This document shows, piece by piece, positions 1 through 64,000 of a stretch of 64,000 nt of DNA. The stretch comes from Lama guanicoe (Eukaryota), in the NCBI GenBank assembly GCA_013239625.1, contig MU053561.1, forward strand, positions 4,155,992 to 4,219,991, written 5' to 3'. The notes under the pieces are model-generated. The model saw only the letters and a program-made list of their open reading frames with translations, was not told the origin of the DNA and made no database searches. The translations under genes were made by a program, and so were the position numbers. Within the stretch, counting starts at the first letter, position 1; each line of letters opens with the position of its first letter.

Positions 1-96
1 TGACTCACCAATTCCGTATCTCAGAGGTGCTGGTGCACAGGACGCAGGTGCAAAGGTACAAAGGTGTTTGATGTAGCATTATTTGCAATAGGAATG

Positions 97-124
97 AAAG
101 GAAGAAAGGAAGAAAGGAAGAAAG

Positions 125-155
<31 letters not shown>

Positions 156-428
156 AGGAAGGAAGGAAGGAAGGAAGGAAGGAAGAAGGAAGGAAGGAAG
201 GAAGGAAGGAAGGAAGAAGGAAGGAAGGAAGGAAGGAAGGAAGGAAGAAGGAAGGAAGGAAGGAAGGAAGGAAGGAAGAAGGAAGGAAGGAAGGAAGGAA
301 GGAAGGAAGAAGGAAGGAAGGAAGGAAGGAAGGAAGGAAGAAGGAAGGAAGGAAGGAAGGAAGGAAGGAAGAAGGAAGGAAGGAAGGAAGGAAGGAAGGA
401 AGAAGGAAGGAAGGAAGGAAGGAAGGAA

Positions 429-460
<32 letters not shown>
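97..460 (+). repeat. Polypurine (GAAA)n/(GAAG)n microsatellite with an internal 31-bp higher-order unit
   Basis: Pure A/G tract: GAAA runs flank a GAAG array in which GAAGAAG interruptions recur every 31 nt. It explains the low-complexity ORFs at 5-558. Confidence 0.97.
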
Positions 461-564
461 AGGGGGAAAAGCCTGGAACAACCTCAGTATCCATCAACAC
501 AGGCATGGTGAACACATTAGGGAGTAGTCATATAACAAGCAGTTGTTACCATGAATGAACTTCA

Positions 565-935
565 TCTAATTTACATGGATAAATCTCAAAAATATGCAGC
601 TAAGTTTTAAAAAAAAAGTTGTAAAAGATACGTTATAGTAGGACACCATTTATATACACTGAAGCATACAAGACAAGGCATGTTGCGTACGGATGTGTAA
701 CAGAATTATGGAGAAGGGACACACTTCAGGAAAGTAGTTACTTATGAAAAGGGAGGGTGGTGGGACTCGGGGGAGATGGCTGTAGCTGAATCTCTGATAT
801 TTTATTTCTTTAAGTAAGTATCTGAAACAAATATGATAAAATATTAACAATCACTTAAATCTGGTGATGGGTATATTGGGTTCTGTTACTTTATTGTTGT
901 GCCTTCTTGTATTTGAAATATTGTCCAACTTTAAA
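565..935 (+). mobile_element. Old LINE-1 (L1ME-like) 3' end fragment
   Basis: Resembles L1ME 3'UTR motifs (catggataaatctcaaaaat...; aaatctggtgatgggtatat...). Recognised by eye. Confidence 0.55.
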
Positions 936-1759
936 AAAAATGTTAATTACCTCTCTTAAAACATTCTCCAGGTTCCTGTTTCCATCACAAAGGATAATTT
1001 GCCTAATTCTGCTAGGTTTTCCTTTTTCTCCAAGGTGCAAATGGAAATTTATGATAAACAAAGGTTGGCAGTAAGGTCACCCATTCTCCTCCAGGCAGTT
1101 CCTGACACAGAAGCATCTCTGACCTCAGCAGACCCACCCGACCCTGCCCTTTGCCCCAAGAAGCTCACAACAGGTCCCAACAGCTTCTGGCTTCTGGCTT
1201 CTAGCTTCTGACTGGGTTTGGCAAATGGGAGGCAGAAGCAGAGATGGTCCAACAGGAAGAAAGAAAGGACTAGGTATTTATTTATTCTTGGCTTCCTCCC
1301 TGCTGGCGTACAGCTGAAGCAGCTGCATGTCTCTGCTGAGGACCACATCTCCAAGCTGGTTTCCCCGTGGCTCTCTCTGGGCTGCAGCAATCCCTCCTTC
1401 CCCGACTTCTCCAGGCCGGGGTTGTAATGGCTCCTGGCTGTCCCCAGCCCCAGGTGCTTCAGCGCCCTTTCTGGTTTCCCTTCACTTTCCCACAGCTTTA
1501 TAAATGGTACCCTCATTAGGCTTTCCTTGATTTCCCCACTTGAACATGCCATCTATTTCTCACTGGTACCCTGACCCCATAGGGCACTAGGGAAGTACTG
1601 TGAGAGCCCAGGCGATCCAGGAAAGCTGCAGAGATAAAGCTCATGCCTGAGCAAAGCCTTGAAAGAGGAGCAGAGGTTTGTCAGCCAAAGGGTTATGCTG
1701 GGGGGAGGAGAGACAGGAGTGGCAAGACTGAGGGAACAGCTTCCACAAAGGCTTTTGCA

Positions 1760-1844
1760 TTAGGTTGACCATATGAAATTGCCAGTATTGGGCTATTTTT
1801 TGATGTACAAAAAATAAAAGGCAATATCATGTGGTTCAACCTAA
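1760..1844. mobile_element. MADE2-like Mariner-derived MITE
   Basis: ~85 bp with terminal inverted repeats ttaggttga(a)ccatatgaaattgcc ... ggcaatatcatgtggttcaacctaa, followed by TA. Confidence 0.85.
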
Positions 1845-4800
1845 TAATAGGACTGAGACTATGATGACCTTAAATAAGACGGAGCCCTAAAAGAGCAGGA
1901 AGTCTCAAAAATGAGCCTGTCCCTACAGAGTGATGTCAGGAAGAGTGGAGATAACACTAATCTGAAGAGGAGGAAAATCAGCTTTGCAGAGAGGGATGAA
2001 ATTTTTTCTATGTTTATTTCTATTCAAACAGAAACACAGATTTCTCACTGTTCTCCTTCTTATCTAGGTCTGCAATCTAGTTCTTACAAAGAAGGCAAAT
2101 GCACACAGGTTTTCACATCTTACACCACAGCTCTTAGAGCTAGACAGATCCTTAATATTCTATCAACTCATTTCAAAGATTAAAAAAATAATGAGACACA
2201 GGGGTTAAGAGTCTTGCCTACTATCACACAACTCTGTGATCCTCCAATTGGATGACTTGATAATGGAAGACTTCTAGAAGGAGTGAGTTTGGGAGGACTC
2301 CAGTGACACAGTTCAACAGAGAGAGAGGGTGAAGGTCATGATAGGGAAGAGTCAAACCCTGACAGAAGCAAAAGAATAAAAAGTTGCACGGACAGAAAGG
2401 ATACCAAGAGCAAACTGGCTTGGCTAGAAGAGCAAAGAATGCATTTGGCAAAAGATTTCCTTTTATTAATTTTATCCTTGGACTCAAATTAATCTTTTCC
2501 TAGACTTGTTAGGCTGACCAAATTTATTATCCTTTATGACAATAAGCCTTCTCAGATTTGAGAAGAATTAAAAGATATATGATAAATTTTTCCTGAGATT
2601 ATTCCCAGGACCACAGTGCTGCCCCTCAGAGCTAACATTTTGGCATTTAATATGCCAGGGAAACTAGGCCATGTTCTCCACATTAGCCAATTGGAAAAAC
2701 AAAGTAATATTTAAAGATGGAGTTGTTTAGATCTCATAATTTCTCTCCTGAGATTTTAACATTTGAGTTAATATATAATCTGTAATCAGACTTTTAGAAG
2801 CCTGTGTTCAGAGTAAAAGAAGCCTCCCTGCATCCCACACGGTTTAGTGACCTTAACTATCCGAGGTTCCAGGCTTTACCTGATGGTCCAGCATGGCGTA
2901 GTACCTTGGTCTCCTGAAGTGCCGCTCAGATCATTGTAAACAAGGACTGTAGTGGGACTTTGGGCTAAGACTATAAGGAGTAAGGTGAACTCTCACAGGA
3001 GCAGGGGGTGGTGGCTAAGTCCTACACCAGGTGGGGAACCTGCAGACACACCCATCCTGGTGGACAGCCACAATCATCGGCATCGTTCCAAACTAGGATG
3101 AAGAATGATGCAGATGAAAGTCCTCCAGGAGCACATCACTCATGTGCCTCTGTCTGTTGGCTCAACGTAAATTGGCAGGCCTGTTGTGGTGTTAACTGTC
3201 TCAAGGACGCATGCTTACAAATAAGTTACTGAGTTACTTATTTCAGAACTAAATAATCAGTCAACATCCCATCCCCAAGTTCTTGGGCAGAGCTGGAAAA
3301 TGACCAAAAGTCAACAAAATGATCAAAGAACTGTCCCCTAGAAGGGACCCTGGTGATGGCACAGTTTTAAATTATCACCCTGAAAAGTCCAGAGTTAGTT
3401 AATGCTCATATGGCCTTGTAGTTAGAAAGTACAGAATTGCACTTGATTGCAAGTCTAACACTGACCAGCACTGGCTCCTGGCTCTTCCTTCAGTACATAG
3501 TCCACTATCTCATATTGCCTAGAAGCTCTTCTCCAATGCCTTCTTTTATATAAATCTTTCCTCCCTTTTGTTCAGCTGTTTCTGTTTAATGACTTTGTCT
3601 TCTTGAAGGAGACTGTATGCATCTTAAAAGTATTTCAGTTTGGTATAATTCAGGGCATATTTATTGTAGTCTGTAAGTGCCAGGCCTTGTGCATATATTA
3701 AGCACTCAGGCAATATTTATTAAGCTGGACTATATATGGGAGGCATCTTTAGCATCAGCACATGAGAAAAGAGAGATTATGGGGACAGGGTAATGGGAAA
3801 TACGGCCATGCTAGTACACTAGTCGTGATGTAATTTCATCTGAAAAGAGGATTGTGGTGGTGGTGATAGAAATGAAAATCATAGGGAAAAATGTGGAATG
3901 TACTTCAGAGTAAAACTGAATGTCAGAAGATGAAAAAAGAGAGGAAGGACGAGAAAATTATATTTTACACTTTTCAAATGTGAGGTACCAATTGGAAACA
4001 TTTGGAGAAGTCCAACAAGCAGGGTGAAAAGGCGAAGGTGGACTCAGGCAGGAGTCAAGGTCAGAGTCTGCAGAGAGGGGATGGCTTAAGCTCCATAGGC
4101 AGAGCTTGCCTTGCTAGAAGTTAACATGGATCTCTGCTAAAATTCTGGGCTACTTTGGGATATTTGAACTAGACCAAGGACTGGCAAAGATATTAAAAAT
4201 AGAAAAAGTGAATAAAACAAGACCAGCAGTCCACACAGTCTGCCCCAGGGGCAAGGCCAGCCCTTGTCCTTTTGCTCAGCCAGCATTCTTCCTACCCATC
4301 ATTCCAAATGCCCAGCCTCCTCCAGAGAGCCTTCCTATTTTGATAAGATGAGAAATACCAGCTTATCTGCCTCGGTTCCTAGATGTGGGCATCTCAATCA
4401 TCCCCATGTTTCTATCAGTGGCACACACGGCACTTGACAATAATTAGTTTCTGACATGCTGATGGTTGCTACATCATTCATCTGAACATCTCCCCTCCAT
4501 TAGTGGCCCGTTTCCCCATTGTCACCTCCTCTCTCAGACTCCACTCCCAGTACCCTTGAAGCTCCTTGGGTATTGAAGCTCCTTGAAGCTCTCTCACCTA
4601 CCCCTACCCCTGATAAATTCCAACAAAAACTGAGTTTTAGAAAACAAAACTTTGAAGACTGATTCATGTTACAAAGGAGAAACCTGCTTAAAATAGACTT
4701 TGGCTTTGTAAATATTCCACATATGTTCGAACTGCTCCTTAAATGTGGCAAAGATCTCTATTCGATAAACCTCTAACTCAATCTCATTTTAAATATTTGT

Positions 4801-7800
4801 AAAATTTCCACTAGAACATGTAACAGCGACTGGTGGCAACGATAATCAAAATAGCAGCAAGGAAACTAGATAAAAACAGCAGACCACTAAGGCCACCCAA
4901 GTTGGGAAGCCAAACCACAGAAGAGCAGGAAGCTTGAGGGACAGAATCCTCTGGGGAAACCTTTGGCTTCCTCTTTACCAGAACAAAAATGTAGTCATGT
5001 GGCGGTTTATCTTATCATGAAATGGGTGCCCAGCCCAAAGACTGCAAGGGCAGGGGCTTTGCACGCCCTACCCCAGCAGCACCGCAGGGTACCACAAACA
5101 ACCATCGGCATGTTGGAACTCATCATCCACGGTCTTCTAGATTCCCCAGACCTGCAATAACTTCACCAGTGACATCCCATTACTGGCACCAGAATAGTGA
5201 GGGCCTTATGAGGATGAACTTGAAATCTGAAATTCTCACAGCCTATGACTTGAGCAGGTCTCTTCCTGTGTGCTTAGCATTTCCTGTTTGAGCCATCACA
5301 CCTTCTGTACAACAGATTGAAATGGACAGTTTAAGCCATTTCACCCATTCCTTGGCTTGGAGATGAGGCGAATTCCCTGCAGAACACTTCCCACTGCCAC
5401 AACTAACAATAGCATCTTGTCTCCTAAGGCAGCCCCTCTAGCAAGAGACCAGGCCAGACTCCACCACACCCAGTAATGGGAACTTTGCTGACAAATGTTT
5501 CTCATCTGAACCCAGTCAGTTTATGGGGCCATGAATGTATTCCATATGTGCTCCATCTCTGAAATTGTGAGACCTCAGCCCCAACTCAAAATCATGTTAC
5601 TACTATTGTTGTTGTTATTTGACATTTGTTTTTTTTTAACAAGTGCAAAGTGCAGCATAATCATTTCATTAGTATCTTATCATCTGGAGCCCAGTCCCTG
5701 TTCACTGCAGAGACCAGAAATAGAGGTGAGTTGGGGAAATATACTGGCATTGTTGTAGTCTTGCTGTTATTCCCCAACCCAACCCATCCACCCGTTCTTA
5801 CCATCCAGAGGGAGACTTTGTTAATAGAGCTGACTTCGTGCAGAACAGTAACAGTTACCTGGTGCGGCAAAAGCAGAGACGGCGCTGATCCTTCTGAACA
5901 GGGTGGGGATCTGTAGTGCCTGCACCAGTGAGGAATGATGAGGGGAAGATGCTCCAGAGAACCCTTGTTCTCTTTCGTGGAGAATGTTTGTAAGGTGGGG
6001 AAAATGATGGTCTGTGAGTCCATGCCTGGTGGAAGAAGAGGATAATCAACTAGGTGATTTGTGGAGGGCAGTGGCCCACTGATGGCATTATCCCCAATTG
6101 TTTCTAAAATTCCAAGCAGGTACACCTTCCCCACTCCCACCCCTGCTCTAGCACACTCAGGTCAAGTTCTTAGGCCCACCAGTGTGCTCGCACATTTTCA
6201 ATCATTCTGATGGTGACCTAAGCAAACAGGACATGGAAGGTGAGTTGTCTGTCTGTAAAATGGTAAACGACGTCTGCCAGAGCTCAAAGAACTCCATACT
6301 TTGGGACGAGCCCTCCCCCGCACACACCTACGTCCACCATCCTTGCTCAGTGTGGCTCAAAATCAATGCTTCTTTGCAGACTGGTGTTCTAGAAGCATGC
6401 CTGGGGGTTGAGGGAGGGCGTGCACTGCTTAAATCAAATATTAGCAGCTGTCCTCGTGCACTAAAAAATGTGAACATATAGCCTTTTCTCAATTTGTAGG
6501 CATTTCTCCCATAAATTTTTGTTCCGCCCCTGGTGCCTGTTACCACTTGCCTGTTAGCCAGAGATAGCATAAGACAAAATAAATGAATGAGTAGAAGACT
6601 ATTAATGAGAAAATTCAGAAGCAAACATTCACATATCCTTCAACAGTTTGTTTTCTCCTGGCCTGGGCTACTTGTGTTTGTGGTTAAGACAATCACTTGT
6701 TTGCTGGGGAAATTGTTCCTTTCTCATTTGAGGGAATTCAGTAGATGGTATTTCATGGCATTCTGAAAAAAAGCCCCCTGATTCTCAGGCCCCAGCCCCC
6801 TGCCTAGGCAGACTCCATAGCAAAGCAGTGTGGAAGGGGATTTTAAGTCAGGTGTGGTTCCCGCCCCTGGGGAATTTCTTGAACTCACCTGACCTCTCCA
6901 AGCTTCAGTTTCCACATGAGTAAAATGGAAAAATAGGAAGCACCCTACGGGGGAACATTCTGAGGTCTAAACATGATCACGTATGAGATGTGCCTGGTAT
7001 GAGGTAGGCACTTGGTACAATCAGTGATTGCTATTTCCAGGACTAAAGGAGAATACATTTTAAACATACTTCGCTCAATTCCGCACCCTTCAAGGTGATC
7101 CACAAATGCCATTCCTCCTGATCACTTTCTGAATTTCAGCTTCCCAGGGGGCTGTTACTCCACAGCTTCTACACCCTTGGACCTCCCTGAGCCCCATGAA
7201 GACGTGTCTGTCCCTGCTTTACACAACTTGGCTTTGAGGCTGTGTGTGAGCTCCTGTCCAGAGCCACCAGCTGACAACAGCCACAAACAGCACCCAGAAA
7301 GCCCCAGGGGCCCAAGGTGCAGGTGAAAATAAAGCCAGAGAGAGAAAAGGTATCTGCACACCTACCACCAAAGGTATCCACACAGCTACCACCTCCTGCC
7401 GGGGGCCAAACCCCAATATTCCCCCAAAAGAGAGCCCAAAGCTCTCTCTTACAGCCCTCCCTGGCCCCAGGGTCACCCTCTCACAGCTTTCCCTGAACCA
7501 GGCCCAGGAATTTTAATCAAATGCAAAAAAAAAAAAAAAAAAAAGTAAATAGTTCTCCTTTAAACAAAGAACAAGTACTCTCCATCCAGAAAGAGCTAAC
7601 CCCTTGGAGATGCACACACAGCCTGGTGCTTCATCACAAGGTGTTGATCAGTTGGCAGAAAAGCACAGGTAAGAAAGGCTCCTCTTGAAGACAGAAGAAA
7701 AGCTGGCTGGGCAAGAGTGCTGGCCCACAGCCCCCTCCCCAAAGAGGCTCCATTTTTGACTTCCTGAAGGTGAATCTAATTGTTTAAACAAGATTAAACA

Positions 7801-10800
7801 AGCATGGAATTTGAGAGGGAGAAGGAAGAAATTTAAAAAAGAAAAAAGGCAAGAGAATTTTTCTTCCCAAAAGACCCAAAACAAACAAACTGTAAGAACA
7901 GCTTCATGTCTTAGTAGCTAAAAAAAAAAAAAAAAGATGAAGAAGAAGGAGAAGAAGAAGAAATCTTCCAGGATGAAAGTATCCAAGGGAAATTAGTTTC
8001 CTGGGGTCAACGTAATACAGAGAAATTACTAAGGAACAATGAACCTAGAGTCACCACATTTACTTTGCTTTAGGAAAAAGAAACACATAGAAAACTTTCC
8101 AGCCCTAATATATTTCTATTTAGAACACTGACATCAGCCACTATAACACAAGAAAACCATGTGCTTTGTTAGATCCCTGAGAGCCTCATTTTAAAAGCCA
8201 CACAGAAGGATTCAGGGTCAGATTCTTGATGCATACATTCATCAATTTAGTCATTCAACAAACATTCTGTGAACATCTACTCTGTGCCAGGTACCATGCT
8301 AGGCACTGAAGCTACAACCAGAACCCAGACAGCAATGGTGTCTTCCTTCAAGGAGCCTGAAGACTCGTGGGGCAGGAGCTTGTAAACCTGCCATATTAGA
8401 TGCTGTGCAAACAGAGAGGAAACATGACTGGTTCTGCCCAAAGGGGTTCCTGAAGTAACAGACTCCCTCAGATGAGAGATGACATTTGCCTGGACCTTAA
8501 AGAAGGAGTACGAGTTCTTTAGGAAGAAGAGAATTAGAACCTTTTTAAGTGAAGCAGAGAGGTGTCCTTAGACATTGCATGTGCTGGGGACCTAGCTTGG
8601 GAGGAAAGACAGCTGTGCCTAGCTTGCCAAAACTTTATTTACCATCCTTCAGAGCTCCAACTCTGCCCTGTGGATATTGGAGTTTCTCAGAAGGCAGAAT
8701 GACATCATGAAGAGAACACTGGATCAGGAGCCAAGAACCAAGGAGTTTGCCATTCTTGGCTGTGTGACCTTGGGCCAGGGACTAACCTGCTCAGGGTCTC
8801 AGTTTCCTCTTCTGTCAAATGAGAGAACTGAGCTGAATGACTTTTTTATTCCACAAGAGGCGAGTGAAACAATCTGAAGATAGAAGCATGGTTTAGAAGC
8901 AGATTGTGAGGCTGTCCACTGGGGAAGCCCCCACCCACGCTTGGGCTTTGGATAAACTTCATCTAACCATGCACATCCATACACGTGCATCCACGTGTAT
9001 ACACTCGGTCACACCCCTCCAATCTAGCCTCCATTTGCTCACAAAAAAGTGATAGGATTTAAATGCTTCTGGGACCCACAGTCCCTGTAGAACAAAGCTA
9101 AAGCTTTGTCCTCCGTGTGGAAGAGAAATACCTTCTTAACTCTGAGGTCTCATATCACAAACTTCATAACTAGACATTCAGGCTCCGGCCATGCCACCAT
9201 CTCCCTTGCCCCAATTCCCCTAACATATCATGTGGCCTCATGTATCTGCTCTTTTGGCCCATGGGGTTTTGTCTGCCTGGAATGTCTCCCCTTGCTCACT
9301 TGGCAAACCCTTACTCACCCTTTAAAACTTGCACCAGAATGACCTCCCTTAGTAAAGCTTTCCCTCATCTCCCATCACCCCTCCTCCTGCATACCTCTAC
9401 CCATGCCTGGAATACTGGAGAGGCCACTGACTGATGTGACTCTCCCCCAGAGAAGATGAACTCCTCCAGAACAGGACTGCGCCTCCGTGATCTTGTACCC
9501 CAGCCCCCAGCCTGGACCTGGACACAGACCGTCTGCAGCAGATATTTGCGGCACTGGCCACTGGCATTTTTATTAACTGTTCTGACTGTGTGCACGTTAA
9601 TACAGGATGGCCCCTCGATGGTGTATTTGGGAACCAGGGTCTCCTAGAGCTAAATCAGCTGCCAAGAAAGAACCGTCCAGCATAGACTGGAGGCTCATCA
9701 CATCCTTGTATGCTCCCATCGCTTCATGAACTCCACGTCACACTGTGGGAGGACAGGTAAGAAGGTGGGCAACTTGCCCAGCAATGTCATTTGCATGAAG
9801 TTCTAGACTCAGAATTGAAAAGAATCCTTGAAGCCACTACAAACTTCCACCAGGACAGAGCAGCTCTGCACAGCACCCCTGACCACTGCCCATCCAAATC
9901 CAGTGGGGCTCACCACCGCATGAGGGGGCCTGTCCTATTCTTGACTGGTTATTAGAAAATGGTTCCTCATTGAACTCACATGATCCCAGAGTTCTCGTGC
10001 TCTTGTCTCAGTAACATCTCATTCAGGTTAAATAGTCCAACAACCAAGAAAAGGTGAAGGTGCAATTCAAAAATGTCCTGGGATTCCTCAAAGATTATTA
10101 AAAGGCAATCAAATAATAAACCACAGACAACTCCTCACAATCCTCTTTCCCCATATTTCTCTTTTGATCCCCTACTCAATGCAGAGATCCCCAAAACTCT
10201 TCCTCTTTTAACCATTCCCAATCAAGCCTACAAGCAGACTGCAATGTCCTTCCACAGGACCCCACCTCCACTTGCTCTCGGATTCTACTGCTATTGCGGA
10301 TAATCTGAGTCTCTCTAGCTTTTTAAATTTTCTCTTGTTTTCTCCCTTACCCTACTCCCCAGATTCTGCAGTACAAAACAAGGCCCAGGACCTTCCTTGA
10401 TATTGAAAACATATTTTTTTTATTCTTCTAGTAAATGTTGGTGGAAGCAGAAGCACCCACGTGACAGGAAGCTCTCACGCTTCCCCTACATCTCTTCCTC
10501 TCCGGTCTACACACCCCTCATTTCTTCATGTGACCCTCTAATGGCACGGTTCCCAGAACCTCCACCATTCTGGTCACCTCCTTTTGTTATTATCCTTGGA
10601 TAATTCCTATTGTCTTTCAAAAGAGCTGCTCATAACTGAACACAATAATTCAAGTGTTGTTTCACAACACAGAGCACTACAGAACTTTCTATGAACAGGA
10701 AACCTTATTAATGAGGCCAAAGAACGCATACTTTTACAACATTTTCTACAAAAGTACAGCCCAGTTCAAAACTGGGCACACTTCCAGAGGTGGCTGACAC

Positions 10801-11310
10801 AAGCTGTACATAAGGTGTGATGCAAGCGGCCTGCTGACAGATGTGCACCTTACCAGGCCAGCCGGGGCTGAGCCCTCACAGGCAGGCCATCGCCGTGTGG
10901 TGTGATGTGAGAGGCTCTGAGGGCAGCCCCACCCCTCCCACCAAAATACGCCCACCACCTGCACACGTAACATGTTACTCTAGGCATTAAGAGCAGTTCT
11001 TAAGATGCAATTGTGTCACTAGGAAGATGATATCCTTGAAACTTGTTATTAATTAGTGTCTTAGCTCAAGTTAAGATTTTCTGGCTCCTGCTAAAGGAAG
11101 TGAGGAAAGGTCTGGATTTGCCACAGTGGGAGGCTGTGTACGTCCAGCGGGAGCATAAGGAGAGGGAAAGGTAATGAGACAGATGAAGGACAGAAGCCTG
11201 GTAAGGGAACAGCCCAGCGCACTCAGTCCGGTGCGGAGTGCAGCTCCCAGTGTGACGAGGTCTGAGCCGGAGCCCTATTCGCTCAGCCTCCAGTGAAGCA
11301 CACGGCGAGG

Positions 11311-11326
11311 GTGCCCTCTAGCGGCA
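11311..11326 (-). promoter_or_regulatory. CTCF-like motif
   Basis: Minus strand reads TGCCGCTAGAGGGCAC, matching the CTCF core, inside a locally CpG-rich patch (~11210-11370). Confidence 0.65.
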
Positions 11327-11394
11327 GGAACAAGCGCTCGCCGCCCCTTACGTCTGTGTAGCGCAGCATGGATTTCAAGGTCCCGTTAAGTCAC

Positions 11395-12380
11395 TCATTC
11401 AACAAATATTGGCTAATTTCCCACTCCGTGCTAAACACCACGATGGACACTAGGGAGGCGTGTGAGTAAGCCATGGTCGCTCTCTCAGGAAGGTTTCAAC
11501 TTGGTTGAAGAAGTCCCACGAGTCGTGGTGGATGTATGTCTGGGACCGTGGGCATACAGGGGCAGAAGTGGTGGGTCAGGAGGGTCTTCCCAAAAGAGAT
11601 GGCCCTGGAGCTGAGACGTTTGCCAGACAGGTAAGTGGGAGACAGGTCTTCTAGACAGAATAGCACAAACGGGAAGTGTTCCTGTCCCACCTGGGAGAAA
11701 GAGAGAAGGCGGGAGCATGGCCAGAGAGGAAGCTGTAGAGAGGTAAACTGGGTCAGATCATAGAGGGTTTGGCTGTCATCCTGAAGGAGACAGAAGCCAG
11801 AGGCATAAATCAGTTTTACAGACTTAAAAGGATTTCTCTGGCCAAGGGAGCAGAAGCTGAACTGCAAGCAAAAAAAAAAAAATGAGGGTCTAAATTAAGG
11901 ATCAAGATGGCAAAGAGGAAGAAATGTGAAGGCAAAAGGGTCTATACGCCTGGGTGACAGGTTGAGTGTGGGGGGAAAGGAAACAGAGGAGTCCAGACTA
12001 ATTCCCAGCCCCAGGCTTGGGAGGCTGGCCTGATGGCAGTCATCCATCAAACCAGAAACTAAGAGGAGTGGTGAGTTCAATTCCGAGCATGTAGAATCAG
12101 ATGTTCCTGCAGGACAACAAGAGGAAATTCTAGGAGGTAACTGTTAGTTGACTGTTTAGTCTGGAGCTCTGGGAACTAACTGGGGGGTTCAGAACAATCT
12201 ATGGCACTAGAAAGGAAAATGTCTCTTAAGGTTAGCAGTCAACATGGAGAGAGAAAAAAAGCGCAGGACGCCCTTTGGGAAAGCTAATTTGTACAGGGCA
12301 GGCAGAAGAAGAGCTGCCCACTGAGGGACTAAGAGGAAAGACTAAAGTGGAAGGACCAGAAAAGAACTCCAGAAGGGGGT
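11395..12380 (-). mobile_element. LINE-2 fragments
   Basis: Begins with an L2 3' end signature (cattcaacaaatatt...) followed by degenerate L2-like body sequence. Confidence 0.55.
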
Positions 12381-15300
12381 GGCCAACCTCCTCCAATGGG
12401 TGCCACGACTACAACTTTTGCAGTGAGTTGAGGAGTATATGGAGCTGGGAGGATTGTGGTCTTACAGACACTCAGCTCTATGGCCTTTTCAGTTTGGATT
12501 CTGAAAATATCAGTCTTTCCTTTCCTTCTACGACTCAGCATCCAGGACTGCCCAGGTAAAAAAATTATTGAGGGATGCAAACCCTTGGTTTAATAATACC
12601 CCTCACAGGACTGTGATAAGAATTCAATAAAATCATTTCTGTAGAGCACCTAGAAAATTGCCCAGCACATAGCAGGCACTCAAAGCTAGCTCCCTCCCTC
12701 ACTGTGACAACATAACCAGGAAAGTAAATCTAACAGGATACAGACCCACATTAGGTTAGCTGCTGTCCAAGCTGACTGGCTTATGGCTCCCACCACTGAA
12801 CTGGGTGCCCGAGAGTAGGCTCAGGACAGGTGGACACAATCTCCACCAAGTGGGCATTGTGGTCAGGTGGCTCACATGTCCAGCGAGGGGTCAGAAATTG
12901 GATCCTGAGATTTAGACACATTACTGACCTCAATGACCCATCACAACTGTGGTATGAGGTAGGAATTATCATTATTCCCTGTTTACAGATAAGGACATTG
13001 GATTTATAAAGATTACATAATTCTCCCAATGCCACGCATTCTTTCTCAGGAAACAGGGTCTGTTTTTAAACTACATCATCTCCGATGTCCTTGCTGAAGA
13101 TTAAGGAGGACGGGAGAGGAACAGGCACACCCACACCCATTAACTGTGCTGGACGGCAGCCAGTTTGAGCCGAAGCCCAATTTCCCCTCAGCTCTGTGGC
13201 TCGCTCACTACCTCATCTTTATGAGGCTCCTCTCACTGCTCAGGGCCTTGGTTTCTCCATCTAGAAGGGGGATGAAATAGTCCTGTGCCTTCCACCTCCC
13301 TCCAGGGAGTGGCCGTGATGAGATCATGTCTGATTGTTGGCCTGGGCAGAGGGAAGCCCTGTCCTCCTCCTCACTTCAAGGGGACGTGCACATTCAGAAG
13401 TCATACCAGCTCGCTCCCTCCCAAAGCCTAGACCACATGGGAACTTGGGGGTTTCAACAATGGTTCTCCACCATGAGCAGCAAGTAAATGAAAGCCCAGT
13501 TCCAACCATAAACCTTCAAAGGAAAGGGGCCAGGCCAACCGGCCAAGTCTCAGTAAATTCTGGTTAGGTCTGCACATTACCCTGTGGATCTCAGGACCTG
13601 AGTTCTTTACTCTGCCTTCACCCCTAACTTTATCCCTTCCCTTGATTTTAGTCTGGCTCCAAGTCCAAGTCCTGAATTCAAACACATGAGCTGGGACATC
13701 TTTATTGGATATAGTATAAAGAAATCTCTTTACGGGGTTCCTCTGAAACATCTTACACCTACAGCTTATCAACCTCCTATATTCTTCATCTCACCCGCCT
13801 CCTCCTTTCCTTTCTCCCACCCTCACTGTCTGTCCCTTGCCCTCCTCCTATGCTACCATACACACACACACGCACAGGCACATGCACACACACCTCTAGC
13901 CACAACAAGCTGTCGAAAGGACTGATCCACTGTGAGGCTATCTCAGCAGCTCAGCCACAGAAGTGACACTCCTGTACCTGGAATGTTCCCTGGCCACCTC
14001 TTCACTGAACCCAGCCCTTCCTCCAGTCTACTTGCTCCTGAAAACCTACTTCCTCTGGAAGGTCTTCTTAGATTAATCACTTAAGAGCAGTTTCCCCTGC
14101 TCCACCCTGCCTCAATCAGTATCTTACAGCTGTTCCCACAAGCTACTTTCTCACCTCAGTTATTCACTCATCGCTTTTTCTAATGTCTCAACTGCACTTA
14201 ACCTTTATGTGTAGCTGATGTTTATTTTCTGCTGGAAAGTTATGTAGCTTTCTGATGCCTTCCCATGGTCATGTGTATGTCCATGCTTCTGTGTCAGCAT
14301 GCAGGGAGGGTGAGTTCTCTGTGCAGAATCAGATAGGGATAATAGGGAATCTGTGAAGATGAAAACAACGATGATCACATTCAACAATTATTTACTGAGT
14401 TCCTCCTATCTGCTCATCAGTGTGCTAATTTTGCTAGAGTTGGGGTGTGAGAGAGCCATTAAAAACAATAAAGCATAGTCCTTACAAGAAGAAAATAATA
14501 TCAATTCCTCACTTAACACCATAAATCAGGGTTTTTAAAGGTTTCTCAAACATTGGCATTTGATCCCTGTCCCTTTAAGATAGCCTGGTGGGAGACTGCT
14601 GTTCCCACTTTCCAGTTCAGAGATGTTCCTGGCTTGCCAAAGGTCGCACAGCACAAAGATGCCATGGCAAGGACTCCTGACCCTGGATCCAGGCTTCAAG
14701 GAAGCAAAGGCAACAATAAACCTCCAACACAAACACAAACCTTTAAGGGCAATAAACAAATTCTAAGTGATGGGTACCAAAAGGCTATGTAGAGATGACA
14801 CATGTTAAAGGCATTTGAAGAATTACAATGAGGAAGAGCTGGCCACAGTGGAGGGTCTCAGGGCGGACAAGATAAATATTGGCTAGAGATGTCCTCTGGG
14901 GACAGCACTGAGTTGCTGCCCTTCTGGCCACATGTCCTCTGCTCTGGGACAGAATCACGCTGCCCACATTGGACACAGAGAACAGCATTAGTATTCTCCA
15001 ATAAATCATTTTTATGGGCACAAGCATTGGGAAATAGTTTGAGTTTAAATGACATCTACATCCTGAAGGAAACTAAAATTAGCAGTTTATACTGCCATGA
15101 CCCATTAGTTCTTTCAACTGGACTAACCAGGACAGGAGGCTCTGCTTCCCTGGTTGATCAGCCCACAGCCCTGCCGCTCCACACTCACAGAACTTCCATA
15201 TCGCAACCAAGCCTGCAAATCCATCTAAAGTAAGATACACGCAGGTACACATAGATGTATGTGTGTGCATGTGCACGCCACCATTCCACCAATCCTCATT

Positions 15301-17900
15301 CTCCAGGTCTCTAGGAAGTCAGTTAGGCTAGTAACAGCTTTTGTTTGCATGTACCCGAGACTGACCAATGCTTCCTCTGGTCATGGGGGCTTCTTGGCAG
15401 TGTCCAGGGACCCAGGGAAGCCACACAGGCTGGCATCGGGGCAAACACAGCACCTGAAGGTTGGTTCTGGATCTGCAGCAGCCCTGGGCCCTCAACAGCA
15501 GAGTCTGTACATCTTCCATTAACTTTATGCGATTTGACTTCCTTCTGGGACCTCTTCTCGTTTCTCACTGCTGAGTGGGTGGCACTCTGATTCCCCAAAC
15601 TCTCCATAGCTTTTCCTCACCTCACAGCGCCTGCTCAGCAGAGCACATGCTCCTCTCCAGGGCTGGTTCACAGGTGTCCCCCCACCGGCTGCACTCCCCT
15701 CCCGTGCCGTGAGCTTCAGCTCCCATGGTGATCTCACTCTGTGTTTTCTGGTTCAGAACAGTTAGAGAGCAATCTCACTTGGCCTAGCTCAACGTTTCAA
15801 ACAACCAAGTCACTGGGTGGGCCCATGGGTTAGTTGCACTTAGGGCAGATGCCCTGATGGATCAGGGGCCGGCCTGGTGCACAACTGAAAGCTTTGTGTC
15901 TGTTCATACTCACCAGCCTTTCCCTCCACAGGTGGCCCGAGGCCAGGTCCTCTGTACTTCACACCTGGGACTCCACTGTAGCTTCTCAGCTGAATCCCTA
16001 CTTCCCACACTGAGCCAGGATTTGAGCCTGGATTTGCCAGGTATATTGTTCTTTAGATTATTCTCTGATGCTTCCATGTGAATATTTCCATGGTCCAGTT
16101 GACTCATCAACAGACTGCAAAACCCTCAAGGCCAGGGAGGATCTCACCTTTCCCCTGTGTGACAGGGCACTGAGTGGAACATGCCAGGCGGGCCAGAGGC
16201 ATGAATGAACGAACACATTCATTAATTTAGGGAGAAAAGAAGACTGACTGGTTGAGTATCACTGTCTAAAGCAGTTAGCCTGCAGATCCCTGGACAAATG
16301 GCCACGTCCCTCTGCACTGTTCTGGCCACGGGGCCCACTGCTCTGCCTCCTCAGGGCCTTTGGGTGCAGGCAACTGAGCCCTCAACTACCCCAGACACCC
16401 AGGCCTGGAGGGTCCAAGGAAAAGGCTTCCTTGTCTTTTAGATTATGCTGCTGAGAGCCCACATGGAATATGAGCCATCTAATTTGGTTACTGGGATTTA
16501 AGCCAAGTCCAGGAAAAGGAGAGTCAGGAGCACATTAAGAAAAGAATGTCTAGGGACAGTTTGGAGGGAGGCGAGGAGAGGGCCATCCTGAGAGTCTTCA
16601 GCACTCAGTCCACAGCTGGGCCTGTGTTCTGGGCCTGGTCCTGTTACTACCCGAGCTGTGTGTCCCCAGACAGTCTCTCATCAGTTCTGGCCATTCACCT
16701 TCCTACCTCCCAGGGTTACCGTGAAAGTCAAATGCAATCATAAATGCAAGACAGGTGTCATTAGCATCATCATCATCATCACGAGGCAGGTAACTATGCC
16801 CGGTGTGGCTTGGAGTCCCGTGGGGCTCTGCCGTCTATAACAGACACACTCACCCAGACAAACACGTCGGAAACACAGACAGTGGGGAGAAATCAAAACA
16901 AGATGCAAACACTCATGTGTGTATATATCATGTATCAAATGAAGCAAAGTAGTTGTTTATTTTAAAATACAGGATTGTTTATAGTGTGGAGCCCGAGCCG
17001 TAAGCACACAATTGACTTGAAATGAAGAGGACGGAATGACAGTAAGCCACCATCCGAGTTCCAGGTACTCTCCGTACATTGTTTCATTTCTTCTTCACAG
17101 CAGCCTTGATACTATTATCTTCTTTTTTCGCAGAGAATTAAATCAAGTGTGTATGAGACTTGGGACTTGAACTCCAAAGCTGATCCTTGTCCACTCCAAC
17201 TGGCTTCCCCCAGAACCTCAGGTTAGGAAGCACAGAAGTTGTCCAGGCCAACCACCCTTCAGAGCAGTCATGAAGACCACAGCTGGCTTCTCTGCTGGTG
17301 GGCAGCATAGACCGTGCTTGGACATCTGGGACCATCAGAAAGGTGGCTGTCCTCTAGTGCTGCAGAGGGACCACATTTGCTCCCAGGGAATCTTCCTTGA
17401 CACCCTTGTAGAAAGGGACACACATCTGTACCCAGAGAAACCTGAACAACCTGATTTTCACAATAGTCATCCAAATACCAGACAGTGTGTTCTGTTTTAT
17501 GAATGTCCCTGCATTTTAAAGAACAGAACACCAGGAACATCAATGCTAAAACAAAAGGCACATGGGAAAGGACTAGTGACCCAGAGCTGCAGGACCTAAC
17601 TGTCTCATGAACAGCCAAAGGAAGGCTGGTGGCTTGTGAATCAGTCTCCATGTCAGGGCCTTGGTGGGACAGAGCCACCCACACTCACAAACTGGGCTTC
17701 TAGGCCTTTTCAAAGATCCTAGAGCCCAATCCCCTGCTCATCTCCCCCTGAAATCAGGGGTCCCAGGGTGGGAATGGGAGCCTAGTGGTGAGGAATGGGA
17801 GTCCAAGAGGATGGTGGAAGAGCCAGACAAAGGAGCTAGTAAGGGGCAACTGGTGGCGCTTCAATCCAGGGCGAAGGACTCTCTCAGTCCAGATGTAGCC

Positions 17901-17914
17901 GTGTGTGTGTGTGT

Positions 17915-17948
<34 letters not shown>
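17901..17948. repeat. (GT)n microsatellite
   Basis: About 24 GT units with one CT interruption. Confidence 0.97.
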
Positions 17949-18747
17949 TCCTGCTGTTTATAATCAGCAAATCCATTTTTGTGGAGCTGGCTTATTTTTG
18001 CTCAATGGACCAATACCTTGAGCTTTTCAAACATGTAGAAAACAATAACAGTTTTAATAATGGGTGACTTCACCCCAGCTTCCCCTGAGAAGATGTTTGG
18101 AACCCACAGAAGACGGGAAGATAGGAAACAAGTGGGGGCCCATTCAGGACCAAGCTGCAGGATAGCCGTCTTCTCCAAGAACCTGGCAGGCCCACTCAGG
18201 CCCCCAGCCTGCTCCTCTCCAGTGACCCAGGCAGAGGAACTTTCCATCAAGGCAGGGCCTGACTCAACCTCTCCCAGGCAAACCAGACACCAGCCACCAA
18301 ACTGCCAGCACAAGAGTTTCCATAATGAGACGCTTCCAGGAAAGCCCCATAAAACCTTTACTGTAAATTCAATAAACTGGATTTCAAACATGGTGGCTGG
18401 GCTGGGGAAGACTGGAGCCACACTGCTACCCTCCACCCTCTCTGCCATCTGCGCACCCACAGAAGCAGGCATTCCAGCCCAGACAGAAACGCAGCCCCAC
18501 CCTCATCCTCATGCCAGTCCTCCCATTCCCAAGTAGCTTCTACATGCTCTCCCCATACCACCAGCGTCCTGGACCAGCTTGAGTCTTGTCAACAGAACCT
18601 CCAGACATGAGCCTAGCCACTCACGGGGTGTGAAAAACAAGTCCTCCAAGGCTCTTGAGCATCCCAGGGGCTTCAAGGAACTCAGCTCCTTGACATTTGT
18701 TGGAGCCTCTCACCTGCTTTTTTGTGCCCCATACCATCAGGACATCA

Positions 18748-19505
18748 TGGACATCAGGCGTTCCCTCCATGCAGGTTTAGAGGAAACACCTTCATGGGTA
18801 AAATCCCCAGAGGGCAGCGCTGTGATTGCCAAGTAGCAGGGATAGGAGGGGCATCTTAGGTAGAGCTGGGCCCCTGGGACAGCAGGGCTTCAATGTCAGG
18901 CTCAATGTCGATGGTCAGAAAGCGGCGGCTGTACCTGCGCACAGGCACACCATCTGGGCCCACCAGGAACTTCTCGAAGTTCCAGGAGACATCCTTGCGG
19001 CATACTGGAGACCAGGTGATGAACTTGGGGTCGGTCATGAGGACAGTGGCGTCGTCACTGGGAGTGGGCAGGGCCTCACGAAGAAAGGCGAAGAGCGGGT
19101 GCGCCTTTGAGCCGTTCACGTCACATTTCTCAAAGAGCATGAAGTTGGGCTCGAACCCGCCTCCTGGTCGGACATACTTGAGGCAGTTCAGGATCTCCTC
19201 GTTCTTCGCGTTCTCCTGATACCCAAACTGGTTGCACGGGAAGCCCAGCACGACCAGGCCCCGGGGCCCGAGGCGCCGCTGCAGCTCATTCAGCTGGGTG
19301 TAGTCCCGGACCGTCGTGCCTCAGAGCGACGCCACATTCTCAATGAGCAGCACCTTGCCCAGCAGGGAGCCCAGGCTCACCGGCGGGGCGCGCAGAGAAG
19401 GCGTATACCGTGCGCGGGGCCGCCGCCGCTAGCGCAGCCGCGGAACGCTGAGCCGCGCACATGGCGTGGGTTTGGAGAAATAAAGGAGAGCCAAGGACTA
19501 GAAAA
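18748..19505 (-). pseudogene. GPX1: Processed glutathione peroxidase 1 pseudogene (5'UTR, CDS, partial 3'UTR)
   Basis: ATG at 19462-19460 (MCAAQRSAAALAAAAPRTVYAFSARP). Sec TGA at 19323-19321 in [15 protein letters not shown], in frame with ...[19 protein letters not shown]...[12 protein letters not shown]...; TAA at 18858-18856. No intron at the Q|E exon junction. ATG-to-Sec distance is 139 nt versus 153 expected (Sec52 in artiodactyl GPX1), i.e. a 14-nt deletion near 19385 that shifts the frame. Confidence 0.96.
18752..18800 (-). promoter_or_regulatory. SECIS element core carried by the GPX1 retrocopy
   Basis: Minus strand: ATGA(18795-18792)-aggtgtttcctct-AAA(18778-18776)-cctgcatggagggaacgcc-TGAT(18756-18753), the canonical GPX1 SECIS layout. 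Confidence 0.9.
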
Positions 19506-20147
19506 GCCGAATGGCTGCAGGAGCTCAAAGAGAAAGGCCCTGAGCTGCTGAAACCGCCGCCAGCGAACCCAGAGCCCTTGGACCTGGCCTCCAAGCTCAG
19601 GGAGGCGGAGGAGACGCAGAACAGCCTGCAGGCCGAGTGTGACCAGTACCGCACCATCCTGGCCGAGACGGAGGGCATGCTCAAGGACTTGCAGAAGAGC
19701 GTGGAGGAGGAGAAGCAGGTGTGGAAGGCCCGGGTGAGCGCCACGGAGGAGGAGCTCCAGAAGTCACGGGTCACAGTGAAACATCTTGAAGAGATTGTCG
19801 AGAAGCTGAAAGGAGAACTCGAAAGTTCAGATCAGGTGAAGGAGCGCACCTCACACCTAGAGGCCGAGCTGGAGAAGCACATGGCGGCCGCCAGCGCCGA
19901 GTGCCAGAGCTACGCCCAGGAGGTGGCGGGGTTGAGGCAACTTCTACTAGAATCTCAGTCTCAACTGGACGCAGCCAAGAGTGAAGCCCAGAAACAAAGC
20001 AGTAAGCTTGCCCTGGTCAGGCAGCAGTTGAGTGAGATGAAGAGCCACGTAGAGGATGGTGATGTAGCCGGGTGGCACCAGCCATCTAAGACCATGAAAA
20101 GGAAATACACCACCCTAACATTCAATCTAGATCCAGAAGACATCTGA
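19461..20147 (+). other. Chimeric 228-codon ORF (antisense GPX1 5'UTR + RRBP1 fragment + flanking DNA); expression unknown
   Basis: ATG at 19461, 15 codons from the reversed GPX1 leader, 189 RRBP1 codons, 24 flank codons, TGA at 20145-20147. Confidence 0.3.
19506..20072 (+). pseudogene. RRBP1: Processed internal fragment of ribosome-binding protein 1 (p180) coiled-coil region
   Basis: 189 uninterrupted codons, AEWLQELKEKGP...DLASKLREAEETQ...QAECDQYR...LEKHMAAASAECQ...SEMKSHVEDGDVAG, matching the RRBP1 C-terminal coiled coil. No introns across a region that is multi-exonic in the parent gene; stops before the RRBP1 C-terminus. Confidence 0.93.
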
Positions 20148-23100
20148 CTCAGGGTAATGGAGTCACAGCATTTCCCCTTGTCCTGGTCAAAAACCTCAGC
20201 CCCTCACCCTGATCCTCAGCCAAATGCCTTACACCCCACCCTCAAAACTAAGACACTGGATTTCCTATATACATGACTTTCTCCCACACCTTTCACTCTC
20301 TTACCCAAACTGTAGCCTCACTCTGCCCTCTCAGGGCTGAGCCATGCCAGGGGTCAAAAATGCTTGCAAAGCATCTGGCTTGGGCAACGCAACCTGGGCT
20401 CTGTGTTGAGATGCAGAGACAAAAGCAGGCCTTGGGCTTCCAGGCTCTGTGCTCGGCCCACTTCACCGGGGCAAGGTGGGGATCAGGAAGGTCATGGCAG
20501 AGAGTCTGTCCTGGGAACCATGGCTGAGTGGACTGGGAAGAAGGTGATGGCTTCACTGGCAGGGCCTAGGAAGTTTGTGTTTGATCAGAAAGCAGAGAAA
20601 GCACCTCAAAACATCAGAATGGGAAGGGACTTAGACTCAGACTTTATCCAACTCCTCACTTACGTTGTGCAGATGAAGCAATGGGGGTACCGAGGGGTGA
20701 ACGGACCTGCCCAAGAGCACACATGCTTTCTTTCACACATCAGCAAGCCAACTATAGGCCAGGCACAGTGTTGCTGGAGGTTAGCCTCCCGACTCCCAAG
20801 CACTCACTCCCCAGCACTTCTTGCTTCTGAGATAACAACAGCAGGGACCCACGGAGCACGGAAGGCATAAGGCTGTGAGGCATGCTGTGGTCTAGTGTGA
20901 GGACACTGGATTCACAGAAGACTGAGGTCTACGTGGCCCCAGGTAGAAACCTCCCTGAACCTTGGTCTCTTCTTTTGGACAGTATGTCCAGTAATATCTG
21001 TATCTACACCTCACTTCCTCATTTGCTGTAAGTGTCAAATGAGATCACATATAAAACTGTGAATCACTATACAAGGTAGGAAGTGTGAAAGAGATAAGAG
21101 AGTTAGGTTAGAACTAGGAGGCTTCGCAACCCCAGCATCCCCGAGGAAATAGACACACGAGCACCTGGCTGATACCCCACAGGCCAGGTGTCCTGCCTCG
21201 CCCACTCACTGAACCACTGCTCTGAGGCAGCTTCTTAGGAGTGATTCACATCCCTGGCCCCTTTCTAGATCAGGCAGAAAGTGAAAGGCATACTGTGCAT
21301 TTCTCCTCCTCTGGGTGATAGGGTTTCACATTCCTTCCTGCCTCTTCGCAGCAGGACCACAGAATCTTCTCTGCAAGCCCGTCTAGAAGACTTCCCGCCC
21401 CACTCTGTGCAGACACTTGGGCCGTGGATATTTTCCACATTTTTTAAACTACTTTTTTGGGAAACTATTTTCCTCCAGCCCTGGACCAAAGACAAACCAG
21501 TCAGAGCTTGCAGCTGTGAGTCCAGAGGGCAGCCAGGCATTTGCCTGAAGGCTTGCAGGGCACCAGCACTGCCTGTACTTTTCCATGAATGGAGCAGGGT
21601 CAGCTTCCCAAGGAACACTGCCTGGTGGCCCGGCATCCTGGGGATTTTCCCATTTGGCTTTGGGGAAGTTGCTACAACCTGATTCCTTCCAGCTGTGGCT
21701 GAGGAACTGATGAGTGTAAGGATTCAGATTTCCATCCCTGATTTTTAAACAGAAGGTGGTCCTGATTCCCCTAAACCAGCTTCCTCTCCATGATGGATCT
21801 GAATGGTAATTCTTCCGCCTGGGTTTCTGGCATTTCCCTAACTGCCCTCCAAGTACCTACTCATTATTTGCACGTCTTAAATGCCCCAGGCTTCAGAGCT
21901 GATTGGCCTCACCAATTACCTGTACTCATACCTCAGCCCAGTCCAATCCTAGGGTGAGATGGAGAGTGAACTTCTGCCACCAACAAAACAGAGTGATGAT
22001 AAGTGGATTTGGAGGGGACGTCAGCTATATGGAGAAATGGCTAAACACATGGAATTTGGGCTCTGCCATACTCGAAGTTCAACTGGCTCTGCCACTTTCA
22101 AGTTTCTGTTATTTCCTTGAGTTTTTTTCCTCACCAGTGAAAGAGCTAACATGACTTGTCTCAGAGGACTGGAAGTAGGATTAATTTAAATGATACATAT
22201 TTTAAAAGTACTTATTACTGTGCCTGATACGAATTGATATCTTGTAATGATGAACAAGCGAGGCAGGGTGATGGGACCTACCCATCTTCTCCTGCCAGAA
22301 TTATGATCCAGTGAAAGAAGGGAAGATGAGGACAAGGCAGACACAGGGAACAGCACAGAAGGACAATCTCTCCATTTTATGAGTTGCACAAGATAGCTGG
22401 GTTTTTGTGGCTGAGGCCTGCCAGGGAAGAAGAGGTGCTGGCTCTAGCCTGGCCCTTGGAGAACTCAGAGAAACTGGAATCTTCAGCGAGCTCACATGTG
22501 GTTCAAAAGCAGCCTTCCAATGTGACAAGCTGAACCGCATGCCCCAGATACGACCTATTTTCCTGCTGGGCTGATCCCCCTGCAACACAATGGGCTTCTT
22601 TCCATTCCGCACCCCACTCCTCAGCTTCTGCCACCAGCCCCACCAATATCCGTTTCTTCCTGCAAAACCTTGGAACAAAACTATCACTTGACACTACATT
22701 TTTCTTAAGTTCTGGTTGGCAGAACAGTATGTATAGGATGATCATTCTAGTAATGCTAAAATATAAATATCAATGATTAGAAAACTATATGCCAAGGCAA
22801 CTATATTCCAAGGTTGACAGTGATGATCTAATGTCTGCAAGGGGTGGAATTAGAGGTCATTTTTATTTTCAACTTCATGCTTTTCTGTGTTTTCCAAATG
22901 AACAATTTTAGGTTTTATAAAAAGAAAATAATTTTTTTAAGAAAACTAAGTTTATCACTGGCTTTTTTACATGTCCATTAAATCATGCACTCTCCTTCTT
23001 AAATCTTTTTGATAGCTTCTCATGCACATAGAACAAAATTCAAACTCCTTTTCCATGGCCTACAAGGCTAGACATGACCCAGACCCTCCACATGGCTCCA

Positions 23101-23289
23101 GCCCCATCTCCTACCGTTCTTGTCCTCATCCACCAGCTCCAGCCTTGACAGCCTCCTCCTGGGTGAGAATGCAGCTTCACCACTTATTAGCTGTGTGATC
23201 TCAGGAAGCTTACTTAACCCCTCGTTCCTTGGTTTCCAATTCTGAAACAACAACAAAAAAGGGCATACTAACAGTATCAGTATCTGTAC

Positions 23290-26200
23290 TTTATTTTGTT
23301 TTATTGTCAAATAATGTTTCATTGTGTGGATATATCTCATCCACTTGTCAGCTGATGGGCTTTTGGGTTGTTCCCACTTTTGGGGCTATTATGAATAGTG
23401 CTACTATGAACATTCGCATAAAAGTTTTTGTGTGGACACATATTTTCAGTTTTCTTGGATATACACCCAGAATGGAACTGCTTGGTCATATGGTAACTCT
23501 ATGTTTAACTTTTTGAGGAACTGCCAAACTGTTTCCCAAAGTGGCTGCACCATTTTACAGTCCTGCTAACAAATGTTTGAGCGTTCCAGTTTCTGCACAT
23601 CCTCACGAACACTTGCTTTGTCTGTCATTTTATAAAGCCACTCTAGTGGGCATGAAATGCTGTTTCATTGTACTTGGATTTACATTTCCCTAACGACTAA
23701 TGATTTTGAACATCTTTCGTGTGGTTTGTGTCCACTGGCATATATTCTTGGGAGAAATACGTATTCAAATCCTTGGACCATTTTCTTGCCTAACTGCTCT
23801 GGGTAGAGCCTCCAGTACCATATTAAATAGAAGTGGAAAGAGTGGATAGCATTGTTTTCCCCTGATCTTAGGGGGATGCTTTCAGTCTTTTACTATTAAG
23901 TTTCACATTAGTCATCAGTTTTTCAGCATGAAAGGGTATCCAATTTTGTCAAATGTTTTTCTGCTTTTATTAAGATGATCGTGAGATCTTTAGCCTTTGT
24001 CAGTTAATATGGTGTACTACAGTGATTAATTTTCACATGTTGAATCAACCTTGAATTCCTGAGATAAATCCTACTTGGTCATGGTATGTAACCCTTTTTA
24101 TATGTTTCTGGGTTTGGTTTGCTAGTGTTTTGTTGAGGATATTGATATCTATATTCATAACAGATACTGGCCTGTAGTTTTTCTGGTGATGTCTTTGTCT
24201 GATTTTTAAATCGGGCCTTATAGTCTGAGTTAGGTGGTATTCTTTTCTATTCCATTATTTTTAATAGTTTGTGAAGTAGAGGTATTAATTCTTTTTTAAA
24301 TATGTAGTACAGTTCACCAGTTAAGCCATATGGGCCTGGGTTCTTCTTTGTGAGATGTTTTTAAACTACTAAGTCGATCTCTTTACTCGTTATAGGTCTA
24401 TTCAGATTTTCTATTCATTCTTGAGTCAATTTCAGCAGTTAGTGTCCTTCTAAGATTTTCCATTTCATCCAAGTTATCTAATTTGTTGACATACAGTCAT
24501 TCACAGTATTTCCTTTTAACTCTTTCTATTTCTGTAAGGTCAGTAGTGATGTCTCCTCTTTCATTCCTGATTTTAGAAACTTGAGTGTTCTTAATCTCCC
24601 TTAGTTATTGATCTTTTCAAACAACCAACTTTTGGTTTCATTGATCTTCTCTGTTGTTCTTCTACTCCCTACTTCATTTATTTCCACTATAGTATTTATT
24701 ATTTCCTTCTTTCTGCTAGCTTTGGGTTTAGACTGCTCTTCTTTTCCTAGTTTCTTCAGATGTAAGGTTATGTTACTGATTTGAGATCTTAATTATTTTT
24801 TAAGTGTTTACAGCTAGAATGTCCCTTTAATCTTTAGGTTGTTTTACAGTCTGTCCCATGGGCCCTTGAGAAAGATGTGTATTCTGCTCTTATTAGGTGA
24901 AGTGTTCTACTGATGTGTTAGATCAAGCTGGTTTGTAATCTTGTGCAAGTCTTCTTTTTCCTTGTCACTCTTCTGCCCAATTGTTCTATCCATTATTGAA
25001 AATACGGTATTAAAGTCTCCAACTATTATTGTTACCTTTCTCCCTTTAATTTTTTCAGTTTTTCTTCATGTAGGTACATATATATTTATAATTTTTCTTC
25101 TTGCTGGATTGATTCCTTTATCATTATAAAACGCCTTTATTTATCTCTAACAATAATTTTTGTCTGAAAGCCTATTTCAGCACAGCTATTCCAGCTTTCT
25201 TTTGCTTACTGTTTACATGGTATATCTTTTTTCAGACTTTTACTGTCAACTTATTTATGTTATTGAATCCAAAGTTTGTTTCTTATAGACAGTATTTGGA
25301 TTATGCTTTTTATCTATCTGCCAATCTCTGCCTTATGATAAAAGTATTTAATACATTTACATTTAATGTATTAAACTACTAAACATAAACTACTACTAAA
25401 ATAGAATTTACACTTGCCATTTTGCTATTTGTTTTCTATATGTCTTATGTTTTTGGTCCTCTATTACTGCATCACTGCCTTCTTTATGTCAAATAGATAT
25501 CTTCTAGTGTACCATTTTAATTCCCTGTTGTTTCCTTTAATTTTTATAGTTATTTTCTTAATGGTTGCCTTGAGGATTATAATTCACATCTTAACTAAAA
25601 CAATCTCACTTGGTTAATACCAACTTAATCTTAATTCTATAAATCTTTGCTGTAATATAATTTTATCCACTTCCTGCATCATTTGTGTTCTTATTGTCAT
25701 AGAAGTTATATCTTTATACATTGTAAATCCATCAACACAATTTTATAATAATTGCTTTATGCATTTTCTTTTAAATAAGATAGGAAAAGGAAAGAGTTGC
25801 AAACAAAAATATATTTATACTGCCTTTTACATTTACCTATATAGTTACCTTTACAGTGCTCTTTATTCCTTTATGTAGATTCAAGTTATTGCTGTGTATC
25901 CTTTTATTTTAGCCTGAAGTACTCCCTTCAGTATTTTCTGTAGGGAAGTTCTCCTAGTAATTTTTTCATAAATTTTTTGTTTCTCTTAGAATGCCATAAT
26001 TTCTCCTTCATTTTGGAAGGACAGTTTTGCTGTCCTTCCAAATATAAAATTCTTGGTTGATACTCTTTCAGTACTTTGGTGCATCATCACACTGCCTTCT
26101 AGCCTCCATGGTTTCTGATGTAAAGTCAGCTGTTAATCTTATTGAGGAACACTTGTATATGATAAGTTGTTTTTCTCTTACTTATTTTAATAAGTCTTTG

Positions 26201-26880
26201 ACTTTGACTTTCAATAATTTGACTATGACATGTGTAGATATCTTTGAATTTATCCTACCTGGAGTTTGTTGAGTATCTTGGATGGAGCCCTCTACACACT
26301 CTCATTCCTCAGGTTTTTCTTTCAAGATTTTTAGTCAGCCTCTTGCCTCAAGTGGTACTGCCCCAAGTGGCTTCAAGTAGTTCAATGTTAAACAATTGCA
26401 CCTGATTGTTTTTGATAAATACCCAAGGGACAGAGCTTTCCTTGCTGAGGGAACTGAGTCAGGCAAACCAAAATAAGCCCTGTAAATGGGACATTTCCAG
26501 GAAACTTCCAGATTGATCAAGTAATAACAATTCTCTGTTCATGGAGATGGGGCTTCTCAGGGCACTCCAAACCCATTCTGCCCCCTTCAGTGATTGCTAG
26601 GCTGCTGGTTTTCACAGGTACCATGGTTTCAAGGCTGTTGGTTTCCAGGCTACCACAGAGCTGGGGAGAGTGAATGGGACTAGAGCAAGTTAAAACACTA
26701 CAAAGCTTGCTATTCTTACCAAGATGGCTTCTTTAAATAAACACTCTTCTAATTGTTAAAGTCTTCTGTTAATTTCCATAATTCTGAAAAACTGATTATG
26801 GCATTCCCCACAATGTTCTAGCTACTTTTATAGAGAAATTAATTTTTAGAGGTCCTTACTCCATCATTCCAAAATGCTTC
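23290..26880 (-). mobile_element. Old fragmented LINE-1 (L1M-type) block
   Basis: T-rich antisense L1 motifs (ttcccaaagtggctgcaccatttta; atcctacttggtcatggt; ctattcagattttcta; cttttcaaacaaccaacttttgg; gcctccatggtttctgatg...aagtcagctgttaatct). No intact ORF. Confidence 0.85.
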
Positions 26881-26889
26881 CACCCTTAT

Positions 26890-28393
26890 AAGGATTTAAA
26901 GGACATGTCTTGAAGATTATCTTTATTTATTTTTTTAATTTTTAAAATTGAAGTATAGTCAGTTTATAATTCTTTTTATTTAAAAGTAGAGCTTCTTAAC
27001 ATTATAAAGGGTTGTTTCACAGCAGCTTCATTGGGAGCCTAATGTAGAGAAGACCTTCTCTCAAACATCATTGTGGGTATGGCTTTTGATTAGTGGAGTG
27101 GATTATAAACTGATACATAAAAGACCACAAAGGGTTTATTTAAGGCTTTTAAAAGATTATACCAGTTTCAATTGAGAGAGACAGACATTTCAAAGTGAAG
27201 AGGTCTTTTAACACCCAAACTTTTACAAGCAGAAAGTAGGCTTGGAACTCAGCTGAAAACATGAACTGTTTTACGTGTAAAAAGAAGAGTGACTCAGAAG
27301 GTAAGATTAAAATCCCAAGATCCCAAAAGGGAGACCCAAGAGACAAAGACAACAATTCCCAGAGAACAGAATTGAGTCCTAATTATGGAACAAACTTGCA
27401 ATATGTGCTCAAATATATTTCAGAATTACTGTGGACCAGTGACTGCTATATTCCTCTTATTTTCCTCTTTACGAACCAAAGAGTGTAGAGCTTACGCCTA
27501 ACCTACCATTATATGTTGGCTATGTGGGGAGCAGAAAACATCTCTTTGTTTACAGTTCTTCATATTAAAAAGAATACATTCAAACTGATCCTTAAGGACC
27601 ACACTTAACTAGCCTCATTCATATTTGAACCTGATTTAAATGATGAGATTCTGGACTTCAAGCTGATGCCATAATGGGATAAGCCTTGGATGTCTAGGGG
27701 AAGGAGATGAGTACATTCTGAAAAAAAAAAAAAAAAGGGCGGGAGGGGGATGGTGAACTGTTGTGGCCAGAGGGTGGACTGTGGTAAACTGTAATTTTCA
27801 AAGATAGTCATAATAATATTTCACATCCCCACATGCTTTCCTTACAATGTTATTTTGATATTCTTCCCATTGAGTGATGGTGTCCATGTCCCTTCCCCTT
27901 GAACCTAGGTGGACCTTTTGGACCTTTGTGTCTGCCTCTATCAATATAGATGAGACAGAAGTAACACTGTAATTTTCAAGGTTAAATCATAAAAAGTCCA
28001 TGCACTGCTGCCTTCCACTTCAGGGGTACACACTCTTGGAACTCAGCCACCATGTTGTTAGAAAGTCTAAACTATCCCACATGGAGAGGCCATGTGTAGG
28101 TTTACTGTCCACCAGCCCAGTTCAGATCCCAGCCAACAGCCAGAATCAACCACAAACCATGTAAACTCCTGACATCTCCAGATAATCCTAGGTCCCAGCT
28201 GTTGAGTCATCCTCTATCTTCAAGTCTTCCCAGCTGAGTCCCCAGATGTTGTGAAAGAGAGATAAGCCATTCTTTCTACAACCTGTCCAAATTTCTGATC
28301 CACAGAAACCATGAAAGATAATAAAACAATTCTCATTGTTTTAAGTCACTAAGTATGGGGATGATTTGTTTTACAGCAATAGACAACTGGAAC
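26890..28393 (+). mobile_element. ERVL-MaLR (MLT1-type) internal remnant plus 3' LTR (LTR ~27780-28393)
   Basis: Purine-rich tract agagggtggac precedes tgtggt...caaagat..., and the element ends with the MLT1-like ...ttgttttacagcaatagacaactggaac. Confidence 0.75.
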
Positions 28394-28639
28394 TTATACC
28401 TTGACAATATCATTTAAAACCCCATGCGTGGACATTTGAGTTACCTAATTTTTTTGCAACTGTGAACATTGCTGCTATGAACATTCTTGTAGACTTTCCC
28501 TCCACACATCTAAAAGAGTGTCTCTTGGGTATATACTTAGCTGTTCAAATTTACAGAATAATGTCAAACTGTTTTTCAAAGAGGTTGTACTAAGTTACAT
28601 TCCATCAACAAGGTAAAAGTAATCCTGTTGATCTCTTAC

Positions 28640-29035
28640 CTAAGGGCTCTTACACTGGTTATCCCCTCTGCCTAGAATTCTTTTCCCCTAGACATTCAGC
28701 AATTCACTCCCTCATGCTTTTCAAATCTTTCTCAAATGTTACTTTCTCAATGAGGTATACCCTGACTTACTCCATTTAAATTGAAATTTATCCCACTATC
28801 CCCAACATCGTTCTCAACTGACTTCACCTTTTTCTATATCTCCCTTTCTAGCATACTATATAACCAGCTAATCACTACATTTATTGCTTCTTGTCCATCT
28901 CCTCCCAGAATAATGTAAGCCACCACAAGAACTGGCATTTTTGTCTTTTTGTTCACTGCTATGTCCTGAGCACCTAAAAGCATACCTAGTGAAAAGTAGG
29001 GCTGGATGAATTTTCATTGAATAAATGAATGAATG
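28640..29035 (+). mobile_element. LINE-2 3' end
   Basis: L2 3' motifs (ttgttcactgct...cctaaaagcatacctag...) ending in the tgaataaatgaatgaatg tail. Confidence 0.75.
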
Positions 29036-29263
29036 TCTACATTTTTTCCAATGCCCTATATTAACGGACTTTGTAATTTTTGCCAATTAAACAGATAAAT
29101 GTTAACTCAATGTTGTCCTAATTTATTTTTCCTTGATAACTCATGAGACTGAATTCCTCTCCATGACATTTCATAGCCATATAAATTTCTTTTTCCATGA
29201 AACCCCTGTTCATGTCATTTATCCATTTCCTATTTGAATTGTTTGCTCGCTCTCTTTTTTCCC

Positions 29264-29357
29264 TTTTTTTTTTTTTTTAATGGAGGTACTGGGGACTGAA
29301 TCCAGGACTTTGTGCATGCTAAGCTTGTGCTCTACCGCTGAGCTATTACCCCCTCCC
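29264..29357 (-). mobile_element. Camelid Vic-1-like tRNA-derived SINE (short form)
   Basis: Minus strand: gggagggggtaatagctcagcggtagagcacaagcttagcatgcacaaagtcctggattcagtccccagtacctcca, then an A tail; Pol III A/B-box-like motifs. Confidence 0.85.
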
Positions 29358-31270
29358 ATTTTTTCTCTTTTTATTGAATTGTAAGAATTCTGCATGTATA
29401 ATCTTGATACTGATCTTTTGCAAGTTATATGTACTGCAAATATCTTCTCCCAGTGTACTTGTCTTTAGCATGTTTAATAAACAGAAATTCTTTGTTTTAA
29501 TATAATCAACGTTACGGTAAATTCTTTTTATGTCTTGTTTAAGAATAAACTATTCTTAGGCCAGAGCATCAGTAGGGGGGGCAGTCCTTTCTTAAACTTT
29601 CTTTTTAATTAAAAACTTACTTTATTGACTACAGAGGTTCTGTGCATGAAATTTAAGATATTGCAAAGGCCCTCCAGGGAGACAAGCCCAACCACCCCCA
29701 GAGCCAGGCCCCTCTCTTTCACTCAGCCTCTTCACCTTCTCCCCTCTGGCAACATAATGAGAGATAACACCATCAATCACGCCCCAAGAGCTGCCATGTG
29801 GGCAAGAGGCGAGGAAAGTGGAAAAGAGCCCAAGGGAAGGGGCTGCAGTTTAGAAATACCAACTGGCAGGAGTAGCCCTCCCCCTGCCAGAGGACTGGAC
29901 AAGTCCCAGCAGAGGACTCAAAGGGGCATTTAGGGATTTGAAATGTAGCAAAAACGATGATAATGAAGGGAGGAACTAAGGAGAGCTCCAGCTAAAGTGG
30001 AAAGTGCTTTTAAAAAAGGGACACCCTTTCAGATGAGCCCCACTGAGGCAGGGGACAGTCAGGGTAACCTCTGTGCCTCTAGGAGAACCAGCACTGGTGT
30101 GATCTACACGTTGGCACAGGTTTCTGGAAATGAGTGGACATCAAAGGACAGGGAGGGAGAAGGGAATGGGGTTGTTTGAACCCAAGGCTCTATGTCACTA
30201 GTGTTCAGACCTTAATTTGTCATTCACTGATCACAGGCTTCCAAAGGCCTCCTCAGCTTCACAACCCAAGGATAAAAGTTATTTTTCCTGAATGGAGAAA
30301 GGGAGAAATTGCAAAACATAAACACAGAAGATGCCCCTGTCCACCTTCCTAAGATTAGCTCAGCTATCAGTGTATAACCTGCAGGGATTCTCAAAGGCCC
30401 AAGTTGCCCACAACCAGCCGAGTCACTAAATCTCATCTGAAGTGTTCAGATTTTGCCTCCAGTGAATATTTGGCTTTGACACTTTCTGTCATCTCTGCTG
30501 AAAAGAGAATCAACAACCAGTCGCTGCTGCCAGAGCTATGGGCATGGGCAAACCTCCCACCTCAGGCCATCCTCCTCTGCACCCACCTCCCCAACTCTCC
30601 AGAGAGAGACGGCCAGTGCTGAGCACTGGACTGAGAGCCAAAGAGCCCAACCCTGCTCAAAGTATGTCTCCTCTTGCACACGACACAGCAGTTGTTCCAC
30701 TTGTTCTGAGATGAAAAGCAAGGCCAGAAACTGAAAGGCCATCAGCTGGAGAAGGGAGTTCAGGTCTGCCCTTTATCCTAGACCACAGGCTGCAGGAAAA
30801 CATCAAATGAACCTCTGTGTCCTGCAAAATGGCACGAGGCACCCACTCATCTCAGGGCAAATCCCCCAGCCTGGGAGATATCACCAGGCCCGTGATCATG
30901 AGAATTTCTCCTCTAGCCTTTTCAAGAAATGTGGTCCCCACACAGGCAGACAGCACCAGGACATGGGTGGTTTGGGCCCTGATGGGTAACTCTTCAGGAA
31001 AGGGAGCCCCACACCCCAACTATTCACAGCGTGCCAACCTTCCAGCCCTAGCTCGAGAACCTGCACACAAACAGGGCCTACCCAGAGAATCTGAAGCATG
31101 GGAGTGGGCGGAGGGGAGTGGGAGTCCTGCCTCCAAGGAGCTCCCAGTGTAAGGAAGAAAAATCATTACGATGTTCCTAATCTAAAGGGTGGTGGAGTCT
31201 GCTGTCAGGTAAAGAACCTCCCCACAGAAAGTTCTTCAGCACAGGGAGGCCCCAACAAGGCAGATCACAA

Positions 31271-31404
31271 TAGAGTTACTGCACTGAACAAGCAAAAACA
31301 TAAGACATCCAGTGAAACTTCATTTTCAGATAAATAAGGAATCTTTTTAGTATAAGCATGTCCCATGCAATATTTGGGACATAATTAAATTTAAAAAGAA
31401 ATCC
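31271..31404. mobile_element. MER53-like palindromic DNA element, left part
   Basis: ttttcagataaataag...ttttagtataagcatgtcccatgcaatatttgggacata, the MER53 central hairpin; the element is interrupted by an L1. Confidence 0.75.
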
Positions 31405-32537
31405 ACAAAAAGACAACTTATGGAATGGGAGACAATTTTTGCAAAAGATAAGACTGACAAGGGCTTAATCTCCAGAATATATAAACAGCTCATACAACTT
31501 ACTAACAAAAAAACAAACAACCTAATCCAAAATTGTGCCAAAGACCTAAACAAGCATTTCTCCAGTGAATACATACAAACAGCCAATAGGCACATGAAAA
31601 AATGCTCAACATCACTAATTATCAGAGAAATGCAAATCAAAACTACAGCGAGGTATCACCTCACACCAGTAATAATGGCCATCATTCAAAAGTATACAAA
31701 TGATAAACGCTGGAGAGGGTGTAGAGAAAAGGGAACCCTCCTACACTGCTGGTGGGAATGTAGCTTGGTGCAGCCATTATGTCAAACATATTAGGGATTC
31801 CTCAAAAACCTAAAAATAGACTTACCAATATGACCCAGCAATCCCTGTCCTGAGCATACACCCAGAAGGAACCTTAATTCAAAAAGATACATGCACCCCA
31901 GTGTTCATAGCAGCACTATTTACAACAGCCAAGACAAGGAAACAACCTAAATGTCCATTAACAGACGACTAGATAAAGAAGCTATGGTATATTTTTACAG
32001 TGGAATACTACTCAGCCATAAAAAAGAAAATGCCATTTGCAGCAACATGGATGGACCTGGAGGCTGTTATTCTAAGTGAAGAAAGCCAAAAAGAGAAAGA
32101 AAAATACCATATGATATCACTCATATGTGGAATCAAAAAAAAAAAAAAAACAAAAAAAAAAACAAAAAAAACAAAAACAAAAACAAAAACCACAAACTTA
32201 TCTTCAAAGCAGAAACAGACTCACAGGCATAGAAAACAAACTTATGGTTACCAGCAGGGAAAGGCGGTGGAAAGGGATAAACTGAGAGTTTGAGATTTGC
32301 AGATACTAACTAATATATATAAAATACACAAGCTTATACTGTATAGCACAGGGAACTACACTCAATATCTTCTAGTAACATAGTGAAAAAGAATATGAAA
32401 ATGAATATATGTATGTTCCTATATGACTGAAGTATTATGCTGTACACCAGAAATTGACACAACATTGTAAAATGACTATACTTCAATAAAAATATTTTTA
32501 AACAAACAAATAAATAAAATGGTGCAGCTATTGTGGG
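31405..32537 (+). mobile_element. 5'-truncated lineage-specific LINE-1 (ORF2 C-terminus, 3'UTR, A tail)
   Basis: ORF2-like peptides [23 protein letters not shown]...[27 protein letters not shown] and EYYSAIKK...FAATWMDLE. AATAAA and A-rich tail; TSD aaaaagaaatcc (31393-31404) / aaaaaaaaatcc (32538-32549) at a TT/AAAA site. Confidence 0.93.
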
Positions 32538-32601
32538 AAAAAAAAATCCTCATTTATCTGCAACTTAAATTTAACTAGATACCTTGTACCTGGCAACTCT
32601 A
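32538..32601. mobile_element. MER53-like element, right part
   Basis: tttatctgcaacttaaatttaactagataccttgtacctggcaactcta, the inverted counterpart of the left part. Confidence 0.75.
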
Positions 32602-32769
32602 GAACGGGACAAAATCACAAGGCCCAAACCTAAGTCTGTGTGTGTGGCAACGTGTGAGAAGACAGAAATTACGGAGTCACACAGTCGTAATGCTGAGGGG
32701 ACAGAAAATAAAAAGGTGGCTCAGAGTCAGCAGCGGGCAGTGCCCAGGTTACCTGGAATACCTCAGATT

Positions 32770-33095
32770 CTGACCGTCCCGCGGCTGCTGCCGGCTGCAT
32801 CCCTGGGTCGTAGGCAGTGTGGGACCCTGAGGAATGAGTCCGGCGGCCCGGCGGCCCGGCGGCCCGGCGGCCCGGCGGCCAGCGGCGTTCCCCGGAGCCA
32901 GAGCTGCAGCAAAGCACCCTGGGAGAGCGGGGCCGGGGCGGGGCTTCGGGGAGGCGGGGCTTCTGGGAGGCGGGGCTTCGGGAGGCAGGGCTTCGGGGAG
33001 GCGGGGCCAGGATCCCCCAGCGAGCGCAGATGGTGCCCCAGGACAGCGCGCTTTCAAAGTGAAGAGGGAGGAAAGCTCCGTGAGTCCAACGCTGC
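32770..33095. promoter_or_regulatory. Small CpG island with GC-box tandem repeats
   Basis: (CGGCGGCC)5 at 32841-32880; ~4.5 copies of GGCGGGGCTTCGGGGA at 32937-33008; dense CpG. Confidence 0.7.
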
Positions 33096-33839
33096 TGGGG
33101 GTACTGGTAACAGGGAACCTGTGAGCTGGGGAAGCTGAAGGCCAGGAAACGGCATGATCCAGAGCAGAAGACGCAGTCTCTGAAGGCCCGAACTCCCTGC
33201 TAAGTCAACTCAGAACACCTCTGCCTAAGGGAAGTCAGAGGTTCCATCTTCTCAGAGGGAACCTTCAGAAAGGCAGTTTTTCAGAGACAGTTTTAGCAAC
33301 CTCGGCTCCCACAGGCCTGAGCATTGAGGATTGCTGGCACTCACCTTGCCGCAGTTCAGGCCTTCCTCTTCCTCTCCTCTTCCTGACTTGGGGCACCTGG
33401 CTCCTGGTCCCTGGTGTCCTCCTACCAGAAGGACTGAGAAGATCTGAACGGTCCTGAACATCGGGTCAGAGCAGCTCTCACCATCGCTGAGAGTGGCAGG
33501 CGGGCTGCCTTCTTTGGGGAGCTCTGAGGAGAACCTGAGGCAGCCTCAGCATCACCACTGCTGTTATTGCTGTTTACCAGGCACTAATTGTATACCAGGC
33601 AATGTTAAGAACTTTATCCACTGCCTCGCTTAATGCACAAACCACCTGGGAAGTGGGCACCGTTGATTCCGTTTTACAGACGAGGACCTGAAAGCCCCGG
33701 GCATCTACCAATCTAGACAGTTAACACTCAAAGGTAGAGGAGACCGGTGAGACAAAATACCGGACTTCGGAATTGATCTTTGAGGCTAAATTCCCGATTC
33801 TTAGGGGAGAATGGTAAGTCCTTGCAAAGCTGCTCTCTA

Positions 33840-33854
33840 ACAGCAGGGGGCGCC
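33840..33854 (+). promoter_or_regulatory. CTCF-like motif
   Basis: ACAGCAGGGGGCGCC within a CpG-retaining patch (~33660-34050). Confidence 0.65.
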
Positions 33855-34624
33855 AATGTCCTCTAAAAGGTACTAACCGCGGAAAATCTAGACGCGATTG
33901 GTACAGAGGAATACAGATGCCAAAGGGAAGAAGTGGAAACCCTCCCCTGGGCCCCACGAACCCCAGAAAAGAAACTCAAAATAAAACTGGTCTGTGATGT
34001 AGACAGCTCAGGCCCAGATTCAGATCCCGGGTTATCGAGCCGTCTTATCAGCTTCCCCAGAGCTCAGACAATGTCCCATGGGGAAAACCAGCCTGGCCTT
34101 TGCGGCTCCTATGGTTTCTCATCTGTCATACCAGCCTTCGAGATGGCCATAACCTCTGCGGTTTCTCTTTCCCTACATGGAGTGTGCCGGCTCAGGTCAA
34201 GTCCACGCCATGCTCAGAATAGGCACATGCCCCCAAGGAAGGAAATGAGTAGAGATCAGCTGGCCTAGGAAAGGCTTTCTTCTCTAATTTAGTTCTCCTC
34301 CTATTCATTGCATTCACTGCTCTCCATTGTCTTTCAAAACATGACTTTTACAACTTACCCAGTTTTCTTCTAGTTACTGTGTTATTGCAGTGGTACTGGT
34401 GGTGGCCTGTTGCAACTTTCTACATCCTACTTAGGAGCAGAAGTCCAGTTTCACCCTCTAAGCTTCTGCTTTCTCACTTGTGAAATGATTAGGAGTGTGT
34501 AAATATTAAGTGAAAGGAAGGATGTCAATCAGCCAACACAGTGCCCAGAGCGTCGGGGCACTTCGCAGAGAAGGAACTTTACTTTGGTCGGCCACCTGAG
34601 GGATTTGCGGGGGAGGCCCTCTGG

Positions 34625-34860
34625 GTCCTGGTGAAGAGCACTGGCCTTGGTGTCAGTAGGCTCAGATTTGAACCCCAGCTCCCCAATTTGTAAGTTGTTT
34701 GACCTTGAATAAGTTGCTTAACTTCGCTCAGCCTGTTTTCTCCCTAGTCAAATGAGAAAAACTAATGTCTATCTCATAGTTTTGTGAGGATGAAATGAGA
34801 TCCCATATGTGAAGCCCCTGACACTGTGCTTGGCTCCTGGTAGGGCCTCAGTGGTAGCTA
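34625..34860 (+). mobile_element. MIR SINE
   Basis: MIR core: tttgaaccccagctcc...tgaccttgaataagttgcttaacttcgctcagcctgttttctc...tgtgaggatgaaatgaga. Confidence 0.75.
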
Positions 34861-35069
34861 GTGGTACATCTTATTTCACTTACTAGCTGAAATCAGGGTA
34901 GGCAGATTAAGGCATTGTAGTATTTGGAGAGTGCCTATAAAAGACCAAATGTTATCATGGGTATCACAAAGCCCTAAGGTAATAATAAAGGTTTCTTACA
35001 CTTTGTATCCATTGAGCAATTGTCCCAAGTGCTTTGACAATCACCATCTCTCCACATCCTCACCACCAC

Positions 35070-35210
35070 CAGTCGGCCCTTCATATCTGTGGGTTCCATA
35101 TTCAGATTCAATCAACTGCAGTTTCAACCAACTACAGATCGAAAATATTCAGGGAAGAAAAATTCCGGAAAGTTCCAAAAGGCAAAACTTGAATTTGCTA
35201 CATGGGCAGC
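35070..35210 (+). mobile_element. Tigger4/Zombi-like DNA transposon terminal fragment
   Basis: cagtcggcccttcatatctgtgggttcc...aaagttccaaaaggcaaaacttgaatttgct. Confidence 0.7.
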
Positions 35211-35919
35211 TCTCCCAGGCAGGCAGAGGGCAGCATGTGTGAGAACTCACATGACAGTGCATGAAACAGTCAAAATTAGGGAAGGTGGCAAGCCAGGTGG
35301 CAGAGAGAGTGATGGTTAAAGCTCTATTGTGGCTGCATGTTCCTGTTAGACCCAGGCCCCAGCCACAGCCTGCAGGCCCAGCCTGTCCCGCCCTTGGTGG
35401 CCTCTCCGCCCCACCTTCTGCAGGGGAGGATCTAAAGAGCATTGAGAAAAGGGAGCAGGAGGCGGCCTTTCCAGGATTCTTTGATCTTAAACAACAGTAA
35501 CAGAGTCTGGCTTACTTCAGAAAAAAATTAATTTATTGGAAGCAGATGTTATAGCATCAAAGGAAAGGCTGAACAACTGAGACTTGAAGAGGACAGGCAC
35601 AAAGGGAGTGCCACAGATACAGGCAGCAGGGATTAAGGGACGGTCACCACCATCAGAACAAATCTTCCCAACCGCCTCCAGTCCTTGTGCTGCTCCACTG
35701 GGGATTCTGGTTCCCCAGAGACAGACTCACAGAGGCTCAGTTTGGGTCACATGCTCAGTTCTTGGCCACAAGACAATACACATAGACTGACAGTCTCTCG
35801 ATAAGACAGCTTCCAAGGGGGGAGGAGTGTTCCCCAAAGGAAAATCACAAAGAAATTATGGTGACATTCCATAGAAGTGGGAAAGGGTTCTGGGGAAAAA
35901 TAATTCAGCAATGGCTTGC

Positions 35920-36034
35920 AGTAATATGTAATGAAAAAGAATATGTATGTGTGTATGTATATATATATATATATATCTGAATCTCTATACAGTAATGAGA
36001 AACTAATACAACATTGTAAATCAAAAAAAAAAAA
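35920..36034 (+). mobile_element. Very short LINE-1 3' tail with (TA)n
   Basis: aatgaaaaagaatatgtat...(ta)n...ctgaatc...gaaactaatacaacattgtaaatc plus an A run; similar to the L1 3' ends at ~32385-32490 and ~43000-43095. Confidence 0.75.
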
Positions 36035-36185
36035 GATCAGATGTTTACTACAGATTCTGAAGGAAAGGCAGGAGGATCATTAAGGAGAAGTTGGATTCCT
36101 GTAAGGTTTTTCTAGGAAATAAACTTAGCACTGTGTGGGGGGTGGACTATATAGGAGGTTTAGGAAACAGGAAGCAGAAGAAGGA

Positions 36186-36227
36186 GCCACCAGATGGCAC
36201 CTCATAGCAGGTCACACGTCACGTGAC
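36186..36227 (+). promoter_or_regulatory. CTCF-like motif next to a palindromic E-box (CLEAR/USF type)
   Basis: GCCACCAGATGGCACC at 36186-36201; GTCACGTGAC at 36218-36227. Confidence 0.55.
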
Positions 36228-38464
36228 CCTCCCCCAGGCTTCAGTCTCTGACTCATTGTAGCGTTCAGAGAGATAAGGTAACCATAAATAAATAAGTTAC
36301 CAAGCATAATGAGAGGTGGCAGAGGAAACTGAGAAGGAATTTATTCATTCCACCAATAATTGTGTATAAACATGTTCATCTGACTCTGACATGCTCCTCT
36401 GCTTTGGAGGATGAAGGAAGAAATAAGTGTTACCTATAGATGAGATTCCGGGTGTGCAGAGCAAGAGGAAAGTAAGTCATGGGATCTGCTGACAGACTTG
36501 TAGGCAGGAAGCACCCAAGATGGGCCAGTGCCACTTCTCCTGCTCCTGGAGACCTATCTGTTGGAACGACATTATGGTTTCCTTCCTGGACAAGCAAGGT
36601 TTGCTCAAAATATGCCAATCCAATGCATAATTTCTCACAGGAAGAACATTTCAAATGTGGTTGCAGTATCTCAAGAAGATATTGCAAAAGGACTGAAGAT
36701 GAAAATTGCACAACAGGTGGACCCTGGGTTGGAACGGGAAGCCTTGGCTTGCCTTCGTGCTGTTTTGCCTCATTGGAGTAGAGCTCAAGGTTCTTGTACA
36801 GTTTTGAGGCATCGGTCTGACAGTTTCTGAAAGTCTCGTTTTTTCCACTCTTCACAGAAGATGTCTTCCATTGCATTAGATGGAAACTTTTGGGTGCAAA
36901 AAGAGTGGCACTGATTCCAGGGAAAGGAGCTCAGAGATGAAACTCAGATGTGTAACGAGTCAAGTCTTCAAAACACCACTGCCAAAACCCAGAGATGTCT
37001 TTTTAGCAGAAAGGTGGTAGGAAAGATTGTGGCCACTTCCAGCAGTACGGGTCGCTTCCATGTGAAGCAAGCTGCTGAATTTACAATAAGAACTTGAGCA
37101 AATACAGGAGCACGTGAGGGACAAGCAGCACACGTTCCTTAAAGAGGAAACTCTTGCTGCTAATGCACTACGATCATTTGCTTACTGGTGGCTCCAGCTC
37201 AGATCTCTTTTTCCAGTTTAATCCACTTGCTACCAGCTTGCAGACTGGTCTTTCTATTGAATCACCACCCTAGTGTGCCGACCCTCCTTAATCATTCTAA
37301 ACTTCTTAGCCGAATTTTCCCGATTTTTAGTTATTTCCATATTTCCTTGATAATTTTGTCATTTCTCTGCACCATCCATATTATTACTTCCTGAACATTG
37401 ATTAAAGTGTCTCATTTACTTTGCCTCACTGTAAGCAATACTATCATTATTGTTGAAATATTTTCAATGTACATTAATCTAAACGCCTAACTTTAAGCAT
37501 CCATCGCATACCACCAGAAATCATCTCGTGTGTCCCCAGGCGGCACTGCTCTTTGGGAAACGTGATTCAAGGCCTGTCTGTGGCTCCTACCAAGCACCCT
37601 TAATAAGCCCTGCACTCAGGCCAAAGTGAGCAATTCACCATTCCCCACACACGCAGCCCGCCCCCGTGTTTGTCTGCCTCTCAAATCATACTAATCATCC
37701 ACGACCCAGGCCTCCAGTGCCCCCCAGCCTGAAGGAGTTTTGCCTCTGTGAACTCTCACTGCACTTGGAGCACTGGTGACTTCTCACTTTGGGTTCAGTG
37801 TAGATCTCCTTGAAATAGGAGGTTTGCATAGATTCCTTCTCCTCTTTCAGAACGTCAGCAGGGTTCCTGAGACCAGAGGCCATTATCTGGTCATTTGGCA
37901 GAGTTAACACTTATTGAATGAATGTATCCCCTCACTATCCAGTCCTCTTTTGGGTAAAACACAATTCCAATGTCATTCTCCTGCTTCCTATGAAATAAAG
38001 TTCCAATAACTTAGCAGACATAAAGAGACAAGGTCCTTTACAACTTGGCCCCAAATGTCATTTTATCCAGTGCACTATCTCCCCTCTCCCAGCCACCACC
38101 CCTCCCCAACAACACACTCTGTCTCTAGCTACACCCAACTCCTTGCTATCTCTTTGGCTAGTCTCCCTTCCAGTATTAAACATACTCCTACTCTGTTTAT
38201 CAAACTCCAACTCAGTCCTTAAGTGTTAGCTAAAATGGCATTTCTCCCTTGAAGCCTTTCCCAGCTCTCCTAGGTCCCTCCTCTCTATTCTTGTCATTCT
38301 ATACATTTTTTTTATTGAAGCACTTGTCACTGATATTATAATTTCACATTTAAATGACTGTTGCTCCCATTAGCCCATAAGCTCCCATAAGCAAGGATCT
38401 TATTCAATATCCCCAGTGCCTAGCGCAGTGCCTGGCACATAGTCAGTACTCAGTACTTGGAGAG

Positions 38465-38700
38465 TGACCAATGCAGGGATAAGAAAGTAGGCTCTCTAGT
38501 CAGACCTCTGGGATCTGAACCCAAGCATTGTCACTGCTTCCCTGCTTAGGCAGGTTACTTAACTCTTCCATGCCTCAGTTTCCTCATCTTTAAAATGGTA
38601 ATAACTCATAGAGTTGTTCTGAGGATTAAATGAGTTAAAAACTATAATGAGCTTAGAACAGAGCTCTGCATATTAAATGCTCAATAAAGTCTGTTATTTA
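38465..38700 (+). mobile_element. MIR SINE
   Basis: ggcaggttacttaactcttccatgcctcagtttcctcatctttaaaatgg...gaggattaaatgag...tgctcaataaa. Confidence 0.8.
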
Positions 38701-38904
38701 CATTATTCCCATCAAAGGCTCTGTGACCAGACGATCTCATGTAATGCTTCCATAACTGACTTGGATATGGAATGCCCCATGAATTCTCCACGTTTTTAAA
38801 TGACAGCAAATTGTTGCTGCTAAACTCCTAAAAGGTCTTTAGAAGTTGGATGAAGAAGAGAGAATATGGCCAAGTGGTGAGTTCATGAGGATGGAAGCAT
38901 TTCA

Positions 38905-39305
38905 ATATACATTATTCCAGATGTGTCATGAAGGAGTTTCTGTATGTGATTAACATTTAAATTGGTAGACTGAGTAAAGCAGATTGCCCTCCCTAATGTG
39001 GGTGGGCCTCACCCAATCAGTTGAAGACCTGAATAGAACAAAAAGGCTGAGTAAGAGGAAACTCTTCCTGCCTGCCTTCCTTGAACTGGGATTTTGGTCT
39101 TTTTCTGCCCTCTGTCTCCAACTGAAAAATCAGATCTTCTTGGATCTTGAGTCTGCCAGCTTTTGGACTGGACCTATATCATTGGCTCTCCTGGGTCTCC
39201 AGCATCTTTCAACTTCTCAGCCTTCATAATCATGTGAGCCAGTTCATTATAATATGGATACACATACATCCTATTGGTCCTGTTTCTCTAGATAATCCTG
39301 ACTAT
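38905..39305 (+). mobile_element. ERVL MLT2-type solo LTR
   Basis: gactgagtaaagcagattgccctccctaatgtgggtgggcctcacccaatcagttgaagacctgaatagaacaaaaagg...cctattggtcctgtttctctaga. Confidence 0.85.
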
Positions 39306-42300
39306 GAAGACAATCTTGCCCCTTGCTTTAGAATGTAAACATCCTTAAGTACTTTCGACTTTGCCTTCAGTCTTTTGGGGCCTCTCTTGAAACTTAGAAA
39401 CAAAAAGAAAAGTCACATTAGAATAATGCCAGATTATTTATTCTGTAATTTTTGATTAATTAATTTCCTAATACAGATGATTCAAATGGGGATCATCTAT
39501 AAGACAAAATAAATATTCAGACTTAGAACTTACACCTGGGTTATATTCTTCCTCCTTGCTCCAAACCCCTATAATAGTGAAAACAAACATGAGGAGGTTA
39601 TTCCCGTAGGGGCCTATGGAAACAATCAATCACCCTTTGAGTTTGCTCCATGATCCTGTTTCATAGTCCCTTCTCTTGCCTCATACATGCCTGCACAAGC
39701 AGGTATACACTCCTTCCTCTTACCAGAAGTACGAAAATAATGAAAGGAAGCCATAGCTGCCTGAATGCTGCTGGGAAAACATTGTGAGAGGAGAGCTCAG
39801 CAACCTGTGACCATGGAGATGGTTTGTAATCAGCAAACCAAAGCCCTCGCCTTCCTTCCTTCTCTGGGCATCCAAGAAATGGTTGGTTTAGAAACCCTGA
39901 GCCCACAGACTATTTTCCAGCAACAACTGCATAGCAACAGGATTAATATGCTACAAACCCAGCAGTCAAAACACTGCTCATGTTCTGCTTATCAAAACCA
40001 AAGTCACGACAACAGGCACACCAGGCTTCTTTTTAACTAGCACTAGGGCAGACTTGATGTCCTGAACTACCTTCTCCATTGAAACTAAAACACGGGAGAA
40101 AATGTACAAGCCTCTTTTTAAAAGCACATCGCTTAGCTGGCACAAAAGGAAGGGCATTGACAAAGGCCAAAATGAAGTGAAAGCAAGAACCTGGGGAAGG
40201 AAGCAGGTACCAAGGCCACTTTTGGCCCCAAGTCTCTTTTTCAACAGCTGCAAAGGCTTAGGGTTCATGAAGTAAAGCCTGAAATCCCACTAAAGTAAGG
40301 AGTCTATTAGGTGACCCTCCCCAAACCTGGTGCCCCCTCCTTAGAGCTAAACCCTCAAGGCAGGAGCAGACAGGAAATAACCCATCATGCAAAAGGAGAT
40401 GTCCATATTTTGATCAGGGCAAGTGGGGGGCATCTCCCCTGGGAACTTGTAAAGCCAGTCTTTAAATGCACCTATTGTCTGAATTAATACTCTGTGTTAG
40501 TGCCTTGAGGTAACTCGCAGAAGTCAAAGCATACCCTCTCCGGAGGAACAAAACCTCCACTGAGGACTCAAAGAATCTCCATAATTTTCCAAGGAAAAAG
40601 AAAGAAGTCACACAACACACAAGGAAACAAGACAATAAAATCCAAGCAGAAAATTCCACTGACAGCAAAATCAGATCACAGTGAGTTCAAATACTGTCAT
40701 TATGAGATACAGAACACAAAATCTTTCTACAACTCAGCCTTGCCTATTTCCTCCTGTCACCAATTGTAAGCCCTCACCAGTGCTCTGGCTCTCAGCCCCT
40801 TTCTGTTTCTTCCCAGATTTCTGCCCTTGCTTTTCTTCTTGTTCAATCTTTCTTTCTCCATAATTAATTTACTCACGGAGTAAGAACACATCCAGATCTT
40901 TCCCATTAAGGAAGGAAGGAAAGAAAAAAGAAAACTTGCTTCCCCCTCGCCTTGCTCCGCCCCTCTTTTAGCTAAGCTTCGAGAGAGAGCCATCATTGTG
41001 AGTTCCCCACTGCCCATTCACTCCTAAACTGGCTTCGGCACACCCCCGCAACACTATTCTAAAAAAGCTCTTACCCCGGTTGTCAACATCTTAAGTGACC
41101 ATAATGCCAATTCCAGTGAACCATCATCTCATCTGTCATTGCTGAGATATTTGCACCGTGGCCATTCCCTCCTCTCAGAAACTCTTTCCTCACTTGGCCT
41201 CTAGGACATCACTTTCTTCTGATTTGTTTCTTACCTCCCTGGCTATTTCTTCCCAGTCTCCTTTGGCTGTTGTATCTCTGCCCACTTCCTAAAATGCTGT
41301 TGCTGTAAAGTTTCTGTTCTCAACACTTTCCACATCCTCCCTGGTCATATTATCCATTCTTAGGGCTGAATGCAGCCTTCTATGTCTGGGGCATGCATAT
41401 CCTGGCAAGGTAAGAAATCTTTCCAGAGGGTACTCCAGCGTGAATAGTTTCAAAAGAATCAATTTCCAGATCCTCAATTTCCACATGTACTCCTTCCTCA
41501 AATCAGTCTGCCTGAGAATATGCCTGTGATCAAGGTGTCTTCCCTCACAAGCTACCTCTCCCTCATCCTAAATTCAGTTATAGTACATTTCTCCAGAGTT
41601 CATAGAAAAATCTCTGGGCCAGCAACTTGAAAATTTTCTGTAGGTACTGAGACCACTTACAATGACCTTAATATAGCGAATGACTTTAATATGGGTAATA
41701 AATGCTCTTGTAATTATGCATTCAATAAAGTTGAAAAAAGACAAAATAAAGTTGTCAGCTGATTGATCATTGGAAATAGTTTTTGATGCTAGAATAACAT
41801 GGGAATTGGGATATATAATTCAGAAGGGGTTTAAAGAATTGATTGGCATTGACAACTCCTTCCATCCTCATCTACTTATTTGTATAAACAAAGTTTCTGA
41901 GCATTAATATCAAAACAATAGAAAATATTGAGGGAATTTATGCTAAGCCCTGTGTTGTTCTAGCAATAAGGAATATTCATTCATGGATACATAAACTAGT
42001 AGAAAAAAAATCCCAACCCCACCAATCTCCTTAAGAGATACATTTCCAGTAATATTTTACTTTTATGTTTAACAGTTGCTTATTTAAACTATATTTAATA
42101 GTTTAATCAATTGCGTACTAGGAATAATTTTAACGATAATTTAATCTAGAAGAAATTAATTAACAGCCTATGGTCTCAGGAGGAAAATTTAATTTCTTTT
42201 AATAAATATATAACAATGTTTGTTCAGATAACTATAAAAGGACATTCAGGAAAAATCATTTGATCATAAAAATGCATTACTTCAGGATTACATTTCATGG

Positions 42301-42361
42301 AAAAAGTGAAATGGAAATATAAGTTCAAGGAGAAAAAAGAAAGATGTAAAACTTCCACCAT

Positions 42362-43110
42362 ATGCAGCCATTATGAAAAACAGTATGGAGGTTCTTTAAA
42401 AAATTAAAAATAGAACTACCATATGATCCAGCAATCCCACTCCTGGGCATATATCTGCAAAAGATGGAAACTTTAATTTGAAAAGATACATACAAGCCAA
42501 TGTTCACAGCAGTGCTATATACAACAGGGAAGACATGGAAACAAGCTAAGTGTCCACTATGGATGAATGGATAACGAAGATGTAGTGTGTGTGTGTGTGT
42601 GTGTGTATACACACACATACACATATATATATACTGCACACACAATGGAATATTACTCAGCCATAAAAATAATAAAATATTGCCATTTACAATGACATAG
42701 ATGGACCTAGAGATTATCATACTAAGTTAAGTAAGTCAACAGAGAAAGAGAAATATAAGATGATATCACTTATATGTGGAATCTAAAAAAATGACACAAA
42801 TGAACTTATTTCCAAAACAGAGACATACTCACAGACATAGAAAGCAAACTAATGGTTACCAAAGGGGAAGAGGAGTGGGGGGGAGGAATAAATTAGTAAT
42901 TTGGATCACAGACACAAAAACTGCTATATACAAAACAGATAAGCAGCAAGGATTTACCATATAACACAGGGAACAATATTCAATACCTTCAATAACCTAT
43001 AATGAAAAATAATTTGAAAAAAATAATATATATATATATATAACTGAATCACTTTGATGTACACCTGAAACTAACACAATATTATAAATCAACTATATAG
43101 CAATTACAAA
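42362..43110 (+). mobile_element. 5'-truncated lineage-specific LINE-1
   Basis: ORF2 3' end and 3'UTR (aaaatagaactaccatatgatccagcaatcccactcctggg...); perfect 14-bp TSD aaaacttccaccat at 42348-42361 and 43111-43124. Confidence 0.92.
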
Positions 43111-43772
43111 AAAACTTCCACCATGTTAAAGAGGAGCTTGGTCATGCATTTTTAATAGATGATAAGTATATACAAATAACAAATCATTGTGTTGTACGTT
43201 TAAAATTAACATAATGTATGTCAGTTATACCTCAAATCAGAATTTATTTTTAATTAAGTTTCTCATCAGTGAGAAATGTTTAAACATTGAAGAGATCATC
43301 ATCTACAAGTCTTGATCAAAAATTTCATGCAGTCATTTCAAGCATCAAACCTGGTAAACAAAAAAAAGATTAACTGTAGGTAGCAGATCATACTGACATT
43401 TTGTTTCTATTGAACGCATTTAAATGAGAGATGTGACCATTTTCTTTTAAAATGTCAATATTTAAAACAAATCAGAAATGACATGTTTTGCATATACTCA
43501 AACTTATAATAAATAATTTTACATATCAACTTAACAATGTGTGAGGGTAAATACTGTATAATTCCATTTATATAACATTATAGAACAGGAAAAACTAATC
43601 TATAGTGAAAAAGATCAAAACCATAGTTATCTCTAGAAGGAGTGGGGCCATGGATGAACTGGGAAAGGGTACAAGGGGACTTTCTAGTGGTGATAATAAT
43701 GTCCTATACCTCGACAGGGTTTGGAGTTAGAAAGGCAAAAGCATTTGTCAAAAATCATCAAATGGTATACTT

Positions 43773-43885
43773 GGTAGGGGAGGTAATTCGTTGTTTTTTG
43801 TTTTTTACTGGAGGTACTTGGGATTGAATCCAGGCCCTCATGCATACTAAGCAAGTGCTCTACCACTGAGCTATACCCTCCTCAG
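43773..43885 (-). mobile_element. Camelid Vic-1-like SINE
   Basis: Minus strand: gaggagggtatagctcagtggtagagcacttgcttagtatgcatgagggcctggattcaatcccaagtacctcc...aattacctcccctacc; 15-bp TSD tcaaatggtatactt at 43758-43772 and 43886-43900. Confidence 0.9.
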
Positions 43886-46679
43886 TCAAATGGTATACTT
43901 AAAATATGAGCATTTCATTGAGATAAATTTTGTCTAAAAAAGGAGAAAAACTGTAAACAAATATTTGAATTCTAGTTGATGTTATGCATTCTGAAGAATT
44001 AAAGAGTGAAATTCATTAATGTCTAAAATTTACCTGTAAATGGATAAAAAATAAAATAGATTGACAAATGGGCAGATGTAGACATAAGTAATGTAACTAA
44101 AACAAAGTGTTTATAGTAGAATTCAAGTGATGAATATGTGGTGTTCACTGCTCGATTATTCAACTTTTTTGTATGCTTGAAAATATTCATAATAAAATAC
44201 TGGAAGAAATGTGCAAGGGAGAATATATTTTGTCATAATTATTTCAGGGAATGTGTAGACAAAAGTTTGGAGACCATTGGTTTCTATTATTAACATTTGC
44301 TGATGGATCTTTAACCTAAACTTAGAATCCAAATCTCTCACCAGAATCCCAATTATATTTTCATCTGTCTCCCAGACCACTTCATCTGGATTTCCCATCA
44401 GATCTAAAACTCATCAGACCCAAGTATGAATTTATTGTCTTCCTGTGTCATTTAGAAATATCATCAGCTACAAGTAACAGAAAATGAAGGATATTTTTCT
44501 TACATAACAAGAAATCCGGAGGTAAGTGGCTGCTGGTGTTGGTTCAACAGTTCAACAATCTCCTGGCTGGAAGGCCCGCAATTCTCTTGGCCTTTCCTTA
44601 TAGTCACAGAATGTTCTACAGCTCCAGGCATTATGTCTGGGTTCAAGACGGGAAAAAAGGGAAGGGAGCAATGCCAGAGACAACTGAACCTTTTATCATG
44701 ACAATTTCAGGTTTTCCAGAAACCTACCAACAGACTTCCAATAAATCCCATTAATCAGAACTGTGTCATACAGCCACCTCTAGGTGCAAGAAACCAGGAA
44801 GCAAGTATTTAGCTTTCCTATTCTCTAAATTGGATGTAGGATTGGATGATAGGTGAGCCCACCCACAATATCTGTAACATTCTCCTCCAAACCTACTGCA
44901 CCCTCTATAAGTCCTATCTCTCTTAATGGTTCCCTGATCTGCCTAGTTCCTTACCCCAGTAAGAAACCCAGGAGTCATCCTTTCCTCCCTTTCCCCCTCT
45001 ATTTCTTACATCTGATCTGTCTTAATCTTGCAGCAAGTCTTGGAACATCTCTCAAATCTGAGCCTCCTTCCTATACCCACTGCCATCATCTTGGTTTAGG
45101 TTCTCATTTCTTACTTGAACTGCTATAATAGTCTCTTAATTAGTTTCAAGTCTTAACTTCAAACCAACCTCCATGCAGCCCCAATTTGACTAAAAATAGA
45201 AATCTAACCATCTTATCCCTTGCTTAGATCCTGTCTCTGGCTTTGCATAACATCTAGGTTAAAGGCTAACTTCCTTATCATTTCATTTAATGTAGTCTCC
45301 TACCTTCATATAATAATGTACTCCTGAACACATGTTATCAGTTAGGATGCTCTAGTCTGTCAAGGGTCAGTTTCTCTAAGACACAACTTTGGTGGAGGTG
45401 GGCGGCTGGGGAAGTCTACACTCAAAATCTGTGTCTGTTATGTTAGGCAGGCAACCCTCTGTCTCTAACAAATGTGTGCTAAAATTGTGGTATGAAAGAA
45501 CATAGATTTATATGCTATAACAGAGGTTCTGTTCCCAGAGAGTACAGAATATATAGTCACTAAGTGTATTTTGTCTTAGAGACATAATTCAACAGTATGT
45601 TTAAAGTATATCATTGTTGTTCATTCAGTTCAGAGATTTACTGAATGCCTACTATGTATCAGACTCTATTCTATAATTTAGTTCTTTTCTAATAGGTCAG
45701 AGATGACAATAAGTGTTTGACTAAAGCTAAGGATTTGCCTCTTTCTGCATACCTAATGATTTCCATCTCTGCTTCTATTTTACTATTTGGGGCTTATGCT
45801 TATAACCAGAATCCATACTTTCAATTTTCTGTCTTCATTTTTATAAATAAAATTCACAAGGTATACAAACAAATGTCCAAAGACACAGATGTCATCCAAA
45901 GACGACAACATGGTAGAAACTGCCTGGTTGACTGATAGAGTACAACACAGTGGTACCTAGCCCTTATAGAGTACTTACTCTGTGCCAGGCACTGTTCAAG
46001 GTACTTTACAGCTATTAACTCATGGACCTTCACAACTGCATGAAGTACGTACTGTCATCTCCATGTTGCACATGCGGAAATGAGGCCTCAGGATAGTTTC
46101 GCGCTTTGGTCAGCTGACTGAAAGCTGTGCCCCAGCACCATCCCGACTCACCTCCCTCTGCTCCACTCAGGCTACAGCAGTTCTCATGGTCCCTCCAGGA
46201 GGCCTTGTTCTCTCCAGCCCTGTGCTTTTGCACATGCTGCCCCTTCTGCTCTTCCTCTCTGCTCAGACTCATTCAGGACCAGCTCAGGCCCACTCTCCTC
46301 AGCAAGGCCTTCCCTGCCCAATGCCTGGGGCCAGCGGCTGCTGACCCGCACCCTGCCCAACCTCCTCACCTTGCTCTAATTATTTGCTTACAGATTTGTC
46401 TCTACCACCATAGACAGTGCTGCCAGGCCTATGATAGGTACTGATGATTTTGCTGAATTAATGCATAGGCTCCCCGGATTTTACACTTTCTCGTCGCCCC
46501 CATACTGTCTGGCACCACATATTGCAGACACTTAGTCAACAGGAGTGGGAGCCTAGTTTCCCCGCCAGCAGCCTAACGTAATAAAATAAAGCAAAACAAA
46601 ACCTGCCCCCCTTTCTCCTATCTCAACATCACAACAATGCCCAAGGAATTGGATTCCTTTCCAAGCCCTCCCATCAGCG

Positions 46680-47960
46680 GAATCCAGCAGGACCCGGGGA
46701 TCCGCTGGCCAGGAGGAGCAGGGTGAGGATCAGCCTTCTGGGTGTTTGGGAAGCGGCATCTCTCGCCTTCTCCCAGTTCTTGCCTATTAAGGTAACAGTT
46801 CTCAGAGGAGCGCGGGAGGGGCAGAGGGAGGGTCCCCTAGAAGCGGCTTCCGCGGCCTATACGCTCACAGGTCGCTGGGGAACCACAGCGCATTCCGGGA
46901 CCAGGTGCCCCCAGCCGGGTGCCCTGCAACGGGTACTGCCAGCTTCAGGGCGGCCTTGAGTCCTACTTATCTCTTCTACTGGAGGCCACCTTCTGAGGTT
47001 TCCATAGTCACCGGGGGCGCATCCTTATTTCAATCATCACCGCAGGCCTCAAATGAGTCTCTGCACAGAGAGCTGATAAAATGGGTCTCGGGTCCCCAGT
47101 GGACGCTCCTTCCTCGCAGATGCTCCGATAACCACCACGAGGGGGGCGTCTACAGGGCGCGTCGCCCTGCCTGGAGAGGGAAGGAGGCGGTCCCCGTTCC
47201 GGGGGGAGAGCACGGGTACGTGCTCCCTCTGGCCGCTCGACCCCCACCCCGCAGCTCCCCAACCCCTGGCCGGCTTTTAGGCACCGGGTCCTCGCTGGCC
47301 CGCTCTCACCGGGTGCAGGCTCCCGCCCCACCCGCCCCCAGCAGGCCCCGCCCACGGCCCCTCGCGCTCCGCCCCCTCCCCGCCGGCTCTCTCAGCTCCG
47401 GGCGCTCGGAGCCCGGGCCCGGGGACTCGGAATCCCGCCGCCGCGGCCGCAGCATGGGGCGCTTCCGCGGGGGCCTGCGGTGCATCAAGTACCTGCTGCT
47501 CGGCTTCAACCTGCTCTTCTGGGTGAGACCCGGAACCGAAAGGGCGGGCAGCGGAGGGGGCCGGGCGGGGGCGCAGGGCCGGGGTCCTCGGGGAGCCGAC
47601 CGCTGCGGTGTCGGAGCCGGGCTCCAGAAGGCAGGGAGTTCAAAAAGGCGGAGGTGAGAAAAAGGCAGACAAAGGGCGGGGAGGGGGTGGGATACAGGGG
47701 GAGAGGACGGACTGAGAGAGCAACGAGAAATGGTGAGAAGGGGGAGACCCTGTGCGGCTCTTCCCGCCGAGAAACCTCTCTGCCTCGGTTTTCATCTCCC
47801 TGCTGGTGACTCCAGGTGCAGGGACACCAGCTTCTCGTCACCTCTGGCCCCCCCATGCACACACCCCCTACTCGCGCCGCCTTTCCCCTGGAACCGGGGC
47901 CTGGCCAGGGCACCGGGACTGCCAGAAGTGGTGCCCCATCCCGAGTGTGGAGACAGCACC
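46680..47960 (+). promoter_or_regulatory. TSPAN2 CpG-island promoter with Sp/KLF GC boxes
   Basis: High GC and CpG density around exon 1; clustered CCCGCCC/CCGCCCC motifs at ~47320-47385; no obvious TATA box. Confidence 0.9.
47454..47522 (+). CDS. TSPAN2: Tetraspanin-2, coding exon 1
   Basis: agcATGG Kozak context; MGRFRGGLRCIKYLLLGFNLLFW (69 nt); GTGAGA donor at 47523, phase 0. Confidence 0.96.
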
Positions 47961-49014
47961 TGGCCGTGGTGGGCTTGTGTAGGAAATTGGGGGTAGGGGT
48001 GAAATGCTATTGGAGAGTCGTCTTTTTTCTGGGTAGTAGGGGAGGGTACTACTGGATGAAAGGAGGTGGTGGTGCTCTTCTGTGAGGAAATGGGCGGAAG
48101 GGAGGGGCTTCAAGGGGCAGCCGCGTCGCCCCACAACCCCCAGCTTGCAGCCTCTGCTAAATACTAATGCTTCCAGAGATGATCTCATTCAACTTTGCAT
48201 TGAATGAGCAACATTCCCGGGATCAGTGGTTCACCACAGACAGATAGGGCCATGACCCTTGTCTCCTATATTACTGGGACAAGATTAGGGCTAGACGATC
48301 CCTAGATCCCTGGATACTCTGTCTCAGGCCCTGCAGGACTAGGGAACAAGGTCTGAAAATTGTCTTGTCCGCACATTCCCTCTTGGGCTTCCTCAAGAGC
48401 ATGTCAGCCACTGTAACTGTTCAGATAGATCCTGAAGGAAAGTACAGATCTTTCTGTGGGTGAAGAGGTTCTTAGAACTGGGAGGAAGCAGCAGGGGGCT
48501 GGGTGGTTTGAAACAACTAGGATAGAGAAGGGTAGTTGCCCTATCTGCTCTGGGGAGTTTGTCTTCCTGTGACTTCAACTAATTAATAATTGAAGGACTG
48601 TCTCTGCTTATGTCCGCCAACCCATTAGCCCAGAAGCCTGGGTGACTCCAGCAATTCCAATCTGTCAGAGGCCAAGTTGCCATCTTTAGCATCCTTCAGC
48701 AAGGGAAGGTGGGAAGTAGGTATCCTGTAGACAGCCCTGAATTTTAAAAATACACAGGCTTTTGTATACTTGGGTATTTACATCCAGCATTTTATGAGGA
48801 GGGGCATTTCTAAAGGCCCTTTCTGTTGTGCTTTTTAATAGTCTGGCTTAATTTCAAAAGCTGTTAATTATAGATGTTGTGCTTCAGTGACACTCTTCAC
48901 TCTCACTGCTTACAAATTCAAAAGAGGTTTTATATCAGTCTGAGAAGGAATTCTTAGGCTGGGTTCTGTGCTTATTTAGTGCCTGATGTTGTGCCAGCCT
49001 TTCCAGGGATAATA

Positions 49015-49240
49015 GGCAGCATTTATTGAGCATTTTCAACGTGTCAGGAACAGTGCTAAGCACATTGCATTCATTATGAACTTAATTCTCACAACAATCC
49101 TGATGTGCATACTATTATTGTCCCTGTTTTGTCAGATAAGGAAACAGGCTCAAACAGGTCTAGTTGCCCAAGGGTCACACAGCTGATGAGTAGCAGAGAT
49201 GGGATTCAAACTCAGTCTTCATGCTTCTAAGCATCGTGGT
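49015..49240 (-). mobile_element. MIR SINE
   Basis: catttattgagcatt...ctcacaacaatcct...cagataaggaaacaggctca...ggtcacacagct...gggattcaaactcag. Confidence 0.8.
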
Positions 49241-49249
49241 ACATTTAAC

Positions 49250-49433
49250 CAGTGGTTCTCAAAGTGTGAGTCCTGGGCCGACAGCACATCAGCATCTGCA
49301 AGAAACTTGTCAGAGATGCACTTTCTCAGCTCCATCACAGGCCTGCTGAATCAGAAATTCTGGAGGAGGGACCCAGCTATCTATTTTAACAAGTCCAGGA
49401 AATGCTGACGCCTGCTCAAGTTTGAGTACCACT
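49250..49433. mobile_element. MER5A-like hAT MITE
   Basis: Termini cagtggttctcaaagt ... agtttgagtaccact; internal gaatcagaaattctgg. Confidence 0.85.
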
Positions 49434-52400
49434 CTGTTAAATAATCATTAAACAGGAATTATAAAGATAACCTATTATGTAAATATAAATATATGTAATT
49501 TTTAAGTATATATATGGTTTATGAACTTTAAATACCATTCCCTAAGATGCTAATCTAGTTGAGGAAACAAGACCAATGCGTAGAGAACTACAACAAACAT
49601 GACAAATTTCACACTTCTGACCCTAAACACGGGAAGGAAGGGAAGTAGAAACAGAGTAACGTTTGAGTGCCTACTATGTGTTAGCCACTGGGTTTAGACA
49701 CGACCTTTCATAGATCTAATCTAGTTAAGGAGCTTAGAGGAAGGGTCACAGCAATAGTGAGGAATCAGGACAGTTCTCCTGAAGAAGATGTTTCAGCCGA
49801 AGCTCAAAGGACTGGCAGAATGGAGGTGGACAAGGGTGAGGCAGTGACACACCGTCCACCAGCAGAGGAGCAGAGCAAGGGTGAGTGTGACCACCATCTG
49901 ACAGAGAGCTCAGGCTCAAATGCAGAGATCCCAAGCAGGGTGTGCTTGAGCAAGTTATTCTTACTTTTAGCTCTGTTTTCTCAGCTGAACAATTGAGGTA
50001 ATAGAGTTGCTGAGAGGATTAAAAGGAAATACATAAAGCTCCTGATCTCATCTTCCTATAAGCCCAGTACATAGTAAGCACTCAAATTTTTTAAATTATT
50101 ATTTTTATTAAGTGCTTGGCACACTGAAAGCATTTAATAATAAAAGTTAGCTCTCTTCCCCAGAGTCCCTTTAATACTGGGGAATAGTGTATATGTTTGC
50201 CAAGTGACTTGAGTTTGTGTTCATTTTAGGATAACCACACATCGGCTTCTCTGTTGGTACTTTTGGATTTTCCCCACTGGAACTTGAATACTCTGAGAGC
50301 AGGATTTTTTTTCTGTCTTGTTCATGGATGTGTATCACCTAGAATAGTACCCAGCACATAGAAGGCAGCCAATAAGTATCTGTAGAAAGAATTAATGAAT
50401 CTGCAGATTAGGGAACTTGACACAAATGGCCTTCCCGAGTTGTACAGATAATCAATGGTTAACTTAATCTGGAGGTCTGAGCCTCTCTCTTCAGCTCACC
50501 TGTCAATTTGTCGTTTGCACAGATTGGGTCCAGGAGGGGAAATATGGGGCCTTCCTGGCTCCTAGTTCCATGGGCGATGGGGAGCGGGGACCAGCAGCAG
50601 CAGTCACCGGCAGGTTTCCCTTGTCTGTGCATGTACAACCAAAGGGAAGGAGGCCACCTGGAACAGGTACCTATGATTGAGAGGAAAGCGACTGTTTGGG
50701 ATAAATTGTCTCCATATCTACCTTCACTTGTAACCAAGGGAACCTGATTCCAAAAATAGCTCCCCCGCCCCACCCCCCAGTTTCTGAAGTTGTTTTTCCC
50801 AGTTGGAGTGGTTTGCAGGAAGTTTGGGGAAGGGGCAGAGGGCAGGGGACAGTTTTCCTGAAAGGACAGGACAGTTAGTTGTGACTTCAAGTGTCATAGT
50901 TACACACATTTGCAGAGGCTTGCGTGCCTGCCCTTCTGAGGTAGGAGGTCCCCCTGGTGACAGCACTTCCTCTCCTGCTGGGAACTCCCCAGAAGGCAGA
51001 CACAGAGGCAGGGGTGGGGTATGTTTTGTGATCTGCAATTTGACAAATCGATTTGCAACCTCCTTCTGGCACCTTGGTTGAAGTTCCCCAGGCTGTGCTC
51101 TTGATTTTATGAACATTCAACTAGATCCTGCCAGAGCCAGCACAGCACTCCCTGGCCCAGGGCTGCTGACTGTGTTCACCGTTGAATTTTAACAAAACAA
51201 AAGCAAAGCCCAGCCCTGAGCCCTGCTAAATTAATTTCTGTTATCATGGTTGATGTCTGACATGAAACCCTTCCTGACATCTGCCATGTCTAAATTTGGA
51301 CACTACAATCAGATAGTGTGGCATAGCCCCATGCCTTTCACTGAAATCACCTTTATTTTTTCCCTCCGTTGCATAGCAATATAAATAAAAGACCACAATC
51401 CACCAAGCCACATATGTTGATTTAAAGAAAAAAAAAAACTGGGCGCTGTTTATTCCTTGGTTTATTGTTGTGTGCTCAGCGTTTTCCTACCATTGTGCTG
51501 CCTGAGCTGCCAGGGTTCTCCACCAACAGGAAGCAGGACCGTTCATTGTCGAAAGTCAGATGCCGTATATGGCTCGTTTGAAGCTGCTCTCCTTTCCTTC
51601 TCACCGCTATTACCGCAGCTTTGGAGTTTCACTTGGTGATGCCTAACAGGTGCTTTTGGGAAAGACCGTGTCTTGTGGGCTTGGGAGTGAAAGATGTTTG
51701 ACTCCACTGAAGCTCACAGAGGTTGCCCCCTCCTCTTTCCCAAACTTATTTCAAACAGTAACTTCAGAGCTGGTTAAAAAAATATCTGAAGAAAGTTTTC
51801 TTTGGGATTCACCCAAAAGCTAGACCACCCCAGAAGGCGGATAGGAATTTCCTTGGCCTCATTGTACAATAGCCTTCCTTTCTGATTTTTGTCAAGGTGG
51901 GGAGAGAGCAGCAGCAGTCAGCCTCTGCTAATGTGGACGACGTGGGCCCAGCGGTGCTGGGAGGGGCAAGGACTCTATGACAGGGGCCAGTCTGCAGAGG
52001 CCAGAGCTGTAGTTCCAACAGTCGAGTAGCCCTCAGAAGGTCCAGGCAGCCAAGCAATTCACACTCATGAATTCAAAACCTGGAAGGTGGCTACTGGCAT
52101 CTCACTATTGGGGTTTATTCCTGGCTGTACTGTTTACTAACTAGGGAAGCTGGGTTAGTAAGCTGTTTAACCTCTTTGAGCCTCCATTTTCCCATCTATA
52201 TAATGGACATAATCAAGTACCAGCATCAATCTGTGATCTTGGTGCAGATAAAATGAATAAATATACGTAGTCAGTATGGTACTTGTGCATAGGAAATACT
52301 CAATAACATAAGATATTAGTGGTAGTCATATTTAAACACTAGAATACAAGTGGGAAAGTACAGTCCAGAATCCAAGAGATTCATAAAGGTAAAGAGAAGT

Positions 52401-52869
52401 GGGAAACAGTTGTCCTAAATCCAACCAACCAAGCAAAGTGGCAAGAGTCTTCTAGCTTATGGAAGGCATGGAATCAAAAGGAGAGATTCCTTCCTCTACA
52501 GTTAGTCACTCAGCAAATATGTGCTAACCCCCTACTATGTGCCCAGTTCTCTGCAAAGTGAGGGACATTCAAAACTGGGTAAGTCACAGGTTTTGATCCT
52601 AAGGCACTCGGGCCTTCATTTGGCACTCCGCTGTGCGTCTGAATGCAGCTGACTGTCTCTCTACTGTCTTTGCGCCTCGGGGGCAGGGGGCGTGCTGTGC
52701 AAGTGGCCTCCTCCTTCCATCCCTTGGCACCAGGAAGAACTTCAGCAGTCACTGGCATGGCTCCGGCTGACAGGGTTGTGGGCACTGACCCAGTGTGACT
52801 ATTCGTTTCCTGCTCTGCCTCTGAGCTACCAAGGGAGGCTGGTGAGTGGAAATAGGAAACCCTTTGGTG

Positions 52870-53017
52870 ATCAGCACCTCTCACACTTTAATGTGCCGAC
52901 AAATCACCTGGGAATCTTCTTCAAATCTATCTTCTGACTCAGTAGGTCTGCATGTCTAATAAGCCCCCAAATGTTGCTTATGCTGCTGACCCAGGGAACA
53001 CACTTTGAGAACCACTG
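52870..53017. mobile_element. MER5A-like hAT MITE (partial)
   Basis: aatcacctggg...tgactcagtaggtctg...cacactttgagaaccactg. Confidence 0.75.
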
Positions 53018-54352
53018 GTTTAGATGTGGCTTAAAGGTGTCAAAGACCCACTGGTGGCTCTCATTTCTGAACAGGGCAGGGAATACCCTTCCTCTTGGCC
53101 CGCTCACCTGGCTTCTTTGTGGCAGTTCTCTTAATTCCAGTTACCACTTTATTGTTATTCTTTTAAGATTTTTTTTTACAGTAAGACTTGATGGTTTCTA
53201 CAATTACCAGGAGGTCACCTCTCCGTGGTCCACTGCATTTCACTGTGTTATTCCAGAACATGCAGTATCTTTGGGTCTGTGTGACATGTGTGACAAGAGA
53301 GAACATAACTTCCATCCTCCGCCTTAACATTGACAGATAATATCGCGACGGGACTGTTCCCCAAAAGCAACGACGCTACACTGACCACTGAGACAAATCA
53401 TGTCATGCTTGCTATGGAATTAAGGAGAAGGAGTTAAGGGTGAGGCAGGTCCGATAGGGCTACCAGATGGGCTGGCTGAGAGCACATCATACGGACGAAC
53501 AGAGGTTACCTTGGCCTGCTTCTTTCATCCTCCTTCAATTTTAATTGGGGACAAAAATAACATTCATATGATGTTTTGGTTAACAAAATACTTTTACATA
53601 CACAATCACACTTGATCATGAATCATAACAATCCCATGAAATAATATAATCCCCATTTTACAGATGTGGAAGGTAAAAGCCAGGCACAGTAGATATTATG
53701 TCTAGGATCAAAGAGTCAGAGAGGCACAGAGCCAAGATTCACACCCAGGTCTTCTGATTTTAAACCCTGTGTTTTTTTCACTGTACCAACTTATGAGAGC
53801 ATGTGGAATATAAGGGATAATAAATGCTACTGGCTTGGAAAATGTGAAGTCTGTGACCAGGGAGATGATATCCAGCGTTTGTCTTGTTACATTCCAGAAA
53901 TGCAGATGCAAAGAGGTGCATAAAACACTTGGCATATGGGAGAAAGAGGAGAGAGGTTGAGAACACTACTGATCAGTTTAAGGCAGAAGAAAAGCAAGAT
54001 GGGAATTGAGAAAGGGTATGTATCAAAAGACGGTGTTTAAAATTAAATTGAGAAGCAAAAAACTTGAAGAATAGTAAGCGTTACATAAATGTAAGCTCTG
54101 TGCCCGCTGCTTTCCCATGCACATTTTGTATGTTAACCTCTTTCATCCTCATAATGCCCTTTGCAATAGCGGCTTTACATATTAGGAAACAGAGGTACAG
54201 AGAGTTTGAGAGCCTTGCCCGGGGTCTCAGAGCTGGCCAGTGGCGGAGCTGTGTTTCTGTGTGTGACCCCAGAGTCTGAGCTCTTAACCACTCCAAGTCT
54301 ACAGACTGACAAGGAGAGAAGATAGAAGCCGTGGTGAGCATGTGAATCCTAG

Positions 54353-54577
54353 CCCTGCACTCTCTAACATGGCAGCTGCGCTACTAACCACATGTGGTTT
54401 TTCAAATTTAAATGAATTAATATTAAAAGGAATTTAATATTCGGCTCCTAAGACGCACTAGGCACATCTCAAGCACTCAGCAGCCATGGGTGGCCAGTGG
54501 CTGCAGTGCTGGACAGCACAGATAGGGAACATTTACATTTATATCACTGGAGAAAGTTCTATTGGATAGCTCTAGCC
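54353..54577. mobile_element. MER3-like hAT MITE
   Basis: ccacatgtgg...caagcactcagcagccatgggtggccagtggct...ggacagcacagatagggaacattt...gaaagttctattggatagc. Confidence 0.8.
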
Positions 54578-57206
54578 TAAATATAGTTATTCCTTCTCTC
54601 ATAAGTCATCTTTTCCTGTTCTTCTCTCAGTGGGTCTTATAAAACTACAACTAAAGATGGAGGGAACATAGTTTTTAGAAAGAAGCACTGACATACCTAG
54701 TATAGAGGTTTAGAAAACTCAGAGGAATCCCAGCTGTCACGGAAAGAGTGTAGAGCTAAAATAAAAATGAGTAGAGGGAGGTGGCAGAGGATGAAGTCAT
54801 TAGAATCATGGCAGCGGTGTTTCCTATCTTGAGTGGGATTAAGTTTTCAGTTTGAATGTCACATTAGTGAGTCCAGCACCGTAATAACAATTAGTGCTGG
54901 GCACTCACTGTTCTAAGTGTGTAATATGAACTCATTTAATCTCTTAGGGAGGCACTATTATTACCTCCACTTTGCCGCTGAGGAAGCTGAGGGTTAGAGG
55001 GGTTAAGGGACTTTTGCCCAAGATCACGGGACTAGTAAGTGGCAGAGCCTGATTCAAACCTGGGATGCCTAGAACCCCATTTTATCTGCTGCAGCTCCTT
55101 GACACCACAGCGTATACATGGGGATGTTTTTGTTCTTATCCTGTCCAAGAGCATCATTATTCAATCTGAACACTTAGAAGAGGTAAATTTTCTAGAAGAA
55201 CAGCTGGCAAATGTTCCAAAGTGTGTGCCAAGCCCCGTCCTCCCCATCACAATGGTGGTTGAGAGTCAGCTTATAATACTGGGGCAAGGGAATGGGACAG
55301 AGACAACAAAGCCCCCAGCAGGGCAGGGACAGGGGCCTGGAAGCTGCTGCCACTGGTTGGGGAAGCCCGCGTAGTCAACCTGTGCACACAGTATCTGTCT
55401 AGTCCCCTGTAAGCGGCCCAGTGCTGCCTGCCTTCCCGACACGAAGTCATTTCCAGTCGAACTGCTGTTAAAAAAAATCTCTCTAGAATACGAAGCAACA
55501 CTTTCATGATTTCTACCGGATTCCATCCAAGTTAACTTTTTAATAAATAAAGTGTTTTGACTTGTTCCAATCTAACCTGAGTTTTACCTGAAACATTTGT
55601 TTTCTCTCATCTCTCTGGAACAACTAAAATTCGGTGAGGATCATTATTACTGATTGATATTTAAGAATCCTGTTTATCTGATCAAGAATATTTCTCTCAA
55701 ACTACCTTGAACAGTATCAGGCTGTAACATAAATATTGTTTAATATTCCGTCTCTGCTTATGTAAAGCCCGACCTAGATGAGATGTCGCAGCAGTCAGGG
55801 TAGCCCTCAAGGTAGTGTTTACTCAGAGGGCAAGCCTGGGGTAAGAGCTAGCCGGATGCTGCAAGGAGGAAGTTCAGAGAATGTAGAAAAAGACCGTCAT
55901 TGTCCTCCTGTCCCCTCGGTCAGGTGGGGCAGACACTGGATTTAAGTCACTTGGGTGACTTGGTGGGCTGGATTTTAGTTTAGTTGTATTTGAGTTTCAC
56001 TTGATAAAGCCAGCAGCCCACTGGAATCATTAGCCAGTAGTCGCCGGCATTTCTGTATGAAGAAGACTATACAGCCAACACCTTTCTCCTAATTCTTACC
56101 AATCTCACCTCTCCTTTTCCCTGTATTTCTTTAGAAAAAGGCTGAATAAATAATACACTTTCCATTGTCTCTGTTTAAGTTACTGCTTTATCCTCACAGC
56201 CTGTTTTCCATCCCAGCTCAGTGTCCTTCCCCCAAGCTTGGTACCCCCCCGTGCATCTGCACTGCCCACCCAGCAGTATCAGTCGATCCCCACAAGTTAA
56301 CTATAACGACCTCAACAAACAGAAGACAGTGTGTTTGGCACAAAGGTATAGCCCAGTTGTCTTCCCAGAGATGAATACAACACACCTGATTCTGTCCTGG
56401 TTTGGGTTGCAGAACCCTTCCGTTAGCGCAGAGAATTAAGCATTGATTTCAAAATATATCCTTACCTGAAGGAAGTCTCTCAGGAATTTCTTAGCATGAG
56501 CTTGTTCTTATGAAATCCTTACAAGGAAAGTAATAGAGGAAATCAGAAACACTGGTGTCTAACCAGTGCGCTTCCAGGCTGACAGCCGTGCATTTCCAGC
56601 CCAGCAGCCATCTCACCAGGCGCTGCCGCAGTCCTGCCTCCCAGTCCCACCCAGACCAGACCAGGTGAGCAAGGCGGTGTTTCGAGGAGTTTCGAGGATC
56701 TGCAAGGTCCTTGGAGGTGGTTTCGCCTGGATGTCATATGGCATTTGGCTCTTGTATTTCTTCTGACAAAATCCTTGATTTTGAGAAAGTGCCATCTGAA
56801 TCCTGGCCTTGCTTTCACTGCATAATAGGATGAAAATCTTGGGAGCTGGCTTTCCTCTCTGAGAGAATTAGTATCATCTTCTAGAGCAAATGTGCTTCTG
56901 ACTTTTGCCTATTAAAAGGATGAAACTCCATTACCCTTATGGTATCATAATTTGGTTTGCAATCAGATCAAGAATTGTGAGTGTTCATTACATGATTCCA
57001 TCTGGGATGAGAACTGCCACCAAGAACAAGTATTAGCTTAAAAGCTTTTAATGAAATCTCTAGGGTTGCAGTGTTATTTCCAGATTTATGTGACATCATG
57101 CCAAAGAAGAGAATTGCAAGAGTTGGGTGTGTATATACATAGTATTTGCCCTGAAGGAGCAGGAATACAGAATTCATTTTGTTTATTCTTTCATCCGAGT
57201 GCATTC

Positions 57207-57207
57207 T

Positions 57208-57247
<40 letters not shown>
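57207..57247. repeat. (GT)n microsatellite in TSPAN2 intron 1
   Basis: About 20 GT units with one GA interruption. Confidence 0.95.
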
Positions 57248-57248
<1 letters not shown>

Positions 57249-57560
57249 GCCATGATTGCATTAAGTATTTGTAATATGTCCTGCCTGTAAAAGGTGTATA
57301 TAGATTTATTCTTTGTGTCCATGGCTGATGCATGGCACGCATCCCTGCGGGCTCAGGAATACACAGAACTGATTCTACCTCCTCAAGTTTTGTTTTGTTT
57401 TTCTGTGGGAAGGTGTTTTGCTGAGTATATTCAACACGTGTTCACACACGTGCCTTCCGAGGTGTCTGCACAGTGTTTCCCAGGTGCAGATGAATTTGAA
57501 ATGAGTACTTTGTGAAGTACTCACTCAGAGGGCTGTGAGGAGGTTGTTCACAATGGCTGC

Positions 57561-57936
57561 TGTCAGCCTGTTTAAGGTCAGGTTGCCACTAAAAAAAAAA
57601 TCCTTGCTATAGGCTGGGCGGCTTAAACAACGGGAATTTATTTCTCACAATTCTGGAAGTTGGAAGATCAAGATCAAGGTACCAGCTAATTTCATTCCTG
57701 GTGAACGCTTTCCTCCTGGCTTGCAGACAGCTGCCTTCTCTCTGTGTCCACACGAGTCAGAGAGAGCGCACGCGCACGCGGGTGTCCCTTACAAGGGAAT
57801 CCCATCCTGGGGACCACCCCCGACGACCTCATCTAAAACTAATCACCTCCTAAAGGCCCCACTTCCAAATACCATCACACTGAGGGGTGGGGCTTCAGCA
57901 TATGAATTTGGCAGGGACACGGCTCGGTCAGCGGCA
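57561..57936 (-). mobile_element. MaLR MLT1A-like solo LTR
   Basis: ggcttaaacaacgggaatttatttctcacaattctgga...aagatcaagg...ctaatcacctcctaaaggccccacttccaaataccatcacactg...tatgaattt. Confidence 0.85.
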
Positions 57937-60900
57937 CAGCCTAAACGGCACCTTTGTGAAGGCCCTCCTTTCCTTCATTTGACAAATGCCTGCTGGGAGC
58001 TGGCTCTGCGAGGTGCTTGGGGCACAGGAACATAGACCCTGCCCCTGTCCTCACACAGCTCAGGCCGTAATTTTTTTTAACTACAGAACGATTTAAACAG
58101 AAAGGGTTATATGAGACATGGAGGCAGGTTCACACCTAGGCCAAGGTAGACTTTCTAGAGAAGGTGACACCGGAGCTGACAGCTGTGAGTGGGTGCAAGC
58201 CAGGTGGAGGAGAGCTTCCGAAGCTAAGGAAATAGCTGGAGCAGAGGGGCCCAAGGAACTGAAACTGTGTGGCTAGAGCATCTGAGAACAATTAGCTGTG
58301 TCTCCAGCTAGGGAAAGGCCCATGAGCTGTCTGAGAACTTCCCTAAGTGATGCTTTTTACCCAAAAAAGGGGGCTTTCTGGTGGGTTTAGTCATCAGATA
58401 ATGGAGTAGCATGTATTTGCTGTTTGTGATCAGGGTAGCCTGCCCTCCTCTGGAAGTGAGGGGTAGGGGTGGGGGGCCACGCAGAATGGAGGACCAGGCC
58501 TAGGGAGTGATCTTTGCATTTTTGTATCCCAGCACCACCCTCCTCCAATTTAATGCCTTCCTAAGAATCATGTTTGTGATTCATGGGGAAAAAAAATTAA
58601 GTGAAAAAATATGTCTTCAAGATAAAACATTTCATCAGCAGTCCCAGGAAAGTGGAAATAAATACAGTGGGATAAAATTGAAATCCATTGACAAGCTCTG
58701 CTTCATGCTACATGACTGGTTTCTGGCAAATAGGCATCACTTTAAGGAAACTTTGTGTCCATCCACTTTGCTTTAAAAGTTTTCTAATCAGTCTATAGTC
58801 CTCCCAACCACTTTAGTTTTAGAACACACACTGTCTTCTCCAGGAACGTATGTTTGCAATTTGCAACTCTGTCCTGCAAACTCTCCGGAATATGGTTAGC
58901 TGCTGAAATAACTCACCCGTGGAAATGCATAATATAATTGAACCTGGTGACCCCCTATCTAACCATATGGATTTATATGTCATTATCTGTTCCTTTCACT
59001 GCTATCTTTTTTTTTTCTATTTTACTTCTCTCCCCTTTTTAAATAGTGCACACACTTTTGCCCTCAAAACCCTGTTGCATCATATTCTCTGAGCACCTAA
59101 CGCACAGCTGGTACTCAGAAAAGAGATGGTGATACAGAGAATGATGGCATCTGGCGTCTTCTCAGGGGCTGGTTCTGTGACGGAATTCTCACCTGCGGGT
59201 TAGAGTCCCTCCTGGGCTACCCAGGGGGATCCGCTTCTCCAGAGCCCCTGAGATCTTCTGAAGAAGGAACTGAGTATCTATGAATCCTTGCCTCCTGGCT
59301 CACAACTGATGCTCAATAAATGTATATTAAATGATTAACCTCAAAGCGCAACTCATGCTCTTATATGAAAAAGCCCATTCCTGGAAAAACACTGTTTATA
59401 ATGGTAATAGTTCAAAGGCACAGTCTAGTCATGGCAGCAGAGCAGCCTTCAGCAAAGTTCCTTAGGTGGCAGAGTGGCTCCTTTGTGTCCTCACCACTCA
59501 CCGCATCCAGCCCCCAGCACCCCTGCTCTGTCTGGCCTTCAGCCACTCAGGTCGTTATCTTTGGCTCCTCATTGTGTCTGGGGTCAGGCAGCACTCATGC
59601 TCCTGATTGTTGCCATCAAAGAGTGGCTCTCGGCTCCCCTCCCCTCAAGGCCCTGCCAGGAGCTTTCCAGGAAGGTAGCAAGCTTAGGAGAAGCTGTGAG
59701 ACACATGCCCTCTGACCTCCCCAGACATCACTCTCTCCCCAGCACCATGTTCCAGGTAAGGAAGCACAGCTGTACCCACACTGTTCCCTCTGCCTGACGT
59801 TCACCCCTCCCTGCCTGCTCAGGGACTTCCAACTCATTCTTCGAGACAGAAGTCAAAATGGAATGTCTTCTGCCTAACACTGGCTGTTGCACTTTGCTCT
59901 AATCCCTGGGAAGGGACGTGGCTCCATCAAGTGCCCTTCCTGCGTCCCATGGTTCTCGTTAGCTCACGGGATTTCTTCCATGTCAGACTGAGTCGTGTCT
60001 TTTTCACTGTTACTTCCCTGATACTTCGCACGTTACCCAGTCAGGATCATAGTTAACTCCCTGAAAGAGGGAGGCAGGGAAGGCGATGAGAGTGGGGGAG
60101 ATGAGGAGGAAAGCTGCACGTAGGGGCAGCCTCTCCGTCCTCATTTGGTTTCACATTGGCTCATGTGCACTGTTGTGTCTCAATGCAAAGGAGGGGCTGA
60201 GAGTAAAAGGAGAAGTGAGAATGGGGGAATGGGAGTGGGAGGGTCTAGTAGGGTTAAAATGAAGGACTAGAGGGGCCTGGATCCTTCTTATCAGGTCGCT
60301 CTGAGATGTCTCTTCCTGGGTGCGGGCCGCACAGAGCGATGGGATTTACTGACACTAGACTTGCTCACTTTGTTCCTGGCTGGACTGGCATTAGTGTGAA
60401 GTTTTTATAAGCAATTTCTGGTGTGTGGTAGAGCAACCAAAGTCCAGCAAACACAAAGTATTTTAAGAGCCTTGCAGGAATGGTGAGTTAAAAAAGACCA
60501 AAGGGCAATGTGGTCTCTGTCAGTGTCACTTTCCAAAGTGGTGATTGCTCTCGTCACAAGCAACCTGGGGCCTGACCTGTCTGCACCCACAGTATTCCTG
60601 CCCCGCGGGCGGCGTGCGGGGAGGATTCCCTCCACAGTGATGACACACGGCTATGCCACACTTTCCTTGACCCGGGAGGAAACCCGTGTGGTTTGGGGTT
60701 AGGGGGGCGTGGATGAGCAACGCAGATGTTCTCTCTTTACCCCATGGCTTTAAATTGCAACCTCTCTTTTAATTTTCCATCATACATCAAACACATCTGT
60801 GGCAGAAGTGGACAAATGTATTCTGTCTGGGAGGATGATCCCAGACAGCTATAAATTAGAGCTTGTGTACAGAGATGCCAAAAATGTGGCCTCGTGGTAG

Positions 60901-62929
60901 GGTGTCCCTGGGACCAGTCACCTCCTCCACAGTCTGCTCGGTGGCCTGACGCCACTGTCAATAGATTTTTGCTTTGTATCTGGAAACTCTTTCCACTGAG
61001 TCCCTGCAGAGGCGGGCCGGCCCGGGCGTCCTGTGGGGCTTGGCTGGGCACATCTGTCCCAGGCAGCCGCTGGCACCCAGAGGACCGGGCTTTCCCAAGG
61101 GCATCGCTCCTTTCCCTGCACCAGAAACAGCAATGACTTCAAAACTGGTTTCCTCCCAAACTGAAGCACAGCCCAAGAAAACTCTCCCCGCTTTTTCTGG
61201 GTCGATCAGATAAACTACCATGTAACTCTTTTACTCTTTTAAGAAGGGTAAAACGTGCTTAATGCAGGAAACTTAGCAAATATAGTGAAAAGAGAAAAGC
61301 TACGGGTAATTCTACCGTTCAAAGAGAAATACTGTGAACGCTTGAGCACGATTTCTTTCAATATTTTTCCGTGCCTTGCTACCCCTTTTAGAAATGCAAA
61401 AGTCTTTTAAAGCTGGTGGAGTCCAGTTCCTTTAGCTGTCCCTCACATTATCCAATTAGAGCTTTCCTCTAAGTACTGGAAACTTTTAGTTGTTGCACAT
61501 GAGAGAGTCCAGCTGGTAGAACTCTGCCCCTCCGGTTCCTCCTGTGGGAGTGCTGCTGCTCTTCTGAAGAATCCAGCCACGGAGGGGATGGGCCTTGGGG
61601 GATGCAGCGTGAAGAAGGAGAAAGTCCTCGTATACATCCAGCCAGATAGCCCTGGCCCTTTACAAATGGCCCCGTGGATGGAAGAATCCTGTATAAAAAG
61701 GGCTCTGATCTGACCCAACTTTGATAGCATTCTTTCTTATTAAACCTCCACCTCTCTGACTTGTGTGCTTCTGTCTTCCTGTTGCCAGGCTCTCTGTCTG
61801 CTCTTCCCTGTTGGGGCAGGGGTGACCTCTAAACTGTTGATCTGGTGATGGGCTAGGGCAGCCCAACACTAACTGGATGGGCTGGTAGGACCAGGAGGCT
61901 CTTTTCACATCTCTGCTTACTATTCCCTGGTGCCTTGAGTCAGGAAGGTACCCAGTGAATATCTGTTTGTGGCTTGATACAGTGAAATTTGAGATGGGTG
62001 TTTGTGGAGAGAGAGGGTGCCGTGGCTGGAGCCTGCTGGCAGGCCTTTGTGACAGTCCTGCAATGGCAGAAAGGGCTTCCTTCCAGCCCTGGTGCGGAGC
62101 CTCACGAAAGCCCTCAGAGCGGTGGAGGAGAGGAAGCGGGCGATGACTCTACCAGCCGTCAGCCTGCCCAGCTGCTGCCTGCGCCAGCCACTCAGCCTCT
62201 CCATGAGCCACACAGCACACAGACCATGCTTTTTCAGAAAATTATTTTTTCCTTTCTTGCTTTCCATGGAAACTCAAAATAGCAACCAAAAAAAGGAAAA
62301 AAAGAAAGAAACAAAAAAACCAGCCAGTCTCCCTCACTGCCACAAAACCATCCCCAGACAGTGCAATGATCGTGGAGGCCTGGGGGGTAGAACAGGGTTC
62401 TAGATGCCTCTAAAACAGCTTTCTAACTGGGCACTGTGCACTCAGGCAGTGTGGGCGTGTTTCCTTTCCGTTTAGATAAGAGGGTCTCCCCAGGTCTCGG
62501 AGTTTATCTTGCTCTTGGTGACCTGGGGTGTTGCTGATGAAGTCCAAAGTGCCCAGCAGGGGACAGTAAGACAGAAGGCAGATGCCTTCCTGGGCAGGGT
62601 AGGGGGGTGTCTGTTATTGGAACCCTCTCTTTGAGAATCCTCCTGAGCTGTGCTGTGTGTGACCCCTGTAACCACAAGGCAGGCTGGTGGGATGGGAGCA
62701 GTTCTAGACTTGCAGCCAAGAAACCCGGGATCTAATATCATCACGGGCCTGGGGGTGGGGGCGGCAGCTTTGAGCACATCATCCCACCCCCACTGTGAAC
62801 CGTGAAGAGGGCGCAGGCTGGTTTCTTAGGGGCCCCCTCCGCCCTCAGCATTCTGCGGTGCCAGCCCTTTCGGGTTATGCGTACACTTTCCCCTCCCTCG
62901 TAAAGGAACACGTGCTGTTTACTTTCCAG

Positions 62930-63032
62930 CTGGCTGGGTCGGCTGTCATTGCTTTTGGACTATGGTTTCGGTTTGGAGGCACCATGAAGGATTTCTCTTC
63001 AGAGGACAAGTCCCCAGAGTATTTCTACATGG
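62930..63032 (+). CDS. TSPAN2: Tetraspanin-2, coding exon 2
   Basis: tgtttactttccAG acceptor; LAGSAVIAFGLWFRFGGTMKDFSSEDKSPEYFYM-G (103 nt) continues exon 1 in frame (end of TM1 and small extracellular loop); GTGAGT donor at 63033. The remaining exons lie beyond the window. Confidence 0.96.
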
Positions 63033-64000
63033 GTGAGTGACTTCAGCTTCCCTCTGCTATAGCTGGGGCTGCCCAGCCTGAGCCGAGCCTGCACCTGGAC
63101 TTCTGTGGGAAGGGGGAGGAGGGAGACAAAGGAGGCAAACCTGAGCCCCATATGCCCACCTGGCCCTGGGGCCGGGGTGGGGGTGTGGTCCAGTCAGAGA
63201 GGGCCATGCCCCTCCGACCCTGCCCGGCCCACGCATGGTTCATCCGTCTGCTTCCAAAACCAAAGAAGACCAAGTGGGACTGAACCACTGTACTTCTTTC
63301 AGCCACTTTAAGTAAAGAAGCACAACCTGTAACCACAATTCATTTCCAAAGAATTAGAAACCCCCTTAGCCCCCCAGGTGAAGTGGATGTACCACAAAGT
63401 CAGTTATCCATTCATCCATCTAGGGTGACAAGGGGCCCCTGCCCAGTCAGGGTTTGATATTGTGTATGTGTGATCTTATATTTAAAATTGTCTAGGAGAG
63501 AAACATAATTCAAAATGAAGAGAGACATCTCAAGGTGTGGAGGGACTGGTCTCAGTGCCCCCATTGCTAGGGACTGCAGAGGGCGGGGAAGAGGGAGGGG
63601 AGAGAAGGGGGCAGGGTAGTGGAGGGAAGGGAGGGGAGGGCTGCCCTGGGAGAGGCCACAGTGTGACTGGTACTGCCTCCCTCCAGCTGTGGGAAAGGGG
63701 TGAGGAGTGTGAGGCCAGGTGATAAGTAGGGGCTGAGAGCTTTCCCCTGAGTTCAGTTCCCTCAGATCTACTCCTAGTCCTCTTGTGGGGCCTCTTCTCT
63801 TTCCCCAGCTAAGTGCACCTGGACTCTAGATTTCGAGAAGCCCAAGACCATCACTACTCTAGATGACAGCCCTGAGGACTGGCTGTTTTAAGATCTGCAT
63901 CAGCCATAGAGTATGCTTCAGTTGGCAACCTCTGTGCTTGAGGAGAAGCAGGGTCCTGTGCAGATCATTTGCTCTGAATCCCAAGAAGGTCTGTTTCCTG

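Follow-up and report, generated by a model that had tools for sequence, protein, structure and literature searches.

Two partial mRNA copies lie head-to-head at one locus

The analyzed window is a 64,000-nt stretch of Lama guanicoe contig MU053561.1, and all coordinates given here refer to it. Within the window, unique and apparently intergenic DNA harbors intron-free partial copies of two mRNAs, GPX1 and RRBP1, arranged head-to-head. The processed GPX1 cDNA occupies positions 18748–19507 on the minus strand and the processed RRBP1 cDNA fragment positions 19507–20073 on the plus strand; the 5′ ends of both cDNAs point inward and their 3′ ends outward. A 13-nt junction filler, CATCAGGACATCA (18735–18747, plus strand), separates the GPX1 copy from the unique left flank. 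The whole insert is about 1.34 kb long, and the sequence around it is continuous, unique and free of N. Both parent genes are intact and reside on separate contigs, GPX1 on C4216 and RRBP1 on C754. The copies lack one intron of GPX1 and six of RRBP1, each removed precisely, showing that both donors are RNA-derived.

The alignments within the same genome agree with the initial annotation of this region, which had described two spliced cDNAs, GPX1 in antisense and RRBP1 in sense orientation, with their 5′ ends inward. The borders, on the other hand, had to be revised. GPX1 homology starts at 18748 (or at 18745 if one mismatch is allowed) rather than at 18735, the RRBP1 copy ends at 20073 rather than at 20090, and the inner junction, formerly placed at 19505/19506, is at 19507/19508 with a 1-nt overlap.

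Searches of the genome revealed no second locus with the same GPX1/RRBP1 arrangement. There was also no sign of a third template, as the flanks (17900–18760 and 20060–20900) occur nowhere else in the genome, and the 24-nt and 29-nt strings adjacent to the junctions had no further occurrence there. A 34-nt string from the left flank produced 0 matches in a metagenome scan, two ORFs from the surrounding context had no match in a Pfam search, and none of the 10 publications listed, out of 14 that a literature search matched, dealt with this GPX1/RRBP1 locus.

The GPX1 copy extends from the mRNA 5′ end to the SECIS element

An own-genome search followed by alignment matched the GPX1 copy (18748–19507) to two exons of a single gene on C4216, whose 279-bp intron is absent from the copy. 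The assignment agrees with a Pfam match to GSHPx (E=3.7e-29) and with the top solved structures, 1gp1 and 2f8a (both 'Glutathione peroxidase 1'), which scored ahead of GPX2. The copy comprises the mRNA 5′ end, the 5′UTR, both exons and the 3′UTR up to and including the SECIS. On the minus strand, the ATG is found at 19462–19460, the Sec TGA at 19323–19321, the exon 1/exon 2 junction at 19215–19217 and the stop codon at 18858–18856. The SECIS (18744–18804, minus strand) was matched by Rfam SECIS_1 over the full model (1–64) with 32 bits (E=0.0016), a score below the gathering score of 35. Since this match reaches 18744, the GPX1 copy terminates where the SECIS does on its 3′ side. The parent extends 94 nt past this point, AATAAA included, so that the poly(A) site lies 94 nt beyond the end of the copy. 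The earlier observation that GPX1 stops just after its SECIS, with neither AATAAA nor an A tail, therefore proved accurate.

Exon 2 and the 3′UTR of the copy are identical to the parent, whereas exon 1 carries 4 substitutions and one complex 14-nt deletion, located at 19385–19386 (minus strand) and accompanied by an adjacent mismatch. The deletion shifts the frame upstream of the Sec codon, and the frame that starts at the ATG closes after 40 codons. The GPX1 half is a frameshifted pseudogene.

GPX1 is a frequent source of retrocopies in this genome, with at least five older copies. Four of five such copies (L002, L004, L005 and L007, but not L008) reach the poly(A) site and have A-rich tails. 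The 5′ end of the copy studied here coincides with that of L002, an older and independent retrocopy. In the parent, this position is 28–29 nt downstream of TTAAAAGG, a TATA-like box. Its agreement with L002 and its distance of about 29 nt from the TATA-like box are compatible with synthesis that ran off at the cap before the two cDNAs were joined.

The RRBP1 copy is truncated at both ends

The RRBP1 copy aligns with seven exons that follow one another on C754, where the introns have canonical borders. The exons correspond to positions 19507–19581, 19582–19671, 19672–19763, 19764–19835, 19836–19931, 19932–20015 and 20016–20073 (plus strand), and all six introns between them are gone at GT–AG borders. 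Among named proteins, this half best matches the pig 'Ribosome binding protein 1', with 93% identity. The copy begins 7 nt inside one exon and stops inside another; judging by comparison with the pig protein fragment, it lacks at least 137 codons on the 3′ side. RRBP1 thus does stop within its coding sequence, as had been noted before. An open frame of 228 codons runs through the RRBP1 half, but one of this kind is expected by chance at so low a divergence. When annotated proteins of other genomes were searched with the product of the locus, the 15 matches were limited to the RRBP1 part and covered at most 83% of the query. No function is implied for the locus.

Junctions, flanks and divergence

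The initial annotation had proposed mapping breakpoints and microhomology at all three junctions against the parent mRNAs. At the inner junction, where GPX1 reads ...GAAAAGC and RRBP1 CCGAATGG..., the overlap is 1 nt: according to the parent sequences, the single C at 19507 can be owned by either cDNA. At the left junction, the filler reiterates a neighboring GPX1 motif (GGACATCA / CATCAGG) and shares an exact 8-nt word with the GPX1 sequence next to it (p=0.006 against shuffled filler and p=0.009 against random 13-mers from the window). The GPX1 parent reads ...GGGGATTTTCC at the filler position, and a 24-nt string containing the filler occurs once in the genome. A filler templated from the adjoining GPX1 sequence points to polymerization at the left junction rather than blunt ligation, although part of the 13 nt could be target DNA. 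The right junction offered nothing comparable: the flank showed no similarity to the continuation of the RRBP1 parent (p=0.79), and priming by annealing is not visible there.

Neither cDNA copy has an A tail. The priming ends, ...CCATACCATCA on the top strand and ...GGCTGGTGCC on the bottom strand, are not T-rich. A T6 run is present at 18718–18723, but it lies 11 nt to the left of the filler and does not touch GPX1 sequence. The GPX1 parent has an A4 run just beyond the breakpoint, to which no T's correspond at the junction. The earlier claim that there is no target-site duplication (TSD) also withstood scrutiny at the level of a comparison of the 73-nt flanks: the longest word common to the flanks is 6 nt, does not occur at both junctions and was equalled in 58% of shuffles (p=0.58). 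We also considered a GPX1 tail hidden in the left flank. In local alignments to the missing 94 nt, 12 of 14 and 9 of 10 bases agreed (p=0.04 and p=0.03 against shuffles, respectively), and these weak similarities were judged to be due to chance or low complexity.

The two halves are equally diverged from their parents, with 4 substitutions in 760 nt of GPX1 and 5 in 567 nt of RRBP1 (Fisher p=0.51). This comparison, which had been proposed as a check, showed no sign of different ages, and equal divergence fits one event of one age. The overall divergence is about 0.7%, indicating that the locus is young. The differences are unevenly spread, with none over the 567 nt of GPX1 exon 2 and 3′UTR. 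An APOBEC-type signature was considered and rejected: three of the five RRBP1 changes are G-to-A in the sense strand, but the GPX1 changes do not fit, and the numbers are too small.

A probable one-step patch of a double-strand break

We consider the locus to be a one-step, reverse-transcriptase-derived patch of a double-strand break, with a probability of roughly 0.8. A single patch of this type, made independently of the LINE-1 endonuclease, fits every testable feature. These features are the lack of A tails, the 3′-truncated templates, the absence of a detectable TSD and the priming ends that are not T-rich. They also include the 1-nt inner overlap, the templated left filler and the equal divergence of the halves.

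As to how the patch arose, we favor two-ended priming, in which each break end primes on a different mRNA, although we would put it at about even odds. It predicts the observed topology with 3′ ends outward. Counting against it are the right junction, where no annealing can be seen, the T6 run near the filler and the uneven spread of the differences from the parents. According to this scheme, unique DNA in a cell of the germ line or early embryo would have suffered a double-strand break that was mended in one event without the LINE-1 endonuclease. On the left side of the break, the 3′ end would pair over a few bases with GPX1 mRNA immediately downstream of the SECIS, and slippage, once or twice, on the CATCAGG motif would leave the 13-nt filler. 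Reverse transcriptase would then extend the left end to the capped 5′ end of the GPX1 mRNA. On the right side, the opposite strand would supply the 3′ end, which would be extended by 567 nt on RRBP1 mRNA, starting from within an exon. Finally, end joining or a template jump would connect the 3′ ends of the two cDNAs with an overlap of 1 nt, and the second strands would be filled in. Either LINE-1 ORF2p, working in trans, or a cellular polymerase able to reverse-transcribe may have carried out the synthesis. A target deletion and true microhomology would presumably be part of such an event. The most specific version of this scheme involves one spontaneous germ-line break, both ends of which primed directly on two unrelated mRNAs, without a LINE-1 nick or poly(A), with one synthesis reaching the cap before joining, possibly through a cellular polymerase rather than LINE-1 ORF2p. 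We put it forward tentatively, as slightly short of an even chance.

The same structure might also have formed if two ready-made, truncated cDNAs had been captured successively at a break by end joining ('sequential' repair mediated by reverse-transcription products), with their orientation set by chance. We regard this as possible but rather unlikely. In its favor, the right junction looks blunt and the inner overlap is only 1 nt. Moreover, a study of Cas9 breaks in mouse zygotes (PMC4516963) describes multi-fragment patches with 1–5 bp microhomology, as well as spliced mRNA pieces without poly(A), inserted at such breaks in either orientation. Orientation cuts both ways. Only one in four orientations places the 3′ ends outward, which counts against capture, but a 1-in-4 chance of a head-to-head arrangement under random capture also counts against two-ended priming. 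Of the initial proposal that a break primed reverse transcription on two mRNAs, the endonuclease-independent patch and the predicted topology are supported, whereas the structure is not exclusive to that mechanism. Capture also has to accommodate a cap-complete GPX1 end that is untrimmed at the inner junction while the other end of the same cDNA is truncated. The templated left filler, in turn, suggests synthesis on GPX1 from the break end, although polymerase-theta-type joining to a cDNA could yield a filler as well.

An insertion initiated by the LINE-1 endonuclease, with twin priming on two RNAs (or internal priming) and tails that were never made or were lost, appears improbable. Its topology would equal that of twin priming, a process credited for antisense RNA/LINE-1 chimeras in PMC13174262. 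The T6 run at 18718–18723 could conceivably have served as the nick site. However, both outer ends are devoid of an A tail, there is no TSD, and no T-rich primer end adjoins either cDNA. In addition, the 24 nt that separate the T6 run from the start of GPX1 homology have no counterpart elsewhere in the genome, and the A4 run of the parent past the GPX1 breakpoint is not mirrored by T's.

Still less probable is an assembly error or cDNA contamination in place of a real genomic insertion. The copy differs from its parents in the same assembly by 9 substitutions and the 14-nt deletion, and it is embedded in continuous unique sequence without N. Sequencing runs point in the same direction. Among the 24 runs listed, 20, which represent 7 studies and 4 coded organisms, contain 0.78–0.95 of the words sampled from a 6.6-kb stretch. 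The sample comprised 695 words, about 54 of them specific to the insert; run X1, possibly the source sample (share 0.95), misses 35. As this number is smaller than that of insert-specific words, X1 must contain some of them. It is the only run constrained in this way, a point on which the artefact explanation can draw; shares of 0.92 or less are compatible with the insert being either present or absent. Runs of organism C form two groups (0.87–0.91 versus 0.78–0.79), and this split might represent a presence/absence polymorphism or simply data quality.

Finally, two independent retro-insertions trimmed later by deletions are barely credible, even with GPX1 mRNA being so often retrocopied here, because the second copy would have had to land precisely on the 5′ border of the first and two deletions would have to remove the tails within about 0.7% divergence, and because both halves are equally diverged.

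Implications

Patching of breaks by RNA is known from experiments but is rarely seen in nature with two different RNAs. The present locus is young, both its donors can be identified to the base, one cDNA extends to the cap and one border has a templated filler. Together with an empty allele from a relative, it could distinguish direct priming of RNA by break ends from the capture of finished cDNAs. If direct priming on both ends is true, the locus would be a natural mRNA/mRNA case of 'two-template twin priming', a fossil of RNA-templated break repair in trans in a mammal. Such insertions will escape retrocopy scans in which a TSD and a poly(A) tail are mandatory.

Comparison with known systems

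Patches made by reverse transcription are well known both from experimentally induced breaks and from rare polymorphisms in humans, but natural cases that record both ends are scarce. Unlike a canonical LINE-1 processed pseudogene, the locus has neither a 3′ poly(A) tail at the poly(A) site nor a flanking TSD. Template-switch chimeric retrogenes of the U6/LINE-1 type likewise combine two RNAs in one insertion; their parts share one orientation and a poly(A) tail closes the insertion, whereas the locus is inverted and tail-less. In classical twin priming, reportedly described by Ostertag and Kazazian in 2001, a LINE-1 nick primes on the poly(A) tail of one RNA and a TSD is left. The locus has the same 3′-outward/5′-inward cDNAs joined with minimal homology, but its two RNAs come from genes on different contigs, and tail and TSD are both absent. 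Endonuclease-independent (non-classical) LINE-1 insertion is said to go back to Morrish in 2002.

The initial annotation took twin priming to be confined to one RNA. This is too narrow, since PMC13174262 attributes antisense RNA/LINE-1 chimeras to twin priming on a second RNA. Sen et al. (2007; PMC1920257) recognize endonuclease-independent insertions by a truncated 3′ end, the lack of both a TSD and a poly(A) tail, and a target site that departs from the TTTT/A consensus; a target deletion was present at 18 of 21 such human loci. The locus agrees with the first three of these features as far as they can be tested. At the target site, the bases beside both cDNAs are not T-rich, but the T6 run is 11 nt from the filler. 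The templates, however, are cellular mRNAs and not LINE-1.

The closest resemblance is to class 2 templated sequence insertions and repair mediated by reverse-transcription products (Onozawa and Aplan; Ono et al. 2015). The shared features are spliced partial cDNA, no poly(A), no TSD (from flanks only), a short overlap and filler. Human class 2 insertion polymorphisms provide a precedent (PMC5110952), as do the spliced, poly(A)-less cDNA patches, multi-fragment ones included, at experimental breaks (PMC4516963). The locus differs in being a natural fixed or segregating insertion in a non-model mammal, with a break that is deduced rather than induced, and in joining two different cellular mRNAs head-to-head, one of them complete to the cap. 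We read it as a class 2 templated sequence insertion produced by such repair. Since both twin priming that involves a second RNA and cDNA patches of several fragments have already been published, it adds a further case of a known repair route.

Two processed cDNAs joined head to head

The insert is a real, young, tail-less pair of processed cDNAs in head-to-head orientation, one derived from GPX1 and the other from RRBP1. In searches of the 2.05-Gb mammalian assembly containing the window, the left half of the insert mapped to two exons of a single gene on contig C4216. Alignment to this parent defines a processed GPX1 cDNA at 18748–19507 (−), from which the 279-bp intron has been removed. Its reading frame contains the GSHPx glutathione peroxidase domain (Pfam, E=3.7e-29), and its nearest solved structures are 1gp1 and 2f8a ('Glutathione peroxidase 1'), with GPX2 behind. 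A SECIS element was detected at 18744–18804 (−) with Rfam SECIS_1 (32 bits, gathering score 35, E=0.0016). A weak Rfam match to MIAT_exon5_2 at 18805–18875 (−), within the GPX1 3′ coding/UTR region, was taken as chance (20 bits, gathering score 75, E=0.31).

In the parent GPX1 gene, TTAAAAGG is followed by 20 further bases and then by GCTTTTCTAG, at which the window copy begins. The same first base is found in L002, an independent and older GPX1 retrocopy (88% identity), indicating that the window copy extends to the mRNA 5′ end. The 3′ end lies at mRNA position ~774, at the SECIS edge; the parent has another 94 nt, including AATAAA. Other contigs carry at least five older processed pseudogenes of GPX1, which share 71–88% identity with the parent's spliced mRNA. 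Among five of these, four (L002, L004, L005 and L007, but not L008) reach the canonical poly(A) site, at position 865–870, and continue into A-rich tracts; the window copy is thus the exception in its own family.

The RRBP1 half, at 19507–20073 (+), comprises seven consecutive exons of the parent on contig C754, all six introns being gone at GT-AG borders. Among named proteins, its translation comes closest to pig 'Ribosome binding protein 1' (93% identity, RRBP1 part only). The piece begins 7 nt into an exon, without AATTATT, and terminates within an exon that goes on in the parent. Relative to a pig fragment, at least 137 codons and the 3′UTR are absent. A 228-codon open frame at 19461–20147 (+), whose ATG overlaps the GPX1 ATG in antisense (CATG), stays in the frame of RRBP1 across the entire RRBP1 piece and then takes in 74 nt of flank. 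Such openness is expected by chance at 0.9% divergence, and none of the annotated proteins matching the frame extends over its chimeric ends.

Parent-gene alignments, together with the domain, structure and SECIS matches, therefore bear out the initial annotation, which had described two spliced, head-to-head cDNAs, GPX1 ending just past its SECIS without AATAAA or tail and RRBP1 ending in mid-CDS. Small shifts are needed: the junction moves from 19505/19506 to 19507/19508, the start of parent homology from 18735 to 18748 (or 18745, tolerating one mismatch) and the RRBP1 end from 20090 to 20073.

Junctions and flanks

At the inner junction, GPX1 ...GAAAAGC meets RRBP1 CCGAATGG..., with a single C common to both. 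At the left junction, a 13-base filler, CATCAGGACATCA (18735–18747), separates the unique flank from the GPX1 homology. Eight consecutive bases of it are identical to adjoining GPX1 sequence, and it reads as reiterations of the CATCAGG motif there; on shuffling, 0.6% of fillers gave a match of that length, as did 0.9% of 13-mers drawn at random from the window. We take the filler as templated, made during junction synthesis, although part of it could instead be target DNA offering microhomology. At the right junction, no similarity was found between the flank and the continuation of the RRBP1 parent (p=0.79).

The absence of a target-site duplication (TSD), noted initially, held within 73 nt on either side: the longest common word is 6 nt, is matched by 58% of shuffles and, on one side or both, does not lie at the junction. 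The bases adjoining both cDNAs are not T-rich. A T6 run occurs at 18718–18723, but the 24 nt between it and the GPX1 homology are found nowhere else in the genome; the run is therefore no leftover poly(A) tract from GPX1 or from a recognizable third RNA. Both flanks are single-copy in own-genome searches, and a (GT)24 microsatellite (17901–17948) lies ~0.8 kb to the left.

Divergence and age

The GPX1 half differs from its parent by 4 substitutions in 760 nt and one complex 14-nt deletion, a frameshift upstream of the Sec codon; the RRBP1 half has 5 substitutions over 567 nt, every one a transition. These rates, which the initial annotation had singled out for comparison, do not differ (Fisher p=0.51), and such equal divergence fits a single event. 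Taken together, 9 in 1327 nt (0.68%) correspond, under a generic neutral rate for mammals, to no more than a few million years, and some of the differences may date from synthesis itself. Viewed post hoc, all 10 differences fall within 19315–20004, 7 of them no more than ~206 nt from the inner junction, and GPX1 exon 2 plus 3′UTR has none in 567 nt (exon 2 part versus exon 1, Fisher p=0.02). Possible causes of this uneven spread are CpG density, chance and, close to the inner junction, error-prone synthesis.

Origin of the insert

Of the readings considered, the best is that a double-strand break was patched in nature, in one step, with reverse-transcribed RNA. A canonical LINE-1 retrocopy was rejected as a description, as both a tail and a TSD were sought and neither was found; a co-oriented template-switch chimera is ruled out by the opposite orientation of the halves. 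Within the RNA-patch class, we favor the version proposed initially, in which each break end would prime reverse transcription on its own mRNA, GPX1 or RRBP1. We regard this two-ended priming as plausible but unproven, with a probability of roughly one half. It is favored because it predicts the observed orientation, because the GPX1 cDNA stops at the cap like a run-off product, untrimmed at the inner junction, and because the left border records repeated copying of GPX1 sequence. The blunt right junction fits the capture at the break of two finished cDNAs, which would give the observed orientation only one time in four; we hold capture to be possible, though rather unlikely. The usual suspect for the enzyme is LINE-1 ORF2p in trans; polymerase theta, too, has reverse-transcriptase activity.

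An assembly or contamination artefact is improbable, since the copy differs from both parent genes as they stand in this assembly. In 20 of 24 sequencing runs (four organisms, seven studies), 0.78–0.95 of the sampled words from a 6.6-kb stretch around the insert were present. Insert-specific words make up 510 of the 6571 in the stretch and ~54 of the 695 sampled, so that the run with the highest share (0.95, possibly the source sample) is the only one that must contain any. In organism C, runs form two groups, 0.87–0.91 (studies P3 and P4) and 0.78–0.79 (P6 and P7). Absence of the insert from the lower group would produce a difference of roughly this size, and data quality is an equally possible cause. 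Two independent insertions are very improbable, since the second would have had to hit exactly the border of the first and two deletions to remove the tails, all within 0.7% divergence.

Other features of the window

A GC-rich open frame at 46791–47657 (+) contains MGRFRGGLRCIKYLLLGFNLLFW, which we take to resemble the N-terminus of a tetraspanin first exon; a Pfam search of this frame gave no match. Should this exon be real, it would place the insert ~27 kb upstream of the gene. Another open frame, 31351–31794 (+), presumably resembles the C-terminal part of LINE-1 ORF2, and again a Pfam search gave no match. At 1–560, a purine-rich simple repeat produces long KEGRKEGRK-type open frames on both strands.

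Comparison with known systems

A literature search on this GPX1/RRBP1 locus found no published description among the 10 papers listed of 14 matches; the insert adds a case to an already described class, and the phenomenon itself is not new. Endonuclease-independent insertions are characterized, as summarized in PMC1920257, by 3′ truncation, no TSD, no poly(A) and a site unlike TTTT/A; the insert displays the first three features, and the fourth may apply too, as far as its present flanks show. The same features define human class 2 templated sequence insertion polymorphisms, which include cDNAs of several spliced exons (PMC5110952). They also define repair mediated by reverse-transcription products at Cas9 breaks in mouse zygotes, which is reported to have left tail-less, partial, spliced Pcnt and Inadl cDNAs, as well as multi-fragment patches with 1–5 bp joins (PMC4516963). 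The initial annotation confined twin priming to one RNA, a restriction at odds with a 2026 catalogue in which antisense tRNA, 5S rRNA and mRNA segments joined to LINE-1 are attributed to twin priming with a second RNA as template (PMC13174262). Twin priming is also how a preprint explains a site with two truncated cDNA fragments in inverted orientation (10.1101/2024.12.14.628481). Unlike the second-RNA cases, as these accounts present them, the insert consists of two cellular mRNAs, with no LINE-1 part and no tail.
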